Positions 1 to 64,000 of a DNA stretch of 64,000 nucleotides are shown piece after piece. Where the stretch lies: assembly GCF_003790525.1 (NCBI RefSeq), contig NZ_CP033635.1; one strand, written 5' to 3'. Position 1 is the stretch's first letter. Each line of letters begins with the position of its first letter. The notes below the pieces were generated by a model. That model had not been told where the DNA came from. It made no database searches and worked only from the letters and a program-made list of their open reading frames with translations. The translations under genes were made by a program, and so were the position numbers. This DNA is from Escherichia coli. GTDB taxonomy: Bacteria; Pseudomonadota; Gammaproteobacteria; Enterobacterales; Enterobacteriaceae.

Positions 1-625
1 GCCGCAAGGTTTATTTTCTCTTGGTTCGCTGGAAAGCACCGCTGCGGTGCGCATTCCGGTCACGCTGGCGGAATTTAACCGTCGTTATCCCAAAATTCAG
101 TTTTCACTTTCCACCGGCCCTTCCGGCACTATGCTGGAAGGGGTGCTGGAGGGAAAACTGAATGCAGCGTTTATTGATGGGCCCATTAACCATACTGCCA
201 TTGACGGGATACCGGTGTACCGCGAGGAGCTGATGATCGTCACGCCACAAGGACATGCGCCAGTAACCCGCGCCAGTCAGGTAAATGGCAGTAACATTTA
301 TGCCTTCCGCGCCAATTGTTCGTATCGTCGCCACTTCGAGAGCTGGTTTCATGCTGATGGTGCCGCTCCGGGAACTATTCACGAGATGGAGTCGTATCAC
401 GGGATGTTGGCCTGTGTGGTCGCAGGAGCAGGTATTGCGCTTATTCCGCGCTCTATGCTGGAAAGTATGCCGGGGCATCACCAGGTTGAAGCGTGGCCGT
501 TAGCTGAGCAATGGCGTTGGTTAACAACCTGGCTGGTCTGGCGTCGCGGTGCGAAAACGCGTCCGCTCGAGGCATTTATTCAACTGCTGGATGTGCCTGA
601 CTCGGCAAAACAGGGTTACCAATGA
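1..625 (+). CDS. yneJ: LysR-family transcriptional regulator, C-terminal substrate-binding part (5' end outside window)
   Basis: ORF 47..625 continues open to window start; LysR effector-domain-like sequence; position upstream of yneK/sotB/marC. Confidence 0.6.
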
Positions 626-702
626 GCTATTTTTGATAGTTCTTGCGGCTAATATGCTCTATATAGTGATGTTCCGATGACTTATGACTATATGGAGCAA
701 AT

Positions 703-1819
703 ATGGTTACGCCAGTAAGCATCAGCAATTACATATCTCTTCCTGATGATTTTCCCGTACGTAATATTGCACCGCAGGTAAAAGAAGTTTTAAAGGATTT
801 CATTGATGCACTTAGTACAATAATATGTGATGAAGAATGGCGCACGTCTTTAAACATCAACTCAGCCACAAAAAAGATATTTAATAACCTTGACAACTTA
901 TCATATATTCAGAGGACTTCTTTTCGGGGGTAACGACACGCTATACAATGAAAAGGTTCAGTTTAAACTCACTTATCCCGTCAAGAATGGAAGACACAAA
1001 GAAAATATTGAATTTCAGGTAGTAATAAATTTAAGCCCTATTTATTTAGATAATTTCCGCCATGATGGGGAAATTAATATTTTTTGCGCTCCCAACCCAA
1101 AGCCTGTCACTATGGGGCGCGTATTTCAGACCGGCGTCGAGCGTGTGCTCTTTCTTTTTCTGAATGACTTTATAGAACAATTTCCAATAATCAACCCTGG
1201 CGTTCCTATCAAAAGAGCGCATACGCCACATATTGAACCCCTGCATCCGGATCACCATACCGCTGCAGATTACATACGCCAGTTTGATTTGCTTGTCCTG
1301 AATTTTATCTCTCGCGGTAATTTTGTCATACTCCCCCGATTATGGAATAACTCTGAGGTTCACAGATGGTTCGGGAATAAAGAACCTAACTTGCTCACCG
1401 CTATTCTCGACATAACGGACAGCGAATTAAAAGAGGATTTATTGCAAAGTCTGATGGATTCACTAGGTTCTAACAAACATGTACTACCCGAAGTCTGCAT
1501 CTGCTTTTTATCCCTTTTAGCAGAACAAGATTTTCCACATTTTCAGGAGTTGTTTTTATTTTTCGCCAATATGTTATTGCACTATCACCAATTTATGAAT
1601 CCCAATGAAAGTGATTTGATTGACGTGTTGATGCCAGCATCATTAAGTGATGATAAAATTATCAAACATATGGCGCGCAAGACCCTCAAACTTTTTGTAA
1701 AAAATGAAACGCCGCCAAAAGTTACTCATGAAGACCTGGTGAAAAACAGGCCTCGCTCCCCTGTCAGACCACCTATACCCGCAACTGCCAAAACGCCAGA
1801 CCTCCCTGAACGTCATTAA
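703..1819 (+). pseudogene. yneK: YneK-like protein split by a +1 frameshift in a G5 run near 926-930 (or sequencing error)
   Basis: ORFs 703..933 and 890..1819 overlap in different frames; removing one G joins ...RTSFRG to NDTLYNEK... Confidence 0.5.
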
Positions 1820-1968
1820 ACCGTGATGTGAACGACTCTCTGACGCGTGAAAGAATCAGCGTCAGAGAAACGGAAAACGCGATCCAGATCACAAATGCAT
1901 TGTATTCACATCATTAACCGTTTTAAGATCATTTCATCACTTTTTCGCAACTCACCCGATAATCTGTT

Positions 1969-3159
1969 ATGACAACAAACACTGTTTCCCGCAAAGTGGC
2001 GTGGCTACGGGTCGTTACGCTGGCAGTCGCCGCCTTCATCTTCAACACCACCGAATTTGTCCCAGTTGGCCTGCTCTCTGACATTGCGCAAAGTTTTCAC
2101 ATGCAAACCGCTCAGGTCGGCATTATGTTGACCATTTACGCATGGGTAGTAGCGCTAATGTCATTGCCTTTTATGTTAATGACCAGCCAGGTTGAACGGC
2201 GCAAATTACTGATCTGCCTGTTTGTGGTGTTTATTGCCAGCCACGTACTGTCGTTTTTATCGTGGAGTTTTACCGTTCTGGTGATCAGTCGCATTGGTGT
2301 GGCTTTTGCACATGCGATTTTCTGGTCGATTACGGCGTCTCTGGCGATCCGTATGGCTCCGGCCGGGAAGCGAGCACAGGCATTGAGTTTAATTGCCACC
2401 GGTACTGCACTGGCGATGGTCTTAGGTTTACCTCTCGGGCGCATTGTGGGGCAGTATTTCGGTTGGCGAATGACCTTCTTCGCGATTGGTATCGGGGCGC
2501 TTATCACCCTTTTGTGCCTGATTAAGTTACTTCCCTTACTGCCCAGTGAGCATTCCGGTTCGCTGAAAAGCCTCCCGCTATTATTCCGCCGCCCGGCATT
2601 GATGAGCATTTATTTGTTAACTGTGGTAGTTGTCACCGCCCATTACACGGCATACAGCTATATCGAGCCTTTTGTGCAAAACATTGCGGGATTCAGCGCC
2701 AACTTTGCCACGGCATTACTGTTATTACTCGGTGGTGCGGGCATTATTGGCAGCGTGATTTTCGGTAAACTGGGTAATCAGTATGCGTCTACGCTGGTAA
2801 GTACGGCGATTGCGCTGTTGCTGGTGTGCCTGGCACTGCTGCTACCTGCGGCGAACAGTGAAATACACCTCGGGGTGCTGAGTATTTTCTGGGGGATCGC
2901 GATGATGATCATCGGGCTTGGTATGCAGGTTAAAGTGCTGGCGCTGGCACCAGATGCTACCGACGTCGCGATGGCGCTATTCTCCGGGATATTTAATATT
3001 GGAATCGGCGCGGGTGCGTTGGTAGGTAATCAGGTCAGTCTGCACTGGTCAATGTCGATGATTGGTTATGTGGGCGCGGTGCCTGCTTTTGCCGCGTTAA
3101 TATGGTCAATCATCATTTTCCGCCGCTGGCCAGTGACACTCGAAGAACAGACGCAATAG
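1969..3159 (+). CDS. sotB: MFS sugar efflux transporter
   Basis: 396 aa multi-TM MFS protein; recognised SotB/YdeA sequence and position next to marC. Confidence 0.85.
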
Positions 3160-3183
3160 TTGAAAGGCCCATTCGGGCCTTTT

Positions 3184-3849
3184 TTAGTGGTACGTTTTAA
3201 TGATTTCCAGGATGCCGTTAATAATAAACTGCACCCCCATACATACCAGCAGGAATCCCATCAGACGGGAGATCGCTTCAATGCCCCCCTTACCCACCAG
3301 CCGCATAATTGCGCCAGAGCTGCGTAGACTTCCCCACAAAATAACCGCCACCAGGAAAAAGATCAGCGGCGGCGCAACCATCAGTACCCAATCAGCAAAG
3401 GTTGAACTCTGACGCACTGTGGAGGCCGAGCTAATAATCATCGCTATGGTTCCCGGACCCGCGGTACTTGGCATTGCCAGTGGTACAAAAGCAATATTGG
3501 CGCTGGGTTCATCTTCCAGCTCTTTCGACTTGCTTTTCGCTTCCGGTGAATCAATCGCTTTCTGTTGCGGAAAGAGCATCCGAAAACCGATAAACGCGAC
3601 GATTAAGCCGCCTGCAATTCGCAGACCGGGAATCGAAATGCCAAATGTATCCATCACCAGTTGCCCGGCGTAATACGCCACCATCATGATGGCAAATACG
3701 TACACCGAGGCCATCAACGACTGACGATTACGTTCAGCACTGTTCATGTTGCCTGCCAGGCCAAGAAATAACGCGACAGTTGTTAATGGGTTAGCTAACG
3801 GTAGTAACACCACCAGCCCCAGGCCTATTGCTTTAAACAAATCTAACAT
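3184..3849 (-). CDS. marC: MarC-family inner membrane protein
   Basis: 221 aa membrane protein divergent from marRAB. Confidence 0.85.
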
Positions 3850-3961
3850 TGGTGGTTGTTATCCTGTGTATCTGGTTTATCAGCGAAAAGTATAAGGGGT
3901 AAACAACGATAAAGTGTCACTCTTTAGCTAACCTTGCATCGCATTGACCAAAACTTGAACC

Positions 3962-4058
3962 GATTTAGCAAAACGTGGCATCGGTCAATTCATTCATTTG
4001 ACTTATACTTGCCTGGGCAATATTATCCCCTGCAACTAATTACTTGCCAGGGCAACTA
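3962..4058 (+). promoter_or_regulatory. marO operator/promoter: marbox-like element, -35 TTGACT (3998-4003), MarR palindromic sites I (about 4006-4023) and II (about 4041-4055)
   Basis: two near-identical palindromes TACTTGCC(T/A)GGGCAA directly upstream of marR; GATTTAGCAAAACGTGGCAT marbox-like sequence. Confidence 0.8.
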
Positions 4059-4060
4059 AT

Positions 4061-4495
4061 GTGAAAAGTACCAGCGATCTGTTCAATGAAATTATTCCAT
4101 TGGGTCGCTTAATCCATATGGTTAATCAGAAGAAAGATCGCCTGCTTAACGAGTATCTGTCTCCGCTGGATATTACCGCGGCACAGTTTAAGGTGCTCTG
4201 CTCTATCCGCTGCGCGGCGTGTATTACTCCGGTTGAACTGAAAAAGGTATTGTCGGTCGACCTGGGGGCGCTGACCCGTATGCTGGATCGCCTGGTCTGT
4301 AAAGGCTGGGTGGAAAGGTTGCCGAACCCGAATGACAAGCGCGGCGTACTGGTAAAACTTACCACCAGCGGCGCGGCAATATGTGAACAATGCCATCAAT
4401 TAGTTGGCCAGGACCTGCATCAAGAATTAACAAAAAACCTGACGGCGGACGAAGTGGCAACACTTGAGCATTTGCTTAAGAAAGTCCTGCCGTAA
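4061..4495 (+). CDS. marR: multiple antibiotic resistance repressor MarR (GTG start)
   Basis: 144 aa wHTH protein; recognised MarR sequence. Confidence 0.93.
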
Positions 4496-4515
4496 ACAAA
4501 AAAAGAGGTATGACG

Positions 4516-4899
4516 ATGTCCAGACGCAATACTGACGCTATTACCATTCATAGCATTTTGGACTGGATCGAGGACAACCTGGAATCGCCACTGTCACTGG
4601 AGAAAGTGTCAGAGCGTTCGGGTTACTCCAAATGGCACCTGCAACGGATGTTTAAAAAAGAAACCGGTCATTCATTAGGCCAATACATCCGCAGCCGTAA
4701 GATGACGGAAATCGCGCAAAAGCTGAAGGAAAGTAACGAGCCGATACTCTATCTGGCAGAACGATATGGCTTCGAGTCGCAACAAACTCTGACCCGAACC
4801 TTCAAAAATTACTTTGATGTTCCGCCACATAAATACCGGATGACCAATATGCAGGGCGAATCGCGCTTTTTACATCCATTAAATCATTACAACAGCTAG
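4516..4899 (+). CDS. marA: AraC/XylS-family activator MarA
   Basis: 127 aa from [24 protein letters not shown]; recognised MarA. Confidence 0.93.
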
Positions 4900-4930
4900 T
4901 TGATAACGTGACAACGTCACTGAGGCAATC

Positions 4931-5149
4931 ATGAAACCACTTTTATCCGCAATTGCAGCTGCGCTTATTCTCTTTTCCACGCAGGGCATTGCGGAACAAA
5001 CCACGCAGCCGGTTGTTACTTCCTGTGCCAATGTCGTGGTTGTTCCCCCATCGCAGGAACAACCACCGTTTGATTTAAATCACATGGGTACTGGCAGTGA
5101 TAAGTCGGATGCGCTCGGCGTGCCCTATTATAATCAACACGCTATGTAG
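4931..5149 (+). CDS. marB: MarB periplasmic protein
   Basis: 72 aa with signal peptide, directly after marA. Confidence 0.85.
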   Translation: MKPLLSAIAAALILFSTQGIAEQTTQPVVTSCANVVVVPPSQEQPPFDLNHMGTGSDKSDALGVPYYNQHAM

Positions 5150-5205
5150 TTATTGTCAGGCTCTGATCACAGAGCCTGACATCTCCGTAATATCTTTTTG
5201 AAGTC

Positions 5206-8346
<3,141 letters not shown>

Positions 8347-8398
8347 TTATCCTTAAGAGTGTAATAATTTCCTCCAGCTATCGCACTGGAGGAAAAAA

Positions 8399-8716
8399 TC
8401 AGGCATGGAGCTCTTTTCTTAATGAAATGATTTCCCTGGCTAAATCCTGGCATAATATTGCATTCATCAAATGATCCTGTGCATGTACCAGAATGAGATT
8501 AACTTTTATTTTGCCACAGCCTTCATCCTGACTAATTAACGCGGTCTGAATCTTATGCGCCTGAAGACAGGCGGATTCAGAACTGGCCATTAGCTGAGTT
8601 GCGCCCTGCCAGTCTTTTTGCCCGGCACAACGTATGGCTTCCATCGCATCAGAACGGGCCTGTCCTGCGTTGACCAGTAACTCCATAACAAGTTCTTCAT
8701 CTGCAAACATCAACAT
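8399..8716 (-). CDS. PTS lactose/cellobiose-family EIIA component
   Basis: 105 aa; ...LILVHAQDHLMNA... resembles ChbA-type IIA. Confidence 0.8.
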   Translation of the reverse strand: MLMFADEELVMELLVNAGQARSDAMEAIRCAGQKDWQGATQLMASSESACLQAHKIQTALISQDEGCGKIKVNLILVHAQDHLMNAILCQDLAREIISLRKELHA

Positions 8717-8737
8717 CTCCTTCCTGTGTAAATGGCA

Positions 8738-10060
8738 TTATCCGTTAGTTGTTAAGTTATTGACCTTGTTGGCGGCAATAACAAAAGGTAAATAGATCAT
8801 TGTCGCCACACCTAAACATAAAAAACCCACCAGTAACGCCAGCCAGTTTCCCCCGGTTCCGAGGAAAGCAATTAAAGGTCCGGGCGTAGTCCAGGGCACG
8901 GCATAAGCAACCGGTGGAATAATTTCCATCGAAACAAAGAAGTAACCAATGGCACAGTTAACAATAGGAACCATAATAAACGGCACCATCATGATGGGGT
9001 TAAGTACAATAGGAAGGCCGAACATTATCGGTTCATTGATATTGAAAATACCGGGGATAAATGACATTTTTGCCAGATCACGGTATTCCGCACGCTTAGA
9101 AGCGATAAAAATAGCCAACAATAACCCCAACGTCATACCTGAACCGCCGCAGTTGGCGAATGCATCATTAATAGAAGTCCAGGTAATCGGATATGGCGCG
9201 CCCCAGGTAGTGCCGTGTTGAGCGGCCCAGGAGAGATTCTCCAGATTAGCCTCAGAAAAAACAGTTTCTCGAATTGCCGAGGTGGTATTAGGTCCGTGGA
9301 TCCCCAGCACCCACAGGAAATTACCCACAGCCCCCAGGATAATTACCGCAAAGATATTCGTTCCCATATGTTTGAGCGGCGTCTGGATTAATGTGTAAAT
9401 GAGGTCGTTTAATCCTGCCGGGGATATCAGTGTCAGGCAATAATTAAGTGCGGAAAAGAACACCATGACAAAAAATATTGGCAATAAAACTTTAAATGAA
9501 CGCGCTACCGCAGGAGGTACAGCTGCCGGCATCGTGATGGTGATTTTGGGGTTTCGAGCTAAGCGACAAAATATTTCACTGGTGATCAGTGCAACGATAA
9601 CAGCAACAAATAACCCCTGCGCGCCGAGATATTTGGTCGTCAGGAATGCTTGCCCATCTATCATCTGATATGGCGTATATACAATAAAAAATGCTCCTAT
9701 TGCCGTTAATCCGCATAAAAGATCATCTTGCTCATAGCTAATCGCCATATTCCTGGCGACCAGGAAAGCAATCATAATTGACATGATATTTACAGAACCA
9801 TTCATTACCGGAGTAAAAATAGCTTGTGCTTTTTCAAGGTTGGGGAAAACGCTGTTCAGATGCAGCAGCCCGGCAATAAAGCCGTCGGGCGATAATATGG
9901 CAAAGTTAATTAATATAATTAATGAGCTTGCCATGATAATTGGAAACGTAAAAACGAATCCATCTCTCACCGCTGCAACATGTTTTTGTGAGTTTAACTT
10001 GATAGCAACTGGAACAAGAAAACGTTCCATTCCACGTTCGAATGAGGCCATTAATCCCAT
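8738..10060 (-). CDS. PTS lactose/cellobiose-family EIIC permease
   Basis: 440 aa polytopic membrane protein, ChbC-like. Confidence 0.8.
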   Translation of the reverse strand: MGLMASFERGMERFLVPVAIKLNSQKHVAAVRDGFVFTFPIIMASSLIILINFAILSPDGFIAGLLHLNSVFPNLEKAQAIFTPVMNGSVNIMSIMIAFLVARNMAISYEQDDLLCGLTAIGAFFIVYTPYQMIDGQAFLTTKYLGAQGLFVAVIVALITSEIFCRLARNPKITITMPAAVPPAVARSFKVLLPIFFVMVFFSALNYCLTLISPAGLNDLIYTLIQTPLKHMGTNIFAVIILGAVGNFLWVLGIHGPNTTSAIRETVFSEANLENLSWAAQHGTTWGAPYPITWTSINDAFANCGGSGMTLGLLLAIFIASKRAEYRDLAKMSFIPGIFNINEPIMFGLPIVLNPIMMVPFIMVPIVNCAIGYFFVSMEIIPPVAYAVPWTTPGPLIAFLGTGGNWLALLVGFLCLGVATMIYLPFVIAANKVNNLTTNG

Positions 10061-10173
10061 TTTTTATACCTGTTGTTTTGGATATTTATACATCCCAATA
10101 AAGCATGTATGCCATATCCATTTTATGATGTGTGAAAAGTTAGTTCAGGTAATAGTTTAATAAAATTAGATTC

Positions 10174-10485
10174 TTACTGTTGCAGTAGTTTCATCGCAAA
10201 TTCAAGAACTGCCTGTCCGTTCATGGTGCCATAGTCTTTCATCTCGATAACAGCTACAGGCATTTTCCCCTGTGCAACAGCTTCAATCTCTGGTTTCTGA
10301 AAGCGAACTTGCGGGCCAAGTAAAACAACGTCAACTTCGTTATTTTTAATTTTCCCTTTAGCCTCTGCAATCGCCAATGCGGAAATATTAACTTCAAGTG
10401 AAATAGCGTTAGCATGATCAATCATACGTTTAACCAGCATACTGGTTGACATGCCCGCAGCGCAAACTAACAATATCTTTTTCAT
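10174..10485 (-). CDS. PTS lactose/cellobiose-family EIIB component
   Basis: 103 aa, MKKILLVCAAGMSTSMLV active-site Cys motif. Confidence 0.85.
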   Translation of the reverse strand: MKKILLVCAAGMSTSMLVKRMIDHANAISLEVNISALAIAEAKGKIKNNEVDVVLLGPQVRFQKPEIEAVAQGKMPVAVIEMKDYGTMNGQAVLEFAMKLLQQ

Positions 10486-10683
10486 ATTTTCCCTTACTGG
10501 TATATAACAGATTACATTGTGTAAATATCATATCCCGCAGTAGCTATACGTCCTGGTACATTGATCACAGTAATACAGCACTAAAGTTGTTCAACATCAG
10601 GGTGATAATTAAACGACTCGGCCATAGGATAAACCAATCAGGACTCAACTCCTTGTTTTCAATGGCTCTTAAAAGGTGCAAAA

Positions 10684-11382
10684 GTGATTTTTCAAAAGAT
10701 TGCCCGCTTACTTAAATCCGAGATCAATGGCTATTCATGGCATGTTGGTGATTTGTTGCCGTCAGAAGCTGAACTCGCTGTTCGTTATAATGTTTCGCGT
10801 AATACCCTGCGTAAGGCATTATCCTTGCTGGAAGGCGAAGGAATTATTCATAGAAAGCATGGTTCAGGAACATACATTCAAAAAAAGAATTTTGTTGCAC
10901 ACATTGATCACATGAACAGTTTCAGTGAAATTGCGCATAAAAGCGGCAAAGAGGCAGGGAGTCAGATTATGAAATTTGAAGTGCAGGATGCTTCTCCCCC
11001 TATTGCGACTGAGCTGAATTTAGTGACTGGTGAGCAGGTTTATTACATAAAGAGACTGCGATTCATTGAGGATAATGCAGCACAATTAGAAGAAACGTGG
11101 ATGTCAGTGGCACGTTTTCCTGATTTAACCGTAGCACATATGCAAAAATCCAAATTTTCGTATATTGAGAACGAATGCGGGATCAAAATCATTGGCACCT
11201 TTGAAACTTTCTCCCCGACTTTTCCTACCCCAGAAATCGCCAGTATTTTACGGATCAGCCCACGGGATCCCATACTTAAAATTCAGACCCAGGCTGTGGA
11301 CAGTAACTCTATTCCGCTGGATTATTCGTTACTTTACAGCAATATTTTCGAGTTCCAGGTAAAGTACTTTTTCCCGCGATAA
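10684..11382 (+). CDS. GntR-family (HutC/UTRA-type) transcriptional regulator, probable GTG start
   Basis: N-terminal GntR wHTH (SEAELAVRYNVSRNTLRKAL) and UTRA-like C-terminus; divergent from the PTS genes. Confidence 0.75.
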   Translation: MIFQKIARLLKSEINGYSWHVGDLLPSEAELAVRYNVSRNTLRKALSLLEGEGIIHRKHGSGTYIQKKNFVAHIDHMNSFSEIAHKSGKEAGSQIMKFEVQDASPPIATELNLVTGEQVYYIKRLRFIEDNAAQLEETWMSVARFPDLTVAHMQKSKFSYIENECGIKIIGTFETFSPTFPTPEIASILRISPRDPILKIQTQAVDSNSIPLDYSLLYSNIFEFQVKYFFPR

Positions 11383-11426
11383 AAGCAGACGCACAGAGTG
11401 CTGGCATCACATTCTGTGCGTATGGT

Positions 11427-12326
11427 TTAGCCTCTAACCTTTACCGCTTTACGCCACCGCAAGCCAAATACATTGATATACAGCCCGGTCATAATGAGCA
11501 CCGCACCGAAAAATTGCAGGCCCGTTAAGCGTTCATCCAGCAATAGTGCCGCACTTGCCAGTCCAACTACAGGCACCAGTAACGATAACGGTGCAACCCG
11601 CCAGGTTTCATAGCGTCCCAGTAACGTCCCCCAGATCCCATAACCAACAATTGTCGCCACAAACGCCAGATACATCAGAGACAAGATGGTGGTCATATCG
11701 ATAGTAACCAGACTGTGAATCATGGTTGCGGAACCATCGAGAATCAGCGAGGCAACAAAGAAGGGAATGATTGGGATTAATGCGCTCCAGATTACCAGCG
11801 ACATCACCGCCGGACGCGTTGCGTGCGACATGATCTTTTTATTGAAGATGTTGCCACACGCCCAACTAAATGCTGCCGCCAGGGTCAACATAAAGCCGAG
11901 CATCGCCACATGCTGACCGTTCAGACTATCTTCGATTAACACCAGTACGCCAAAAATCGCTAAGGCGATCCCCGCCAATTGTTTGCCATGCAGTCGCTCC
12001 CCGAAAGTAAACGCGCCAAGCACGATAGTAAAAAACGCCTGTGCCTGTAACACCAGCGAAGCCAGTCCAGCAGGCATACCAAAGTTAATGGCGCAGAACA
12101 GAAAGGCAAACTGCGCAAAACTGATGGTTAATCCATACCCCAGCAGCAAATTCAGTGGTACTTTCGGTCGTGCGACAAAAAAGATAGCCGGAAAAGCAAC
12201 CAGCATAAAGCGCAAACCGGCCAACATCAGCGGTGGCATGTTATGAAGCCCCACTTTGATGACCACAAAATTTAGCCCCCATACGACCACTACCAGTAGC
12301 GCCAACACCCCATCTTTTCGCGACAT
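11427..12326 (-). CDS. eamA: cysteine/O-acetylserine exporter EamA (DMT family)
   Basis: 299 aa DMT transporter from MSRKDGVLALL; recognised EamA/YdeD. Confidence 0.85.
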   Translation of the reverse strand: MSRKDGVLALLVVVVWGLNFVVIKVGLHNMPPLMLAGLRFMLVAFPAIFFVARPKVPLNLLLGYGLTISFAQFAFLFCAINFGMPAGLASLVLQAQAFFTIVLGAFTFGERLHGKQLAGIALAIFGVLVLIEDSLNGQHVAMLGFMLTLAAAFSWACGNIFNKKIMSHATRPAVMSLVIWSALIPIIPFFVASLILDGSATMIHSLVTIDMTTILSLMYLAFVATIVGYGIWGTLLGRYETWRVAPLSLLVPVVGLASAALLLDERLTGLQFFGAVLIMTGLYINVFGLRWRKAVKVRG

Positions 12327-12520
12327 TCTACCGCCTCTGAATTTCATCTTTTGTAAGCAATCAACTTAGCTGAATTTACTTTTCTTTAACAGTTGATTCG
12401 TTAGTCGCCGATTACGACGGCATTAATGCGCAAATAAGTCGCTATACTTCGGATTTTTGCCATGCTATTCCTTTACATCTCTAAAACAAAACATAACGAA
12501 ACGCACTGCCGGACAGACAA

Positions 12521-13708
12521 ATGAACTTATCCCTACGACGCTCTACCAGCGCCCTTCTTGCCTCGTCGTTGTTATTAACCATCGGACGCGGCGCTACGCT
12601 GCCGTTTATGACCATTTACTTGAGTCGCCAGTACAGCCTGAGTGTCGATCTAATCGGTTATGCGATGACAATTGCGCTCACTATTGGCGTCGTTTTTAGC
12701 CTCGGTTTTGGTATCCTGGCGGATAAGTTCGACAAGAAACGCTATATGTTACTGGCAATTACCGCCTTCGCCAGCGGTTTTATTGCCATTCCTTTAGTGA
12801 ATAACGTGACGCTGGTGGTGCTCTTTTTTGCCCTTATTAACTGCGCCTATTCCGTTTTTGCTACCGTGTTGAAAGCCTGGTTTGCCGACAATCTTTCGTC
12901 CACCAGCAAAACGAAAATCTTCTCAATCAACTACACCATGCTCAACATTGGCTGGACCATCGGTCCGCCGCTCGGCACGTTGTTGGTGATGCAGAGCATC
13001 AATCTGCCCTTTTGGCTGGCAGCTATCTGTTCCGCGTTTCCCATGCTTTTCATTCAAATTTGGGTAAAGCGCAGCGAGAAAATCATCGCCACGGAAACAG
13101 GCAGAGCCTGGTCGCCGAAAGTTTTATTACAAGATAAAGCACTGTTGTGGTTTACCTGCTCTGGTTTTCTGGCTTCCTTTGTTAGCGGCGCATTTGCCTC
13201 GTGCATTTCACAATATGTGATGGTGATTGCTGATGGGGATTTTGCCGAAAAGGTGGTCGCGGTTGTTCTTCCGGTGAATGCTGCCATGGTAGTTACGTTG
13301 CAATATTCCGTGGGCCGCCGCCTTAACCCGGCTAACATCCGCGCGCTGATGACAGCAGGCACCCTCTGTTTCGTCATCGGGCTGGTCGGTTTTATTTTTT
13401 CCGGCAACAGCCTGCTAATGTGGGGTATGTCAGCTGCGGTATTTACTGTCGGTGAAATCATTTATGCGCCGGGCGAGTATATGTTGATTGACCATATTGC
13501 GCCGCCAGGAATGAAAGCCAGCTATTTTTCCGCCCAGTCTTTAGGCTGGCTTGGTGCTGCGATTAACCCATTAGTGAGTGGCATAGTACTTACCAGTCTG
13601 CCGCCTTTCTCGCTGTTTATCATCTTAGCGTTGGTGATCGTTGCTGCGTGGGTGCTGATGTTAAAAGGAATTCGTGCAAGACCGTGGGGGCAGCCCGCGC
13701 TTTGTTGA
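12521..13708 (+). CDS. ydeE: MFS transporter YdeE
   Basis: 395 aa 12-TM MFS protein at the expected position. Confidence 0.8.
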   Translation: MNLSLRRSTSALLASSLLLTIGRGATLPFMTIYLSRQYSLSVDLIGYAMTIALTIGVVFSLGFGILADKFDKKRYMLLAITAFASGFIAIPLVNNVTLVVLFFALINCAYSVFATVLKAWFADNLSSTSKTKIFSINYTMLNIGWTIGPPLGTLLVMQSINLPFWLAAICSAFPMLFIQIWVKRSEKIIATETGRAWSPKVLLQDKALLWFTCSGFLASFVSGAFASCISQYVMVIADGDFAEKVVAVVLPVNAAMVVTLQYSVGRRLNPANIRALMTAGTLCFVIGLVGFIFSGNSLLMWGMSAAVFTVGEIIYAPGEYMLIDHIAPPGMKASYFSAQSLGWLGAAINPLVSGIVLTSLPPFSLFIILALVIVAAWVLMLKGIRARPWGQPALC

Positions 13709-13834
13709 TTTAAGTCGAACACAATAAAAATTTAATTCAGCCTTCGTTTAGGTTACCTCTGCTAATATCTTTCTCATTGAGATGAAAATTAAGGTAAGCG
13801 AGGAAACACACCACACCATAAACGGAGGCAAATA

Positions 13835-13930
13835 ATGCTGGGTAATATGAATGTTTTTATGGCCGTACTGGGAATAATTTTATTTTCTGGTTTTCTGGCC
13901 GCGTATTTCAGCCACAAATGGGATGACTAA
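13835..13930 (+). CDS. mgtS: small membrane protein MgtS (YneM), 31 aa
   Basis: MLGNMNVFMAVLGIILFSGFLAAYFSHKWDD with RBS GGAGG; followed by a hairpin terminator. Confidence 0.8.
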   Translation: MLGNMNVFMAVLGIILFSGFLAAYFSHKWDD

Positions 13931-13985
13931 TGAACGGAGATAATCCCTCACCTAACCGGCCCCTTGTTACAACTGTGTACAAGGG

Positions 13986-14100
13986 GCCTGATTTTTATGA
14001 CGGCGAAAAAAAACCGCCAGTAAACCGGCGGTGAATGCTTGCATGGATAGATTTGTGTTTTGCTTTTACGCTAACAGGCATTTTCCTGCACTGATAACGG
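13986..14100 (-). ncRNA. mgrR: probable PhoP-regulated sRNA MgrR (boundaries approximate)
   Basis: minus-strand intrinsic terminator (CCGCCGGTTTACTGGCGG + U8, about 13986-14012) and upstream PhoP-box-like direct repeat GTTTAA-N5-GTTTAA (14137-14154); known locus between mgtS and dgcZ. Confidence 0.45.
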
Positions 14101-14148
14101 ATCGTTGACACAGTAGCATCAGTTTTCTCAATGAATGTTAAACGGAGC

Positions 14149-15039
14149 TTAAACTCGGTGAATCACGTTTTGTTCGTCAATAAACATACAGCGATTTCTT
14201 CCGGTTTGCTTACCCTCATACATTGCCCGGTCCGCTCTTCCAATGACCACATCCAGAGGCTCTTCAGGAAATGCGCGACTCACACCTGCTGTCACGGTAA
14301 TGTTGATATGCCCTTCAGAATGTGTGATGGCATGGTTATCGACTAACTGGCAAATTCTGATACCTGCACGACATGCTTCTTCATCATTATCCGCTTTGAC
14401 AATAATGATAAATTCTTCGCCCCCGTAGCGATAAACCGTTTCGTAATCACGCGTCCAACTGGCTAAGTAAGTTGCCAGGGTGCGTAATACTACATCGCCG
14501 ATTAAATGCCCGTAGGTATCATTAACCAATTTAAATCGGTCAATATCCAACAACATTAAATAAAGATTCAGAGGCTCAGCGTTGCGTAACTGATGATCGA
14601 AGGATTCATCAAGAACCCGACGACCCGGCAATCCCGTCAAAACATCCATATTGCTACGGATCGTCAGTAAATAAATTTTGTAATCGGTTAATGCCGCAGT
14701 AAAAGAAAGCAACCCTTCCTGAAAAGCGTCGAAATGCGCGTCCTGCCAGTGATTTTCAACAATAGCCAACATTAATTCCCGACCACAGTTATGCATATGT
14801 TGATGGGCAGAATCCATTAGCCGAACGTAAGGTAATTCATCGTTATCGAGTGGCCCCAGATGATCAATCCACCGACCAAACTGGCACAGTCCATAAGAAT
14901 GGTTATCCGTTATTTCTGGCTTACTGGCATCTATCGCGACCACGCTGTGAAACATACTTACCAGCCACTGGTAGTGGGCATCGATAGCCTTATTGAGATT
15001 TAACAAGATGGCATCAATTTCCGTTGTCTTCTTGATCAT
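14149..15039 (-). CDS. dgcZ: zinc-sensing diguanylate cyclase DgcZ (CZB + GGDEF)
   Basis: 296 aa; GGEEF motif present; recognised DgcZ/YdeH sequence. Confidence 0.9.
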   Translation of the reverse strand: MIKKTTEIDAILLNLNKAIDAHYQWLVSMFHSVVAIDASKPEITDNHSYGLCQFGRWIDHLGPLDNDELPYVRLMDSAHQHMHNCGRELMLAIVENHWQDAHFDAFQEGLLSFTAALTDYKIYLLTIRSNMDVLTGLPGRRVLDESFDHQLRNAEPLNLYLMLLDIDRFKLVNDTYGHLIGDVVLRTLATYLASWTRDYETVYRYGGEEFIIIVKADNDEEACRAGIRICQLVDNHAITHSEGHINITVTAGVSRAFPEEPLDVVIGRADRAMYEGKQTGRNRCMFIDEQNVIHRV

Positions 15040-15293
15040 TGCCACTCCTTTTTCACAGTTCCTTGTGCGCGCTATTCTAACGGGAGAAAAGCAAAATTAC
15101 GTCAATATTTTCATAGAAATCCGAAGTTATGAGTCATCTCTGAGATAACATTGTGATTTGAAACAAAATCAGCAGATAAAAAAGTGTTTAATTCTGTAAA
15201 TTAACTCTGCATTATCGCAATTAAAAGGATGACAAATAGCATAACCCAATACCCTAATGGCCCAGTAGTTCAGGCCATCAGGCTAATTTATTT

Positions 15294-15686
15294 TTATTTC
15301 TGCAAATGAGTGACCCGAACGACGGCCGGAGCGCTTTTCTTATCCAGACTTCCGCTAATGTTGATCATCTGGTCCGGCTGAACTTCTCGTCCATCAAAGA
15401 CTGCCGCAGGAATAACAACATTAATTTCACCGCTCTTATCGCGAAAAACGTAACGGTCTTCTCCTTTGTGAGAAATCAAATTACCGCGCAGTGAAACCGA
15501 AGCGCCATCATGCATGGTTTTTGCGAAATCAACGGTCATTTTTTTTGCATCATCGGTTCCGCGATAGCCATCTTCTATTGCATGAGGCGGCGGTGGCGCT
15601 GCATCCTGTTTTAATCCGCCCTGGTCATCTGCCAACGCATAAGGCATGACAAGAAAACTTGCTAATACAATGGCCTGAAATTTCAT
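15294..15686 (-). CDS. ydeI: periplasmic OB-fold (BOF/YgiW family) protein YdeI
   Basis: 130 aa with signal peptide. Confidence 0.8.
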
Positions 15687-15925
15687 ACTGACTCCTTAAT
15701 TGCGTTTGGTTTGACTTATTAAGTCTGGTTGCTATTTTTATAATTGCCAAATAAGAATACTGCCAATTGTTATAAGGCATTTAAAATCAGGCTACTAGAT
15801 GTCAAATATTCAGAGAATTTAACTCACTAAAGTTAAGAAGATTGAAGAGTCTTAAACATATTTCAGAACAATCAGATTTATAAATTTGAAAATTATTATA
15901 ACGGAAGAGTATACAAAAAAGTAAT

Positions 15926-16003
15926 TTTGCTGGCGACTGCGAAACGGCATTCGCATTAGCGGTGAAGTTTGCCCTCGCCCAGCTGCTGCAATTACTGCTA
16001 TAA
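15926..16003 (+). pseudogene. ydeJ: 3' remnant of ydeJ (CinA/PncC C-terminal-domain paralog); 5' part replaced by AT-rich sequence
   Basis: short in-frame tail FAGDCETAFALAVKFALAQLLQLLL* matching a CinA-like C-terminus; only about 360 bp between ydeI and dcp. Confidence 0.45.
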
Positions 16004-16047
16004 CGAGGCTGGTCTGGCGATAAATCCAGGCCAGCCATTGGTGGTGT

Positions 16048-18093
16048 TTATACGTTCAAGCCACGATGTTGCAGCATCGGCATAATCTGAGGTGCCTTAC
16101 CGCGCCATTGTCGATACAGGCGTTCCAGATCCTCGCTGTTACCTCTGGAAAGGATCGCCTCGCGAAAACGCAGCCCATTTTCACGCGTTAATCCGCCCTG
16201 CTCAACAAACCACTGATAACCATCATCGGCCAACATTTGCGTCCACAGATAAGCGTAATAACCCGCGGCATATCCGCCACCAAAAATATGGGCGAAATAA
16301 CTGCTGCGATAGCGTGGCGGTATAGCGGGAAGATCCATATTTTCCGCCACCAGCGCCCGCAATTCAAAATCATCGACATCCTGCATTGCTTCGTTTTCTT
16401 CCAGGCAATGCCAGCGCATATCGAGAAGTGCGGCGCTAAGCAGTTCGCTCATCTCATACCCTTTGTTGAACAGGCTGGCATTACGCATTTTCTGTTGCAG
16501 TTCGTCAGGCATTGCTGCCCCGCTCTGATAATGCCGGGCGTAGCGAGCGAATACCTGCGGATGTGTTGCCCAGTGTTCGTTGATTTGCGACGGAAATTCG
16601 ACAAAATCACGCGGCGTGTTGGTGCCGGAAAGCGTGGCATAACGCTGGCGGGCAAAAAGGCCGTGCAGCGTATGACCAAATTCATGGAATAAGGTTATTA
16701 CATCATCCCAGAGTAACAACGCAGGCTCACCGGCAGCGGGTTTCTGATAATTGCAGACGTTATAAATTACCGGATGCGTTTCATTAAGCGTTGATTGCTC
16801 AACAAAATTGCCCATCCATGCACCGCCGCTTTTTGAATCACGGGCGAAGAAATCACCGTAAAATAACGCCAGCCCCACGCCATTATGATCAAAAATTTCC
16901 CACACCCGAACGTCAGGATGGTAGACAGGAATATCAAAACGTTCGACAAACTTAATACCGAAGAGCTGATTCGCGGTCCAGAATACACCTTCATTCAACA
17001 CCGTGTTTAATTCAAAATATGGCTTGAGCTGCGATTCATCGAGATCGAATTTCTCACGTCTTACCTGCTCGGCATAAAATGCCCAGTCCCACGGCTGCGC
17101 GCTAAACCCGCCCTGCTGCTTATCAATAATCGCCTGTATGGAGGCTAACTCATCGCTCGCACGTTGACGCGCCGCTGGAACAATTTCCCGCATAAAGTTG
17201 AGCGCTGCTTCTGGCGTTTTTGCCATCTGATCGGCGATTTTCCATGCGGCATAATGAGGAAAACCAAGCAGTTTCGCCTGCTGCGCGCGGATCTCCACCA
17301 GACGTTGAATGATAGCGCGGGTGTCATTGGCATCATTTTTTTCCGCTCGCATCCAGCCCGCAGTAAACAGTTTTTCACGCGTCGCGCGATCGCACAGTTC
17401 AGCAAGCGCTGGTTGTTGGGTGGTATTCAGCAGCGGAATCAGCCATTTGTTATACAGACCTTTCTCGCGAGCCGCCTCTGCCGCCAGCACAATCTCTTGC
17501 TCACTCATTCCTGCCAGCTGCGCGATATCGTTCACAACCAGACCGCCGGATTTATTTGCTGCCAGTAACCGCTGGTTAAACTGGCTGGTCAGGGTCGCAG
17601 CTTCTGTATTCAGTACTTTTAATTTTGCTTTATCAGCTTGCTTAAGTTTGGCTCCGGCAAGGACAAAACGTTGATGAATCACCTCCACCAGGCGGATGGA
17701 TTCACTATCAAGCCCCAGGGATTCACGGCGCTGCCAGACAGCATCTACCCGCGCGAATAATTCCCCGTTCAGATAGATATCATTCGCAAGTTCCGCCAGT
17801 TCAGCGGAAAACTGTTCATCAAGACGCTGTAATTCATCATTGGTATGCGCCGCAGTCATCGCAAAAAAGACGCTGGTAACGCGGGTAAGTAATTCTCCGC
17901 TTTGTTCCAGTGCCAGAATAGTATTGTTGAAATCAGGTGTTTGCGGGTTAAGCGCGATGGCAGCAATTTCTGCCCGCTTTTGCTGCATTCCCTCATCGAA
18001 TGCCGGGCGATAGTGATGATTGGCAATTTGATCAAAATGGGGAGCCAGATACGGCAGTGTGCTTTGCACAAGGAAAGGATTCATTGTTGTCAT
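16048..18093 (-). CDS. dcp: dipeptidyl carboxypeptidase II (M3 family)
   Basis: 681 aa from MTTMNPFLVQS; HEFGH zinc motif. Confidence 0.92.
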   Translation of the reverse strand: MTTMNPFLVQSTLPYLAPHFDQIANHHYRPAFDEGMQQKRAEIAAIALNPQTPDFNNTILALEQSGELLTRVTSVFFAMTAAHTNDELQRLDEQFSAELAELANDIYLNGELFARVDAVWQRRESLGLDSESIRLVEVIHQRFVLAGAKLKQADKAKLKVLNTEAATLTSQFNQRLLAANKSGGLVVNDIAQLAGMSEQEIVLAAEAAREKGLYNKWLIPLLNTTQQPALAELCDRATREKLFTAGWMRAEKNDANDTRAIIQRLVEIRAQQAKLLGFPHYAAWKIADQMAKTPEAALNFMREIVPAARQRASDELASIQAIIDKQQGGFSAQPWDWAFYAEQVRREKFDLDESQLKPYFELNTVLNEGVFWTANQLFGIKFVERFDIPVYHPDVRVWEIFDHNGVGLALFYGDFFARDSKSGGAWMGNFVEQSTLNETHPVIYNVCNYQKPAAGEPALLLWDDVITLFHEFGHTLHGLFARQRYATLSGTNTPRDFVEFPSQINEHWATHPQVFARYARHYQSGAAMPDELQQKMRNASLFNKGYEMSELLSAALLDMRWHCLEENEAMQDVDDFELRALVAENMDLPAIPPRYRSSYFAHIFGGGYAAGYYAYLWTQMLADDGYQWFVEQGGLTRENGLRFREAILSRGNSEDLERLYRQWRGKAPQIMPMLQHRGLNV

Positions 18094-18229
18094 TTTCTTC
18101 TCCTGAACGCGAGGTGTTCCATAGCGTAGGCTTACTGATAACGGAGTGCAATCTTGCAAACCAGTATTACCCGCTCTTAAGCATCACGTGCTATGTTATT
18201 GACACACAAAAGCGTTGAGGAACAGTGAG

Positions 18230-18976
18230 ATGATCGTTTTAGTAACTGGAGCAACGGCAGGTTTTGGTGAATGCATTACTCGTCGTTTTATTCAACAAGG
18301 GCATAAAGTTATCGCCACTGGCCGTCGCCAGGAGCGGTTGCAGGAGTTAAAAGACGAACTGGGAGATAATCTGTATATCGCCCAACTGGACGTTCGCAAC
18401 CGCGCCGCTATTGAAGAGATGCTGGCATCGCTTCCTGCCGAGTGGTGCAATATTGATATCCTGGTAAATAATGCCGGTCTGGCGTTGGGCATGGAGCCTG
18501 CGCATAAAGCCAGCGTTGAAGACTGGGAAACGATGATTGATACCAACAACAAAGGCCTGGTATATATGACGCGCGCCGTCTTACCGGGTATGGTTGAACG
18601 TAATTATGGTCATATTATTAACATTGGCTCAACGGCAGGCAGCTGGCCGTATGCCGGTGGTAACGTTTACGGTGCGACGAAAGCGTTTGTTCGTCAGTTT
18701 AGCCTGAATCTGCGTACGGACCTGCATGGTACGGCGGTGCGCGTCACCGACATCGAACCGGGTCTGGTGGGTGGCACCGAGTTTTCCAATGTCCGCTTTA
18801 AAGGCGATGACGGTAAAGCGGAAAAAACCTATCAAAATACCGTTGCATTGACGCCAGAAGATGTCAGCGAAGCCGTCTGGTGGGTGTCAACGCTGCCTGC
18901 TCACGTCAATATCAATACCCTGGAAATGATGCCGGTTACCCAAAGCTATGCCGGACTGAATGTCCACCGTCAGTAA
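18230..18976 (+). CDS. ydfG: NADP-dependent 3-hydroxy acid dehydrogenase (SDR)
   Basis: 248 aa, TGATAGFG Rossmann motif. Confidence 0.9.
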   Translation: MIVLVTGATAGFGECITRRFIQQGHKVIATGRRQERLQELKDELGDNLYIAQLDVRNRAAIEEMLASLPAEWCNIDILVNNAGLALGMEPAHKASVEDWETMIDTNNKGLVYMTRAVLPGMVERNYGHIINIGSTAGSWPYAGGNVYGATKAFVRQFSLNLRTDLHGTAVRVTDIEPGLVGGTEFSNVRFKGDDGKAEKTYQNTVALTPEDVSEAVWWVSTLPAHVNINTLEMMPVTQSYAGLNVHRQ

Positions 18977-19064
18977 TTTTTATACCCGGCGTAACTGCCG
19001 GGTTATTGCTTGTCACAAAAAAGTGGTAGACTCATGCAGTTAACTCACTCACAAGCAAGAACGA

Positions 19065-19751
19065 ATGACCGTCGAAACGCAACTTAATCCCACACAGCCT
19101 GTCAATCAGCAGATTTATCGTATTCTTCGTCGCGACATTGTCCATTGCCTGATTGCTCCAGGCACACCGTTGTCGGAAAAAGAAGTTTCTGTTCGTTTCA
19201 ATGTGTCACGCCAGCCGGTTCGTGAAGCCTTTATTAAACTGGCGGAAAACGGCCTGATTCAAATTCGTCCGCAGCGTGGCAGCTACGTCAACAAAATTTC
19301 CATGGCCCAGGTGCGCAACGGCAGTTTTATCCGTCAGGCCATTGAGTGCGCGGTGGCGCGTCGGGCGGCGAGCATGATTACCGAAAGCCAGTGCTACCAA
19401 CTGGAACAAAATCTTCACCAGCAACGCATTGCCATTGAGCGCAAGCAACTGGATGATTTTTTTGAACTTGATGACAACTTCCATCAACTCCTGACCCAGA
19501 TTGCCGACTGTCAACTGGCGTGGGATACCATTGAGAACCTGAAAGCGACCGTTGATCGCGTGCGCTATATGAGTTTCGACCACGTTTCTCCACCAGAAAT
19601 GCTGTTACGCCAGCATCTTGAGATTTTCTCTGCCCTGCAAAAACGTGATGGCGATGCGGTAGAACGTGCAATGACGCAACATTTGCAGGAAATCAGCGAA
19701 TCCGTGCGCCAGATCCGTCAGGAAAACAGCGACTGGTTTAGCGAAGAGTAA
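19065..19751 (+). CDS. rspR: GntR/FadR-family regulator RspR (YdfH)
   Basis: 228 aa, GntR HTH + FCD domain. Confidence 0.85.
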
Positions 19752-19927
19752 TTCATTTCCTCTCATCCCATCCGGGGTGAGAGTTTTTCCCTCCGTCATA
19801 TGGCTCATGCATGCATCAAAAAAGATGTGAGCTTGATCAAAAACAAAAAATATTTCACTCGACAGGAGTATTTATATTGCGCCCGTTACGTGGGCTTCGA
19901 CTGTAAATCAGAAAGGAGAAAACACCT

Positions 19928-20131
19928 ATGACGACCTACGATCGTAACCGTAACGCAATCACCACTGGCAGCCGTGTTATGGTTAGCGGCACCGGTCACA
20001 CTGGCAAGATCCTGTCGATTGATACTGAAGGTCTGACCGCTGAGCAAATCCGTCGCGGAAAAACCGTAGTTGTTGAAGGTTGTGAAGAGAAACTGGCACC
20101 TCTGGACCTGATTCGTCTCGGCATGAACTAA
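19928..20131 (+). CDS. ydfZ: small protein YdfZ
   Basis: 67 aa with good RBS. Confidence 0.8.
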
Positions 20132-20166
20132 GCGTGTGAATGCCGCCGATGGCGGCATTGCTTTTT

Positions 20167-21627
20167 TTACTTCACGGAATATTTCGCCACGGTCGCTTTC
20201 GCACCATGCGCTAATAAAGACAAGTACGCTTCCGTCACTTTTGCAGTAAACAAGCTATTGTCTGGCAAATCATCACCAAAGATCGCCTTAATCGCCAGCA
20301 ATGACTGGACGCGCGCTTTCCCTTCGGCACTACTTTGTACAGCCTTCTGAATAACAGGTAACAGTGGATCACTGATTTCAATCGGATTTCCCTGTTCATC
20401 AACACCACCGACATAGCGCATCCAACCCGCGACGCCCAGCGCCAGCAGATCGAACTTGCTGTCATGCGCCAGATGCCAGCGAACAGAATCCAACATCCGC
20501 TGTGGCAATTTCTGGCTGCCATCCATCGCAATCTGCCAGGTTCGGTGACGTAGCGCCGGGTTGCTATAGCGTTCAATTAATCGGTTAGCGTAATCTTGCA
20601 AATCAACGCCCTGCACTTTCAACGTCGGCGCTTGTTCCTGCAACATCAAGGCATACGCTGCATGACGATAATGTTCATCTTCCATGCAGTCATTAATGTG
20701 CTGATATCCGGCAAGATAACCCAGATACGCCAGGAATGAATGACTGCCGTTGAGCATGCGCAACTTCATCTCTTCATAAGGCAGCACATCACTAACCAGT
20801 TCGGCTCCCGCTTTTTCCCATTCCGGACGTCCGGCAACAAAGTTATCTTCTATTACCCACTGGCGGAAAGGTTCACAGGCAACGCCAGCAGGATCGCGCA
20901 CACCGGTAAGTTGTTCGATTTTCGCCAGCGTATCCTCTGTCACTGCGGGCACAATACGGTCCACCATTGTTGATGGGAAAGTCACGTTTTCTTCGATCCA
21001 TTGTGCCAGTTTTACATCAACAGCTTGCGCGTAGGAAGTGACAACGTCACGCATAACATGACCGTTTTCTGGCATGTTGTCACATGACATGACGGTAAAT
21101 GCGGGAAGTCCTGCCGCTTTACGGCGAGCCAGCGCCTCGACAATCACCCCTGTTGCAGTTTTCGGCTGGTGGGGATTTTGTACGTCGGCAACGACCATCG
21201 GGTGATCGAGCATTAACTGTCCGGTCGCCGGAGAGTGGAAATACCCTTTTTCGGTGATTGTCAGAGAGACAATCGCGATTTGCGGTTCACACATCGCAGC
21301 CAACACGGTTTCTAAGCCATCAATCTGTACGTGCAAGGCTTTTTTAACGACGCCAACGACGCGAGCCGTCCACGCATCGGCCGACATTTCCGCAACGGTA
21401 TAAAGATTATCTTGCTGTTGTAAATCGGCAATTTGCTGTTCGCCGCCGATTAAATTGACCTCATAATATCCCCAGTCACTGAAATGTTCCGTAGCAAGAA
21501 TATCGGCATACACACCCTGATGCGCACGGTGAAATGCACCAAAGCCTAAATGAACAATTCTTGGGGCCAGGTTATTACGATCATAAACAGGGAGCGTCGC
21601 TTTTGCTGATAACAAATTATTTCCCAT
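20167..21627 (-). CDS. ydfI: mannitol-dehydrogenase-family oxidoreductase YdfI
   Basis: 486 aa, long-chain mannitol/mannonate dehydrogenase family. Confidence 0.85.
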
Positions 21628-21715
21628 AACAATTCCTTAAATATAAATATGGCAAGCTACATGTTTTGTTATATGAATAAAAATCCCCTCTCCGGTAAGA
21701 GAAGGGATGGAGGAT

Positions 21716-23083
21716 TTAAAGACTTCTGGAAGGTTGCGCAGCTCTGACAACATGCGGTTGATCTTCCGCAGCGTCTTCCAGCGCACTTAAATCACGGTCT
21801 TTCACTTCTGGCATTTTCAGCGCAGAAATTAAACCAATCACTGAATATGCCATGATCATAATTGCGATCGGATACCAGGATTCCGTCATGGTGCAGAAAA
21901 TACCCGCCAGGATAGGACCAAAACCGGAAGCGATAAGACCACCAATTTCTTTAGAAATGGCCATCCGGGTAAAGCGGTTTTTACAGCCGAACATTTCTGC
22001 CATGGTAATGTTTTCCAGAGCAAATAATCCCAGCACCGCACAGTTATGAATCACAATCAGTGCAACCATAATGGTGCTCGGGGCATAGCTTTTATCTACG
22101 ATGATAGAAAGCATTGGCCATGCCAGCACAATCGCAGAGGTATTCATAATAATATACGGGATCCGGCGACCAATTTTATCGGATAACCAACCAAGGAACG
22201 GAATGGTCATAAAGCCGAGAATCGAACTGATCATCAATGCATCTGTTGGAATTGCTTTGTTAAACAATAACGTCTGCACTAAATAGCCTGCAAGGAAAGT
22301 CTGAATTAAACCTGAGTTACCAGCCTGACCAAAACGCAGCCCTGTTGCCAGCCAGAAGGATTTGCTCTGGAACATGCTACCAGCAGGTGCAGGTTTTGCT
22401 GTAGGTTGGTTGCTGTCGTTAACCTTCTCAAAGACCGGGCTTTCTTTCAGATTCATACGCAACCAGATAGCAAAGACCATCACGACAACGCTCGCCAGGA
22501 ACGGTATACGCCATCCCCACGCCAACAGTTCCTCTTTACTGAGAATGAAGAACATAAAGGCCCAGATTGCCGTTGCGCTCAAGGTTCCGCAGTTAGTCCC
22601 CATAGCAACAAATGAGGAGATAATTCCGCGCTTACCTTTTGGCGCATATTCCGCCAGCATCGTACCGGCACCGGAAATTTCCGCGCCTGCCCCCAGCCCC
22701 TGAATAATACGCAGCGTCACCAGCAAAATTGGCGCAAACACACCAATTTGTGCATAGGTCGGCAGCACACCAATTAAGGTGGTACAGATCCCCATCATAG
22801 TTATGGTAATAAAGAGCACTTTTTTACGCCCGATTCTGTCGCCCATTTTGCCGAAAATAAATGCTCCGACAATACGCGCCACATAACCTGCACCGTAGGT
22901 TCCCATTGCCAGAATTAACGCCATTGCCGTTGATGATTCAGGAAAAAATATTTCATGAAACACTAACGCTGCGCCGAGCGAATATAACTGGAAATCCATA
23001 AATTCAAGCGCAGTGCCCAGCCATCCCGATACTGCTGCTTTCACCAAATCCTTAGTGCTTCTTTCGTGTTTTTCTATTGTCAT
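21716..23083 (-). CDS. ydfJ: MFS metabolite:H+ symporter YdfJ (intact)
   Basis: 455 aa ProP-like MFS transporter, uninterrupted. Confidence 0.8.
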   Translation of the reverse strand: MTIEKHERSTKDLVKAAVSGWLGTALEFMDFQLYSLGAALVFHEIFFPESSTAMALILAMGTYGAGYVARIVGAFIFGKMGDRIGRKKVLFITITMMGICTTLIGVLPTYAQIGVFAPILLVTLRIIQGLGAGAEISGAGTMLAEYAPKGKRGIISSFVAMGTNCGTLSATAIWAFMFFILSKEELLAWGWRIPFLASVVVMVFAIWLRMNLKESPVFEKVNDSNQPTAKPAPAGSMFQSKSFWLATGLRFGQAGNSGLIQTFLAGYLVQTLLFNKAIPTDALMISSILGFMTIPFLGWLSDKIGRRIPYIIMNTSAIVLAWPMLSIIVDKSYAPSTIMVALIVIHNCAVLGLFALENITMAEMFGCKNRFTRMAISKEIGGLIASGFGPILAGIFCTMTESWYPIAIMIMAYSVIGLISALKMPEVKDRDLSALEDAAEDQPHVVRAAQPSRSL

Positions 23084-23140
23084 AATGGTTATCTCTAAAA
23101 AAGAGGTAAGATGCGTACTACTTACTCGCCGTTATTGGTA

Positions 23141-24160
23141 TTATTCAGAAAAAGTGAGTAAGACTTTGCAGCAATGCTTTTGATCCTGTTCAAATAAACT
23201 AATGGCATCAGCAACATGCTGGAAATCAAACGTATGGGTAATTAGTTTTTCTGGTTTAATTAACCCTTTACTTAACCAGTCGATAACGACCGGGAATTTA
23301 TTTGCATTTAAGCGTGAAGAGAAAATAGAGAGTTCTTTTCCGGTAATTCCTTGCTGAATCACTTCAGACGGTTCACTGGAGAAGCCCATCAATACAATAC
23401 GTGCCGCTGGAGAAGCCAGCGTTACGGCTTCTTTCAGGATTGAAGGATGACAAGCCGCATCGATAATTAATGTCGGCTTGATGCCTTTTTCAGCGAAACT
23501 CTCGCTAAGCGGTGTCTGGCTGTTATTAATCGCCCAGTCTGCCCCGCTCTCTTTCGCTTTTTCCAGTCGTTCATCAATGCGATCGGCAACAATCACATTC
23601 TTAACGTTATAGACGCCTTTTAATACCTGAACGATCGTCAGGCCGATTGGACCTGCACCGTAAACCAGAACGGTATCATTTTCAGTCGGTTGACCATGAC
23701 CGGTAACGTTAGCCGCAATGGTAAAAGGTTCAATCATCACCGCATATTGATCGGCCACTGCTTCAGGAATTTTCCACGCATTTTTTGCCGGCACCACGGC
23801 ATATTCACTGAAACCACCGTCAGCGTGCACACCTAATACAGCCAGTGTCGTACAAACGTTCGGCTTACCTATAGAGCACGGATAGCAATGCCCACAGCTG
23901 ACCACCGGATCGACAGCAACGCGTTCACCGACTCTGTCGCTTTCCACGCCTTCACCCACTGCATCAATGACGCCAAAGAATTCATGTCCAATGACGCGCG
24001 GATATTTCGCAAAAGGATTATGCCCACGATAAATATGGCTATCTGAACCACAAATTCCGGCAAGTTTCACTTTTACTCGTACTTCACCCGCTGACGGGGT
24101 GGGTATTTCGCGTTCGATAATTGCCAGTTGATTCGGTTTTTCAATTAAAATGCTTTTCAT
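23141..24160 (-). CDS. rspB: starvation-sensing zinc-dependent dehydrogenase RspB
   Basis: 339 aa MDR/ADH family from MKSILIEKPN. Confidence 0.88.
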   Translation of the reverse strand: MKSILIEKPNQLAIIEREIPTPSAGEVRVKVKLAGICGSDSHIYRGHNPFAKYPRVIGHEFFGVIDAVGEGVESDRVGERVAVDPVVSCGHCYPCSIGKPNVCTTLAVLGVHADGGFSEYAVVPAKNAWKIPEAVADQYAVMIEPFTIAANVTGHGQPTENDTVLVYGAGPIGLTIVQVLKGVYNVKNVIVADRIDERLEKAKESGADWAINNSQTPLSESFAEKGIKPTLIIDAACHPSILKEAVTLASPAARIVLMGFSSEPSEVIQQGITGKELSIFSSRLNANKFPVVIDWLSKGLIKPEKLITHTFDFQHVADAISLFEQDQKHCCKVLLTFSE

Positions 24161-24171
24161 TATCTTACTCC

Positions 24172-25386
24172 TTACCAGTTCCACAGCGTGCCATCTTCCA
24201 GACGTGCGACTGGCAGATAAGCAGGTTCATAGGGATATTTCGCCGCCAGCTTTTCATCGAATTCGATGCCAAGACCCGGTTTGTCTCCCGGATGCATATA
24301 GCCGTTATCGAAAGTCCAGTTGTGCGGGAAGACTTCAAGCATTTGTTCGGAATAACCCATGTATTCCTGGACACCGAAATTGGGGACCCACAGATCAAAG
24401 TGCAGCGCCGCAGCCATGCAGACTGGCGACAAATCGGAAGGACCGTGTGAGCCAGTACGTACCTGATACAGCGAAGCAAAATCGGCAATCCGGCGCATAC
24501 CGGTAATCCCCCCCGCGTGAGTCAGCGTGGTGCGGATATAGTCGATGAGTTGTTCTTCAATCAGCTGTTTGCAGTCCCAGATGCTGTTGAAGACTTCACC
24601 CACTGCAATTGGCGTGACGGTGTGTTGGCGAATCAGGCGGAAACACTCCTGGTTTTCCGCAGGCGTCGGGTCTTCCATCCAGAACATGCGATAATCTTCA
24701 ATGCTTTTACCAAAGCGCGCCGCTTCAATAGGCGTTAAGCGATGGTGCATGTCATGAAGCAAATGTTCATTAAAACCAAACTTGTTACGTACCGCGTCAA
24801 ACAATTTCGGCATGAAATCGAGGTATTTCTCCGTCGACCACAGCTGCTCTTCCGGCCACTGTCCTTTGGTTGCGGGTTCATAAGCCAGACCTTTACCTTT
24901 CGACATGCCATAGGTGGTTTTCATACCAGGGATTCCGCACTGCACGCGGATGGCTTTGAATCCCAGCTCCTGATGACGGGCATAATCATCCAGAGCTTCA
25001 TCAATACTGTGACCGGTGGTATGGCAATAAACCATCACCCCTTCACGAGACGCGCCGCCGAGTAACTGGTAAAGCGGCATGTCGGCAGCTTTGGCTTTAA
25101 TATCCCACAGCGCCATATCAACCGCTGAAATGGCCGACATCGTAACCGGACCGCGACGCCAGTAAGCACCTTTATAGAAAAACTGCCAGATATCTTCGAT
25201 ACGGTGTGCATCGCGACCAATAAGCTGCGGACAAAGGTGATCCTGCAAATAAGAGGCCACGGAAAGCTCACGTCCATTTAGGGTGGCATCCCCAAGGCCC
25301 GTAATACCGTCCTCAGTGGTGATTTTTAATGTGACGAAATTACGCCCCGGACAGGTAACAAAAACTTCAGCCTTTACGATCTTCAT
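24172..25386 (-). CDS. rspA: starvation-sensing enolase-superfamily protein RspA
   Basis: 404 aa mannonate-dehydratase-like enolase from [10 protein letters not shown]. Confidence 0.88.
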
Positions 25387-25591
25387 GTTCGATTCCTTGC
25401 ATCGCTTGTCGTGATGCATGAAATTTACGCAACTGAGCTACTACCATACAAGTATGAAGATCAAAAAAAGCCGGAGTGATCACAAAAAAAGGCGTATATT
25501 TGCGCCGTGAATGGTTGACAAAAGATGAAATAGAATACCTTTTGTCAGCTGACACTTCCTCGTATCTTATTGATAAAATGAATTTATGTTC

Positions 25592-25918
25592 CTACGTGCG
25601 CCCCCAGCCCGCTACAATGATCAACATGCCGCAAAGCGCAATCAACGCCCCCGTCCAGTCATAAAGACTCAGTTTCACGCCATCCACAACGCGTAGCCAA
25701 ATCAACGCCGTGCAGACATAAACGCCACCATAAGCCGCGTAAACACGCCCACTCGCCGCAGGATGCAACGTTAACAACCAGACAAACAGCGCCAGTGAAA
25801 TCCCTGCCGGAAGCAACAGCCAGATACTGGCGTTTCGCTTCAACCACAGCCAGGGCAAAAAGCACCCAATAATTTCACACAGCGCAGTAGCAAAAAATAG
25901 TAACGTTGTTTTAATCAT
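25592..25918 (-). CDS. ynfA: UPF0060 inner membrane protein YnfA
   Basis: 108 aa 4-TM protein. Confidence 0.8.
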
Positions 25919-26052
25919 CTTTGTCACTTATTGACATCATGTATAGTTATAGGACGACATAATATCAGCAATATAAACACCCTCCTTGAACGTTTTGCGT
26001 TCGCAGTGGATGGTGTAGAATCAGCTTTAATCATTCATACAGGGAATGAATT

Positions 26053-26394
26053 ATGAAAATCACTCTCAGCAAACGAATCGGCCTGCTCGCTTTTCTGCTG
26101 CCTTGCGCACTGGCATTGAGCACAACTGTTCATGCCGAAACTAACAAACTGGTGATTGAGTCTGGCGACAGTGCACAAAGCCGCCAGCACGCCGCTATGG
26201 AAAAAGAGCAATGGAATGACACGCGCAATCTGCGCCAGAAAGTGAATAAACGCACTGAAAAAGAGTGGGATAAAGCCGACGCCGCTTTTGATAACCGCGA
26301 TAAATGTGAGCAAAGCGCCAACATCAATGCCTACTGGGAGCCAAATACTTTGCGCTGCCTGGACCGTCGAACTGGTCGCGTTATTACCCCCTAA
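26053..26394 (+). CDS. ynfB: secreted UPF0482 protein YnfB
   Basis: 113 aa with signal peptide. Confidence 0.8.
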
Positions 26395-26428
26395 CCTGTT
26401 ATTGATTTAAGGAATGTAAGGACACGTT

Positions 26429-26989
26429 ATGCCAAGCGCCCACAGTGTTAAGCTACGCCCGCTGGAGCGTGAAGATTTACGCTATGTACATCAACTCGAC
26501 AATAACGCCAGTGTGATGCGTTACTGGTTTGAGGAACCCTACGAAGCCTTTGTTGAACTCTCTGATCTGTACGATAAGCATATTCACGATCAGAGCGAAC
26601 GGCGCTTTGTGGTGGAATGTGACGGCGAAAAAGCCGGTCTGGTGGAGCTGGTGGAAATTAACCATGTTCATCGCCGCGCAGAATTTCAGATAATTATCTC
26701 CCCGGAATATCAGGGGAAAGGTCTGGCAACGCGTGCCGCAAAATTAGCAATGGACTATGGCTTCACCGTTCTCAATCTCTATAAGCTGTATCTGATCGTC
26801 GATAAAGAGAATGAAAAAGCGATTCACATTTACCGCAAGCTTGGCTTTACGGTTGAAGGTGAATTGATGCATGAGTTCTTTATTAATGGTCAATATCGGA
26901 ATGCCATTCGTATGTGCATATTCCAGCATCAGTATCTGGCAGAGCACAAAACACCGGGTCAGACTCTCCTGAAGCCGACCGCACAATAG
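26429..26989 (+). CDS. speG: spermidine N1-acetyltransferase
   Basis: 186 aa GNAT; recognised SpeG. Confidence 0.92.
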
Positions 26990-26991
26990 CA

Positions 26992-27702
26992 TTAATAATA
27001 ATCGATAGTATTTTTGATGGTGTAAACCCGTTCGACGGCGGGTTTTACTCCTTCATCAACAATGATTAGCTGACAGTCTACCGGATTGGCGTGACTGTCA
27101 TATTCACAGCTCTGTTTTACATTACCAACCCGTTGATTATTCAGTAAAGTAACCGCGGTGTAATCTAATTTTTTGATCGGATCCGTTGATGGCGTGGCGC
27201 TGACAGATAATGTTTTGTCGTTACTTTTCGTAGTTTTACCCAGCGGATACCCCTGATCATCATAGCGATATTCCATCTGCATCTGTTTGCTGCTGGCTTT
27301 AATCACAAAGCCATTATCATCGGTTTCCCAACTCACCCCGGCAGAAGGTAATTCTGCTAGCTGGCATTTTCCCTGCAAACGAACTCTTTTCTCCAGTGTC
27401 TGGGCATCACGGTAATAATTGGCGTCCAGTACCAGGGCAACCACGGTATTATTTTCCAGATCCAGTAATTCGAGAGAATCAAAACAGCCTTCTTCCGACA
27501 AAGTCCCCGAAACACGTTTCGTCACTTCACCTTGCTCATCCATTAATGTCTGAGTGAAATCTTTTACGGGACCACGCAGCGGATCAAAATCGAATTCATT
27601 AGAGAAACTGGCCATCTCCGGGGTAAATGAAAGTGTTACCTCTGTGCGGTCACATCCTGTGAGGAATATCGCGAGTAAGCATGGCAGTAATTTGTATTTC
27701 AC
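26992..27702 (-). CDS. ynfC: UPF0257 lipoprotein YnfC (start uncertain, possibly GTG)
   Basis: lipobox LTGC near N-terminus. Confidence 0.75.
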   Translation of the reverse strand: MKYKLLPCLLAIFLTGCDRTEVTLSFTPEMASFSNEFDFDPLRGPVKDFTQTLMDEQGEVTKRVSGTLSEEGCFDSLELLDLENNTVVALVLDANYYRDAQTLEKRVRLQGKCQLAELPSAGVSWETDDNGFVIKASSKQMQMEYRYDDQGYPLGKTTKSNDKTLSVSATPSTDPIKKLDYTAVTLLNNQRVGNVKQSCEYDSHANPVDCQLIIVDEGVKPAVERVYTIKNTIDYY

Positions 27703-27806
27703 AACAGTCACCTGAGAGTAGAGATGATTCTCAATCATAGTAGCAAATACAGTACTTTACACGTTAAATGCTATGCTTAAAGAAGTTATCTTCGCGTAAG
27801 GAGCTT

Positions 27807-28115
27807 ATGATGAAACTCTCAACCTGCTGTGCCGCGCTTCTGCTCGCCCTCGCCTCACCCGCGGTACTCGCCGCGCCGGGATCCTGTGAGCGCATACAGA
27901 GCGATATATCACAGCGCATTATCAATAATGGCGTACCCGAAAGCAGCTTCACGTTAAGTATTGTACCCAATGACCAGGTTGATCAGCCTGATTCCCAGGT
28001 CGTCGGGCATTGCGCTAATGATACGCATAAAATTCTCTACACCCGCACCACCAGCGGTAACGTCTCTGCTCCCGCGCAGTCTACCCAGGATGGCGCGCCT
28101 GCCGAACCGCAGTAA
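27807..28115 (+). CDS. ynfD: secreted DUF1161-type protein YnfD
   Basis: about 102 aa with signal peptide. Confidence 0.75.
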   Translation: MMKLSTCCAALLLALASPAVLAAPGSCERIQSDISQRIINNGVPESSFTLSIVPNDQVDQPDSQVVGHCANDTHKILYTRTTSGNVSAPAQSTQDGAPAEPQ

Positions 28116-28313
28116 CACATTATCGACTGAACGCCGGATACGACACATCCGGCGATTTGAACATACAACATAATCCCACCTTATTACTCATACCCTTCTA
28201 TTGATATGGATTAATAATTCTTAACCCAAAATGGGTAGACTCCCTCTATTGTTAGCGCGCTAAATATTCAATATATAAACTTTTATATAACGATAAAGAA
28301 CAGGGAGTGAGTT

Positions 28314-30740
28314 ATGTCCAAAAATGAACAAATGGTGGGCATCAGCCGCAGAACACTCGTTAAATCTACCGCGATAGGTTCTCTGGCGCTGGCTGCAGGC
28401 GGTTTTTCTTTACCGTTCACCCTGCGCAGTTCAGCGGCAGCGGTACAACAGGCCAGCGAAAAAGTGGTCTGGGGTGCCTGTTCCGTCAACTGTGGTAGCC
28501 GCTGTGCACTTCGTCTACATGTTAAAGATAATGAAGTCACTTGGGTGGAAACTGACAACACCGGCAACGACGAGTATGGCAATCAACAAGTACGCGCCTG
28601 TTTGCGCGGTCGGTCCATCCGTCGACGTATTAATCATCCCGATCGCTTGAATTACCCAATGAAACGCGTGGGCAAACGTGGCGAAGGCAAATTCGAACGG
28701 ATTAGCTGGGATGAAGCCCTGGATACTATCGCCAGTAGCCTGAAAAAAACCGTCGAACAATATGGCAATGAGGCTGTATATATTCAGTACTCTTCAGGGA
28801 TCGTTGGCGGCAATATGACCCGCTCTTCACCATCAGCCTCGGCGGTCAAACGCCTGATGAACTGCTACGGCGGTTCACTCAATCAGTATGGCTCCTACAG
28901 CACCGCGCAAATTTCCTGTGCCATGCCCTACACCTACGGCAGTAATGATGGCAACAGCACCACGGATATTGAAAACAGCAAGCTGGTCGTGATGTTTGGT
29001 AACAACCCGGCAGAAACCCGCATGAGCGGCGGTGGCATCACTTATCTTCTTGAAAAAGCACGCGAGAAATCGAACGCAAAAATGATTGTTATCGATCCGC
29101 GATATACCGATACGGCTGCTGGTCGTGAAGACGAATGGTTACCTATTCGCCCGGGCACCGATGCCGCGCTGGTTGCGGGTATTGCCTGGGTATTGATTAA
29201 CGAAAATCTCGTTGATCAACCTTTTCTCGATAAATACTGCGTCGGCTATGACGAAAAAACCTTACCCGCAGATGCACCAAAAAATGGTCACTATAAAGCC
29301 TATATTCTTGGTGAAGGTGATGATAAAACAGCGAAAACGCCGCAGTGGGCTTCGCAAATTACCGGTATCCCGGTGGACCGTATCATCAAGCTGGCTCGTG
29401 AAATTGGCACAGCAAAACCCGCTTATATCTGCCAGGGCTGGGGGCCGCAACGCCAGGCAAACGGTGAGCTGACCGCACGCGCTATTGCTATGTTGCCTAT
29501 TTTGACGGGCAATGTCGGCATCAGCGGCGGAAATAGTGGTGCGCGTGAATCGACCTATACCATTACCATAGAACGCCTACCGGTGCTGGATAATCCGGTC
29601 AAAACGTCAATCTCTTGCTTCAGCTGGACGGATGCTATCGATCATGGCCCGCAAATGACGGCAATCCGCGACGGTGTCCGGGGCAAAGATAAACTGGATG
29701 TGCCCATTAAGTTCATCTGGAACTACGCGGGAAATACCCTCGTTAATCAGCATTCTGACATCAACAAAACGCATGAAATTCTGCAGGACGAATCGAAATG
29801 CGAAATGATTGTGGTCATCGAAAACTTTATGACCTCATCGGCAAAATATGCCGACATTCTGCTGCCAGACCTGATGACCGTTGAGCAGGAAGATATTATT
29901 CCTAACGACTACGCCGGTAACATGGGATATCTCATTTTCCTTCAGCCAGTCACCAGCGAAAAATTCGAACGCAAACCGATTTACTGGATCCTGAGTGAAG
30001 TCGCGAAACGTCTTGGACCTGACGTCTATCAAAAGTTCACTGAAGGTCGCACTCAGGAACAATGGTTACAACATCTGTACGCCAAAATGCTTGCCAAAGA
30101 TCCGGCGTTACCGTCTTACGACGAACTGAAAAAAATGGGTATCTATAAGCGTAAAGATCCCAATGGTCATTTTGTCGCCTACAAAGCATTTCGTGAGGAC
30201 CCCGAGGCAAATCCACTTAAAACGCCTTCCGGTAAGATTGAAATTTATTCCAACAGGCTGGCGGAAATTGCCCGTACCTGGGAACTGGAAAAAGATGAAG
30301 TGATAAGCCCATTGCCAGTTTATGCCTCAACCTTTGAAGGCTGGGACTCCCCTGAACGTAGAACCTTCCCACTGCAACTGTTTGGTTTCCATTACAAATC
30401 CCGTACTCACTCGACCTACGGCAACATTGATGTCCTGAAGGCAGCCTGCCGTCAGGAGGTGTGGATCAACCCTATAGATGCACAGAAACGTGGGATTGCC
30501 AACGGCGATATGGTGCGGGTGTTTAACCATCGTGGCGAAGTTCGGCTACCAGCCAAAGTGACACCACGCATTCTCCCTGGAGTTAGTGCTATGGGCCAGG
30601 GAGCCTGGCACGAGGCCAATATGTCTGGCGATAAAATCGACCATGGCGGCTGTGTGAATACGCTAACCACTCTGCGCCCTTCACCACTGGCGAAGGGAAA
30701 CCCGCAGCACACTAATCTGGTCGAGATCGAAAAAATATAA
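28314..30740 (+). CDS. ynfE: Tat-exported molybdopterin oxidoreductase catalytic subunit (DmsA paralog)
   Basis: 808 aa, twin-arginine signal (SRRTLVK), Cys cluster CSVNCGSRC. Confidence 0.9.
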   Translation: MSKNEQMVGISRRTLVKSTAIGSLALAAGGFSLPFTLRSSAAAVQQASEKVVWGACSVNCGSRCALRLHVKDNEVTWVETDNTGNDEYGNQQVRACLRGRSIRRRINHPDRLNYPMKRVGKRGEGKFERISWDEALDTIASSLKKTVEQYGNEAVYIQYSSGIVGGNMTRSSPSASAVKRLMNCYGGSLNQYGSYSTAQISCAMPYTYGSNDGNSTTDIENSKLVVMFGNNPAETRMSGGGITYLLEKAREKSNAKMIVIDPRYTDTAAGREDEWLPIRPGTDAALVAGIAWVLINENLVDQPFLDKYCVGYDEKTLPADAPKNGHYKAYILGEGDDKTAKTPQWASQITGIPVDRIIKLAREIGTAKPAYICQGWGPQRQANGELTARAIAMLPILTGNVGISGGNSGARESTYTITIERLPVLDNPVKTSISCFSWTDAIDHGPQMTAIRDGVRGKDKLDVPIKFIWNYAGNTLVNQHSDINKTHEILQDESKCEMIVVIENFMTSSAKYADILLPDLMTVEQEDIIPNDYAGNMGYLIFLQPVTSEKFERKPIYWILSEVAKRLGPDVYQKFTEGRTQEQWLQHLYAKMLAKDPALPSYDELKKMGIYKRKDPNGHFVAYKAFREDPEANPLKTPSGKIEIYSNRLAEIARTWELEKDEVISPLPVYASTFEGWDSPERRTFPLQLFGFHYKSRTHSTYGNIDVLKAACRQEVWINPIDAQKRGIANGDMVRVFNHRGEVRLPAKVTPRILPGVSAMGQGAWHEANMSGDKIDHGGCVNTLTTLRPSPLAKGNPQHTNLVEIEKI

Positions 30741-30797
30741 CCCTCTACGACCATAAATTTTGACATGACATTTTGTTTGAAAAGCAATAAGTGAGTA

Positions 30798-33223
30798 ATG
30801 ATGAAAATCCATACCACAGAGGCGCTCATGAAGGCTGAAATCAGCCGTAGAAGTCTGATGAAAACCTCCGCACTTGGCAGTCTTGCGCTGGCAAGCAGTG
30901 CTTTCACTCTGCCATTTTCCCAAATGGTCCGAGCGGCAGAGACACCGGTAGAAGAGAAAGCGGTCTGGAGTTCCTGCACCGTTAACTGCGGGAGCCGCTG
31001 TCTGTTACGTTTGCATGTGAAAGATGACACCGTGTACTGGGTGGAGTCTGATACGACAGGTGACGACGTCTACGGTAATCATCAGGTTCGAGCGTGTTTA
31101 CGCGGGCGCTCTATCCGTCGACGGATGAATCATCCTGACAGGTTGAAATATCCCATGAAGCGCGTCGGCAAGCGCGGTGAAGGTAAATTTGAACGGATAA
31201 GTTGGGATGAAGCCCTGGATACCATCAGTGATAATCTTCGGCGGATCCTGAAAGATTACGGCAATGAGGCTGTACATGTCCTGTACGGAACAGGCGTAGA
31301 TGGCGGAAACATCACCAACTCGAACGTCCCGTACCGTCTGATGAACTCTTGCGGTGGTTTTCTCAGTCGCTATGGCAGCTACAGTACCGCACAGATCAGT
31401 GCCGCGATGAGTTATATGTTCGGTGCCAATGATGGCAACAGCCCGGATGATATCGCCAATACGAAACTGGTCGTTATGTTCGGAAATAACCCGGCAGAAA
31501 CCCGGATGAGCGGCGGTGGTGTCACTTACTACGTCGAGCAAGCCCGCGAACGTTCAAACGCACGCATGATCGTCATTGATCCACGTTATAACGACACTGC
31601 TGCCGGCGTGAAGATGAATGGCTGCCCATTCGCCCTGGCACCGATGGCGCACTGGCCTGTGCGATTGCCTGGGTACTGATTACTGAAAACATGGTCGATC
31701 AGCCATTTCTCGACAAATATTGTGTTGGTTACGATGAAAAAACGCTGCCCGCCAACGCACCACGTAACGCGCATTATAAAGCCTATATTCTGGGCGAAGG
31801 GCCTGACGGCATAGCTAAAACGCCGGAATGGGCAGCAAAAATCACCAGCATCCCGGCAGAAAAAATTATCCAGTTGGCACGAGAGATCGGTTCAGCAAAA
31901 CCGGCTTATATTTGTCAGGGTTGGGGGCCACAACGACATTCCAACGGCGAGCAAACATCCCGCGCTATTGCCATGCTTTCCGTTCTCACCGGTAACGTCG
32001 GCATAAACGGCGGCAACTCAGGTGTACGCGAAGGTAGCTGGGATCTGGGAGTAGAATGGTTCCCGATGCTCGAGAATCCTGTTAAAACGCAGATTTCCGT
32101 CTTTACATGGACAGATGCCATCGACCATGGTACGGAAATGACCGCGACCCGTGATGGTGTTCGTGGAAAAGAAAAACTGGATGTCCCCATCAAGTTTTTA
32201 TGGTGCTACGCCAGTAACACATTGATCAATCAACATGGCGACATCAATCACACCCATGAGGTGCTTCAGGATGACAGCAAGTGCGAGATGATTGTTGGCA
32301 TTGACCACTTCATGACTGCCTCGGCTAAGTATTGCGATATCCTGTTGCCCGACCTGATGCCAACAGAGCAAGAAGACCTTATCTCTCACGAATCTGCCGG
32401 GAATATGGGCTATGTGATCCTCGCCCAACCCGCAACCTCAGCAAAATTTGAACGCAAACCCATCTACTGGATTCTGAGTGAAGTTGCCAAACGCTTAGGA
32501 CCAGACGTTTATCAAACCTTTACTGAAGGTCGCAGTCAGCATGAATGGATCAAATATCTCCATGCGAAAACGAAGGAACGTAACCCTGAGATGCCCGACT
32601 ACGAGGAGATGAAAACGACCGGGATCTTTAAGAAAAAATGCCCGGAAGAACACTACGTCGCTTTCCGCGCATTCCGTGAAGATCCACAGGCAAACCCGTT
32701 GAAAACACCTTCGGGGAAAATCGAAATTTATTCTGAACGACTGGCGACGATTGCGGATACCTGGGAATTGAAAAAAGATGAAATTATTCATCCCCTTCCT
32801 GCATATACCCCAGGTTTTGATGGCTGGGACGATCCCCTGCGGAAAACCTATCCACTGCAGCTAACGGGCTTCCACTACAAAGCACGTACCCACTCCAGCT
32901 ACGGCAATATTGATGTGTTACAGCAGGCCTGCCCACAAGAGGTGTGGATCAACCCCATTGATGCTCAGGCACGCGGTATCCGTCATGGCGATACCGTGCG
33001 GGTATTTAACACTAATGGAGAAATGCTGATTGCCGCAAAAGTGACTCCGCGTATTCTGCCTGGCGTTACCGCCATCGGGCAAGGTGCGTGGCTTAAAGCG
33101 GATATGTTTGGTGACCGGGTCGATCACGGCGGCAGTATCAATATTCTGACCTCTCACCGCCCTTCACCGCTGGCAAAGGGAAACCCGTCGCACAGCAATC
33201 TAGTCCAGATCGAAAAGGTTTAA
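30798..33223 (+). pseudogene. ynfF: YnfF (second DmsA paralog) disrupted by an apparent 1-nt deletion near 31605-31610 (or sequencing error)
   Basis: ORFs 30798..31679 and 31691..33223 together match YnfE end-to-end but are in different frames; frame-A tail after DPRYNDTAAG is nonsense. Confidence 0.6.
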
Positions 33224-33233
33224 GGAGTAGCCC

Positions 33234-33851
33234 ATGACCACACAATATGGATTTTTTATCGATTCCAGCCGCTGTACTGGCTGTAAAACCTGCGAACTGG
33301 CGTGCAAAGATTTTAAAGATCTTGGCCCGGAAGTCAGTTTCCGCCGTATTTATGAATATGCTGGCGGCGACTGGCAGGAAGATAATGGCGTCTGGCACCA
33401 GAACGTGTTCGCTTATTATCTCTCCATCTCCTGTAACCATTGCGATGACCCCGCATGTACAAAAGTCTGCCCCAGCGGCGCAATGCATAAGCGTGAAGAT
33501 GGCTTTGTGGTGGTTGATGAAGATGTTTGTATCGGCTGCCGCTACTGCCACATGGCTTGTCCGTACGGCGCACCACAGTACAATGCTGAAAAAGGGCACA
33601 TGACGAAGTGCGATGGTTGTTATTCGCGCGTCGCCGAGGGGAAACAACCCATATGTGTCGAATCCTGCCCGCTGCGTGCACTTGAATTCGGTCCAATTGA
33701 AGAGCTGCGCCAGAAGCACGGCACTCTGGCTGCCGTTGCGCCACTGCCGCGCGCGCATTTCACAAAACCCAATATCGTTATCAAACCTAACGCCAACAGC
33801 CGCCCGACCGGCGATACCACTGGTTATCTGGCTAATCCGGAGGAAGTGTAA
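33234..33851 (+). CDS. ynfG: 4Fe-4S ferredoxin-type electron-transfer subunit (DmsB paralog)
   Basis: 205 aa with four CxxCxxCxxxCP clusters. Confidence 0.9.
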   Translation: MTTQYGFFIDSSRCTGCKTCELACKDFKDLGPEVSFRRIYEYAGGDWQEDNGVWHQNVFAYYLSISCNHCDDPACTKVCPSGAMHKREDGFVVVDEDVCIGCRYCHMACPYGAPQYNAEKGHMTKCDGCYSRVAEGKQPICVESCPLRALEFGPIEELRQKHGTLAAVAPLPRAHFTKPNIVIKPNANSRPTGDTTGYLANPEEV

Positions 33852-33852
33852 A

Positions 33853-34707
33853 ATGGGAAATGGATGGCATGAATGGCCACTGGTTATCTTTACCGTATTG
33901 GGTCAATGCGTAGTAGGCGCGCTGATTGTTAGCGGAATTGGCTGGTTCGCCGCCAAAAATGACGCAGACCGTCAGCGTATTGTCCGTGGCATGTTTTTCC
34001 TCTGGCTGTTGATGGGCATCGGGTTTATTGCCTCTGTCATGCACCTGGGGTCGCCACTGCGGGCGTTTAACTCGCTGAATCGAATCGGAGATTCTGGTCT
34101 GAGTAACGAGATTGCTGCCGGTTCCATATTTTTTGCCGTTGGCGGATTATGGTGGCTGGTGGCAGTCATCGGTAAAATGCCGCAAGCGTTGGGGAAACTC
34201 TGGTTACTTGTCAGCATGGCGCTCGGCGTCATTTTCGTCTGGATGATGACCTGCGTGTATCAAATCGACACAGTGCCAACCTGGCATAACGGTTACACTA
34301 CGCTGGCTTTCTTCCTGACAGTATTGTTGAGCGGTCCAATACTTGCTGCCGCAATTCTGCGGGCAGCCCGCGTTACATTTAATACCACACCATTTGCCAT
34401 CATTAGCGTTCTGGCGCTGATCGCTTGTGCCGGGGTGATTGTGCTGCAAGGTTTGTCTCTGGCGTCTATTCACTCATCCGTACAACAAGCCAGCGCACTG
34501 GTACCAGATTACGCCTCCTTACAGGTCTGGCGTGTGGTATTGTTATGCGCAGGTCTAGGATGCTGGCTTTGTCCGCTCATTCGTCGCCGTGAACCTCACG
34601 TTGCCGGACTTGTTCTGGGGTTAATCCTCATTCTTGGCGGTGAAATGATCGGGCGTGTGCTCTTTTATGGCCTGCACATGACGGTAGGAATGGCTATTGC
34701 AGGTTAA
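33853..34707 (+). CDS. ynfH: membrane anchor subunit (DmsC paralog)
   Basis: 284 aa polytopic protein from MGNGWHEW, overlapping the ynfG stop. Confidence 0.85.
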   Translation: MGNGWHEWPLVIFTVLGQCVVGALIVSGIGWFAAKNDADRQRIVRGMFFLWLLMGIGFIASVMHLGSPLRAFNSLNRIGDSGLSNEIAAGSIFFAVGGLWWLVAVIGKMPQALGKLWLLVSMALGVIFVWMMTCVYQIDTVPTWHNGYTTLAFFLTVLLSGPILAAAILRAARVTFNTTPFAIISVLALIACAGVIVLQGLSLASIHSSVQQASALVPDYASLQVWRVVLLCAGLGCWLCPLIRRREPHVAGLVLGLILILGGEMIGRVLFYGLHMTVGMAIAG

Positions 34708-34749
34708 CAAATTGGTGCGGGGCAACCCGCACATTTCAGGATGTTAGGA

Positions 34750-35364
34750 ATGACCCATTTTTCACAGCAAGATAATTTTTCTGTTGCGGCGCGCGTGTTG
34801 GGCGCGCTGTTTTATTACGCTCCAGAGAGTGCGGAAGCCGCCCCCCTGGTTGCGGCACTCACCCGTGACGGCTGGGAAACTCAGTGGCCTCTACCAGAAG
34901 AGTCATTAGCGCCGCTGGTGACTGCTTTTCAGACACAGAGTGAAGAGACTCACGCCCAGGCTTGGCAGCGTTTGTTTGTCGGCCCGTGGGCACTGCCGTC
35001 ACCGCCGTGGGGATCGGTCTGGCTGGATCGCGAATCTGTGCTGTTTGGCGATTCAACATTGGCACTTCGTCAGTGGATGCGCGAGAAAGGCATTCAGTTT
35101 GAAATGCAGCAAAACGAACCGGAAGATCATTTTGGTTCACTGCTGTTGATGGCTGCGTGGTTGGCGGAGAATGGTCGCCAGACAGAATGCGAAGAATTGC
35201 TGGCATGGCACCTTTTTCCGTGGTCAACACGTTTTCTTGACGTTTTTATCGAAAAAGCAGAACACCCTTTCTACTGTGCACTGGGTGAACTGGCTCGCTT
35301 AACGCTGGCGCAATGGCAATCACAACTGTTGATTCCTGTCGCGGTTAAACCACTCTTTCGATAG
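34750..35364 (+). CDS. dmsD: Tat proofreading chaperone DmsD
   Basis: 204 aa from MTHFSQQDNF, TorD family. Confidence 0.88.
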   Translation: MTHFSQQDNFSVAARVLGALFYYAPESAEAAPLVAALTRDGWETQWPLPEESLAPLVTAFQTQSEETHAQAWQRLFVGPWALPSPPWGSVWLDRESVLFGDSTLALRQWMREKGIQFEMQQNEPEDHFGSLLLMAAWLAENGRQTECEELLAWHLFPWSTRFLDVFIEKAEHPFYCALGELARLTLAQWQSQLLIPVAVKPLFR

Positions 35365-35558
35365 GATCACCGTAATATTGCCGGATGGTGACGATTACGC
35401 GCGATTCGGCAATAATACGTTACAGTGTCACGTTTTTTTATCTCTTAAAGCACGCACTGCTTTTGCGGCTGGCCTCTTTTGCCGCAAAATAGTCGCCCGT
35501 GTTTCATTGCCCATTTCTGCTCATGCATCATCTACACATCTATCCGGATCTGAGCACT

Positions 35559-36815
35559 ATGTTCCGCCGTCTGCTTATCGCAACAGTCGTCGGTATTCTT
35601 GCGGCCTTTGCCGTTGCCGGGTTTCGTCATGCAATGCTGCTACTGGAGTGGTTGTTCCTCAATAATGACTCCGGCAGTCTGGTCAATGCAGCGACAAATC
35701 TTTCCCCATGGCGACGGTTGCTAACTCCGGCGCTCGGCGGACTGGCGGCGGGTTTGTTGCTGATGGGCTGGCAGAAATTTACCCAGCAACGCCCTCATGC
35801 GCCGACCGATTACATGGAAGCGTTGCAAACCGATGGTCAGTTCGATTACGCAGCAAGCCTGGTTAAATCGCTTGCCTCTCTGCTGGTAGTAACCAGCGGC
35901 AGTGCAATTGGTCGCGAAGGTGCGATGATTCTTTTAGCTGCCCTTGCCGCCTCCTGTTTTGCCCAACGTTTTACGCCACGCCAGGAGTGGAAATTATGGA
36001 TCGCCTGTGGAGCTGCGGCGGGAATGGCTGCGGCCTATCGAGCCCCGCTTGCTGGCAGTTTATTTATAGCCGAAGTGCTGTTTGGCACTATGATGTTGGC
36101 CTCTCTCGGCCCGGTGATTATTTCCGCCGTCGTGGCGTTGCTGGTTAGCAATCTGATTAATCATAGCGACGCGTTACTCTACAGCGTACAACTCTCAGTG
36201 ACGGTTCAGGCTCGTGACTATGCGCTGATTATCAGTACAGGTGTGCTGGCAGGTCTGTGCGGACCACTGTTGTTAACGTTAATGAACGCCTGTCATCGTG
36301 GATTTGTAAGTCTCAAACTTGCGCCGCCCTGGCAACTGGCACTGGGCGGGTTGATCGTGGGTCTGCTTTCCCTGTTCACACCTGCAGTGTGGGGCAACGG
36401 CTATAGCACCGTACAATCCTTTTTAACCGCCCCGCCACTGTTAATGATCATTGCCGGGATCTTCCTCTGTAAACTGTTTGCCGTGCTGGCGAGTAGTGGT
36501 TCTGGCGCGCCCGGTGGTGTCTTTACACCGACGCTATTTATCGGTCTTGCCATTGGCATGTTGTATGGTCGTAGCCTGGGATTATGGTTCCCTGATGGCG
36601 AAGAAATTACGCTTTTACTCGGATTGACCGGGATGGCGACACTATTGGCGGCAACCACGCACGCGCCGATTATGTCGACGTTGATGATATGTGAAATGAC
36701 CGGGGAGTATCAGCTACTCCCCGGTTTATTGATTGCCTGCGTAATTGCGTCGGTAATTTCGCGGACGTTACACCGTGACTCTATCTACCGCCAGCACACT
36801 GCGAAGCATAGCTAA
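35559..36815 (+). CDS. clcB: ClC-type voltage-gated chloride channel ClcB
   Basis: 418 aa from [11 protein letters not shown]; GREG and GxFxP motifs. Confidence 0.85.
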
Positions 36816-37463
36816 GCGGATGTATTGCCCCAGTTCACGCTGTTCGGCGCGCGGCAGATAAGGCAGTTCACCAATGAGCGGTGCCGGAAGTTTTTTACCG
36901 AGCACATCAATGATTTCCGCATAATGCGCAAGTCCTGGGTTGATTCGGTTAGCCACCCAGCCAATGAGCGGCAGCCCGTCGTTGGCAATCGCCTGAGCTG
37001 TTAGCAGTGCATGGTTAATGCAACCTTCCTGAATACCGACAACCATCAACACCGGCAGTTGTTCCTGCACCACCCATTCAGAGAGCGGACGCAAATCATT
37101 CATCAGACTGCGCCAGCCGCCAGTCCCTTCTACCACGACATGATCGACTTTATCGGTCAGGTTTGCCAGGCCGTTTGAAATGAGGGTGTAATTGATTGGG
37201 CAACTGTGCGCCACGCTACTTTCTTCTTCGCTTAACGCGATAGGATTAACTGCTTCATAAGGCAGTTCGATGGTTGAAACACTCTGCAACACCAGGGCAT
37301 CTTTATTACGCAGCCCTTCGGGTGTCTCTTTGCTCCCCTTCGCTACGGGTTTATATCCCGCAACCGTTTTTCCCTGGGAGGCTAACGCTTGTAGCAATGC
37401 GCGGGAAACCACCGTTTTCCCTACAGAAGTGTCTGTACCGGTAATAAAGAAACGCTTCAGCAT
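36768..37463 (-). CDS. bioD2: dethiobiotin synthetase paralog BioD2 (YnfK)
   Basis: 231 aa with P-loop GTDTSVGKT. Confidence 0.85.
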
Positions 37464-37587
37464 CACTAACTCCACCGTTATGCTTCACAAATATAAACCA
37501 GGAAAATAATTAACCTTGAAAGTCTAAGTTATGCTTTCCTGGCCCAAATTGAGATAGCGCAAATTTTGGTAGAACAGTTAAAAAATG

Positions 37588-38808
37588 TTAACCCTGCAAC
37601 AGACGAATCAACAAAGAACCGTTATACATCGCGTCTTTTACTAGCGCAGCCCCTGCCATCGTACCCTGGTTAGAAAATTGAGTACTCTCAACGCTAATGT
37701 GCTGACTATACGCAGGAAGGGCCTGCTGACGGATGCTGTCCGAGATGACCGGGAAGAGGATATCTGCCGCTTTACTTAACGGTGAGCCAATCAGTATTTT
37801 TTGTGGGTTAAATAAATTCACCATGATGGCAAGAATGCGCCCGACATGCGCGCCCACCCCGGTAATGATGTCTTTTGCCAGTAGATCGCCGCGCAATGCC
37901 GCCTGACACAATGAGTCCACGGTTAACGGCTGTCCATGTAACATCGAGCTCATGGATTGATTGAGACGCAGCTGTGCCAGCTCAAGAATACTGTCCACAC
38001 TGGCGATGGTTTCGAGGCAGCCGTGATTCCCGCAATAACAGCGTTTCCCATACGGGTCGACCTGCGTGTGACCTATTTCCACGAGGCTACTGCTGCCGGC
38101 GTGTAGCAGATGACCATCGGTAATGACGCCCGCCCCCACGTTGTGATCGATAACCACCTGAATCACATCGCGCGCCCCGCGTGAGGCACCAAACAAGGCC
38201 TCTGCCATCGTCCATGCGCTGATATCATGCTGGATATAAACCGGTACGCCGGTATGCTGCTCCAGCGCCTCGCCGAGCGGCATCTCTTTTACATCCTCGT
38301 AGAACGGCATGCGATGTACAATGCCATTTTCCGTATCAATAATTCCCGGCAAGGTTATGGCAATCGAAGTTAGACGCTCAAGTTTTTTCTGGTGGCGGAT
38401 AAAAAACTGATCGATATGGGAAATGATACGATCCAGCAATGGTGAGTCATCTTTTAACGCCAGTTCCTGCGCCTCCTCCACCACCAGTTTGCTGCTCAGA
38501 TCGCGCAGAGCAAGGAAAATCTCCCCGCGACTAATGCGCAGAGAAAGATAGTGCCAGGCTTCAGTTTCAACCACCAGCCCCACCGCCGGACGGCCACGGT
38601 TCCCCGCTTCTTTGATTTCCAGCTCTTGCACCAGGTGTGCTTCGAGCATCTCACGGACAATTTTAGTGATACTGGCAGGAGCCAGTTGCGCCAGACGGGA
38701 AAGATCGATACGCGAGACTGGACCAAGCTGATCAATCAGGCGATATACCGCGCCCGCGTTGGTCTGCTTTATTTGATCAATGTGCCCAGGCTGGTTTTCA
38801 GCAACCAC
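37588..38808 (-). CDS. mlc: ROK-family global regulator Mlc (DgsA)
   Basis: 406 aa ROK protein with N-terminal HTH. Confidence 0.9.
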   Translation of the reverse strand: MVAENQPGHIDQIKQTNAGAVYRLIDQLGPVSRIDLSRLAQLAPASITKIVREMLEAHLVQELEIKEAGNRGRPAVGLVVETEAWHYLSLRISRGEIFLALRDLSSKLVVEEAQELALKDDSPLLDRIISHIDQFFIRHQKKLERLTSIAITLPGIIDTENGIVHRMPFYEDVKEMPLGEALEQHTGVPVYIQHDISAWTMAEALFGASRGARDVIQVVIDHNVGAGVITDGHLLHAGSSSLVEIGHTQVDPYGKRCYCGNHGCLETIASVDSILELAQLRLNQSMSSMLHGQPLTVDSLCQAALRGDLLAKDIITGVGAHVGRILAIMVNLFNPQKILIGSPLSKAADILFPVISDSIRQQALPAYSQHISVESTQFSNQGTMAGAALVKDAMYNGSLLIRLLQG

Positions 38809-38942
38809 CGCATACTCCCTATATTTTCGCGCTCCGAAATAATCTGTAGGCTATGGTGAAGCACTTCAATACGTGTCGTCAAATTTTTACTTAGGCATGT
38901 GATTAACAGCACATTTTTCGGGCTTTTTCGCTGAAATTTCCC

Positions 38943-39836
38943 TCACCTGAGAGCATTCAGCAGATGAATACGAAAGTTTCGCGCAGCTGGACTTTGTTCA
39001 TGATGTTTCGGCCAGACCAACCACATTTCAGAAACCGCATCCTCTTCAGCAATCGGCACCCAGCGCATTTCGTTGAGCTGAACACGTTTAAATGACGCAG
39101 GCAAAATTGAAACGCCCAGACCAGCGGAAACCAGACCGATGATGGTCATTGCCTCACCCACCTCCTGAGTGATGACGGGCGTCAAATGGTAACGTCGCAT
39201 CAGTCCGAGAATATCGTCATACAGCCCTGTCCCGACGTGCGGATCAAAAAAGACAAAGGGTTCTTTCGCCAGTTCAGCCAGCGTTACACTCGGGTTATTT
39301 GCCAGGGGATGATCGTGCGGGATCATCGCCATAAGCGGTTCATGGACGATGACTGCGTGTTCAAGCGTCTCCGGTAACGCTGTGTTACGCAGCAATCCCA
39401 TATCCAGCGTTCCTTCAATGAGCGGAGCGATTTGCTCGCGAGTGTTCATTTCGCGGGTTTGTAAATGGACATCGGGATAATCACGGCGAAACAGCGATAA
39501 CGTATCAGACACCGCCCGAATAAAAGGAGCGGACGAAGTAAAACCAATACGCAACTCCCCCGCTTCACCCTGATGCAGTCTTTCAGCGCGAGCGGCAGCG
39601 TCATCCACCATAGACAGGATTTGCCGACTATCTGCAAGAAACTGTTTTCCTGCTGCCGTCAGAAATACACTGCGATTGGTTCGTGCCAGCAGTCGGGCAC
39701 CAATTTGTTGCTCCAGCGCCTGAATCTGCTGGCTTAGCGGCGGTTGCGAAATATTCAGGCGGGCAGCGGCGCGCCCGAAATGCAGCTCTTCTGCAACCGC
39801 AACAAAGTAACGCAGATGACGAAGTTCAATATTCAT
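38943..39836 (-). CDS. ynfL: LysR-family transcriptional regulator YnfL
   Basis: 297 aa, LysR HTH MNIELRHLRYFVAVAEELHFGRAA. Confidence 0.85.
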   Translation of the reverse strand: MNIELRHLRYFVAVAEELHFGRAAARLNISQPPLSQQIQALEQQIGARLLARTNRSVFLTAAGKQFLADSRQILSMVDDAAARAERLHQGEAGELRIGFTSSAPFIRAVSDTLSLFRRDYPDVHLQTREMNTREQIAPLIEGTLDMGLLRNTALPETLEHAVIVHEPLMAMIPHDHPLANNPSVTLAELAKEPFVFFDPHVGTGLYDDILGLMRRYHLTPVITQEVGEAMTIIGLVSAGLGVSILPASFKRVQLNEMRWVPIAEEDAVSEMWLVWPKHHEQSPAARNFRIHLLNALR

Positions 39837-39942
39837 ATTTAAAACATCTTATTTGAGATTATTAATATATTAGACAGAACAATTCGATTTTCCTAATCTA
39901 TCCATAAGCCTGATCCACAGGCATATTTAGCAAGGATTTCAA

Positions 39943-41196
39943 GTGAGCCGTACTACAACTGTTGATGGCGCTCCGGCAAGCGACACTGACAAGCAAAGCA
40001 TTTCTCAGCCAAATCAATTTATTAAACGCGGTACGCCGCAATTTATGCGCGTCACCCTGGCGCTGTTCTCTGCCGGACTGGCAACCTTCGCACTTCTCTA
40101 TTGTGTGCAACCTATCCTTCCGGTGCTTTCGCAGGAGTTTGGCTTAACGCCCGCGAACAGTAGTATTTCACTGTCCATTTCCACGGCGATGTTGGCTATC
40201 GGTTTGCTGTTTACTGGCCCGTTATCCGATGCCATTGGTCGCAAACCAGTGATGGTCACGGCGCTACTGTTGGCCTCCATTTGTACGTTACTTTCGACAA
40301 TGATGACCAGCTGGCACGGCATTTTGATTATGCGCGCCTTGATTGGGCTTTCGTTAAGTGGCGTAGCAGCTGTTGGCATGACTTATCTTAGCGAGGAAAT
40401 CCACCCCAGTTTCGTGGCCTTTTCGATGGGGTTGTATATCAGCGGCAACTCAATTGGCGGCATGAGCGGACGCTTAATTAGCGGTGTCTTCACGGACTTT
40501 TTCAACTGGCGAATTGCGCTGGCGGCAATCGGTTGTGTCGCGCTGGCCTCGGCGTTAATGTTCTGGAAAATCCTCCCTGAATCACGCCATTTTCGCCCGA
40601 CTTCGCTGCGACCTAAGACGTTGTTTATCAACTTTCGTCTGCACTGGCGTGACCGGGGATTACCGTTATTGTTCGCAGAAGGCTTTTTGCTGATGGGGTC
40701 GTTCGTCACGCTGTTTAATTACATCGGCTATCGGTTGATGCTCTCCCCCTGGCATGTCAGTCAGGCTGTGGTTGGCTTATTATCGCTGGCCTATTTGACC
40801 GGTACATGGAGCTCACCCAAAGCCGGAACCATGACCACCCGCTATGGGCGCGGTCCGGTGATGTTGTTTTCGACGGGGGTTATGCTGTTTGGTTTACTGA
40901 TGACCTTATTCAGCTCGCTGTGGCTGATCTTTGCCGGAATGTTACTCTTCTCAGCCGGATTCTTCGCAGCCCACTCCGTTGCCAGCAGCTGGATCGGCCC
41001 CCGCGCAAAACGCGCTAAAGGCCAGGCCTCCTCGCTGTATCTGTTCAGTTACTATCTGGGGTCGAGTATTGCCGGGACGCTGGGTGGTGTTTTCTGGCAT
41101 AACTATGGCTGGAACGGCGTCGGCGCATTTATTGCTCTGATGCTGGTCATTGCTCTGCTGGTCGGGACGCGTTTGCATCATCGTCTGCACGCCTGA
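39943..41196 (+). CDS. ynfM: MFS transporter YnfM
   Basis: 417 aa MFS, divergent from ynfL. Confidence 0.85.
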   Translation: MSRTTTVDGAPASDTDKQSISQPNQFIKRGTPQFMRVTLALFSAGLATFALLYCVQPILPVLSQEFGLTPANSSISLSISTAMLAIGLLFTGPLSDAIGRKPVMVTALLLASICTLLSTMMTSWHGILIMRALIGLSLSGVAAVGMTYLSEEIHPSFVAFSMGLYISGNSIGGMSGRLISGVFTDFFNWRIALAAIGCVALASALMFWKILPESRHFRPTSLRPKTLFINFRLHWRDRGLPLLFAEGFLLMGSFVTLFNYIGYRLMLSPWHVSQAVVGLLSLAYLTGTWSSPKAGTMTTRYGRGPVMLFSTGVMLFGLLMTLFSSLWLIFAGMLLFSAGFFAAHSVASSWIGPRAKRAKGQASSLYLFSYYLGSSIAGTLGGVFWHNYGWNGVGAFIALMLVIALLVGTRLHHRLHA

Positions 41197-41620
41197 AAAA
41201 ATAAGTCCGGACTGAGGTAAATACCCGTCCGGACTTATTGCCTGCTCAAACCAACGTTAATAGCCATCCTAAAATAGACGAAGCGCCAGCCAATTCCCGC
41301 AGCGCATCTAGCGTCATCAGGATTATAAGTACCCAAATAAACGGATTCATTTTGCTGTGTGTCATTTATTACTGATGCGCAGTTATTCTACCGCTTTGTG
41401 GGTAGTAAAATAGTTAACCCGATCAAGACTACTATTATTGGTAGCTAAATTTCCCTTAAGTCACAATACGTTATTATCAACGCTGTAATTTATTCAGCGT
41501 TTGTACATATCGTTACACGCTGAAACCAACCACTCACGGAAGTCTGCCATTCCCAGGGATATAGTTATTTCAACGGCCCCGCAGTGGGGTTAAATGAAAA
41601 AACAAATTGAGGGTATGACA

Positions 41621-41929
41621 ATGAAAAAAGTATTAGCTCTGGTTGTTGCCGCTGCTATGGGTCTGTCTTCTGCCGCCTTTGCTGCAGAAACTGCGACCAC
41701 ACCTGCTCCGACTGCGACGACCACCAAAGCAGCGCCGGCGAAAACTACACATCATAAAAAACAGCATAAAGCAGCACCTGCCCAGAAAGCGCAGGCGGCT
41801 AAAAAGCATCATAAAAATGCGAAAGCTGAACAGAAAGCTCCTGAACAAAAAGCGCAGGCAGCGAAGAAACACGCCAAGAAACACAGCCATCAGCAACCGG
41901 CAAAACCTGCTGCACAACCCGCAGCGTAA
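41621..41929 (+). CDS. asr: acid shock protein Asr (Lys/Ala/His-rich periplasmic protein)
   Basis: 102 aa from [21 protein letters not shown] with KKHxK repeats. Confidence 0.88.
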
Positions 41930-42021
41930 GTTTTCAACAGTAATGCTGGCGCGCCCCCTCGCGCCTGAAAATTACGGTGCTAAGCGGTTAACGTTTAGCA
42001 CCGCCTTTAGCGGAGGGTAGT

Positions 42022-42105
42022 ATGGTGGGCCGTTATCGCTTTGAGTTCATTCTTATCATCCTTATTTTATGCGCACTGATTGCCGCCCGTTTTTATCTTT
42101 CCTGA
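42022..42105 (+). CDS. ydgU: small membrane protein YdgU (27 aa)
   Basis: MVGRYRFEFILIILILCALIAARFYLS, single TM helix. Confidence 0.5.
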   Translation: MVGRYRFEFILIILILCALIAARFYLS

Positions 42106-42204
42106 TCGTAGTTATCTGATTTTACTCCCACTTTCATCCCGTCCCGTCTATAGTATTTATGAGGGTTTGCTTTTAATAATCATAATTACCCACCAGAGTG
42201 TGAT

Positions 42205-43026
42205 ATGCGTACAACCATTGCTGTAGTGTTGGGTGCAATTAGTTTGACGTCTGCTTTTGTGTTTGCAGATAAACCAGACGTTGCCAAATCGGCAAACGAT
42301 GAGGTCAGCACCCTGTTTTTTGGTCATGATGATCGTGTGCCAGTAAATGACACGACCCAATCACCGTGGGATGCGGTTGGGCAACTGGAAACGGCCAGCG
42401 GCAATTTATGTACGGCTACGCTGATTGCACCCAATCTGGCATTAACGGCAGGACACTGTTTATTGACGCCGCCAAAGGGTAAAGCCGATAAAGCGGTAGC
42501 GCTGCGTTTCGTGTCAAATAAAGGTCTTTGGCGCTATGAGATCCACGACATAGAAGGCCGCGTTGACCCGACACTAGGAAAGCGGTTAAAAGCAGATGGG
42601 GATGGCTGGATTGTACCTCCCGCAGCTGCGCCGTGGGACTTCGGTTTGATTGTGCTACGTAATCCCCCTTCTGGCATTACACCGTTGCCGTTATTTGAGG
42701 GAGATAAAGCCGCGCTTACCGCCGCATTAAAAGCAGCTGGTCGTAAAGTGACTCAGGCGGGCTACCCTGAAGATCATCTCGATACGTTGTACAGTCATCA
42801 AAACTGTGAAGTGACTGGCTGGGCGCAAACGTCGGTGATGTCGCATCAGTGCGATACCTTGCCGGGAGACAGCGGTTCGCCTCTGATGTTGCATACCGAT
42901 GACGGCTGGCAATTAATTGGGGTACAAAGCTCGGCTCCTGCCGCGAAAGATCGCTGGCGCGCCGATAACCGGGCCATTTCTGTTACCGGTATTCGCGACA
43001 AGCTGGATCAACTGTCGCAAAAATAA
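42205..43026 (+). CDS. ydgD: secreted trypsin-like serine protease YdgD
   Basis: 273 aa, signal peptide, TAGHC and GDSGSP motifs. Confidence 0.85.
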
Positions 43027-43064
43027 TGTTCAAACGCTGCCCGACAGTGCGGGCAGCGTGTTCA

Positions 43065-43394
43065 TCAGGCAAGTTTCACCATGATCATTCCAGCCAACAG
43101 CAAGACCAGGCCAATCCAGCCTTTACGATTTAACCGTTGACCAAACAAGATCCAACCTGCGGCTAACGTGGCGGCAATACCAAACCCGCCCCACAATGCA
43201 TAAGCGACAGACAAGTCGATCCCTTTAACGGCCTGAGAAAGCGCACTAAAGGCAGCCAGCACCGCCGCCAGGGAGAGCAAGCCAAATATTTTGCGACGAA
43301 AGCCGTCAGAAAATTTCAAAAAGACGTTAGCAACGATTTCCAGCACGATTGCCAATGCCAGCCAGGCGGCGTGAACCCATTCAAACTGCGCCAT
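43065..43394 (-). CDS. mdtI: SMR-family spermidine exporter subunit MdtI
   Basis: 109 aa 4-TM SMR protein. Confidence 0.88.
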
Positions 43395-43746
43395 GGTTCA
43401 CCTCCAGTTCAGGTTTACGCGCTTTACGAGTACCTGATTTGATCAACACAATCCCGGCGACCAGGGTGGTTAACCCGGCAATTTTCATCAGCGATAAACT
43501 TTCGTCGAATAACAAAACGCTAAACAAGGTAATAAATAAAATACCGATACCTTCCCACAGCGCATAAGCCACGCCTAAGGCGATCTTTTTAACGGCGAAA
43601 GAGAGAAATATATACGACAGAGAAATCATCACCAGCATTAAAATAAAGCCGCCATTTCCCTCACTGACGCTCGCCCATTTCATAGACAGCGTACCGGTAA
43701 TTTCTGTAGCAATAGCCAGACCTAATAAAATCCAATAAATATACAT
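43381..43746 (-). CDS. mdtJ: SMR-family spermidine exporter subunit MdtJ
   Basis: 121 aa 4-TM SMR protein overlapping mdtI. Confidence 0.88.
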
Positions 43747-44157
43747 TGTCCTTCTCCTGCAAGAGAATTATTTTAATTTTCGCTTAATTCAGCGAAACCA
43801 AAGTAAAGTGGTCAAGCCCCGCGCATAGCGCAAGCTTAAGCAGGAGAAAGGACTAAAGCGCGTTGCGCCAGTGCTGCTCACCTACGAGCAAGATAGTGGA
43901 TGAGGTACGAAGATGGGTAAATGTAGAAAATAACGTCCTGAACAAATTGTCCATAATATTACAATTATCCGCAGTGTTGCTTCTCGTCATCGCGGATGAT
44001 AATTGTCCTCGGTAGTTGAACACGCCTGATTTGTATCATAGCTTAAGAATTAACTCAAAATATTTTCACTTCTTTACCTGAGCGGTTTGATTTTCGTTAT
44101 GATGACGGAGCGAAAAAGACATTATTATTAGCAAAGGAAGAAAAAACGGGGACAAGC

Positions 44158-44322
44158 ATGGCAAAGCCGATCATCACGCTCAATGGCCTAAAAATCGTCA
44201 TTATGTTGGGAATGCTGGTCATTATTCTCTGCGGTATCCGTTTTGCCGCCGAGATCATCGTGCCGTTTATTCTCGCATTATTTATTGCTGTTATATATAA
44301 CTTATTTCGCTTAACTAATTGA
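44158..44322 (+). pseudogene. tqsA: tqsA 5' fragment (first ~45 codons, then foreign tail and stop) cut by the inserted element
   Basis: [45 protein letters not shown] then IYNLFRLTN*; the rest of the gene resumes at 55720. Confidence 0.85.
44286..44294 (+). repeat. left copy of 9-bp junction direct repeat TGCTGTTAT (candidate att core/overlap)
   Basis: identical 9-mer at 55720-55728; flanking bases differ on both sides. Confidence 0.6.
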
Positions 44323-44365
44323 TTTAATTAAATAATTTGCACTACAAAAAGTGCCAAAAATCGCA

Positions 44366-44391
44366 AATTAACTACACCATTAACTACACCG
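44366..44391 (+). repeat. left copy of 26-bp direct repeat AATTAACTACACCATTAACTACACCG (tandem 12-mer; candidate integrase arm-type sites)
   Basis: exact copy at 55567-55592; followed in both copies by a related ACAACGTG(G/A)AACAA motif. Confidence 0.6.
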
Positions 44392-45466
44392 TTCGGCGCA
44401 CTGTATGAAACAACGTGGAACAAATAGACACAAGCGGCAGGCTATACCGTTATCATTTTTCAGCTATCCGTCATGAAGCTGGTGGATGATCACGGATAAC
44501 CAGGCATCTACAGCGCCTTAAAAAGCTGAACCCGACAAACATTTCTGCTTATCGGGTCCGATCGCTCTTTCTACTCGTGGCAGATGAGTTTACTAGGAAG
44601 GGGGGAACATTGTATCAGGCTATCCCCTTTCTGTGCTGATTCGGCTGGTGAATGATCTACTTGGGGCACTACACTTTTCGGATAGTGCGGGTATCCGGTT
44701 TTCTGCCTCATCGAATTTTAAGCCTTCTGACGGCCTGTATATCATTTCCTGTGGAGTTGCCGCCCTGATAGCGAATACTGCGGCAGCATGTGATTTACCC
44801 CCCGTTCTGTTGATGTTTGATGTGGCTGGTTGATGTGCTGCCATGTTTTCCGCCAATGGTGGAAAAGCCCACCAGCGCAACGCAGGACGCATAAAACCAT
44901 TGCGATGACTCTGGACGCAAAACCACGTTTAACGATGTTTTGCACTGAACCAGAATACTGTTCGTTTTTGTCTCGATGTCCGTACGTATTACGTCCGCAC
45001 CTAATCCGGCATCATGCCCACCAGCGTAACGCATTTTTTTAATTTCGTGGCTGTGCGTCCACCAGCTACGCCGGAATGGGGTATTCCGTTTCAACGGAAC
45101 AGGTATGACGAACATAATCGCACCTTCTCCCGAAAACGGTGCGACCTGCATCATCGAAATGGTGATTCAGCTACTCGGCGATTTTCACCATTCAGAATCT
45201 GGCGGGTGAGTTATCCAGCTTCCACCAATGGGGGATTCTGGAACAATCAACGGGTTACGCCTTATCAGCAAAAAAGCACATCAACTGTAAAGGAAATCGT
45301 TATGGTTGCTGGTGGGCTGCGTCACCATCATGGTGATGATGCTGTCCAGTCAGCCGGAACGGTTGAACAGGGTGGCTATGGGTCACTCTGTTGTGCGTTA
45401 TTTGCGTGATCCTGGTACGGGGTGACTATCTTTCAGATAGTCGGTTGCCTGGTTACACGAAAAAAT

Positions 45467-45769
45467 TTACTTCCTGCGTTTATCCTGCTTTGTATGCCCG
45501 TGCTGAATGCCCCGCAGTGGATCTTCTTTTTTCAGGTCGATCCCCATGTCCGTTAGTGTTTTTGTGGCGGCGGTTCTTATGGCACAAATCAGGTCTCTTT
45601 CCGGTTCCCGGGTTATGGTTGCCTTCCGGATGCATGCCGTTCGTCGTTCCGTTACATACTGACGCGCTTCATCACTTGCCGCCTGTTTCAGTAACTCACC
45701 CCAGCGATTAGCCGCCCGTCGCCATAAACCTTTCGCTTCCAGTTCTTCCGCTTTGTCATCATGCACCAT
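45467..45769 (-). CDS. ANR-like small regulator, paralog 2 (start at MVHDD.. assumed)
   Basis: MVHDDKAEELEAKGLWRRAANRWGELL... parallels the protein at 49352-49624. Confidence 0.55.
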   Translation of the reverse strand: MVHDDKAEELEAKGLWRRAANRWGELLKQAASDEARQYVTERRTACIRKATITREPERDLICAIRTAATKTLTDMGIDLKKEDPLRGIQHGHTKQDKRRK

Positions 45770-45883
45770 AAGCATAATCCCATTGATACCTGTTAACTCT
45801 GAATGGTTGGTTTCTGTTCTTTTGATAATTTCCCGCATAGCTTATTGTATGACAGTACTGTCCCACAATAAGGAGTTGCACGC

Positions 45884-46174
45884 ATGAGAATGACTAGGCA
45901 CAAAAAACAGATTCTTGAACTCTACAAACCTGAGTATCGCGATTGGGTGCGGGTGGAGGCCGGAGATCCGCCTTTTGATGTTCGTGGTGTGACAGTGCTG
46001 CTCTATGGTTCCGAATATCGGCGATATCACATAGAGGCAACACGAAGGACGCTAAACGCTATGGTTCGTGATAAGTTGCTGGAGCGTGTGAAAGTCCGTG
46101 AGCCACGTTTTGATGTGCGTATTGGTGGCGATGGTGCGCATTGCACGGTAATCCGCTATGGCCTGGTAAGGTAA
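45884..46174 (+). CDS. hypothetical protein (96 aa), divergent from the ANR-like gene
   Basis: ORF with upstream AGGAG-like RBS; no recognisable family. Confidence 0.4.
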   Translation: MRMTRHKKQILELYKPEYRDWVRVEAGDPPFDVRGVTVLLYGSEYRRYHIEATRRTLNAMVRDKLLERVKVREPRFDVRIGGDGAHCTVIRYGLVR

Positions 46175-46276
46175 GCCATCGGGTAAATCAGATGATTAAA
46201 TCACCAGAATGTAAATTTACATTCTGCCAGCCACCAGCTACCCTCCTCAAAATTGAGGACCCTTTTTATCAACTGG

Positions 46277-46558
46277 TTACCGCCGCAACCGTTCCGGCTT
46301 CTTCCACTGATAAGTGTTTTTCGCGCTCTCCTGATACATCGCCACGCGTCGACGGTATGCCAGCAACTCTAGTACTCTGATTCGTATGTCGCGCATATCC
46401 ACGCCGTTAAGCTCAATACCATCACGGCGCATTACATCAGCAACAACACGCACATAATTTTCGGCGGTCACGCTGTCCGGCTGCGTGGCCTGTTCGTCAT
46501 GCTGCTGGCTGATTCCGGTAACGCGGCGGATTAATCCCAGTAGTTCGACTTCTGTCAT
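46277..46558 (-). CDS. hypothetical protein (93 aa) adjacent to cos copy A; start taken at internal Met
   Basis: MTEVELLGLIRRVTGI...; the longer ORF 46277..46756 would read through the cos site and is judged an artefact. Confidence 0.4.
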   Translation of the reverse strand: MTEVELLGLIRRVTGISQQHDEQATQPDSVTAENYVRVVADVMRRDGIELNGVDMRDIRIRVLELLAYRRRVAMYQESAKNTYQWKKPERLRR

Positions 46559-46570
46559 TGTGCCCCCATC

Positions 46571-46648
46571 GCTCTGATAGTCTGGTGTCGTCGGGTCCTT
46601 TCCGGCATGTGGACCCGTTACGGGGCGTCGACCTCGCGCGTTTTCACT
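46571..46648 (+). other. lambda-like cos site copy A (cosQ-cosN-left-arm homology); cosN-like 12-mer GGGCGTCGACCT at 46602-46613
   Basis: GGGTCCTTTCCGG...GTTACG GGGCGTCGACCT CGCGCGTTTTCACTATTTATGAAAATTTTTCGG closely matches the recalled lambda cos junction (lambda cosN GGGCGGCGACCT). Confidence 0.75.
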
Positions 46649-46664
46649 ATTTATGAAAATTTTT

Positions 46665-46775
46665 CGGGATCCATGTCCGGTTTCTCTGCAAGTTAACCAT
46701 ATGAAAAATATAAAAACATGCTTTCCATGAACCGGACATGCGCAAAAAACAGACACTAAAACCGGACATCGAACC
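46665..46775. repeat. three CCGGACAT motifs in alternating orientation next to cos copy A (candidate cosB-like terminase-docking sites)
   Basis: ATGTCCGG near 46671, CCGGACATG near 46729, CCGGACATC near 46763. Confidence 0.45.
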
Positions 46776-46837
46776 AGTTAACCGAAAGTGTGCACAAATC
46801 ACATTCATTGCTGCGAGTGATTAACAAGTTATCGGCT

Positions 46838-47272
46838 TTACTGTTCTGTATCGGCTGATTGCTCCATGCTGGCACGGCGAACGCTTACGGCATGACGCCA
46901 CCCAGCCAGAAAGCCAGCCATTTTATTTCGTGCCTTGCTCACATCTTCCGGTGAATAGCCGTAAATATGCAAACCTTCATCAAATCGATGTTCTGTTTCT
47001 TCACTGGAGTACTCGTCACGCTCAGATGAAAGCAGCCTCGCAAACATAATTTTTTCCAGCGCACTGGTTTCTACGTGATATCCGATGGTCTGAAGATGGC
47101 TTTTACCTGAATACCAAAGCAATGTATGCCCGATGTGATAACCGCCAGACTTTCCGCGATCCGCATTAAGATACGGCATCCCCTGTTTGGTCCATGCGCG
47201 AATAGTGGTTCTGTTAACCTTGAAATGTTCAGCTATTTCCTGCTGACTTACAAAACAAGCTTTATCAATCAT
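46838..47272 (-). CDS. Nu1-like small terminase-type DNA-binding protein (wHTH N-terminus, divergent C-terminus); possibly a packaging-redirection factor
   Basis: VSQQEIAEHFKVNRTTIRAWTKQGMPYL aligns with lambda Nu1 VNKKQLADIFGASIRTIQNWQEQGMPVL; 144 aa versus 181 aa for Nu1. Confidence 0.65.
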   Translation of the reverse strand: MIDKACFVSQQEIAEHFKVNRTTIRAWTKQGMPYLNADRGKSGGYHIGHTLLWYSGKSHLQTIGYHVETSALEKIMFARLLSSERDEYSSEETEHRFDEGLHIYGYSPEDVSKARNKMAGFLAGWRHAVSVRRASMEQSADTEQ

Positions 47273-47334
47273 AATGTTACCTTAACTGCATGGTTAAATA
47301 TCAATCAAGTGGTGGTGGTGTCACCTTCACGGAA

Positions 47335-47405
47335 AAACGTCATAAATAGCGAAAACGTGCGAGGTCGACGCCCCGTAACGGGTCCACATGCCGGAAAGGA
47401 CCCGC
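47335..47405 (-). other. lambda-like cos site copy B, inverted relative to copy A; cosN-like 12-mer (reverse complement) at 47362-47373
   Basis: reverse complement reads GGGTCCTTTCCGGCATGTGGACCCGTTACG GGGCGTCGACCT CGCACGTTTTCGCTATTTATGA; lies about 70 bp upstream of the terS-like start in the lambda cosN-to-Nu1 orientation. Confidence 0.7.
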
Positions 47406-47428
47406 AAAAAAAGCCGGATTTCTCCGGC
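47406..47428 (-). terminator. intrinsic terminator after the capsid/decoration genes
   Basis: minus strand GCCGGAGAAATCCGGC followed by U7. Confidence 0.65.
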
Positions 47429-47502
47429 CTTGTCTCAGATGGTTTTCAGTATGCGATAGATGTCGCCGTCATCGCCCTGGTTTGTGCCATCGTTCCCCCT
47501 GC

Positions 47503-47838
47503 TTATCGGGCCAGCGGCTGAACGGATACGCCGGAACCCGCAAAGGCGGCGCATTTTTTCGCATCGGTGTCGACGCTCTCAGGCCAGTTAACGGCGGCAA
47601 TATTGAATATCCCCGTCTTGTAACACTGTGCTGATTTCTGCTTTGACGTGTCCACAGGGTACGAGGTCAGATAAACAGCCTTGCCAGATTCCTTACCATC
47701 CCACGCCTTAAACTCGCCATTGTCTGCCAGCATCAGCGGGGTAAATTCCTGAATAACGCCAGCATCAGCGGCAAAATGTACCAGCGTCGTGGATACCTGT
47801 TGGCTGCCTGAAAATAACTCAATGTATGGAGCGTCCAT
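47503..47838 (-). CDS. lambda gpD-like head decoration protein
   Basis: TPLMLADNGEFKAWDG and AFAGSGVSV match lambda gpD TPLMLDTSSRKLVAWDG and AFAGTAISIV; 111 aa. Confidence 0.8.
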   Translation of the reverse strand: MDAPYIELFSGSQQVSTTLVHFAADAGVIQEFTPLMLADNGEFKAWDGKESGKAVYLTSYPVDTSKQKSAQCYKTGIFNIAAVNWPESVDTDAKKCAAFAGSGVSVQPLAR

Positions 47839-47849
47839 AGAATCCCCCG

Positions 47850-48905
47850 TTAAGCAATTTTGACGGTAACAAATTTGCGAATATCTGCCGGTACAGGCTG
47901 CGGTGCGCTGTGCGTCTGCACGTACTCAATCGCCGGATCGCCGTCCTCAATCCAGTTTTTCGGGTAGTACATGTTTTGCGTTGCGCCCGTTCTTACCGCT
48001 TCCTGATCCATAATCGCACCATATGCCACCAGCCCTTTATTGTTGGTGTTACCCAGGACCAGCAAATCAGGCTCAAGGAAATATTTTTCGGTCCCGTCGC
48101 TGTCAGTGTATTTGCCGGAATAGACGATAAGGGCCAGATCACCAAGATAGCCTTTAAAGCTCACCACTTCGCCCAGGTTTTTACAGGCCAGCTCGGCGGC
48201 GGATTCTGATCCACGGGAAAGATCGTACAGTTCACGGAATTTTTTAAAGCTGCGTAATGTGCGCCATACCTCACCGCCCATAATCATGACGTTGGCGGGG
48301 CAACCTGCCTGATCAGCATAAAGCTCGATGTCATAGATTGGGTCGTGCATGTCTTTATCCTGCTGGGACCATTTTTTACCACTGGCCTGCTGTATGATGC
48401 AGTTTTCCGGTATTTTCCAGTCGATTTCATAGCGTTCTATGCCTTCGCCCTCAATGATGTTTTTTCCGGTCGTTACCGCATTCACCGCCAGCCATTCCAC
48501 GCGCGCCTTAATGGCGTTTATCTGGCGGCGCATGTTGCCAGTAATCAGGCGCATACGGCGGTAAGTTGGATCGTTAAGCTGTGCCGGATCTTCTCCATCC
48601 ATGCGCATGATGGTCTTTGTTGGATCGATTTCGTGCTTTGGCTTCATGTAGCCTGGTTTAATCGTGCTGGTTTCGTACCCTTTATCGCGCTGGACCTGAC
48701 TACCCACCATAGGAGAACAGAACGCTGACATCGTAACCTCTTCAATGTCCAGGGTGTCCAGCATGATGTTTTGGGTGTTGAAGGTCGCCACGTTCGGGAA
48801 AAACAGCGTGGTAAACAGCGGACTAAATTTATATTCCGAAATATCCCCGCGATTCAGGTACGCGAAAAGCTGGTTAGTTGTAAGTGCCTTTGCTTTGCCT
48901 GTCAT
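47850..48905 (-). CDS. lambda gpE-like major capsid protein
   Basis: 351 aa; KPGYMKPKHEIDPTKT, DPTYRRMRLITGNMRR and YPKNWIEDGDPA...SAP...FVTVKIA align with lambda gpE along the whole length. Confidence 0.85.
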   Translation of the reverse strand: MTGKAKALTTNQLFAYLNRGDISEYKFSPLFTTLFFPNVATFNTQNIMLDTLDIEEVTMSAFCSPMVGSQVQRDKGYETSTIKPGYMKPKHEIDPTKTIMRMDGEDPAQLNDPTYRRMRLITGNMRRQINAIKARVEWLAVNAVTTGKNIIEGEGIERYEIDWKIPENCIIQQASGKKWSQQDKDMHDPIYDIELYADQAGCPANVMIMGGEVWRTLRSFKKFRELYDLSRGSESAAELACKNLGEVVSFKGYLGDLALIVYSGKYTDSDGTEKYFLEPDLLVLGNTNNKGLVAYGAIMDQEAVRTGATQNMYYPKNWIEDGDPAIEYVQTHSAPQPVPADIRKFVTVKIA

Positions 48906-49111
48906 TATTCACCTCCGTGAACCTGATTGATACCCAGCGCCGCACGCAAATAGGTGCGCACCTGCCAGCCTGTTGACGGCTCAACCATCGCCAGCGGATC
49001 AAGTCCTGCCGCAATGCCTGCTTTTACATTCTGCTGGTGGCGTTCCTTGAGCGCCTCCACGATGTCGGGGCTTATGTAGACCGTCACCCCGCCTTTTTTC
49101 TCTTCTGCCAT
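48905..49111 (-). CDS. hypothetical 68-aa protein translationally coupled (TAATG) to the capsid gene
   Basis: stop overlaps the gpE-like ATG; first gene of the capsid operon. Confidence 0.5.
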   Translation of the reverse strand: MAEEKKGGVTVYISPDIVEALKERHQQNVKAGIAAGLDPLAMVEPSTGWQVRTYLRAALGINQVHGGE

Positions 49112-49145
49112 AGTCAGAAATTCCTCTTTGACTTAAAAAATCATA

Positions 49146-49163
49146 ACTGGATGTTCATCCAGT
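49146..49163. promoter_or_regulatory. perfect palindrome ACTGGATG-TT-CATCCAGT upstream of the capsid operon (candidate operator/activator site)
   Basis: 8-bp arms with 2-bp spacer, about 35 bp upstream of the first operon ATG (49111). Confidence 0.4.
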
Positions 49164-49322
49164 CCTGATTATAATCATGATTGCATTTTGCGCAACAATA
49201 TTGAGTTACGTTGCAAATTATGAAATGATTATCCCGATCATGTGTGTCAGTTCACCATAAAAAACCTCGTATACAAAAGCCCCATAAGCCCCCTGTGACC
49301 TTATCGGGCTTTTTTTAGGCGT

Positions 49323-49344
49323 AAAAAAGCCGGATTGCTCCGGC
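49323..49344 (-). terminator. intrinsic terminator after the ANR-like gene (same stem family as 47406-47428)
   Basis: minus strand GCCGGAGCAATCCGGC followed by U6. Confidence 0.6.
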
Positions 49345-49351
49345 TGTGTGC

Positions 49352-49624
49352 TCACTTCTGCGGGTAGTTGCGCCATATTGCTTTGCCAATACCAGCTATC
49401 CCCATTTGTTTTTCAGTGCGATTAACTGACCTTTTCAGAGCGCCTAAATCATCCGGCGGCTCCGGTGGCCTCTGTGCCTTACGGATACATTCCGCGCGAC
49501 GCATTGCCACCTGTTCGCGCTCCTTGTCTGTCTCCACCAGCCTCATAACTTCACCCCATCGCGCCGCCGCCCTCCGGTAAAAGCCTTTTGCCTCGAGTTC
49601 CTCCGCTATGCGGTCATGTACCAT
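49352..49624 (-). CDS. ANR-like small regulator, paralog 1 (start at MVHDR.. assumed)
   Basis: MVHDRIAEELEAKGFYRRAAARWGEVM...; longer ORF start would overlap ssb. Confidence 0.55.
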   Translation of the reverse strand: MVHDRIAEELEAKGFYRRAAARWGEVMRLVETDKEREQVAMRRAECIRKAQRPPEPPDDLGALKRSVNRTEKQMGIAGIGKAIWRNYPQK

Positions 49625-49634
49625 CGTCACCCCC

Positions 49635-50045
49635 TCAGAACGGAATATCATCACCGTAAGGGTCATCGCCTCCCGCTGGTGGCTGATTACCCTGTGTGCC
49701 TGTGGTTTTGCGTCTGTTCCCGCCAGGACGTGCCGCACGGGCACTGATTACGCTGTCTGCAATAACCTGCCAGCCCTGCCGCGTTTCCCCGTTCTGTCCG
49801 GTCCACTGGCTGACCTGCATCGTGCCGGATACGCTGGCAACGTCGCCTTTTTGATGTTTAGCCAGAAAGTCGGCCTGTTTGCCAAATGCGATGACCGATA
49901 ACCATAACGTCGCCTGTCCGTCCTGTGCCTGGCCGCATGGTAAAGATACCGCCATACGCGCCAGCGTCATCGGTGTACCCTTACTGGTCTGTTTTACCTG
50001 CGGGTCGTCCACCAGCCGCCCGTAAGCTGCTATCTGTGCTGTCAT
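49635..50045 (-). CDS. single-stranded DNA-binding protein (SSB-like OB fold with acidic DDIPF tail)
   Basis: 136 aa; C-terminal ...DPYGDDIPF typical of SSB; Gly/Pro-rich linker. Confidence 0.75.
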   Translation of the reverse strand: MTAQIAAYGRLVDDPQVKQTSKGTPMTLARMAVSLPCGQAQDGQATLWLSVIAFGKQADFLAKHQKGDVASVSGTMQVSQWTGQNGETRQGWQVIADSVISARAARPGGNRRKTTGTQGNQPPAGGDDPYGDDIPF

Positions 50046-50284
50046 GCTGTCTGCTCTCCGGTTTTAACGTTGATGGTTGTTACCTGTTCTGCTTCGGCAA
50101 TATCCCGCTCTGTCAGCGTGGCAAAGTTTGCCGCCGTCGTTGTCATGAATGCGCTTATCAGTTCGGGATGTGCTTTCGCGTATCCTTCCCCTGTGTTGCG
50201 GTCGATGATTTTTATCGCCACCCTCAGCCAGTGCTCTGTAAGGTCAATGGCGCGGTGATCTGTCTTTTTGTGGCTTACCTTCAT
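50042..50284 (-). CDS. hypothetical protein (80 aa)
   Basis: ORF overlapping the ssb start (coupled); no recognisable family. Confidence 0.45.
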   Translation of the reverse strand: MKVSHKKTDHRAIDLTEHWLRVAIKIIDRNTGEGYAKAHPELISAFMTTTAANFATLTERDIAEAEQVTTINVKTGEQTA

Positions 50285-50287
50285 GAT

Positions 50288-50611
50288 TTACTCCAGAGTA
50301 CCGCTATTGCTGCTGTCGTTAACCGGATACCAGGCAAATACCATCGATTCACCACAGTGAACAAACTTCTTATCCGGCAGATAAAGGCACTCGCACATTC
50401 CCTCATCAGGACTATGCGGACTCATGCCCAGCTCACTGGTCAGCACGGGTAAGATTTCGCGGCAGGTGTTCCCCGCACCGAAATAATCAACCTCACAAAG
50501 CGCCCATGCAGCAATCGGGCTGTACCATTCCGTGCCGTCGTCGTCTTTGAACTTAGCCCACCAGCCAGGAAGGGCAGTTGATATGCTCAGTGTTTCAATT
50601 TCAGTGTTCAT
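50288..50611 (-). CDS. hypothetical protein (about 107 aa; start uncertain)
   Basis: ORF 50288..50656 with internal Met; Cys-rich, no recognisable family. Confidence 0.45.
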   Translation of the reverse strand: MNTEIETLSISTALPGWWAKFKDDDGTEWYSPIAAWALCEVDYFGAGNTCREILPVLTSELGMSPHSPDEGMCECLYLPDKKFVHCGESMVFAWYPVNDSSNSGTLE

Positions 50612-50659
50612 AAATTTACCTTCGGTATTTTGTCCTGCTGTTCGATTTTTATTCATTGC

Positions 50660-50870
50660 TCACCATCTCTCACTTTTACTACTCACTTTTTAAAGCGTCT
50701 CGCTTCGTCTCACTTGAGATTTTTGTGTTTTGTATGTGCATGTTTCATAAGTGTTTTTTCACTGCTCACTTTTGAGCATGTATACAGGTGAGAAAGTGAG
50801 TAATTGTGTTAATATTTTGTAAAAACCTCACCATTACTCACTTTTACTACTCACTTTTTACAGTGGTCCT
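50660..50870. repeat. iteron array (CTCACTT heptamers, two 24-bp direct repeats) - candidate replication origin of the element
   Basis: at least 6 direct and 2 inverted CTCACTT copies between 50669 and 50856; CTCACTTTTACTACTCACTTTTTA at 50669 and 50839; directly 3' of the primase-helicase gene. Confidence 0.6.
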
Positions 50871-52264
50871 ACATCATCACCATCAATGTAAATCACGGCG
50901 TCTTTTTCCAGTTTGGCTAACCATCGCCGCATATTTTTCACGTCATACCCAAGCCGTTTCATGTCATCACGTAACAGCGGGATCGTGCACTTGTCGCCGT
51001 TCTGTGTGCGTGAACGGATGCACCCCCATAGCGCGGTATGGTTTTCCGTCTTGTTGCCTGCCTCCTCGATGCGCTCCAGTTCAGCAGGGGCGCGGGGAAC
51101 GTCAATCACCACCATGGACACAATTTCTTCGCCATCTGTATCGGTGAACACCTCCACGCTTTTAAGGTCGTATGCACTCTCTTTTGGCTCCTCTGCGTCC
51201 TTCATCTTCGTACACGCCGCAACCAGTGCTGTAACGTCTGAATTTTCCCTGCTGATTCGGTACTCTGCATCAAGCGCGGCACGGAATGCACTGGAACCAC
51301 GCGCCCCCTTTGTTTCATCCTTGCCGGAATGGTGAACCACCAGCACCGTGGCCCCTGTGGCCTGCTTTATCGCGTCACACCCCTGGATAAATGCGCCCAT
51401 ATCACGGGAATCATTTTCATCATTCCCACCAAAGCAACGGGCCAGCGTGTCGATCACAATCAGCCGCACATTTTCGCCCGTTCTGCTCTTAACAAGTCCG
51501 GCAGTCCTGATAACCTGCTCCACATAGTCAGGCGATGCAGGGAAAACAGGCGCGTTAATGATGCACAAATCTGTAACCACCTTGTCGTGGGTTATCTCCC
51601 ACGCCTTAACGCGGCGTTTTACGCCCATGCTGCCTTCACCAGCGATATAGATAACCGCACCCTTACTTACCCTGCGGCCTCCCCATGCCATACCTGTGGC
51701 AACATGGCACGACCAGGAAATGGCGAGGAACGATTTATAAGAACCGCTGGCCCCGTAGGTGCTGCATAATGACTCAGCCGGAATAAGCCCCTTAATGACG
51801 TAGCTTTGCTGCGCATCGAATCCCTCAGAACCCCATGAGATGGGAAGTGTGATTTTTCGCTTTCCGCCATTCATGACCAGGCTTTCCCCTCTCTCCCATG
51901 TTTCCCGTAGTCGTGGTAGCTGGTCGCTCCAGTCCTCCAGCAGTTCGAAATTTTCAGAAAGTAGCCGCGCCTCCTGGACTCCGGCGATCGCCAGTTTTGT
52001 GGCAATGGTCAGCATCTGCATATCGTCCAGGTTTCCGGCGCGTATGACCTTTACCCTGTATCGTCCTTCATCAACAATCTGTAAGTTGTCCAGTTCGCTT
52101 AACTGATAACGGCCCAGATAAACCGGAGGGATGGGATCGCCTGCTTTTTTGGCCTGTGCAATCATGTAATGTTCTGCAAAGGAGTGAGCATTATCACCCG
52201 CAAAAATAACCGCCTCAGTGTGTTTATCTTTCGGTAACAGTTTTACGTTCGGTGCAAGTTTCAT
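50858..52264 (-). CDS. replication initiator: primase-associated N-domain + RecA-like/AAA helicase (pri-rep type)
   Basis: 468 aa; Walker A GASGSYKS, Walker B LIVIDTL, VLVVHHSGKD; C-terminal wH-like tail. Confidence 0.8.
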   Translation of the reverse strand: MKLAPNVKLLPKDKHTEAVIFAGDNAHSFAEHYMIAQAKKAGDPIPPVYLGRYQLSELDNLQIVDEGRYRVKVIRAGNLDDMQMLTIATKLAIAGVQEARLLSENFELLEDWSDQLPRLRETWERGESLVMNGGKRKITLPISWGSEGFDAQQSYVIKGLIPAESLCSTYGASGSYKSFLAISWSCHVATGMAWGGRRVSKGAVIYIAGEGSMGVKRRVKAWEITHDKVVTDLCIINAPVFPASPDYVEQVIRTAGLVKSRTGENVRLIVIDTLARCFGGNDENDSRDMGAFIQGCDAIKQATGATVLVVHHSGKDETKGARGSSAFRAALDAEYRISRENSDVTALVAACTKMKDAEEPKESAYDLKSVEVFTDTDGEEIVSMVVIDVPRAPAELERIEEAGNKTENHTALWGCIRSRTQNGDKCTIPLLRDDMKRLGYDVKNMRRWLAKLEKDAVIYIDGDDVGPL

Positions 52265-52548
52265 TTCTTACCCCCTGCGACCAGCATTTCACGGATTTTG
52301 CGGATATAACTTGCAGCACGTTTCTGATTAACGGCTTTACGATGGCCCACCAGCGTGAAATCACGCCGGAACTGATAAACAGGCATAACGCAGTCATATT
52401 CGTAGCCTTCACGGCGGTAAGTGATGCGACGTTCCTCCACGCCCTTAATCATTACCGTGCCGCCGTAGTTATCACGGAAAATATCGCCGGGACGGATTTC
52501 AGGACGAGCGGGGCCGCTGGCATTAACGCCAGAATTTTTATTTTTCAT
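52261..52548 (-). CDS. hypothetical protein (95 aa) translationally coupled to the replication gene
   Basis: stop overlaps the downstream start; basic protein. Confidence 0.45.
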   Translation of the reverse strand: MKNKNSGVNASGPARPEIRPGDIFRDNYGGTVMIKGVEERRITYRREGYEYDCVMPVYQFRRDFTLVGHRKAVNQKRAASYIRKIREMLVAGGKK

Positions 52549-52553
52549 GTTTT

Positions 52554-52781
52554 TTATTCTCCGGTGTGCTGTTCTTTATATCTGTCGTGAATTGCCATCA
52601 CTGTATTTAATTCATTAATAACAGCCGTTAATAGCGTACGCACGGCAGAAAACATCATTGAATCAGATTCATCGCCACTTTCCTGCACATCAATTAAATT
52701 AAGTAGTAATGCGTCCATTTCCTTTGCGCGGATTAATGCCTTTTCACAATGAAAAATAACACCAAAGGGTATTTTATTCAT
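52554..52781 (-). CDS. hypothetical protein (about 75 aa)
   Basis: ORF with internal Met start; first gene after the divergent operator region. Confidence 0.4.
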   Translation of the reverse strand: MNKIPFGVIFHCEKALIRAKEMDALLLNLIDVQESGDESDSMMFSAVRTLLTAVINELNTVMAIHDRYKEQHTGE

Positions 52782-53056
52782 GACTCCCCTCCTGACGGAT
52801 ACGGGCGGCGAATACAGCGACACAACCGGACGGGCAACGGTTACGCGCTTCGCGTTCCGTCCAGGCGGTCACGTGGATAATTTGAGATTCTCCGGCACTC
52901 AGTGCCAGAAAACGCCACACAAAGGCGGTTTGTGTGTGCGCTAGTCGTGGGGTATGCTGTGTTCCAGCCATAATCGTTACTCCTGTTAACGGTTTGGTTA
53001 GACGCCCTGCATGTGTTACAGCACTGCGGGGCGTTGTCTTTTTAACGGCTTTCGTG

Positions 53057-53104
53057 ATAGGGTGTACACCTATCAAGCAAAAACATAACGCTATAGGTGT
53101 ACAC
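53057..53104. promoter_or_regulatory. two TAGG(G)TGTACAC palindromic operator-like sites immediately upstream of the RHH gene
   Basis: ATAGGGTGTACACCTAT at 53057-53073 and ATAGGTGTACAC at 53093-53104, ending at the ATG. Confidence 0.6.
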
Positions 53105-53299
53105 ATGTCAACAGTTATTAAGCGAGATAAAAAACCAAAGGGAACAGGAAAAGCCCCCCCATTCCATATGCGAATAGCTCCAGAACTGAAAGAGCAGTTT
53201 GATAATGAGGCCAGCAATGATGGGGTAAGCCTAGCCAACTGGCTTAAAGAGTTGGGGCGCGCCGAACTAAAGCGACGCGGCATTGAACCTAAAGGCTGA
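53105..53299 (+). CDS. ribbon-helix-helix (CopG/Arc-like) DNA-binding protein, 64 aa
   Basis: beta-strand/helix pattern PFHMRIAPELKEQF...SLANWLKELGRAEL typical of RHH regulators/antitoxins. Confidence 0.6.
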   Translation: MSTVIKRDKKPKGTGKAPPFHMRIAPELKEQFDNEASNDGVSLANWLKELGRAELKRRGIEPKG

Positions 53300-53302
53300 T
53301 GT

Positions 53303-53428
53303 ATGACTGAAAAGCAGACCGATAACAAACTTTCTCTACCAGAGAATAAACCAGCAGGCTTCTTACCAAGAAAAATCCTTGATGAGATCAAACGCCGCCA
53401 GCGCCGCAAGGCCAAAGAGCAGGAATAG
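53303..53428 (+). CDS. small basic ORF (41 aa) immediately downstream of the RHH gene
   Basis: ATG 4 nt after the RHH stop; product MTEKQTDNKLSLPENKPAGFLPRKILDEIKRRQRRKAKEQE. Confidence 0.3.
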   Translation: MTEKQTDNKLSLPENKPAGFLPRKILDEIKRRQRRKAKEQE

Positions 53429-53752
53429 CCCACCAGCAAGCCAGCACACTGATCACATTGGCCACCGTGACAGGTGGCCTTTTCTTTGCCCGTTATCCGG
53501 CAATTGTGGCGCTTCGCCACACGGTTGATATAATTCCCCTGCTCAGATTCATTTTTTGCGCGGCAGGTAAATTGTTCAGAAAGGCGGCTCCTTATCGGGG
53601 CCGCTTTTTTTATGTCTGAAAAACCGCGATTTTGTTGTTTTTCAGTTTCACCAGGCCGAACGAAGCCCCGCCCATGTTCGGGCGTATATCCAGTCTTCAT
53701 GGTTAAATCTCTGTATTAGTGGATGGGTGGCGGCTGTGTGCCGCCAGTCTTT

Positions 53753-53941
53753 TTAGTGAACTGCCTCGCAGCTTTCCTTCCATGCCAGAACTTCGGATAA
53801 AGACCAGCCAACGGAACGACCGCCCAGCTTACGCCGTGATGGGAATTGTCCGGCCTTTTCCAGGCGGTAGCGGCATGAGCGGCTAAGGCCTGTTAGCTTT
53901 TCGCATTCTTTTTCACGTATAAAGCGATCAGTGCTTAACAC
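53753..53941 (-). CDS. alpA: AlpA/Vis-family phage regulatory protein (excisionase-like)
   Basis: 62 aa; ...IREKECEKLTGLSRSCRYRLEKAGQFPSRRKLGGRSVGW... typical AlpA fold signature. Confidence 0.8.
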   Translation of the reverse strand: MLSTDRFIREKECEKLTGLSRSCRYRLEKAGQFPSRRKLGGRSVGWSLSEVLAWKESCEAVH

Positions 53942-54315
53942 TATTGCCCCCTTTCGTTTCTTAAAGAGTTATTTCGTGTTCTATTGCGTTGGGATGTGTC
54001 TGATTGTGTCAGGGTGATTCAGAGTTGGCAAATGTTGGTGGCGGGTATTTTACAGAAACGGGGTGATTTTAATAAAAATCATTTTAATTCAGTATTATGC
54101 AAAGGCATAAAATCTCGTTTTATGCCTTTTTTCTCACTATTTAAAGCGTTATTCGCTAATGTATAAAAAACCAGTTGAGCATTAAAAATCAGCAACTTAT
54201 AAATCTGTATACTTTTTGACCTCTTGTTCGTGGTTGTTTCACGTTGTTGTGTATTGTTGCACGTTGTATCTGTGCACTTATCCAGTATGCGCATACTGAA
54301 AAAACACGAAAAAAA

Positions 54316-55566
54316 TTATTTTCTTCTGGCTACTGGTAGCGTGGTTACGTTTTCATGTGCTCCCGCCAGTATCTCCAACCGCTCCACCCACATATCCAGC
54401 GCATTGCGTTTCGCATCCAGATAACGGGAATGATTATAAACTCGCTGCATTCCTGGCATCTGGTGGCCTGTAAGCTGCTCCACGACGTGAGGATCCACGC
54501 CTAAATCGTTCAGCATCGTTGTAAAGGTGCGCCGGATGTCATGCAGTGACCATTGAGGGTGTTTTAGCCTCCTGTGCGCTAATCTGCCGTACTGCGATAC
54601 GCTGGCCTCCTGTTTCACTTCCCCCAGTAATAAGCCCGTGTGCCTGTTCTGCTCCACCAGCCGCGTGACGAACGGCAGGATCGCTTCCGGTATGGGCCGG
54701 AATATTGCGACCTTCGTTTTGCTGTGCTCCTTCGGAACGGTCCAGAGCATTTCCGTGAAATCCCACTCCCCGATCTCCGATAACCTCAGTTCTACCGTCC
54801 TGGCTCCGAAGACAATCAGGAGGCGGATTAGTGCGACGTAGTAAGGGGAAAATATTTTTTTGTCCAGTGCCTGCAATAATTCGCCCAGTTCTTTGGTGCT
54901 TAAGACACGTTCGCTTATATCCGGTTTTTTCCCAACGTCCGCCACGTTCAGATCGTCCAGAACGTTGCTGATTGCATAGCGCCGCCTCCGGCAAAACTTA
55001 AGCGCCTGTTTGCACGCCTGTAGCACGAATCCGGCAGTAACAGGCGTTCGCTTTGCCACCCGATCAAAACAGGCCAGCCAGTGCCGTAGCTCGCATTTAT
55101 CCAGCGGCATAGCACCAATGTGCTGTATTACGTGATTATTAAGTCGCCTTTTCAGGGCGATATAATCCACGCGGTTTTCCTTTACGTAAGACTCAAGCCA
55201 GTAGGTGAGCGCATCTCCAACCGTTACAGGCTTTAACGCTTCCTGCATGGTGTAATTCATCTCATGACGTGGATTTTTCCCCTCAGCCAGCCATGCGCGA
55301 CACTGGGCGGCTTTTTCCCTGGCTGATTTCAGGCTCAGATCAGGATAATTTCCCAGCTTAATACGTTCCGGTCGTGTCTCTCTTCCCGTTCCGGCCCTGT
55401 AAGTGAAATACCAGGTTAAAAGGCCGCTGGTTGAATGCCTGACGCTCAGATTTCCACCGTCATTAAGAAAGGCTGTTTTTTGGGCGGGTGTGCCGTTGAT
55501 TTTCCTTAGCTGTGTATCGCTCAGCTTGTTAAGTGCTCTGGTCATAATTTTGAATCCGGTCATCAC
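54316..55566 (-). CDS. int: tyrosine site-specific integrase (P4-type)
   Basis: 416 aa; C-terminal catalytic region with ...HDIRRTF... and ...LTGHQMPGMQRVYNH... (R..H..R..Y). Confidence 0.88.
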   Translation of the reverse strand: MMTGFKIMTRALNKLSDTQLRKINGTPAQKTAFLNDGGNLSVRHSTSGLLTWYFTYRAGTGRETRPERIKLGNYPDLSLKSAREKAAQCRAWLAEGKNPRHEMNYTMQEALKPVTVGDALTYWLESYVKENRVDYIALKRRLNNHVIQHIGAMPLDKCELRHWLACFDRVAKRTPVTAGFVLQACKQALKFCRRRRYAISNVLDDLNVADVGKKPDISERVLSTKELGELLQALDKKIFSPYYVALIRLLIVFGARTVELRLSEIGEWDFTEMLWTVPKEHSKTKVAIFRPIPEAILPFVTRLVEQNRHTGLLLGEVKQEASVSQYGRLAHRRLKHPQWSLHDIRRTFTTMLNDLGVDPHVVEQLTGHQMPGMQRVYNHSRYLDAKRNALDMWVERLEILAGAHENVTTLPVARRK

Positions 55567-55592
55567 AATTAACTACACCATTAACTACACCG
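55567..55592 (+). repeat. right copy of the 26-bp direct repeat AATTAACTACACCATTAACTACACCG
   Basis: exact copy of 44366-44391, directly upstream of the int start codon. Confidence 0.6.
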
Positions 55593-55719
55593 ATCGTTGC
55601 ACAAAGGGCTACAACGTGAAACAAGCTGGAACAAGAAAAATCACAAATTTGTTTATAATCAAAAACATAATGCACAACCTGAAACATTATGAAACGGCAA
55701 AAAACACTAATTGATAAAG

Positions 55720-56626
55720 TGCTGTTATTCTTAACCCGCTGGTGCAACACATGGTCCGCTGGCGAGTGCCGCGTGTACTGGCGGTGTCGATTTTGATGAC
55801 CATCATCGTGATGGCGATGGTGTTGCTGTTAGCTTATCTGGGTTCCGCGCTCAACGAGTTGACGCGGACGTTACCGCAATATCGCAACTCTATTATGACG
55901 CCGCTGCAAGCGATTGAACCGTTGTTGCAACGCGTAGGGATTGATGTCTCAGTTGACCAACTGGCGCATTACATTGATCCGAACGCGGCAATGACGTTGC
56001 TCACCAACTTATTGACGCAGTTATCTAATGCCATGTCATCAATCTTTTTATTGCTGCTGACGGTGCTGTTTATGTTGCTCGAAGTGCCACAATTGCCCGG
56101 AAAATTTCAGCAAATGATGGTGCGTCCGGTTGAAGGGATGGCGGCGATTCAGCGTGCGATTGACAGTGTGTCTCATTATCTGGTGCTGAAAACAGCCATC
56201 AGCATCATCACCGGCCTGGTCGCCTGGGCGATGCTCGCCGCACTCGATGTTCGCTTCGCTTTTGTCTGGGGATTGCTGGCCTTTGCGCTTAATTACATCC
56301 CTAATATTGGTTCAGTTCTCGCGGCAATCCCCCCTATCGCTCAGGTACTGGTGTTTAATGGCTTCTACGAAGCGTTGCTGGTGCTGGCGGGATATCTGCT
56401 AATTAATCTGGTCTTCGGCAATATTCTGGAGCCGCGCATCATGGGACGTGGGCTGGGGCTTTCCACATTGGTGGTATTTTTGTCGTTGATTTTTTGGGGA
56501 TGGTTGTTAGGACCGGTGGGTATGCTGCTTTCCGTGCCGTTAACAATTATTGTCAAAATTGCGCTTGAACAAACAACGGGAGGTCAAAGCATCGCCGTTC
56601 TGTTAAGCGATCTCAACAAAGAGTGA
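55720..56626 (+). pseudogene. tqsA: tqsA 3' fragment (about 300 codons) downstream of the inserted element
   Basis: in-frame continuation ...[26 protein letters not shown]... after a stop codon at 55715. Confidence 0.85.
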
Positions 56627-56650
56627 CGGCCTCCGCAGAGGCCGTCAGGG

Positions 56651-58042
<1,392 letters not shown>

Positions 58043-58049
58043 TTACCCC

Positions 58050-59645
<1,596 letters not shown>

Positions 59646-60106
59646 TCATGTACGAGCTAAATGTTACTCCGTTAAAATAAATTAGTAACAAACGCCCTAT
59701 AACGTACTGAAAATTATGCCTGTGATCTAGCGCCAAAAATCAGTATTTCGGCGTGAACTCGCAAAATATTAACGATTCAGCCGTGATAGTGGGATAAACA
59801 CCTTAGAACGCTGGATAAAGACTGATAATTGTCTTCGACGGTCGGGTAAAACGAGACATCGCCCCGGTACGAATCACTACTTAACATTAAATTAACTTAT
59901 ACAATTCAGTTGATTCAGTAGTATTGATGCTGATACGGCTGTTTTTTTAAGCATAGACGGTCATTTGAGCAGGATTAAAATTGGCTTAAGGAATGTGATA
60001 TGAAAAATGACGCAGACAGTTACACCGTTTAAATGCAATAATCAGCCACGTTTCTCGTTAATAACAATACCAGTACTTGGTTTGCGCAAGGCGAAGGATT
60101 ATTTTT

Positions 60107-61051
60107 ATGAAGCTTAAGAACACCCTCCTGGCGTCGGCACTGCTTTCTGCTACGGCATTCTCCGTTAACGCAGCAACAGAACTGACACCGGAGCAAGCGG
60201 CAGCGGTTAAACCTTTTGACCGTGTAGTGGTTACCGGTCGTTTTAATGCTATTGGCGAAGCGGTGAAAGCCGTTTCTCGTCGCGCAGATAAAGAAGGTGC
60301 CGCCTCTTTTTATGTTGTCGACACTTCTGATTTTGGTAACAGCGGTAACTGGCGTGTGGTCGCTGACCTCTATAAAGCCGATGCTGAAAAAGCAGAAGAA
60401 ACAAGTAATCGCGTAATTAACGGTGTTGTCGAACTGCCGAAAGATCAGGCTGTTCTGATTGAACCGTTTGACACGGTCACCGTCCAGGGCTTCTATCGTA
60501 GCCAGCCAGAAGTCAATGATGCCATCACCAAAGCAGCAAAAGCGAAAGGTGCCTACTCTTTCTACATCGTTCGTCAAATCGATGCCAACCAGGGCGGCAA
60601 CCAGCGTATTACTGCATTCATCTATAAAAAAGATGCTAAGAAACGTATCGTCCAGAGCCCGGATGTGATCCCGGCAGATTCCGAAGCAGGACGTGCAGCT
60701 CTGGCTGCCGGTGGCGAAGCTGCGAAGAAAGTTGAGATCCCGGGGGTTGCGACTACCGCATCACCAAGTTCTGAAGTCGGTCGCTTCTTTGAAACCCAGT
60801 CATCAAAAGGCGGGCGTTACACCGTCACGCTCCCGGATGGCACTAAAGTCGAAGAACTGAACAAAGCGACCGCAGCGATGATGGTCCCGTTCGACAGCAT
60901 CAAATTCTCTGGCAACTACGGCAACATGACCGAAGTCTCCTATCAGGTTGCGAAACGTGCCGCGAAGAAAGGTGCTAAGTATTACCACATCACCCGCCAG
61001 TGGCAGGAACGTGGTAATAACCTGACCGTCAGCGCAGATCTGTATAAATAA
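60107..61051 (+). CDS. ydgH: periplasmic DUF1471-repeat protein YdgH
   Basis: 314 aa from MKLKNTLLASALL with signal peptide and three repeated domains. Confidence 0.85.
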   Translation: MKLKNTLLASALLSATAFSVNAATELTPEQAAAVKPFDRVVVTGRFNAIGEAVKAVSRRADKEGAASFYVVDTSDFGNSGNWRVVADLYKADAEKAEETSNRVINGVVELPKDQAVLIEPFDTVTVQGFYRSQPEVNDAITKAAKAKGAYSFYIVRQIDANQGGNQRITAFIYKKDAKKRIVQSPDVIPADSEAGRAALAAGGEAAKKVEIPGVATTASPSSEVGRFFETQSSKGGRYTVTLPDGTKVEELNKATAAMMVPFDSIKFSGNYGNMTEVSYQVAKRAAKKGAKYYHITRQWQERGNNLTVSADLYK

Positions 61052-61236
61052 CTATTCAGTTACTCCTATAAGGCGGCTTGATGCCGCCTTTCGCATTTTT
61101 AGTCACAAATTTCCCCGCGACCATTGCATGCAGACACATCTCTTCGTAAAATCCCGCGCTTCAGTGGCAAACTCCATTTTTATGCGTTTTGCCCTAATAT
61201 TTATTCTTCTTATCACGTTTTAATCACTGGATATCG

Positions 61237-62619
61237 ATGGAAAAGAAACTGGGACTGAGCGCACTCACCGCGCTGGTATTAAGCTCAATGCTGGGCGCGG
61301 GTGTTTTCAGTCTGCCGCAAAATATGGCGGCAGTTGCCAGCCCGGCAGCACTGCTCATCGGCTGGGGTATTACTGGCGCTGGCATTTTATTGCTGGCCTT
61401 TGCCATGCTGATCCTCACGCGCATTCGTCCCGAACTTGACGGCGGTATCTTTACCTATGCCCGCGAAGGGTTTGGCGAGCTAATCGGCTTTTGTTCCGCA
61501 TGGGGATACTGGCTGTGCGCAGTCATCGCCAACGTCTCCTATCTGGTGATCGTTTTTTCCGCGTTAAGCTTTTTTACGGACACGCCGGAATTGCGCCTGT
61601 TTGGCGATGGTAATACCTGGCAATCGATAGTCGGTGCATCGGCTTTATTGTGGATTGTTCACTTTTTGATCCTGCGCGGGGTGCAAACCGCTGCCAGCAT
61701 TAACCTGGTGGCAACACTGGCAAAACTGTTGCCGCTGGGTCTGTTTGTTGTGCTGGCGATGATGATGTTCAAACTGGATACCTTCAAGCTCGACTTCACC
61801 GGACTTGCACTTGGCGTACCCGTTTGGGAACAGGTGAAAAACACCATGCTGATCACCCTGTGGGTTTTCATTGGTGTGGAAGGTGCCGTGGTTGTTTCTG
61901 CGCGTGCGCGTAATAAACGTGATGTTGGCAAAGCGACACTGCTGGCGGTTCTCTCCGCTCTGGGCGTTTACTTGCTGGTAACGCTGCTTTCGCTGGGTGT
62001 GGTGGCACGTCCTGAACTGGCTGAAATTCGTAACCCGTCAATGGCCGGTCTGATGGTGGAAATGATGGGACCATGGGGCGAAATCATCATCGCAGCCGGT
62101 TTGATCGTTTCCGTTTGCGGCGCGTACTTAAGCTGGACCATCATGGCGGCAGAAGTTCCGTTCCTGGCCGCCACTCATAAAGCATTCCCGCGCATTTTTG
62201 CGCGCCAGAACGCACAAGCTGCGCCATCCGCCTCACTGTGGTTGACCAACATCTGCGTGCAAATTTGTCTGGTGCTCATCTGGCTGACCGGTTCCGATTA
62301 CAACACATTGCTGACCATCGCCTCAGAAATGATTCTGGTGCCCTATTTCCTGGTCGGCGCGTTCTTGCTAAAAATCGCAACCCGTCCACTGCATAAAGCG
62401 GTAGGTGTCGGTGCCTGCATTTATGGCTTATGGTTATTGTACGCCTCTGGTCCAATGCACTTGCTGTTATCCGTTGTTCTGTATGCACCGGGGCTGCTGG
62501 TTTTCCTGTACGCGCGTAAAACGCATACCCATGATAATGTACTGAATCGTCAGGAAATGGTGCTGATTGGCATGCTGTTAATTGCCTCAGTTCCGGCGAC
62601 CTGGATGCTGGTGGGATAA
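61237..62619 (+). CDS. ydgI: APC-family arginine:ornithine antiporter-like transporter
   Basis: 460 aa 12-13 TM APC-family protein. Confidence 0.85.
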   Translation: MEKKLGLSALTALVLSSMLGAGVFSLPQNMAAVASPAALLIGWGITGAGILLLAFAMLILTRIRPELDGGIFTYAREGFGELIGFCSAWGYWLCAVIANVSYLVIVFSALSFFTDTPELRLFGDGNTWQSIVGASALLWIVHFLILRGVQTAASINLVATLAKLLPLGLFVVLAMMMFKLDTFKLDFTGLALGVPVWEQVKNTMLITLWVFIGVEGAVVVSARARNKRDVGKATLLAVLSALGVYLLVTLLSLGVVARPELAEIRNPSMAGLMVEMMGPWGEIIIAAGLIVSVCGAYLSWTIMAAEVPFLAATHKAFPRIFARQNAQAAPSASLWLTNICVQICLVLIWLTGSDYNTLLTIASEMILVPYFLVGAFLLKIATRPLHKAVGVGACIYGLWLLYASGPMHLLLSVVLYAPGLLVFLYARKTHTHDNVLNRQEMVLIGMLLIASVPATWMLVG

Positions 62620-62655
62620 CGTTCATCCCATCGTTGGATAGCAAAGGAGATAACG

Positions 62656-63378
62656 ATGGGTAAAGCCCAACCCTTGCCAATATTAATTACTGGCGGTGGT
62701 CGTCGCATCGGCCTCGCCCTCGCATGGCATTTCATTAATCAAAAGCAACCGGTGATTATCAGCTATCGGACGCACTATCCCGCCATTGATGGACTTATTA
62801 ACGCAGGTGCGCAGTGTATTCAGGCTGATTTTTCGACCAACGACGGTGTGATGGCGTTTGCCGATGAAGTACTAAAAAGCACCCATGGCCTGCGTGCTAT
62901 TTTGCATAACGCCAGCGCGTGGATGGCAGAAAAACCAGGTACATCACTGACCGACGTACTGGCTTGCATGATGCAGATCCACGTTAATACCCCATACCTA
63001 CTCAACCATGCACTGGAAAGATTACTGCGTGGGCACGGACACGCCGCCAGCGATATCATTCACTTTACCGATTATGTGGTGGAGCGCGGTAGCGACAAAC
63101 ATATTGCCTATGCTGCAAGCAAAGCGGCACTGGATAATATGACCCGCTCGTTTGCCCGCAAGCTGGCACCGGAAGTGAAAGTGAATTCTATTGCGCCATC
63201 GCTAATCCTGTTTAATGAACATGATGATGCCGAATATCGACAACAGGCGCTGAATAAATCACTGATGAAAACCGCGCCTGGCGAGAAAGAAGTGATCGAC
63301 CTGGTCGATTACTTACTTACCAGCTGCTTTGTCACCGGACGCAGTTTCCCTCTTGATGGCGGTCGTCATCTGCGTTAA
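62656..63378 (+). CDS. folM: dihydromonapterin reductase (SDR)
   Basis: 240 aa, ITGGGRRIG cofactor motif. Confidence 0.88.
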   Translation: MGKAQPLPILITGGGRRIGLALAWHFINQKQPVIISYRTHYPAIDGLINAGAQCIQADFSTNDGVMAFADEVLKSTHGLRAILHNASAWMAEKPGTSLTDVLACMMQIHVNTPYLLNHALERLLRGHGHAASDIIHFTDYVVERGSDKHIAYAASKAALDNMTRSFARKLAPEVKVNSIAPSLILFNEHDDAEYRQQALNKSLMKTAPGEKEVIDLVDYLLTSCFVTGRSFPLDGGRHLR

Positions 63379-63710
63379 TGCAGCTTTATCCAGCATATAA
63401 TCAACACCCATGCGCTTATCCCCCAACACGCAACAGAACCAACAAAAGCGGCGGGCAAGCGCATCATTCCGGTGAAATACCACAGCGACGCCAGGTAAAC
63501 AAAATAGGGAATAATCGACCACATACTAAAAATGATGGTTGCGCGTAAGGCTTCAATGCCGCGTTCGCTGGCAACAATATAATGCGCGATAAGCGCAAAG
63601 GTCGGGAAAAGTGGAATCAGCCCGGCGATATAATAATTTTTCGTTTTTGCTAAAACACCAATCAACAGCACTACCAGCGCACCGAGCGCGGCTTTGATTA
63701 CCAGCCCCAT
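63375..63710 (-). CDS. ydgC: GlpM-family inner membrane protein YdgC
   Basis: 111 aa 3-4 TM protein. Confidence 0.8.
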   Translation of the reverse strand: MGLVIKAALGALVVLLIGVLAKTKNYYIAGLIPLFPTFALIAHYIVASERGIEALRATIIFSMWSIIPYFVYLASLWYFTGMMRLPAAFVGSVACWGISAWVLIICWIKLH

Positions 63711-63838
63711 CTTTTTACCTTAACACTTCCATAACAAGTCATCAGTAGAATACCTGATGAAACCTTGTTTAGAAACGATTGATAGTAAGTAAAAACAGTG
63801 CGGTGTATTGTGACGTTTTTATATCTACCGTGAATGTT

Positions 63839-64000
63839 ATGAACACTATCGTATTTGTGGAAGATGATGCGGAAGTCGGTGCACTGATTGCCGCATACCT
63901 GGCAAAACATGATATGCAGGTTACCGTAGAGCCGCGCGGCGACCGGGCCGAAGAAACTATTCTGCGAGAAAATCCGGATTTGGTGTTACTCGACATCATG
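63839..64000 (+). CDS. rstA: response regulator RstA, N-terminal receiver domain (3' end outside window)
   Basis: MNTIVFVEDDAEVGALIAAYLAKHDMQV...LLDIM, open to window end. Confidence 0.8.
   Translation, partial: MNTIVFVEDDAEVGALIAAYLAKHDMQVTVEPRGDRAEETILRENPDLVLLDIM

Follow-up and report, generated by a model that had tools for sequence, protein, structure and literature searches.

Predicted integrase and AlpA sites in the int-proximal attachment-site arm of a PICI-type phage satellite inserted in Escherichia coli tqsA

The attP site of phage lambda, which spans ~240–300 bp, is served by a heterobivalent integrase and carries arm sites on both sides (P1/P2 and P'1–3), with Xis and IHF sites located between the arms and the core. 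In lambda, transcription of int runs towards attP from PI/PL and leaves the arm free of overlap with its promoter. In the satellite P4, Vis regulates its own promoter in addition to int. According to PMC2951348, which cites Piazzolla 2006, both Int and the AlpA-like Vis lower Int expression in P4, with Vis acting on int at the RNA level. At attL-intS of KplE1/HK620, arm sites and TorI sites overlap a mapped promoter, and Int and the directionality factor repress int (Panis et al. 2010, PMC2951348). The IntI integrase of PAI I536 likewise exhibits strong self-repression, and an IHF site lies in its int promoter region (Chitto et al. 2020, PMC7286903). For the helper-embedded PICIs, Mageeney et al. 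(2023, PMC10111431) describe an attP in which two co-oriented doubled motifs lie at 81 bp and 132 bp from the centre, one on each side, and leave the choice of binder between the integrase and AlpA.

We analysed a comparable locus in a 64-kb stretch of E. coli DNA, referred to here as the window. Taking the explanation developed below as one whole, we regard it as likely that positions 55567–55728 constitute the int-proximal attachment-site arm of a phage satellite of PICI type, 11.4 kb in length, that has inserted in tqsA. This segment would act as attR in the integrated state and would become the P arm of attP once the island is excised. The main genes of the island all lie on the minus strand and encode the integrase, AlpA, a RepA-family helicase, an SSB, PerC-like regulators, a lambda-E-type major capsid protein, a decoration protein and a Nu1/TerS-like protein. 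The island thus has the int-alpA-replication module, the packaging and capsid genes, the size (~10–15 kb) and the lack of tail and lysis genes that characterize PICIs, an organization also described for enterobacterial PICI satellites (10.1101/2022.09.08.507074). A sister island with the same int/att module (L003) contains a full HK97-type capsid-forming module. The int-proximal arm is present in 1159 of the 5426 complete E. coli genomes. Like P4, the island is a satellite with int beside attP and an integrase that has an N-terminal arm-binding domain; P4 differs in integrating in a tRNA gene and in its repeat organization.

The boundaries of the island were delimited by the empty site and by a circular attP contig. 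The gene tqsA, which encodes the AI-2 exporter, starts at 44159, is broken after the 9-mer TGCTGTTAT at 44286–44294 (plus strand; attL identity block) and resumes past a second copy of TGCTGTTAT at 55720–55728 (plus strand; attR identity block and crossover region). Of 5426 complete E. coli genomes, 5169 contain, without interruption, the empty tqsA site obtained by joining the flanks over one 9-mer, and many of these match it at 100% identity. The attP reconstructed by joining the island ends over the 9-mer matches, across the junction, the 11.1-kb metagenome contig L036 (IMGVR_UViG_3300045988_152974), which represents a sister island and is terminally redundant, and a second circular contig from a related lineage (L085) has the attP junction likewise. 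The terminal redundancy and the attP junctions of these contigs show that circular or concatemeric forms exist in nature. Another candidate for the crossover, ACTAATTGAT, which is found near both ends, was dropped in favour of TGCTGTTAT on the basis of the empty site and the circular contig. No tRNA target was found within the 64-kb window, and a search of the reconstructed attP against the phage collection returned no match.

The insertion splits tqsA after codon 45, and the island supplies no replacement for the part that is lost; strains that carry the island presumably have no active AI-2 exporter. Elsewhere in the island, direct repeats of TTTTACTACTCACTTTT occur three times at 50659–50863, immediately downstream of the RepA-helicase gene, with a spacing of 83–85 bp and 37-nt copies that are 92% identical; these iteron-like repeats are probably the replication origin of the island. 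The Nu1/TerS-like gene (46838–47272) is flanked by a 78-nt inverted repeat (46592–46669 and 47327–47404; 91% complementary). Between int and alpA, at 54107–54145, a perfect hairpin (AAAGGCATAAAA...TTTTATGCCTTT) is followed by a T-run on the plus strand and looks, from its sequence, like a terminator of transcription antisense to alpA. In E. coli Z226-5, only a 165-nt int remnant with an intact arm persists between smrA and abgR (L007, 15836–16173), and its sequence identifies it as a decayed island that has retained its att arm.

The preliminary description of this locus had proposed that a 26-bp repeat is present at both ends, that it contains putative integrase arm sites, and that its right copy abuts the int start codon. 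The repeat itself is confirmed, with the identical 26-mer AATTAACTACACCATTAACTACACCG located at 55567–55592 and 44366–44391 in direct orientation; a 26-nt query, shifted against it by one base, matched the window twice and had no match in any of 100 shuffles. Each 26-mer consists of two tandem 12-mers, ATTAACTACACC, at 55568–55591 (plus strand) in the int-proximal (P) arm and, as identified by repeat searches, at 44367–44390 (plus strand) in the int-distal (P') arm. Both copies of the 26-mer lie inside the island, on both sides of the crossover. Without gaps, the two ends can be aligned over 69 nt at 77% identity, a similarity that is explained by each arm containing two 12-mers followed by three phased sites of a second class, which are described below.

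The contact between the repeat and the start codon does not stand. The longest open reading frame of int starts at a GTG at 55566, but the 7-codon extension that it implies is not conserved, and PGAP uses the equivalent of the ATG at 55545 in ten related islands. Type-B islands have a stop inside the upstream extension, and in the clpS-cspD lineage a 1-nt length difference, as read from the sequences, appears to break its frame. GTG 55566 was accordingly rejected as the start, and the true start is most likely the ATG at 55545. The gene then occupies 54316–55545 on the minus strand and encodes a tyrosine integrase of 409 aa with the Pfam domains Arm-DNA-bind_3, Phage_int_M and Phage_integrase. 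The N-terminal domain matches Arm-DNA-bind_3 (PF13356) with E = 1e-18 from residue 15 of the long reading frame, and also matches PDB 3JTZ, the solved N-domain of a CP4-like integrase. With the likely start at ATG 55545, the repeat is located 22 nt upstream of the gene and inside its leader. This 22-nt leader (55546–55567, minus strand), as delimited from the arm alignment, contains the 11-mer TCCGGTCATCA at 55555–55565 (plus strand) and only a weak Shine-Dalgarno sequence. The 11-mer is kept in lineages A and C despite differing neighbour bases and is replaced in type B.

All relatives examined, which come from Escherichia, Salmonella, Serratia, Cronobacter and Citrobacter and have integrases as little as 55% identical, possess a doubled 12-mer in their int-proximal arm. 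Its general form is A-N-T-R-A-C-Y-N-C-A-C-M, and the variants among relatives are ATTAACTACACC, AGTGACTACACC, ACTGACCACACA, ACTGACCTCACA, ACTGACCGCACC, ATAGACTACACC and ACTGACTGCACC. The distance from the 12-mer block to the end of the conserved core-type site is 152–154 bp in 12 lineages, whereas the int start codon can be as near to the block as 22 nt or as far from it as 58 nt, depending on the lineage. The 12-mers are thus placed by the geometry of recombination and not by the start of the gene. By coordinate arithmetic, the far-arm block lies 88.5–89.5 bp from the centre of the crossover in three lineages. The earlier proposal of putative arm sites is well supported by the presence of the repeat in both arms in the same orientation, the arm-binding domain of the integrase, the fixed core spacing and the covariation with the N-domain described next. 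Taken together, these features indicate that the 12-mers are probably arm-type sites of the integrase. As predicted from these features, the N-terminal domain of the island integrase would bind the tandem 12-mers of this arm and the identical pair in the other arm, and core-bound integrase molecules would bridge to them in building the recombination complex.

The sequence of the 12-mer varies together with that of the integrase N-domain. Wherever both arms were recovered (L003/L006, L036, L038 and L095), they carry the same 12-mer variant; this two-arm comparison covers E. coli lineages. Lineages A and C have ATT[A/G]ACTACACC in both arms, type B has AGTGACTACACC in the near arm and AATGAC/AGTGACTACACC in the far arm, with far-arm flanks almost identical to those of the window, and L095 has ACTGACCACACA in both arms. 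The form ATTAAC accompanies integrase N-domains with ...SV(R)HSTSGLL... (A and C) or SARVSK (L094), while with a lysine at that strand position the 12-mer has G as its fourth base and is also changed at its second or third. The lysine-type N-domains are SVKYLTSGKL in type B, EIKHSK in L095, IKHSK in L092, L093, L096 and L097, and (I/V)KVS in L098–L100. Position 4 (A/G) is also polymorphic within lineages, and the covariation as a whole comprises few independent evolutionary events and is given without phylogenetic correction. The distant relatives were reached by protein search and contig look-ups; an integrase-alignment scan of species-representative genomes yielded no confirmed relative.

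The preliminary description had also called the 127 bp between the repeat and the junction (55593–55719) AT-rich and otherwise unexplained. The composition holds, at 32% GC against 49% for the island, but the segment is occupied by sites of AlpA type in phased arrangement, by an IHF-like site and by a conserved site of core type, and the region is now largely accounted for. The phased sites, here termed class 2, have the degenerate form TG[A/G]AAC[A/G]; in the arms they all lie on the plus strand, in pairs or triplets with an exact 10-bp spacing. In the int-proximal arm, a triplet at 55606–55637 consists of a degenerate CTACAA, TGAAACAAG and TGGAACAAG (at 55608, 55618 and 55628) and is predicted to bind AlpA, since its variants track the AlpA type. 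A second pair, TGAAACATT and TGAAACGGC, occupies 55679–55698 close to the core (plus strand; at 55681 and 55691; 10-bp spacing) and has lineage-specific equivalents. The far arm contains three such sites, TGAAACAAC, TGGAACAAA and AGACACAAG, at 44405–44434 (plus strand; at 44407, 44417 and 44427; 10-bp spacing). Four more, GTGCAACAAT, ACACAACAAC, GTGAAACAAC and CACGAACAAG, are arranged with an exact 10-bp spacing on the minus strand at 54222–54266, between the int stop codon and alpA. A relaxed class-2 pattern identified only 11 phased pairs in the whole 64-kb window, five of which are in the two arms and the int-alpA gap. The array at 54222–54266 is inverted relative to the arm array, with 26 nt that are 88% complementary to 55611–55636, so that the two arrays bracket int.

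Six other lineages likewise have class-2 arrays upstream of alpA, built in every case from the motif variant of that lineage. The alpA gene of the window (53753–53941, minus strand) encodes a 62-aa winged-helix regulator of the AlpA/excisionase type (Pfam Phage_AlpA; PHROG 'excisionase and transcriptional regulator'), and AlpA is needed for PICI excision and induction (PMC11773190; 10.1101/2022.09.08.507074). Islands whose AlpA contains LSRSCRYRLEKAG (lineages A and B) have TG[A/G]AAC, and those whose AlpA contains (S/C)RTTRYELEKKG (C and L095) have CGAACA. The two classes of site dissociate in both directions. Between lineages A and B, AlpA and the class-2 motif are constant while the integrase N-domain and the 12-mer change, and the same holds for C and L095, which have AlpA and the class-2 form CGAACA in common. 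Between A and C the reverse is seen: the N-domain type and the 12-mer are constant, while AlpA and the class-2 motif change. These sequence patterns are read most economically as a pairing of the 12-mers with the integrase and of the class-2 sites with AlpA, and the two groups of 10-bp-phased sites within the 127 bp would most likely be bound by the AlpA excisionase/regulator.

Between the two class-2 groups lies an AT-rich spacer with a GC content of 23% (55638–55680), whose sequence includes the IHF-like near-consensus AATCAAAAACATA at 55657–55669. As read from their arm sequences, L094, L098 and L099 have a perfect match to the IHF consensus at this arm position, and in the window an exact consensus, AATCAATTAGTTA, is present at 44312–44324 (minus strand), between the core and the far-arm 12-mers in an H'-like position. 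Beside the crossover, the conserved ACACTAATTGATAAAG at 55704–55719 (plus strand) is a predicted core-type integrase site (C) that is kept next to quite different cores. In the phoQ-roxA island (L002), the core-type site forms a perfect inverted repeat, GATAAAA-TATGTCC-TTTTATC, with a 7-bp spacer. The int-proximal arm would therewith also hold an IHF-type bending site and a core-type integrase site beside the 9-bp crossover block. Islands at tqsA, phoQ-roxA, yifB and smrA-abgR have near-identical arms and integrases that are 94% identical, yet have different cores of ~35 bp and different integration sites (core segments compared: window 55704–55728 and 44286–44330; L002 13664–13690 and 2466–2505; L004 16150–16180). 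The pattern suggests re-targeting by exchange of a core cassette.

The int gene reads away from the junction, with 174 bp (55546–55719) between its start codon and the crossover block. From this orientation it follows that the leader, and presumably the promoter, lie inside the arm, which is certain for the leader and probable for the promoter. The proposal that arm sites fall in the leader or promoter region of int is thus true by geometry, given the orientation of int and its 174-bp distance from the crossover. A consensus sigma-70 scan of the arm on the int strand identified no promoter, and in a PWM sigma-70 scan of eight lineages nothing rose above background, the top score being 8.0 where shuffled sequence had a median of 8.7. 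Extending the PWM scan to the circular attP and 700 bp beyond the far arm revealed nothing better, and again no score above those of shuffles. The best weak candidate, which is not significant, is TTCATA-18-TATGTT on the minus strand (−10 TATGTT at 55669–55664; −35 TTCATA at 55693–55688). It holds its position in lineages A, B and A', and its −35 box falls inside the second class-2 pair. If this candidate were real, the promoter would be overlapped by class-2 sites and by the IHF site, and the 12-mers would lie ~65–90 nt downstream of the transcription start, the position of a roadblock and not of an operator. A promoter within the 12-mers was considered and rejected, as no acceptable −10/−35 pair was seen by eye and the type-B 12-mers have no −10-like sequence.

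Autoregulation of int through the arm sites is plausible by analogy with P4 Int, KplE1 IntS and PAI-I536 IntI, and we infer from these cases that int would probably be expressed at a lower level when Int (and AlpA) occupy the arm. In KplE1, which serves as the model for negative autoregulation by Int and its directionality factor, int is also transcribed away from the junction and the promoter region overlaps an arm with Int arm-type sites and directionality-factor sites. There, the promoter, the transcription starts and the sites were mapped experimentally, with one arm site over the −10 box, whereas the sites reported here are predicted and no promoter is assigned. The two systems also differ in integrase family, in site sequences and in target, which is the argW tRNA in KplE1. 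PAI I536 shares an IHF-like site in the region upstream of int, but it is a large pathogenicity island and not a satellite, and gel-shift and reporter assays served to map its sites.

Among described architectures, that of the helper-embedded PICIs (PMC10111431) comes closest. In common with these, the tqsA island has a tandem doubled motif with a period of ~12 bp, two co-oriented copies per attP at unequal distances, and an int-alpA module. The distances are ~89.5 and 143.5 bp, slightly larger than the 81 and 132 bp reported for the helper-embedded elements. The motifs differ, with a TGTATTGC core in that family compared to A-N-T-R-A-C-Y-N-C-A-C here, as do the integrase clades and the targets, which in the described family are prophage late genes and here are chromosomal genes or intergenic sites. 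Where the family has the motif tgTGTATTGCantgTGTATTGCa and integration in a helper-prophage late gene, the island has the 12-mer ATTAACTACACC and lies in the chromosomal tqsA. On these sequence and target-site grounds, the tqsA island is a parallel case to the helper-embedded PICIs and not a member of their family. That study leaves the binder open, whereas here covariation points to the N-domain of the integrase and a second class of sites that tracks AlpA is resolved.

The arm sites could serve recombination only, with int not autoregulated, either through a promoter that lies elsewhere (for example, read-through across the circular attP) or through binding in the leader that has no effect. 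We take this to be a real possibility without favouring it. The repeat is held at a fixed distance from the core while its distance to the start codon drifts, no arm promoter rises above background, and the shared strand of the island genes makes attP read-through geometrically possible in the circular form. In the integrated state, however, only this arm and then an oppositely oriented tqsA fragment lie upstream of int, the far arm has no strong promoter either, and integrase represses itself in every tested case with such a layout (PMC2951348, PMC7286903). That the repeat is mainly an operator controlling int, with recombination secondary, is very improbable in our judgement: the 22 nt that separate it from the start codon in the window lineage would suit this role, but the other end of the island, 11 kb distant, has an identical copy with no gene there to control, and it is the core spacing that is conserved and not the int spacing.

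The binder of the 12-mers could also be AlpA or another island protein, the class-2 sites being the true integrase arm sites. This assignment is left open for the analogous doubled motif in PMC10111431, and class-2 sites are indeed present in both arms as well. It is nevertheless contradicted by 12-mers that change with the integrase N-domain while AlpA is constant (A versus B; C versus L095), by class-2 sites that change with AlpA while the N-domain type and the 12-mer are constant (A versus C), and by class-2 arrays that lie upstream of alpA without 12-mers, as would fit a regulator of its own gene; we therefore consider it quite unlikely. A repeat arising by chance or as a functionless relic duplication is scarcely credible in view of the absence of shuffle matches and of a geometry kept fixed across Escherichia, Salmonella, Serratia, Cronobacter and Citrobacter despite diverged flanks. 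The preferred explanation is that the 12-mers are bound by the integrase and the class-2 sites by AlpA within an attachment-site arm that includes the int leader.

With an arm-binding N-domain, repeats on both sides, a conserved core distance and N-domain covariation, the attachment site of the tqsA island is, as predicted from its sequence, a well-resolved heterobivalent site of the lambda/P4 type with an ordinary arrangement, and it reveals no new kind of mechanism. It resembles lambda attP also in a total size of ~240–300 bp and in having, as predicted, sites for a directionality factor and for IHF between arm sites and core. It departs from lambda in that its class-2 sites are found on both arms, whereas the directionality-factor sites of lambda are on one arm only. 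A broader reading can be offered tentatively, although as a whole we think it rather unlikely to hold. Each arm would be a copy of a duplicated bipartite module of two Int sites and three AlpA sites, accompanied by the four-site array near alpA; AlpA, the helper-induced master regulator, would be at once directionality factor, regulator of its own gene and co-regulator of int; and the Int/12-mer pairs, the AlpA/10-mer pairs and the ~35-bp core would be swapped independently, giving a modular, re-targetable system. AlpA co-regulation of int may possibly occur by looping between 54222–54266 and 55606–55637.

For annotation, the analysis corrects the start codon of int. On the question raised by the helper-embedded PICI study, sequence evidence attributes the doubled attP motif of PICIs to the integrase and not to AlpA. 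For AlpA, which acts as master switch in these islands, the literature surveyed gives no defined DNA targets; predicted AlpA sites can now be named in both att arms and upstream of alpA. The practical outcome is a map of the sites in the attachment region of an E. coli satellite family that is very common.
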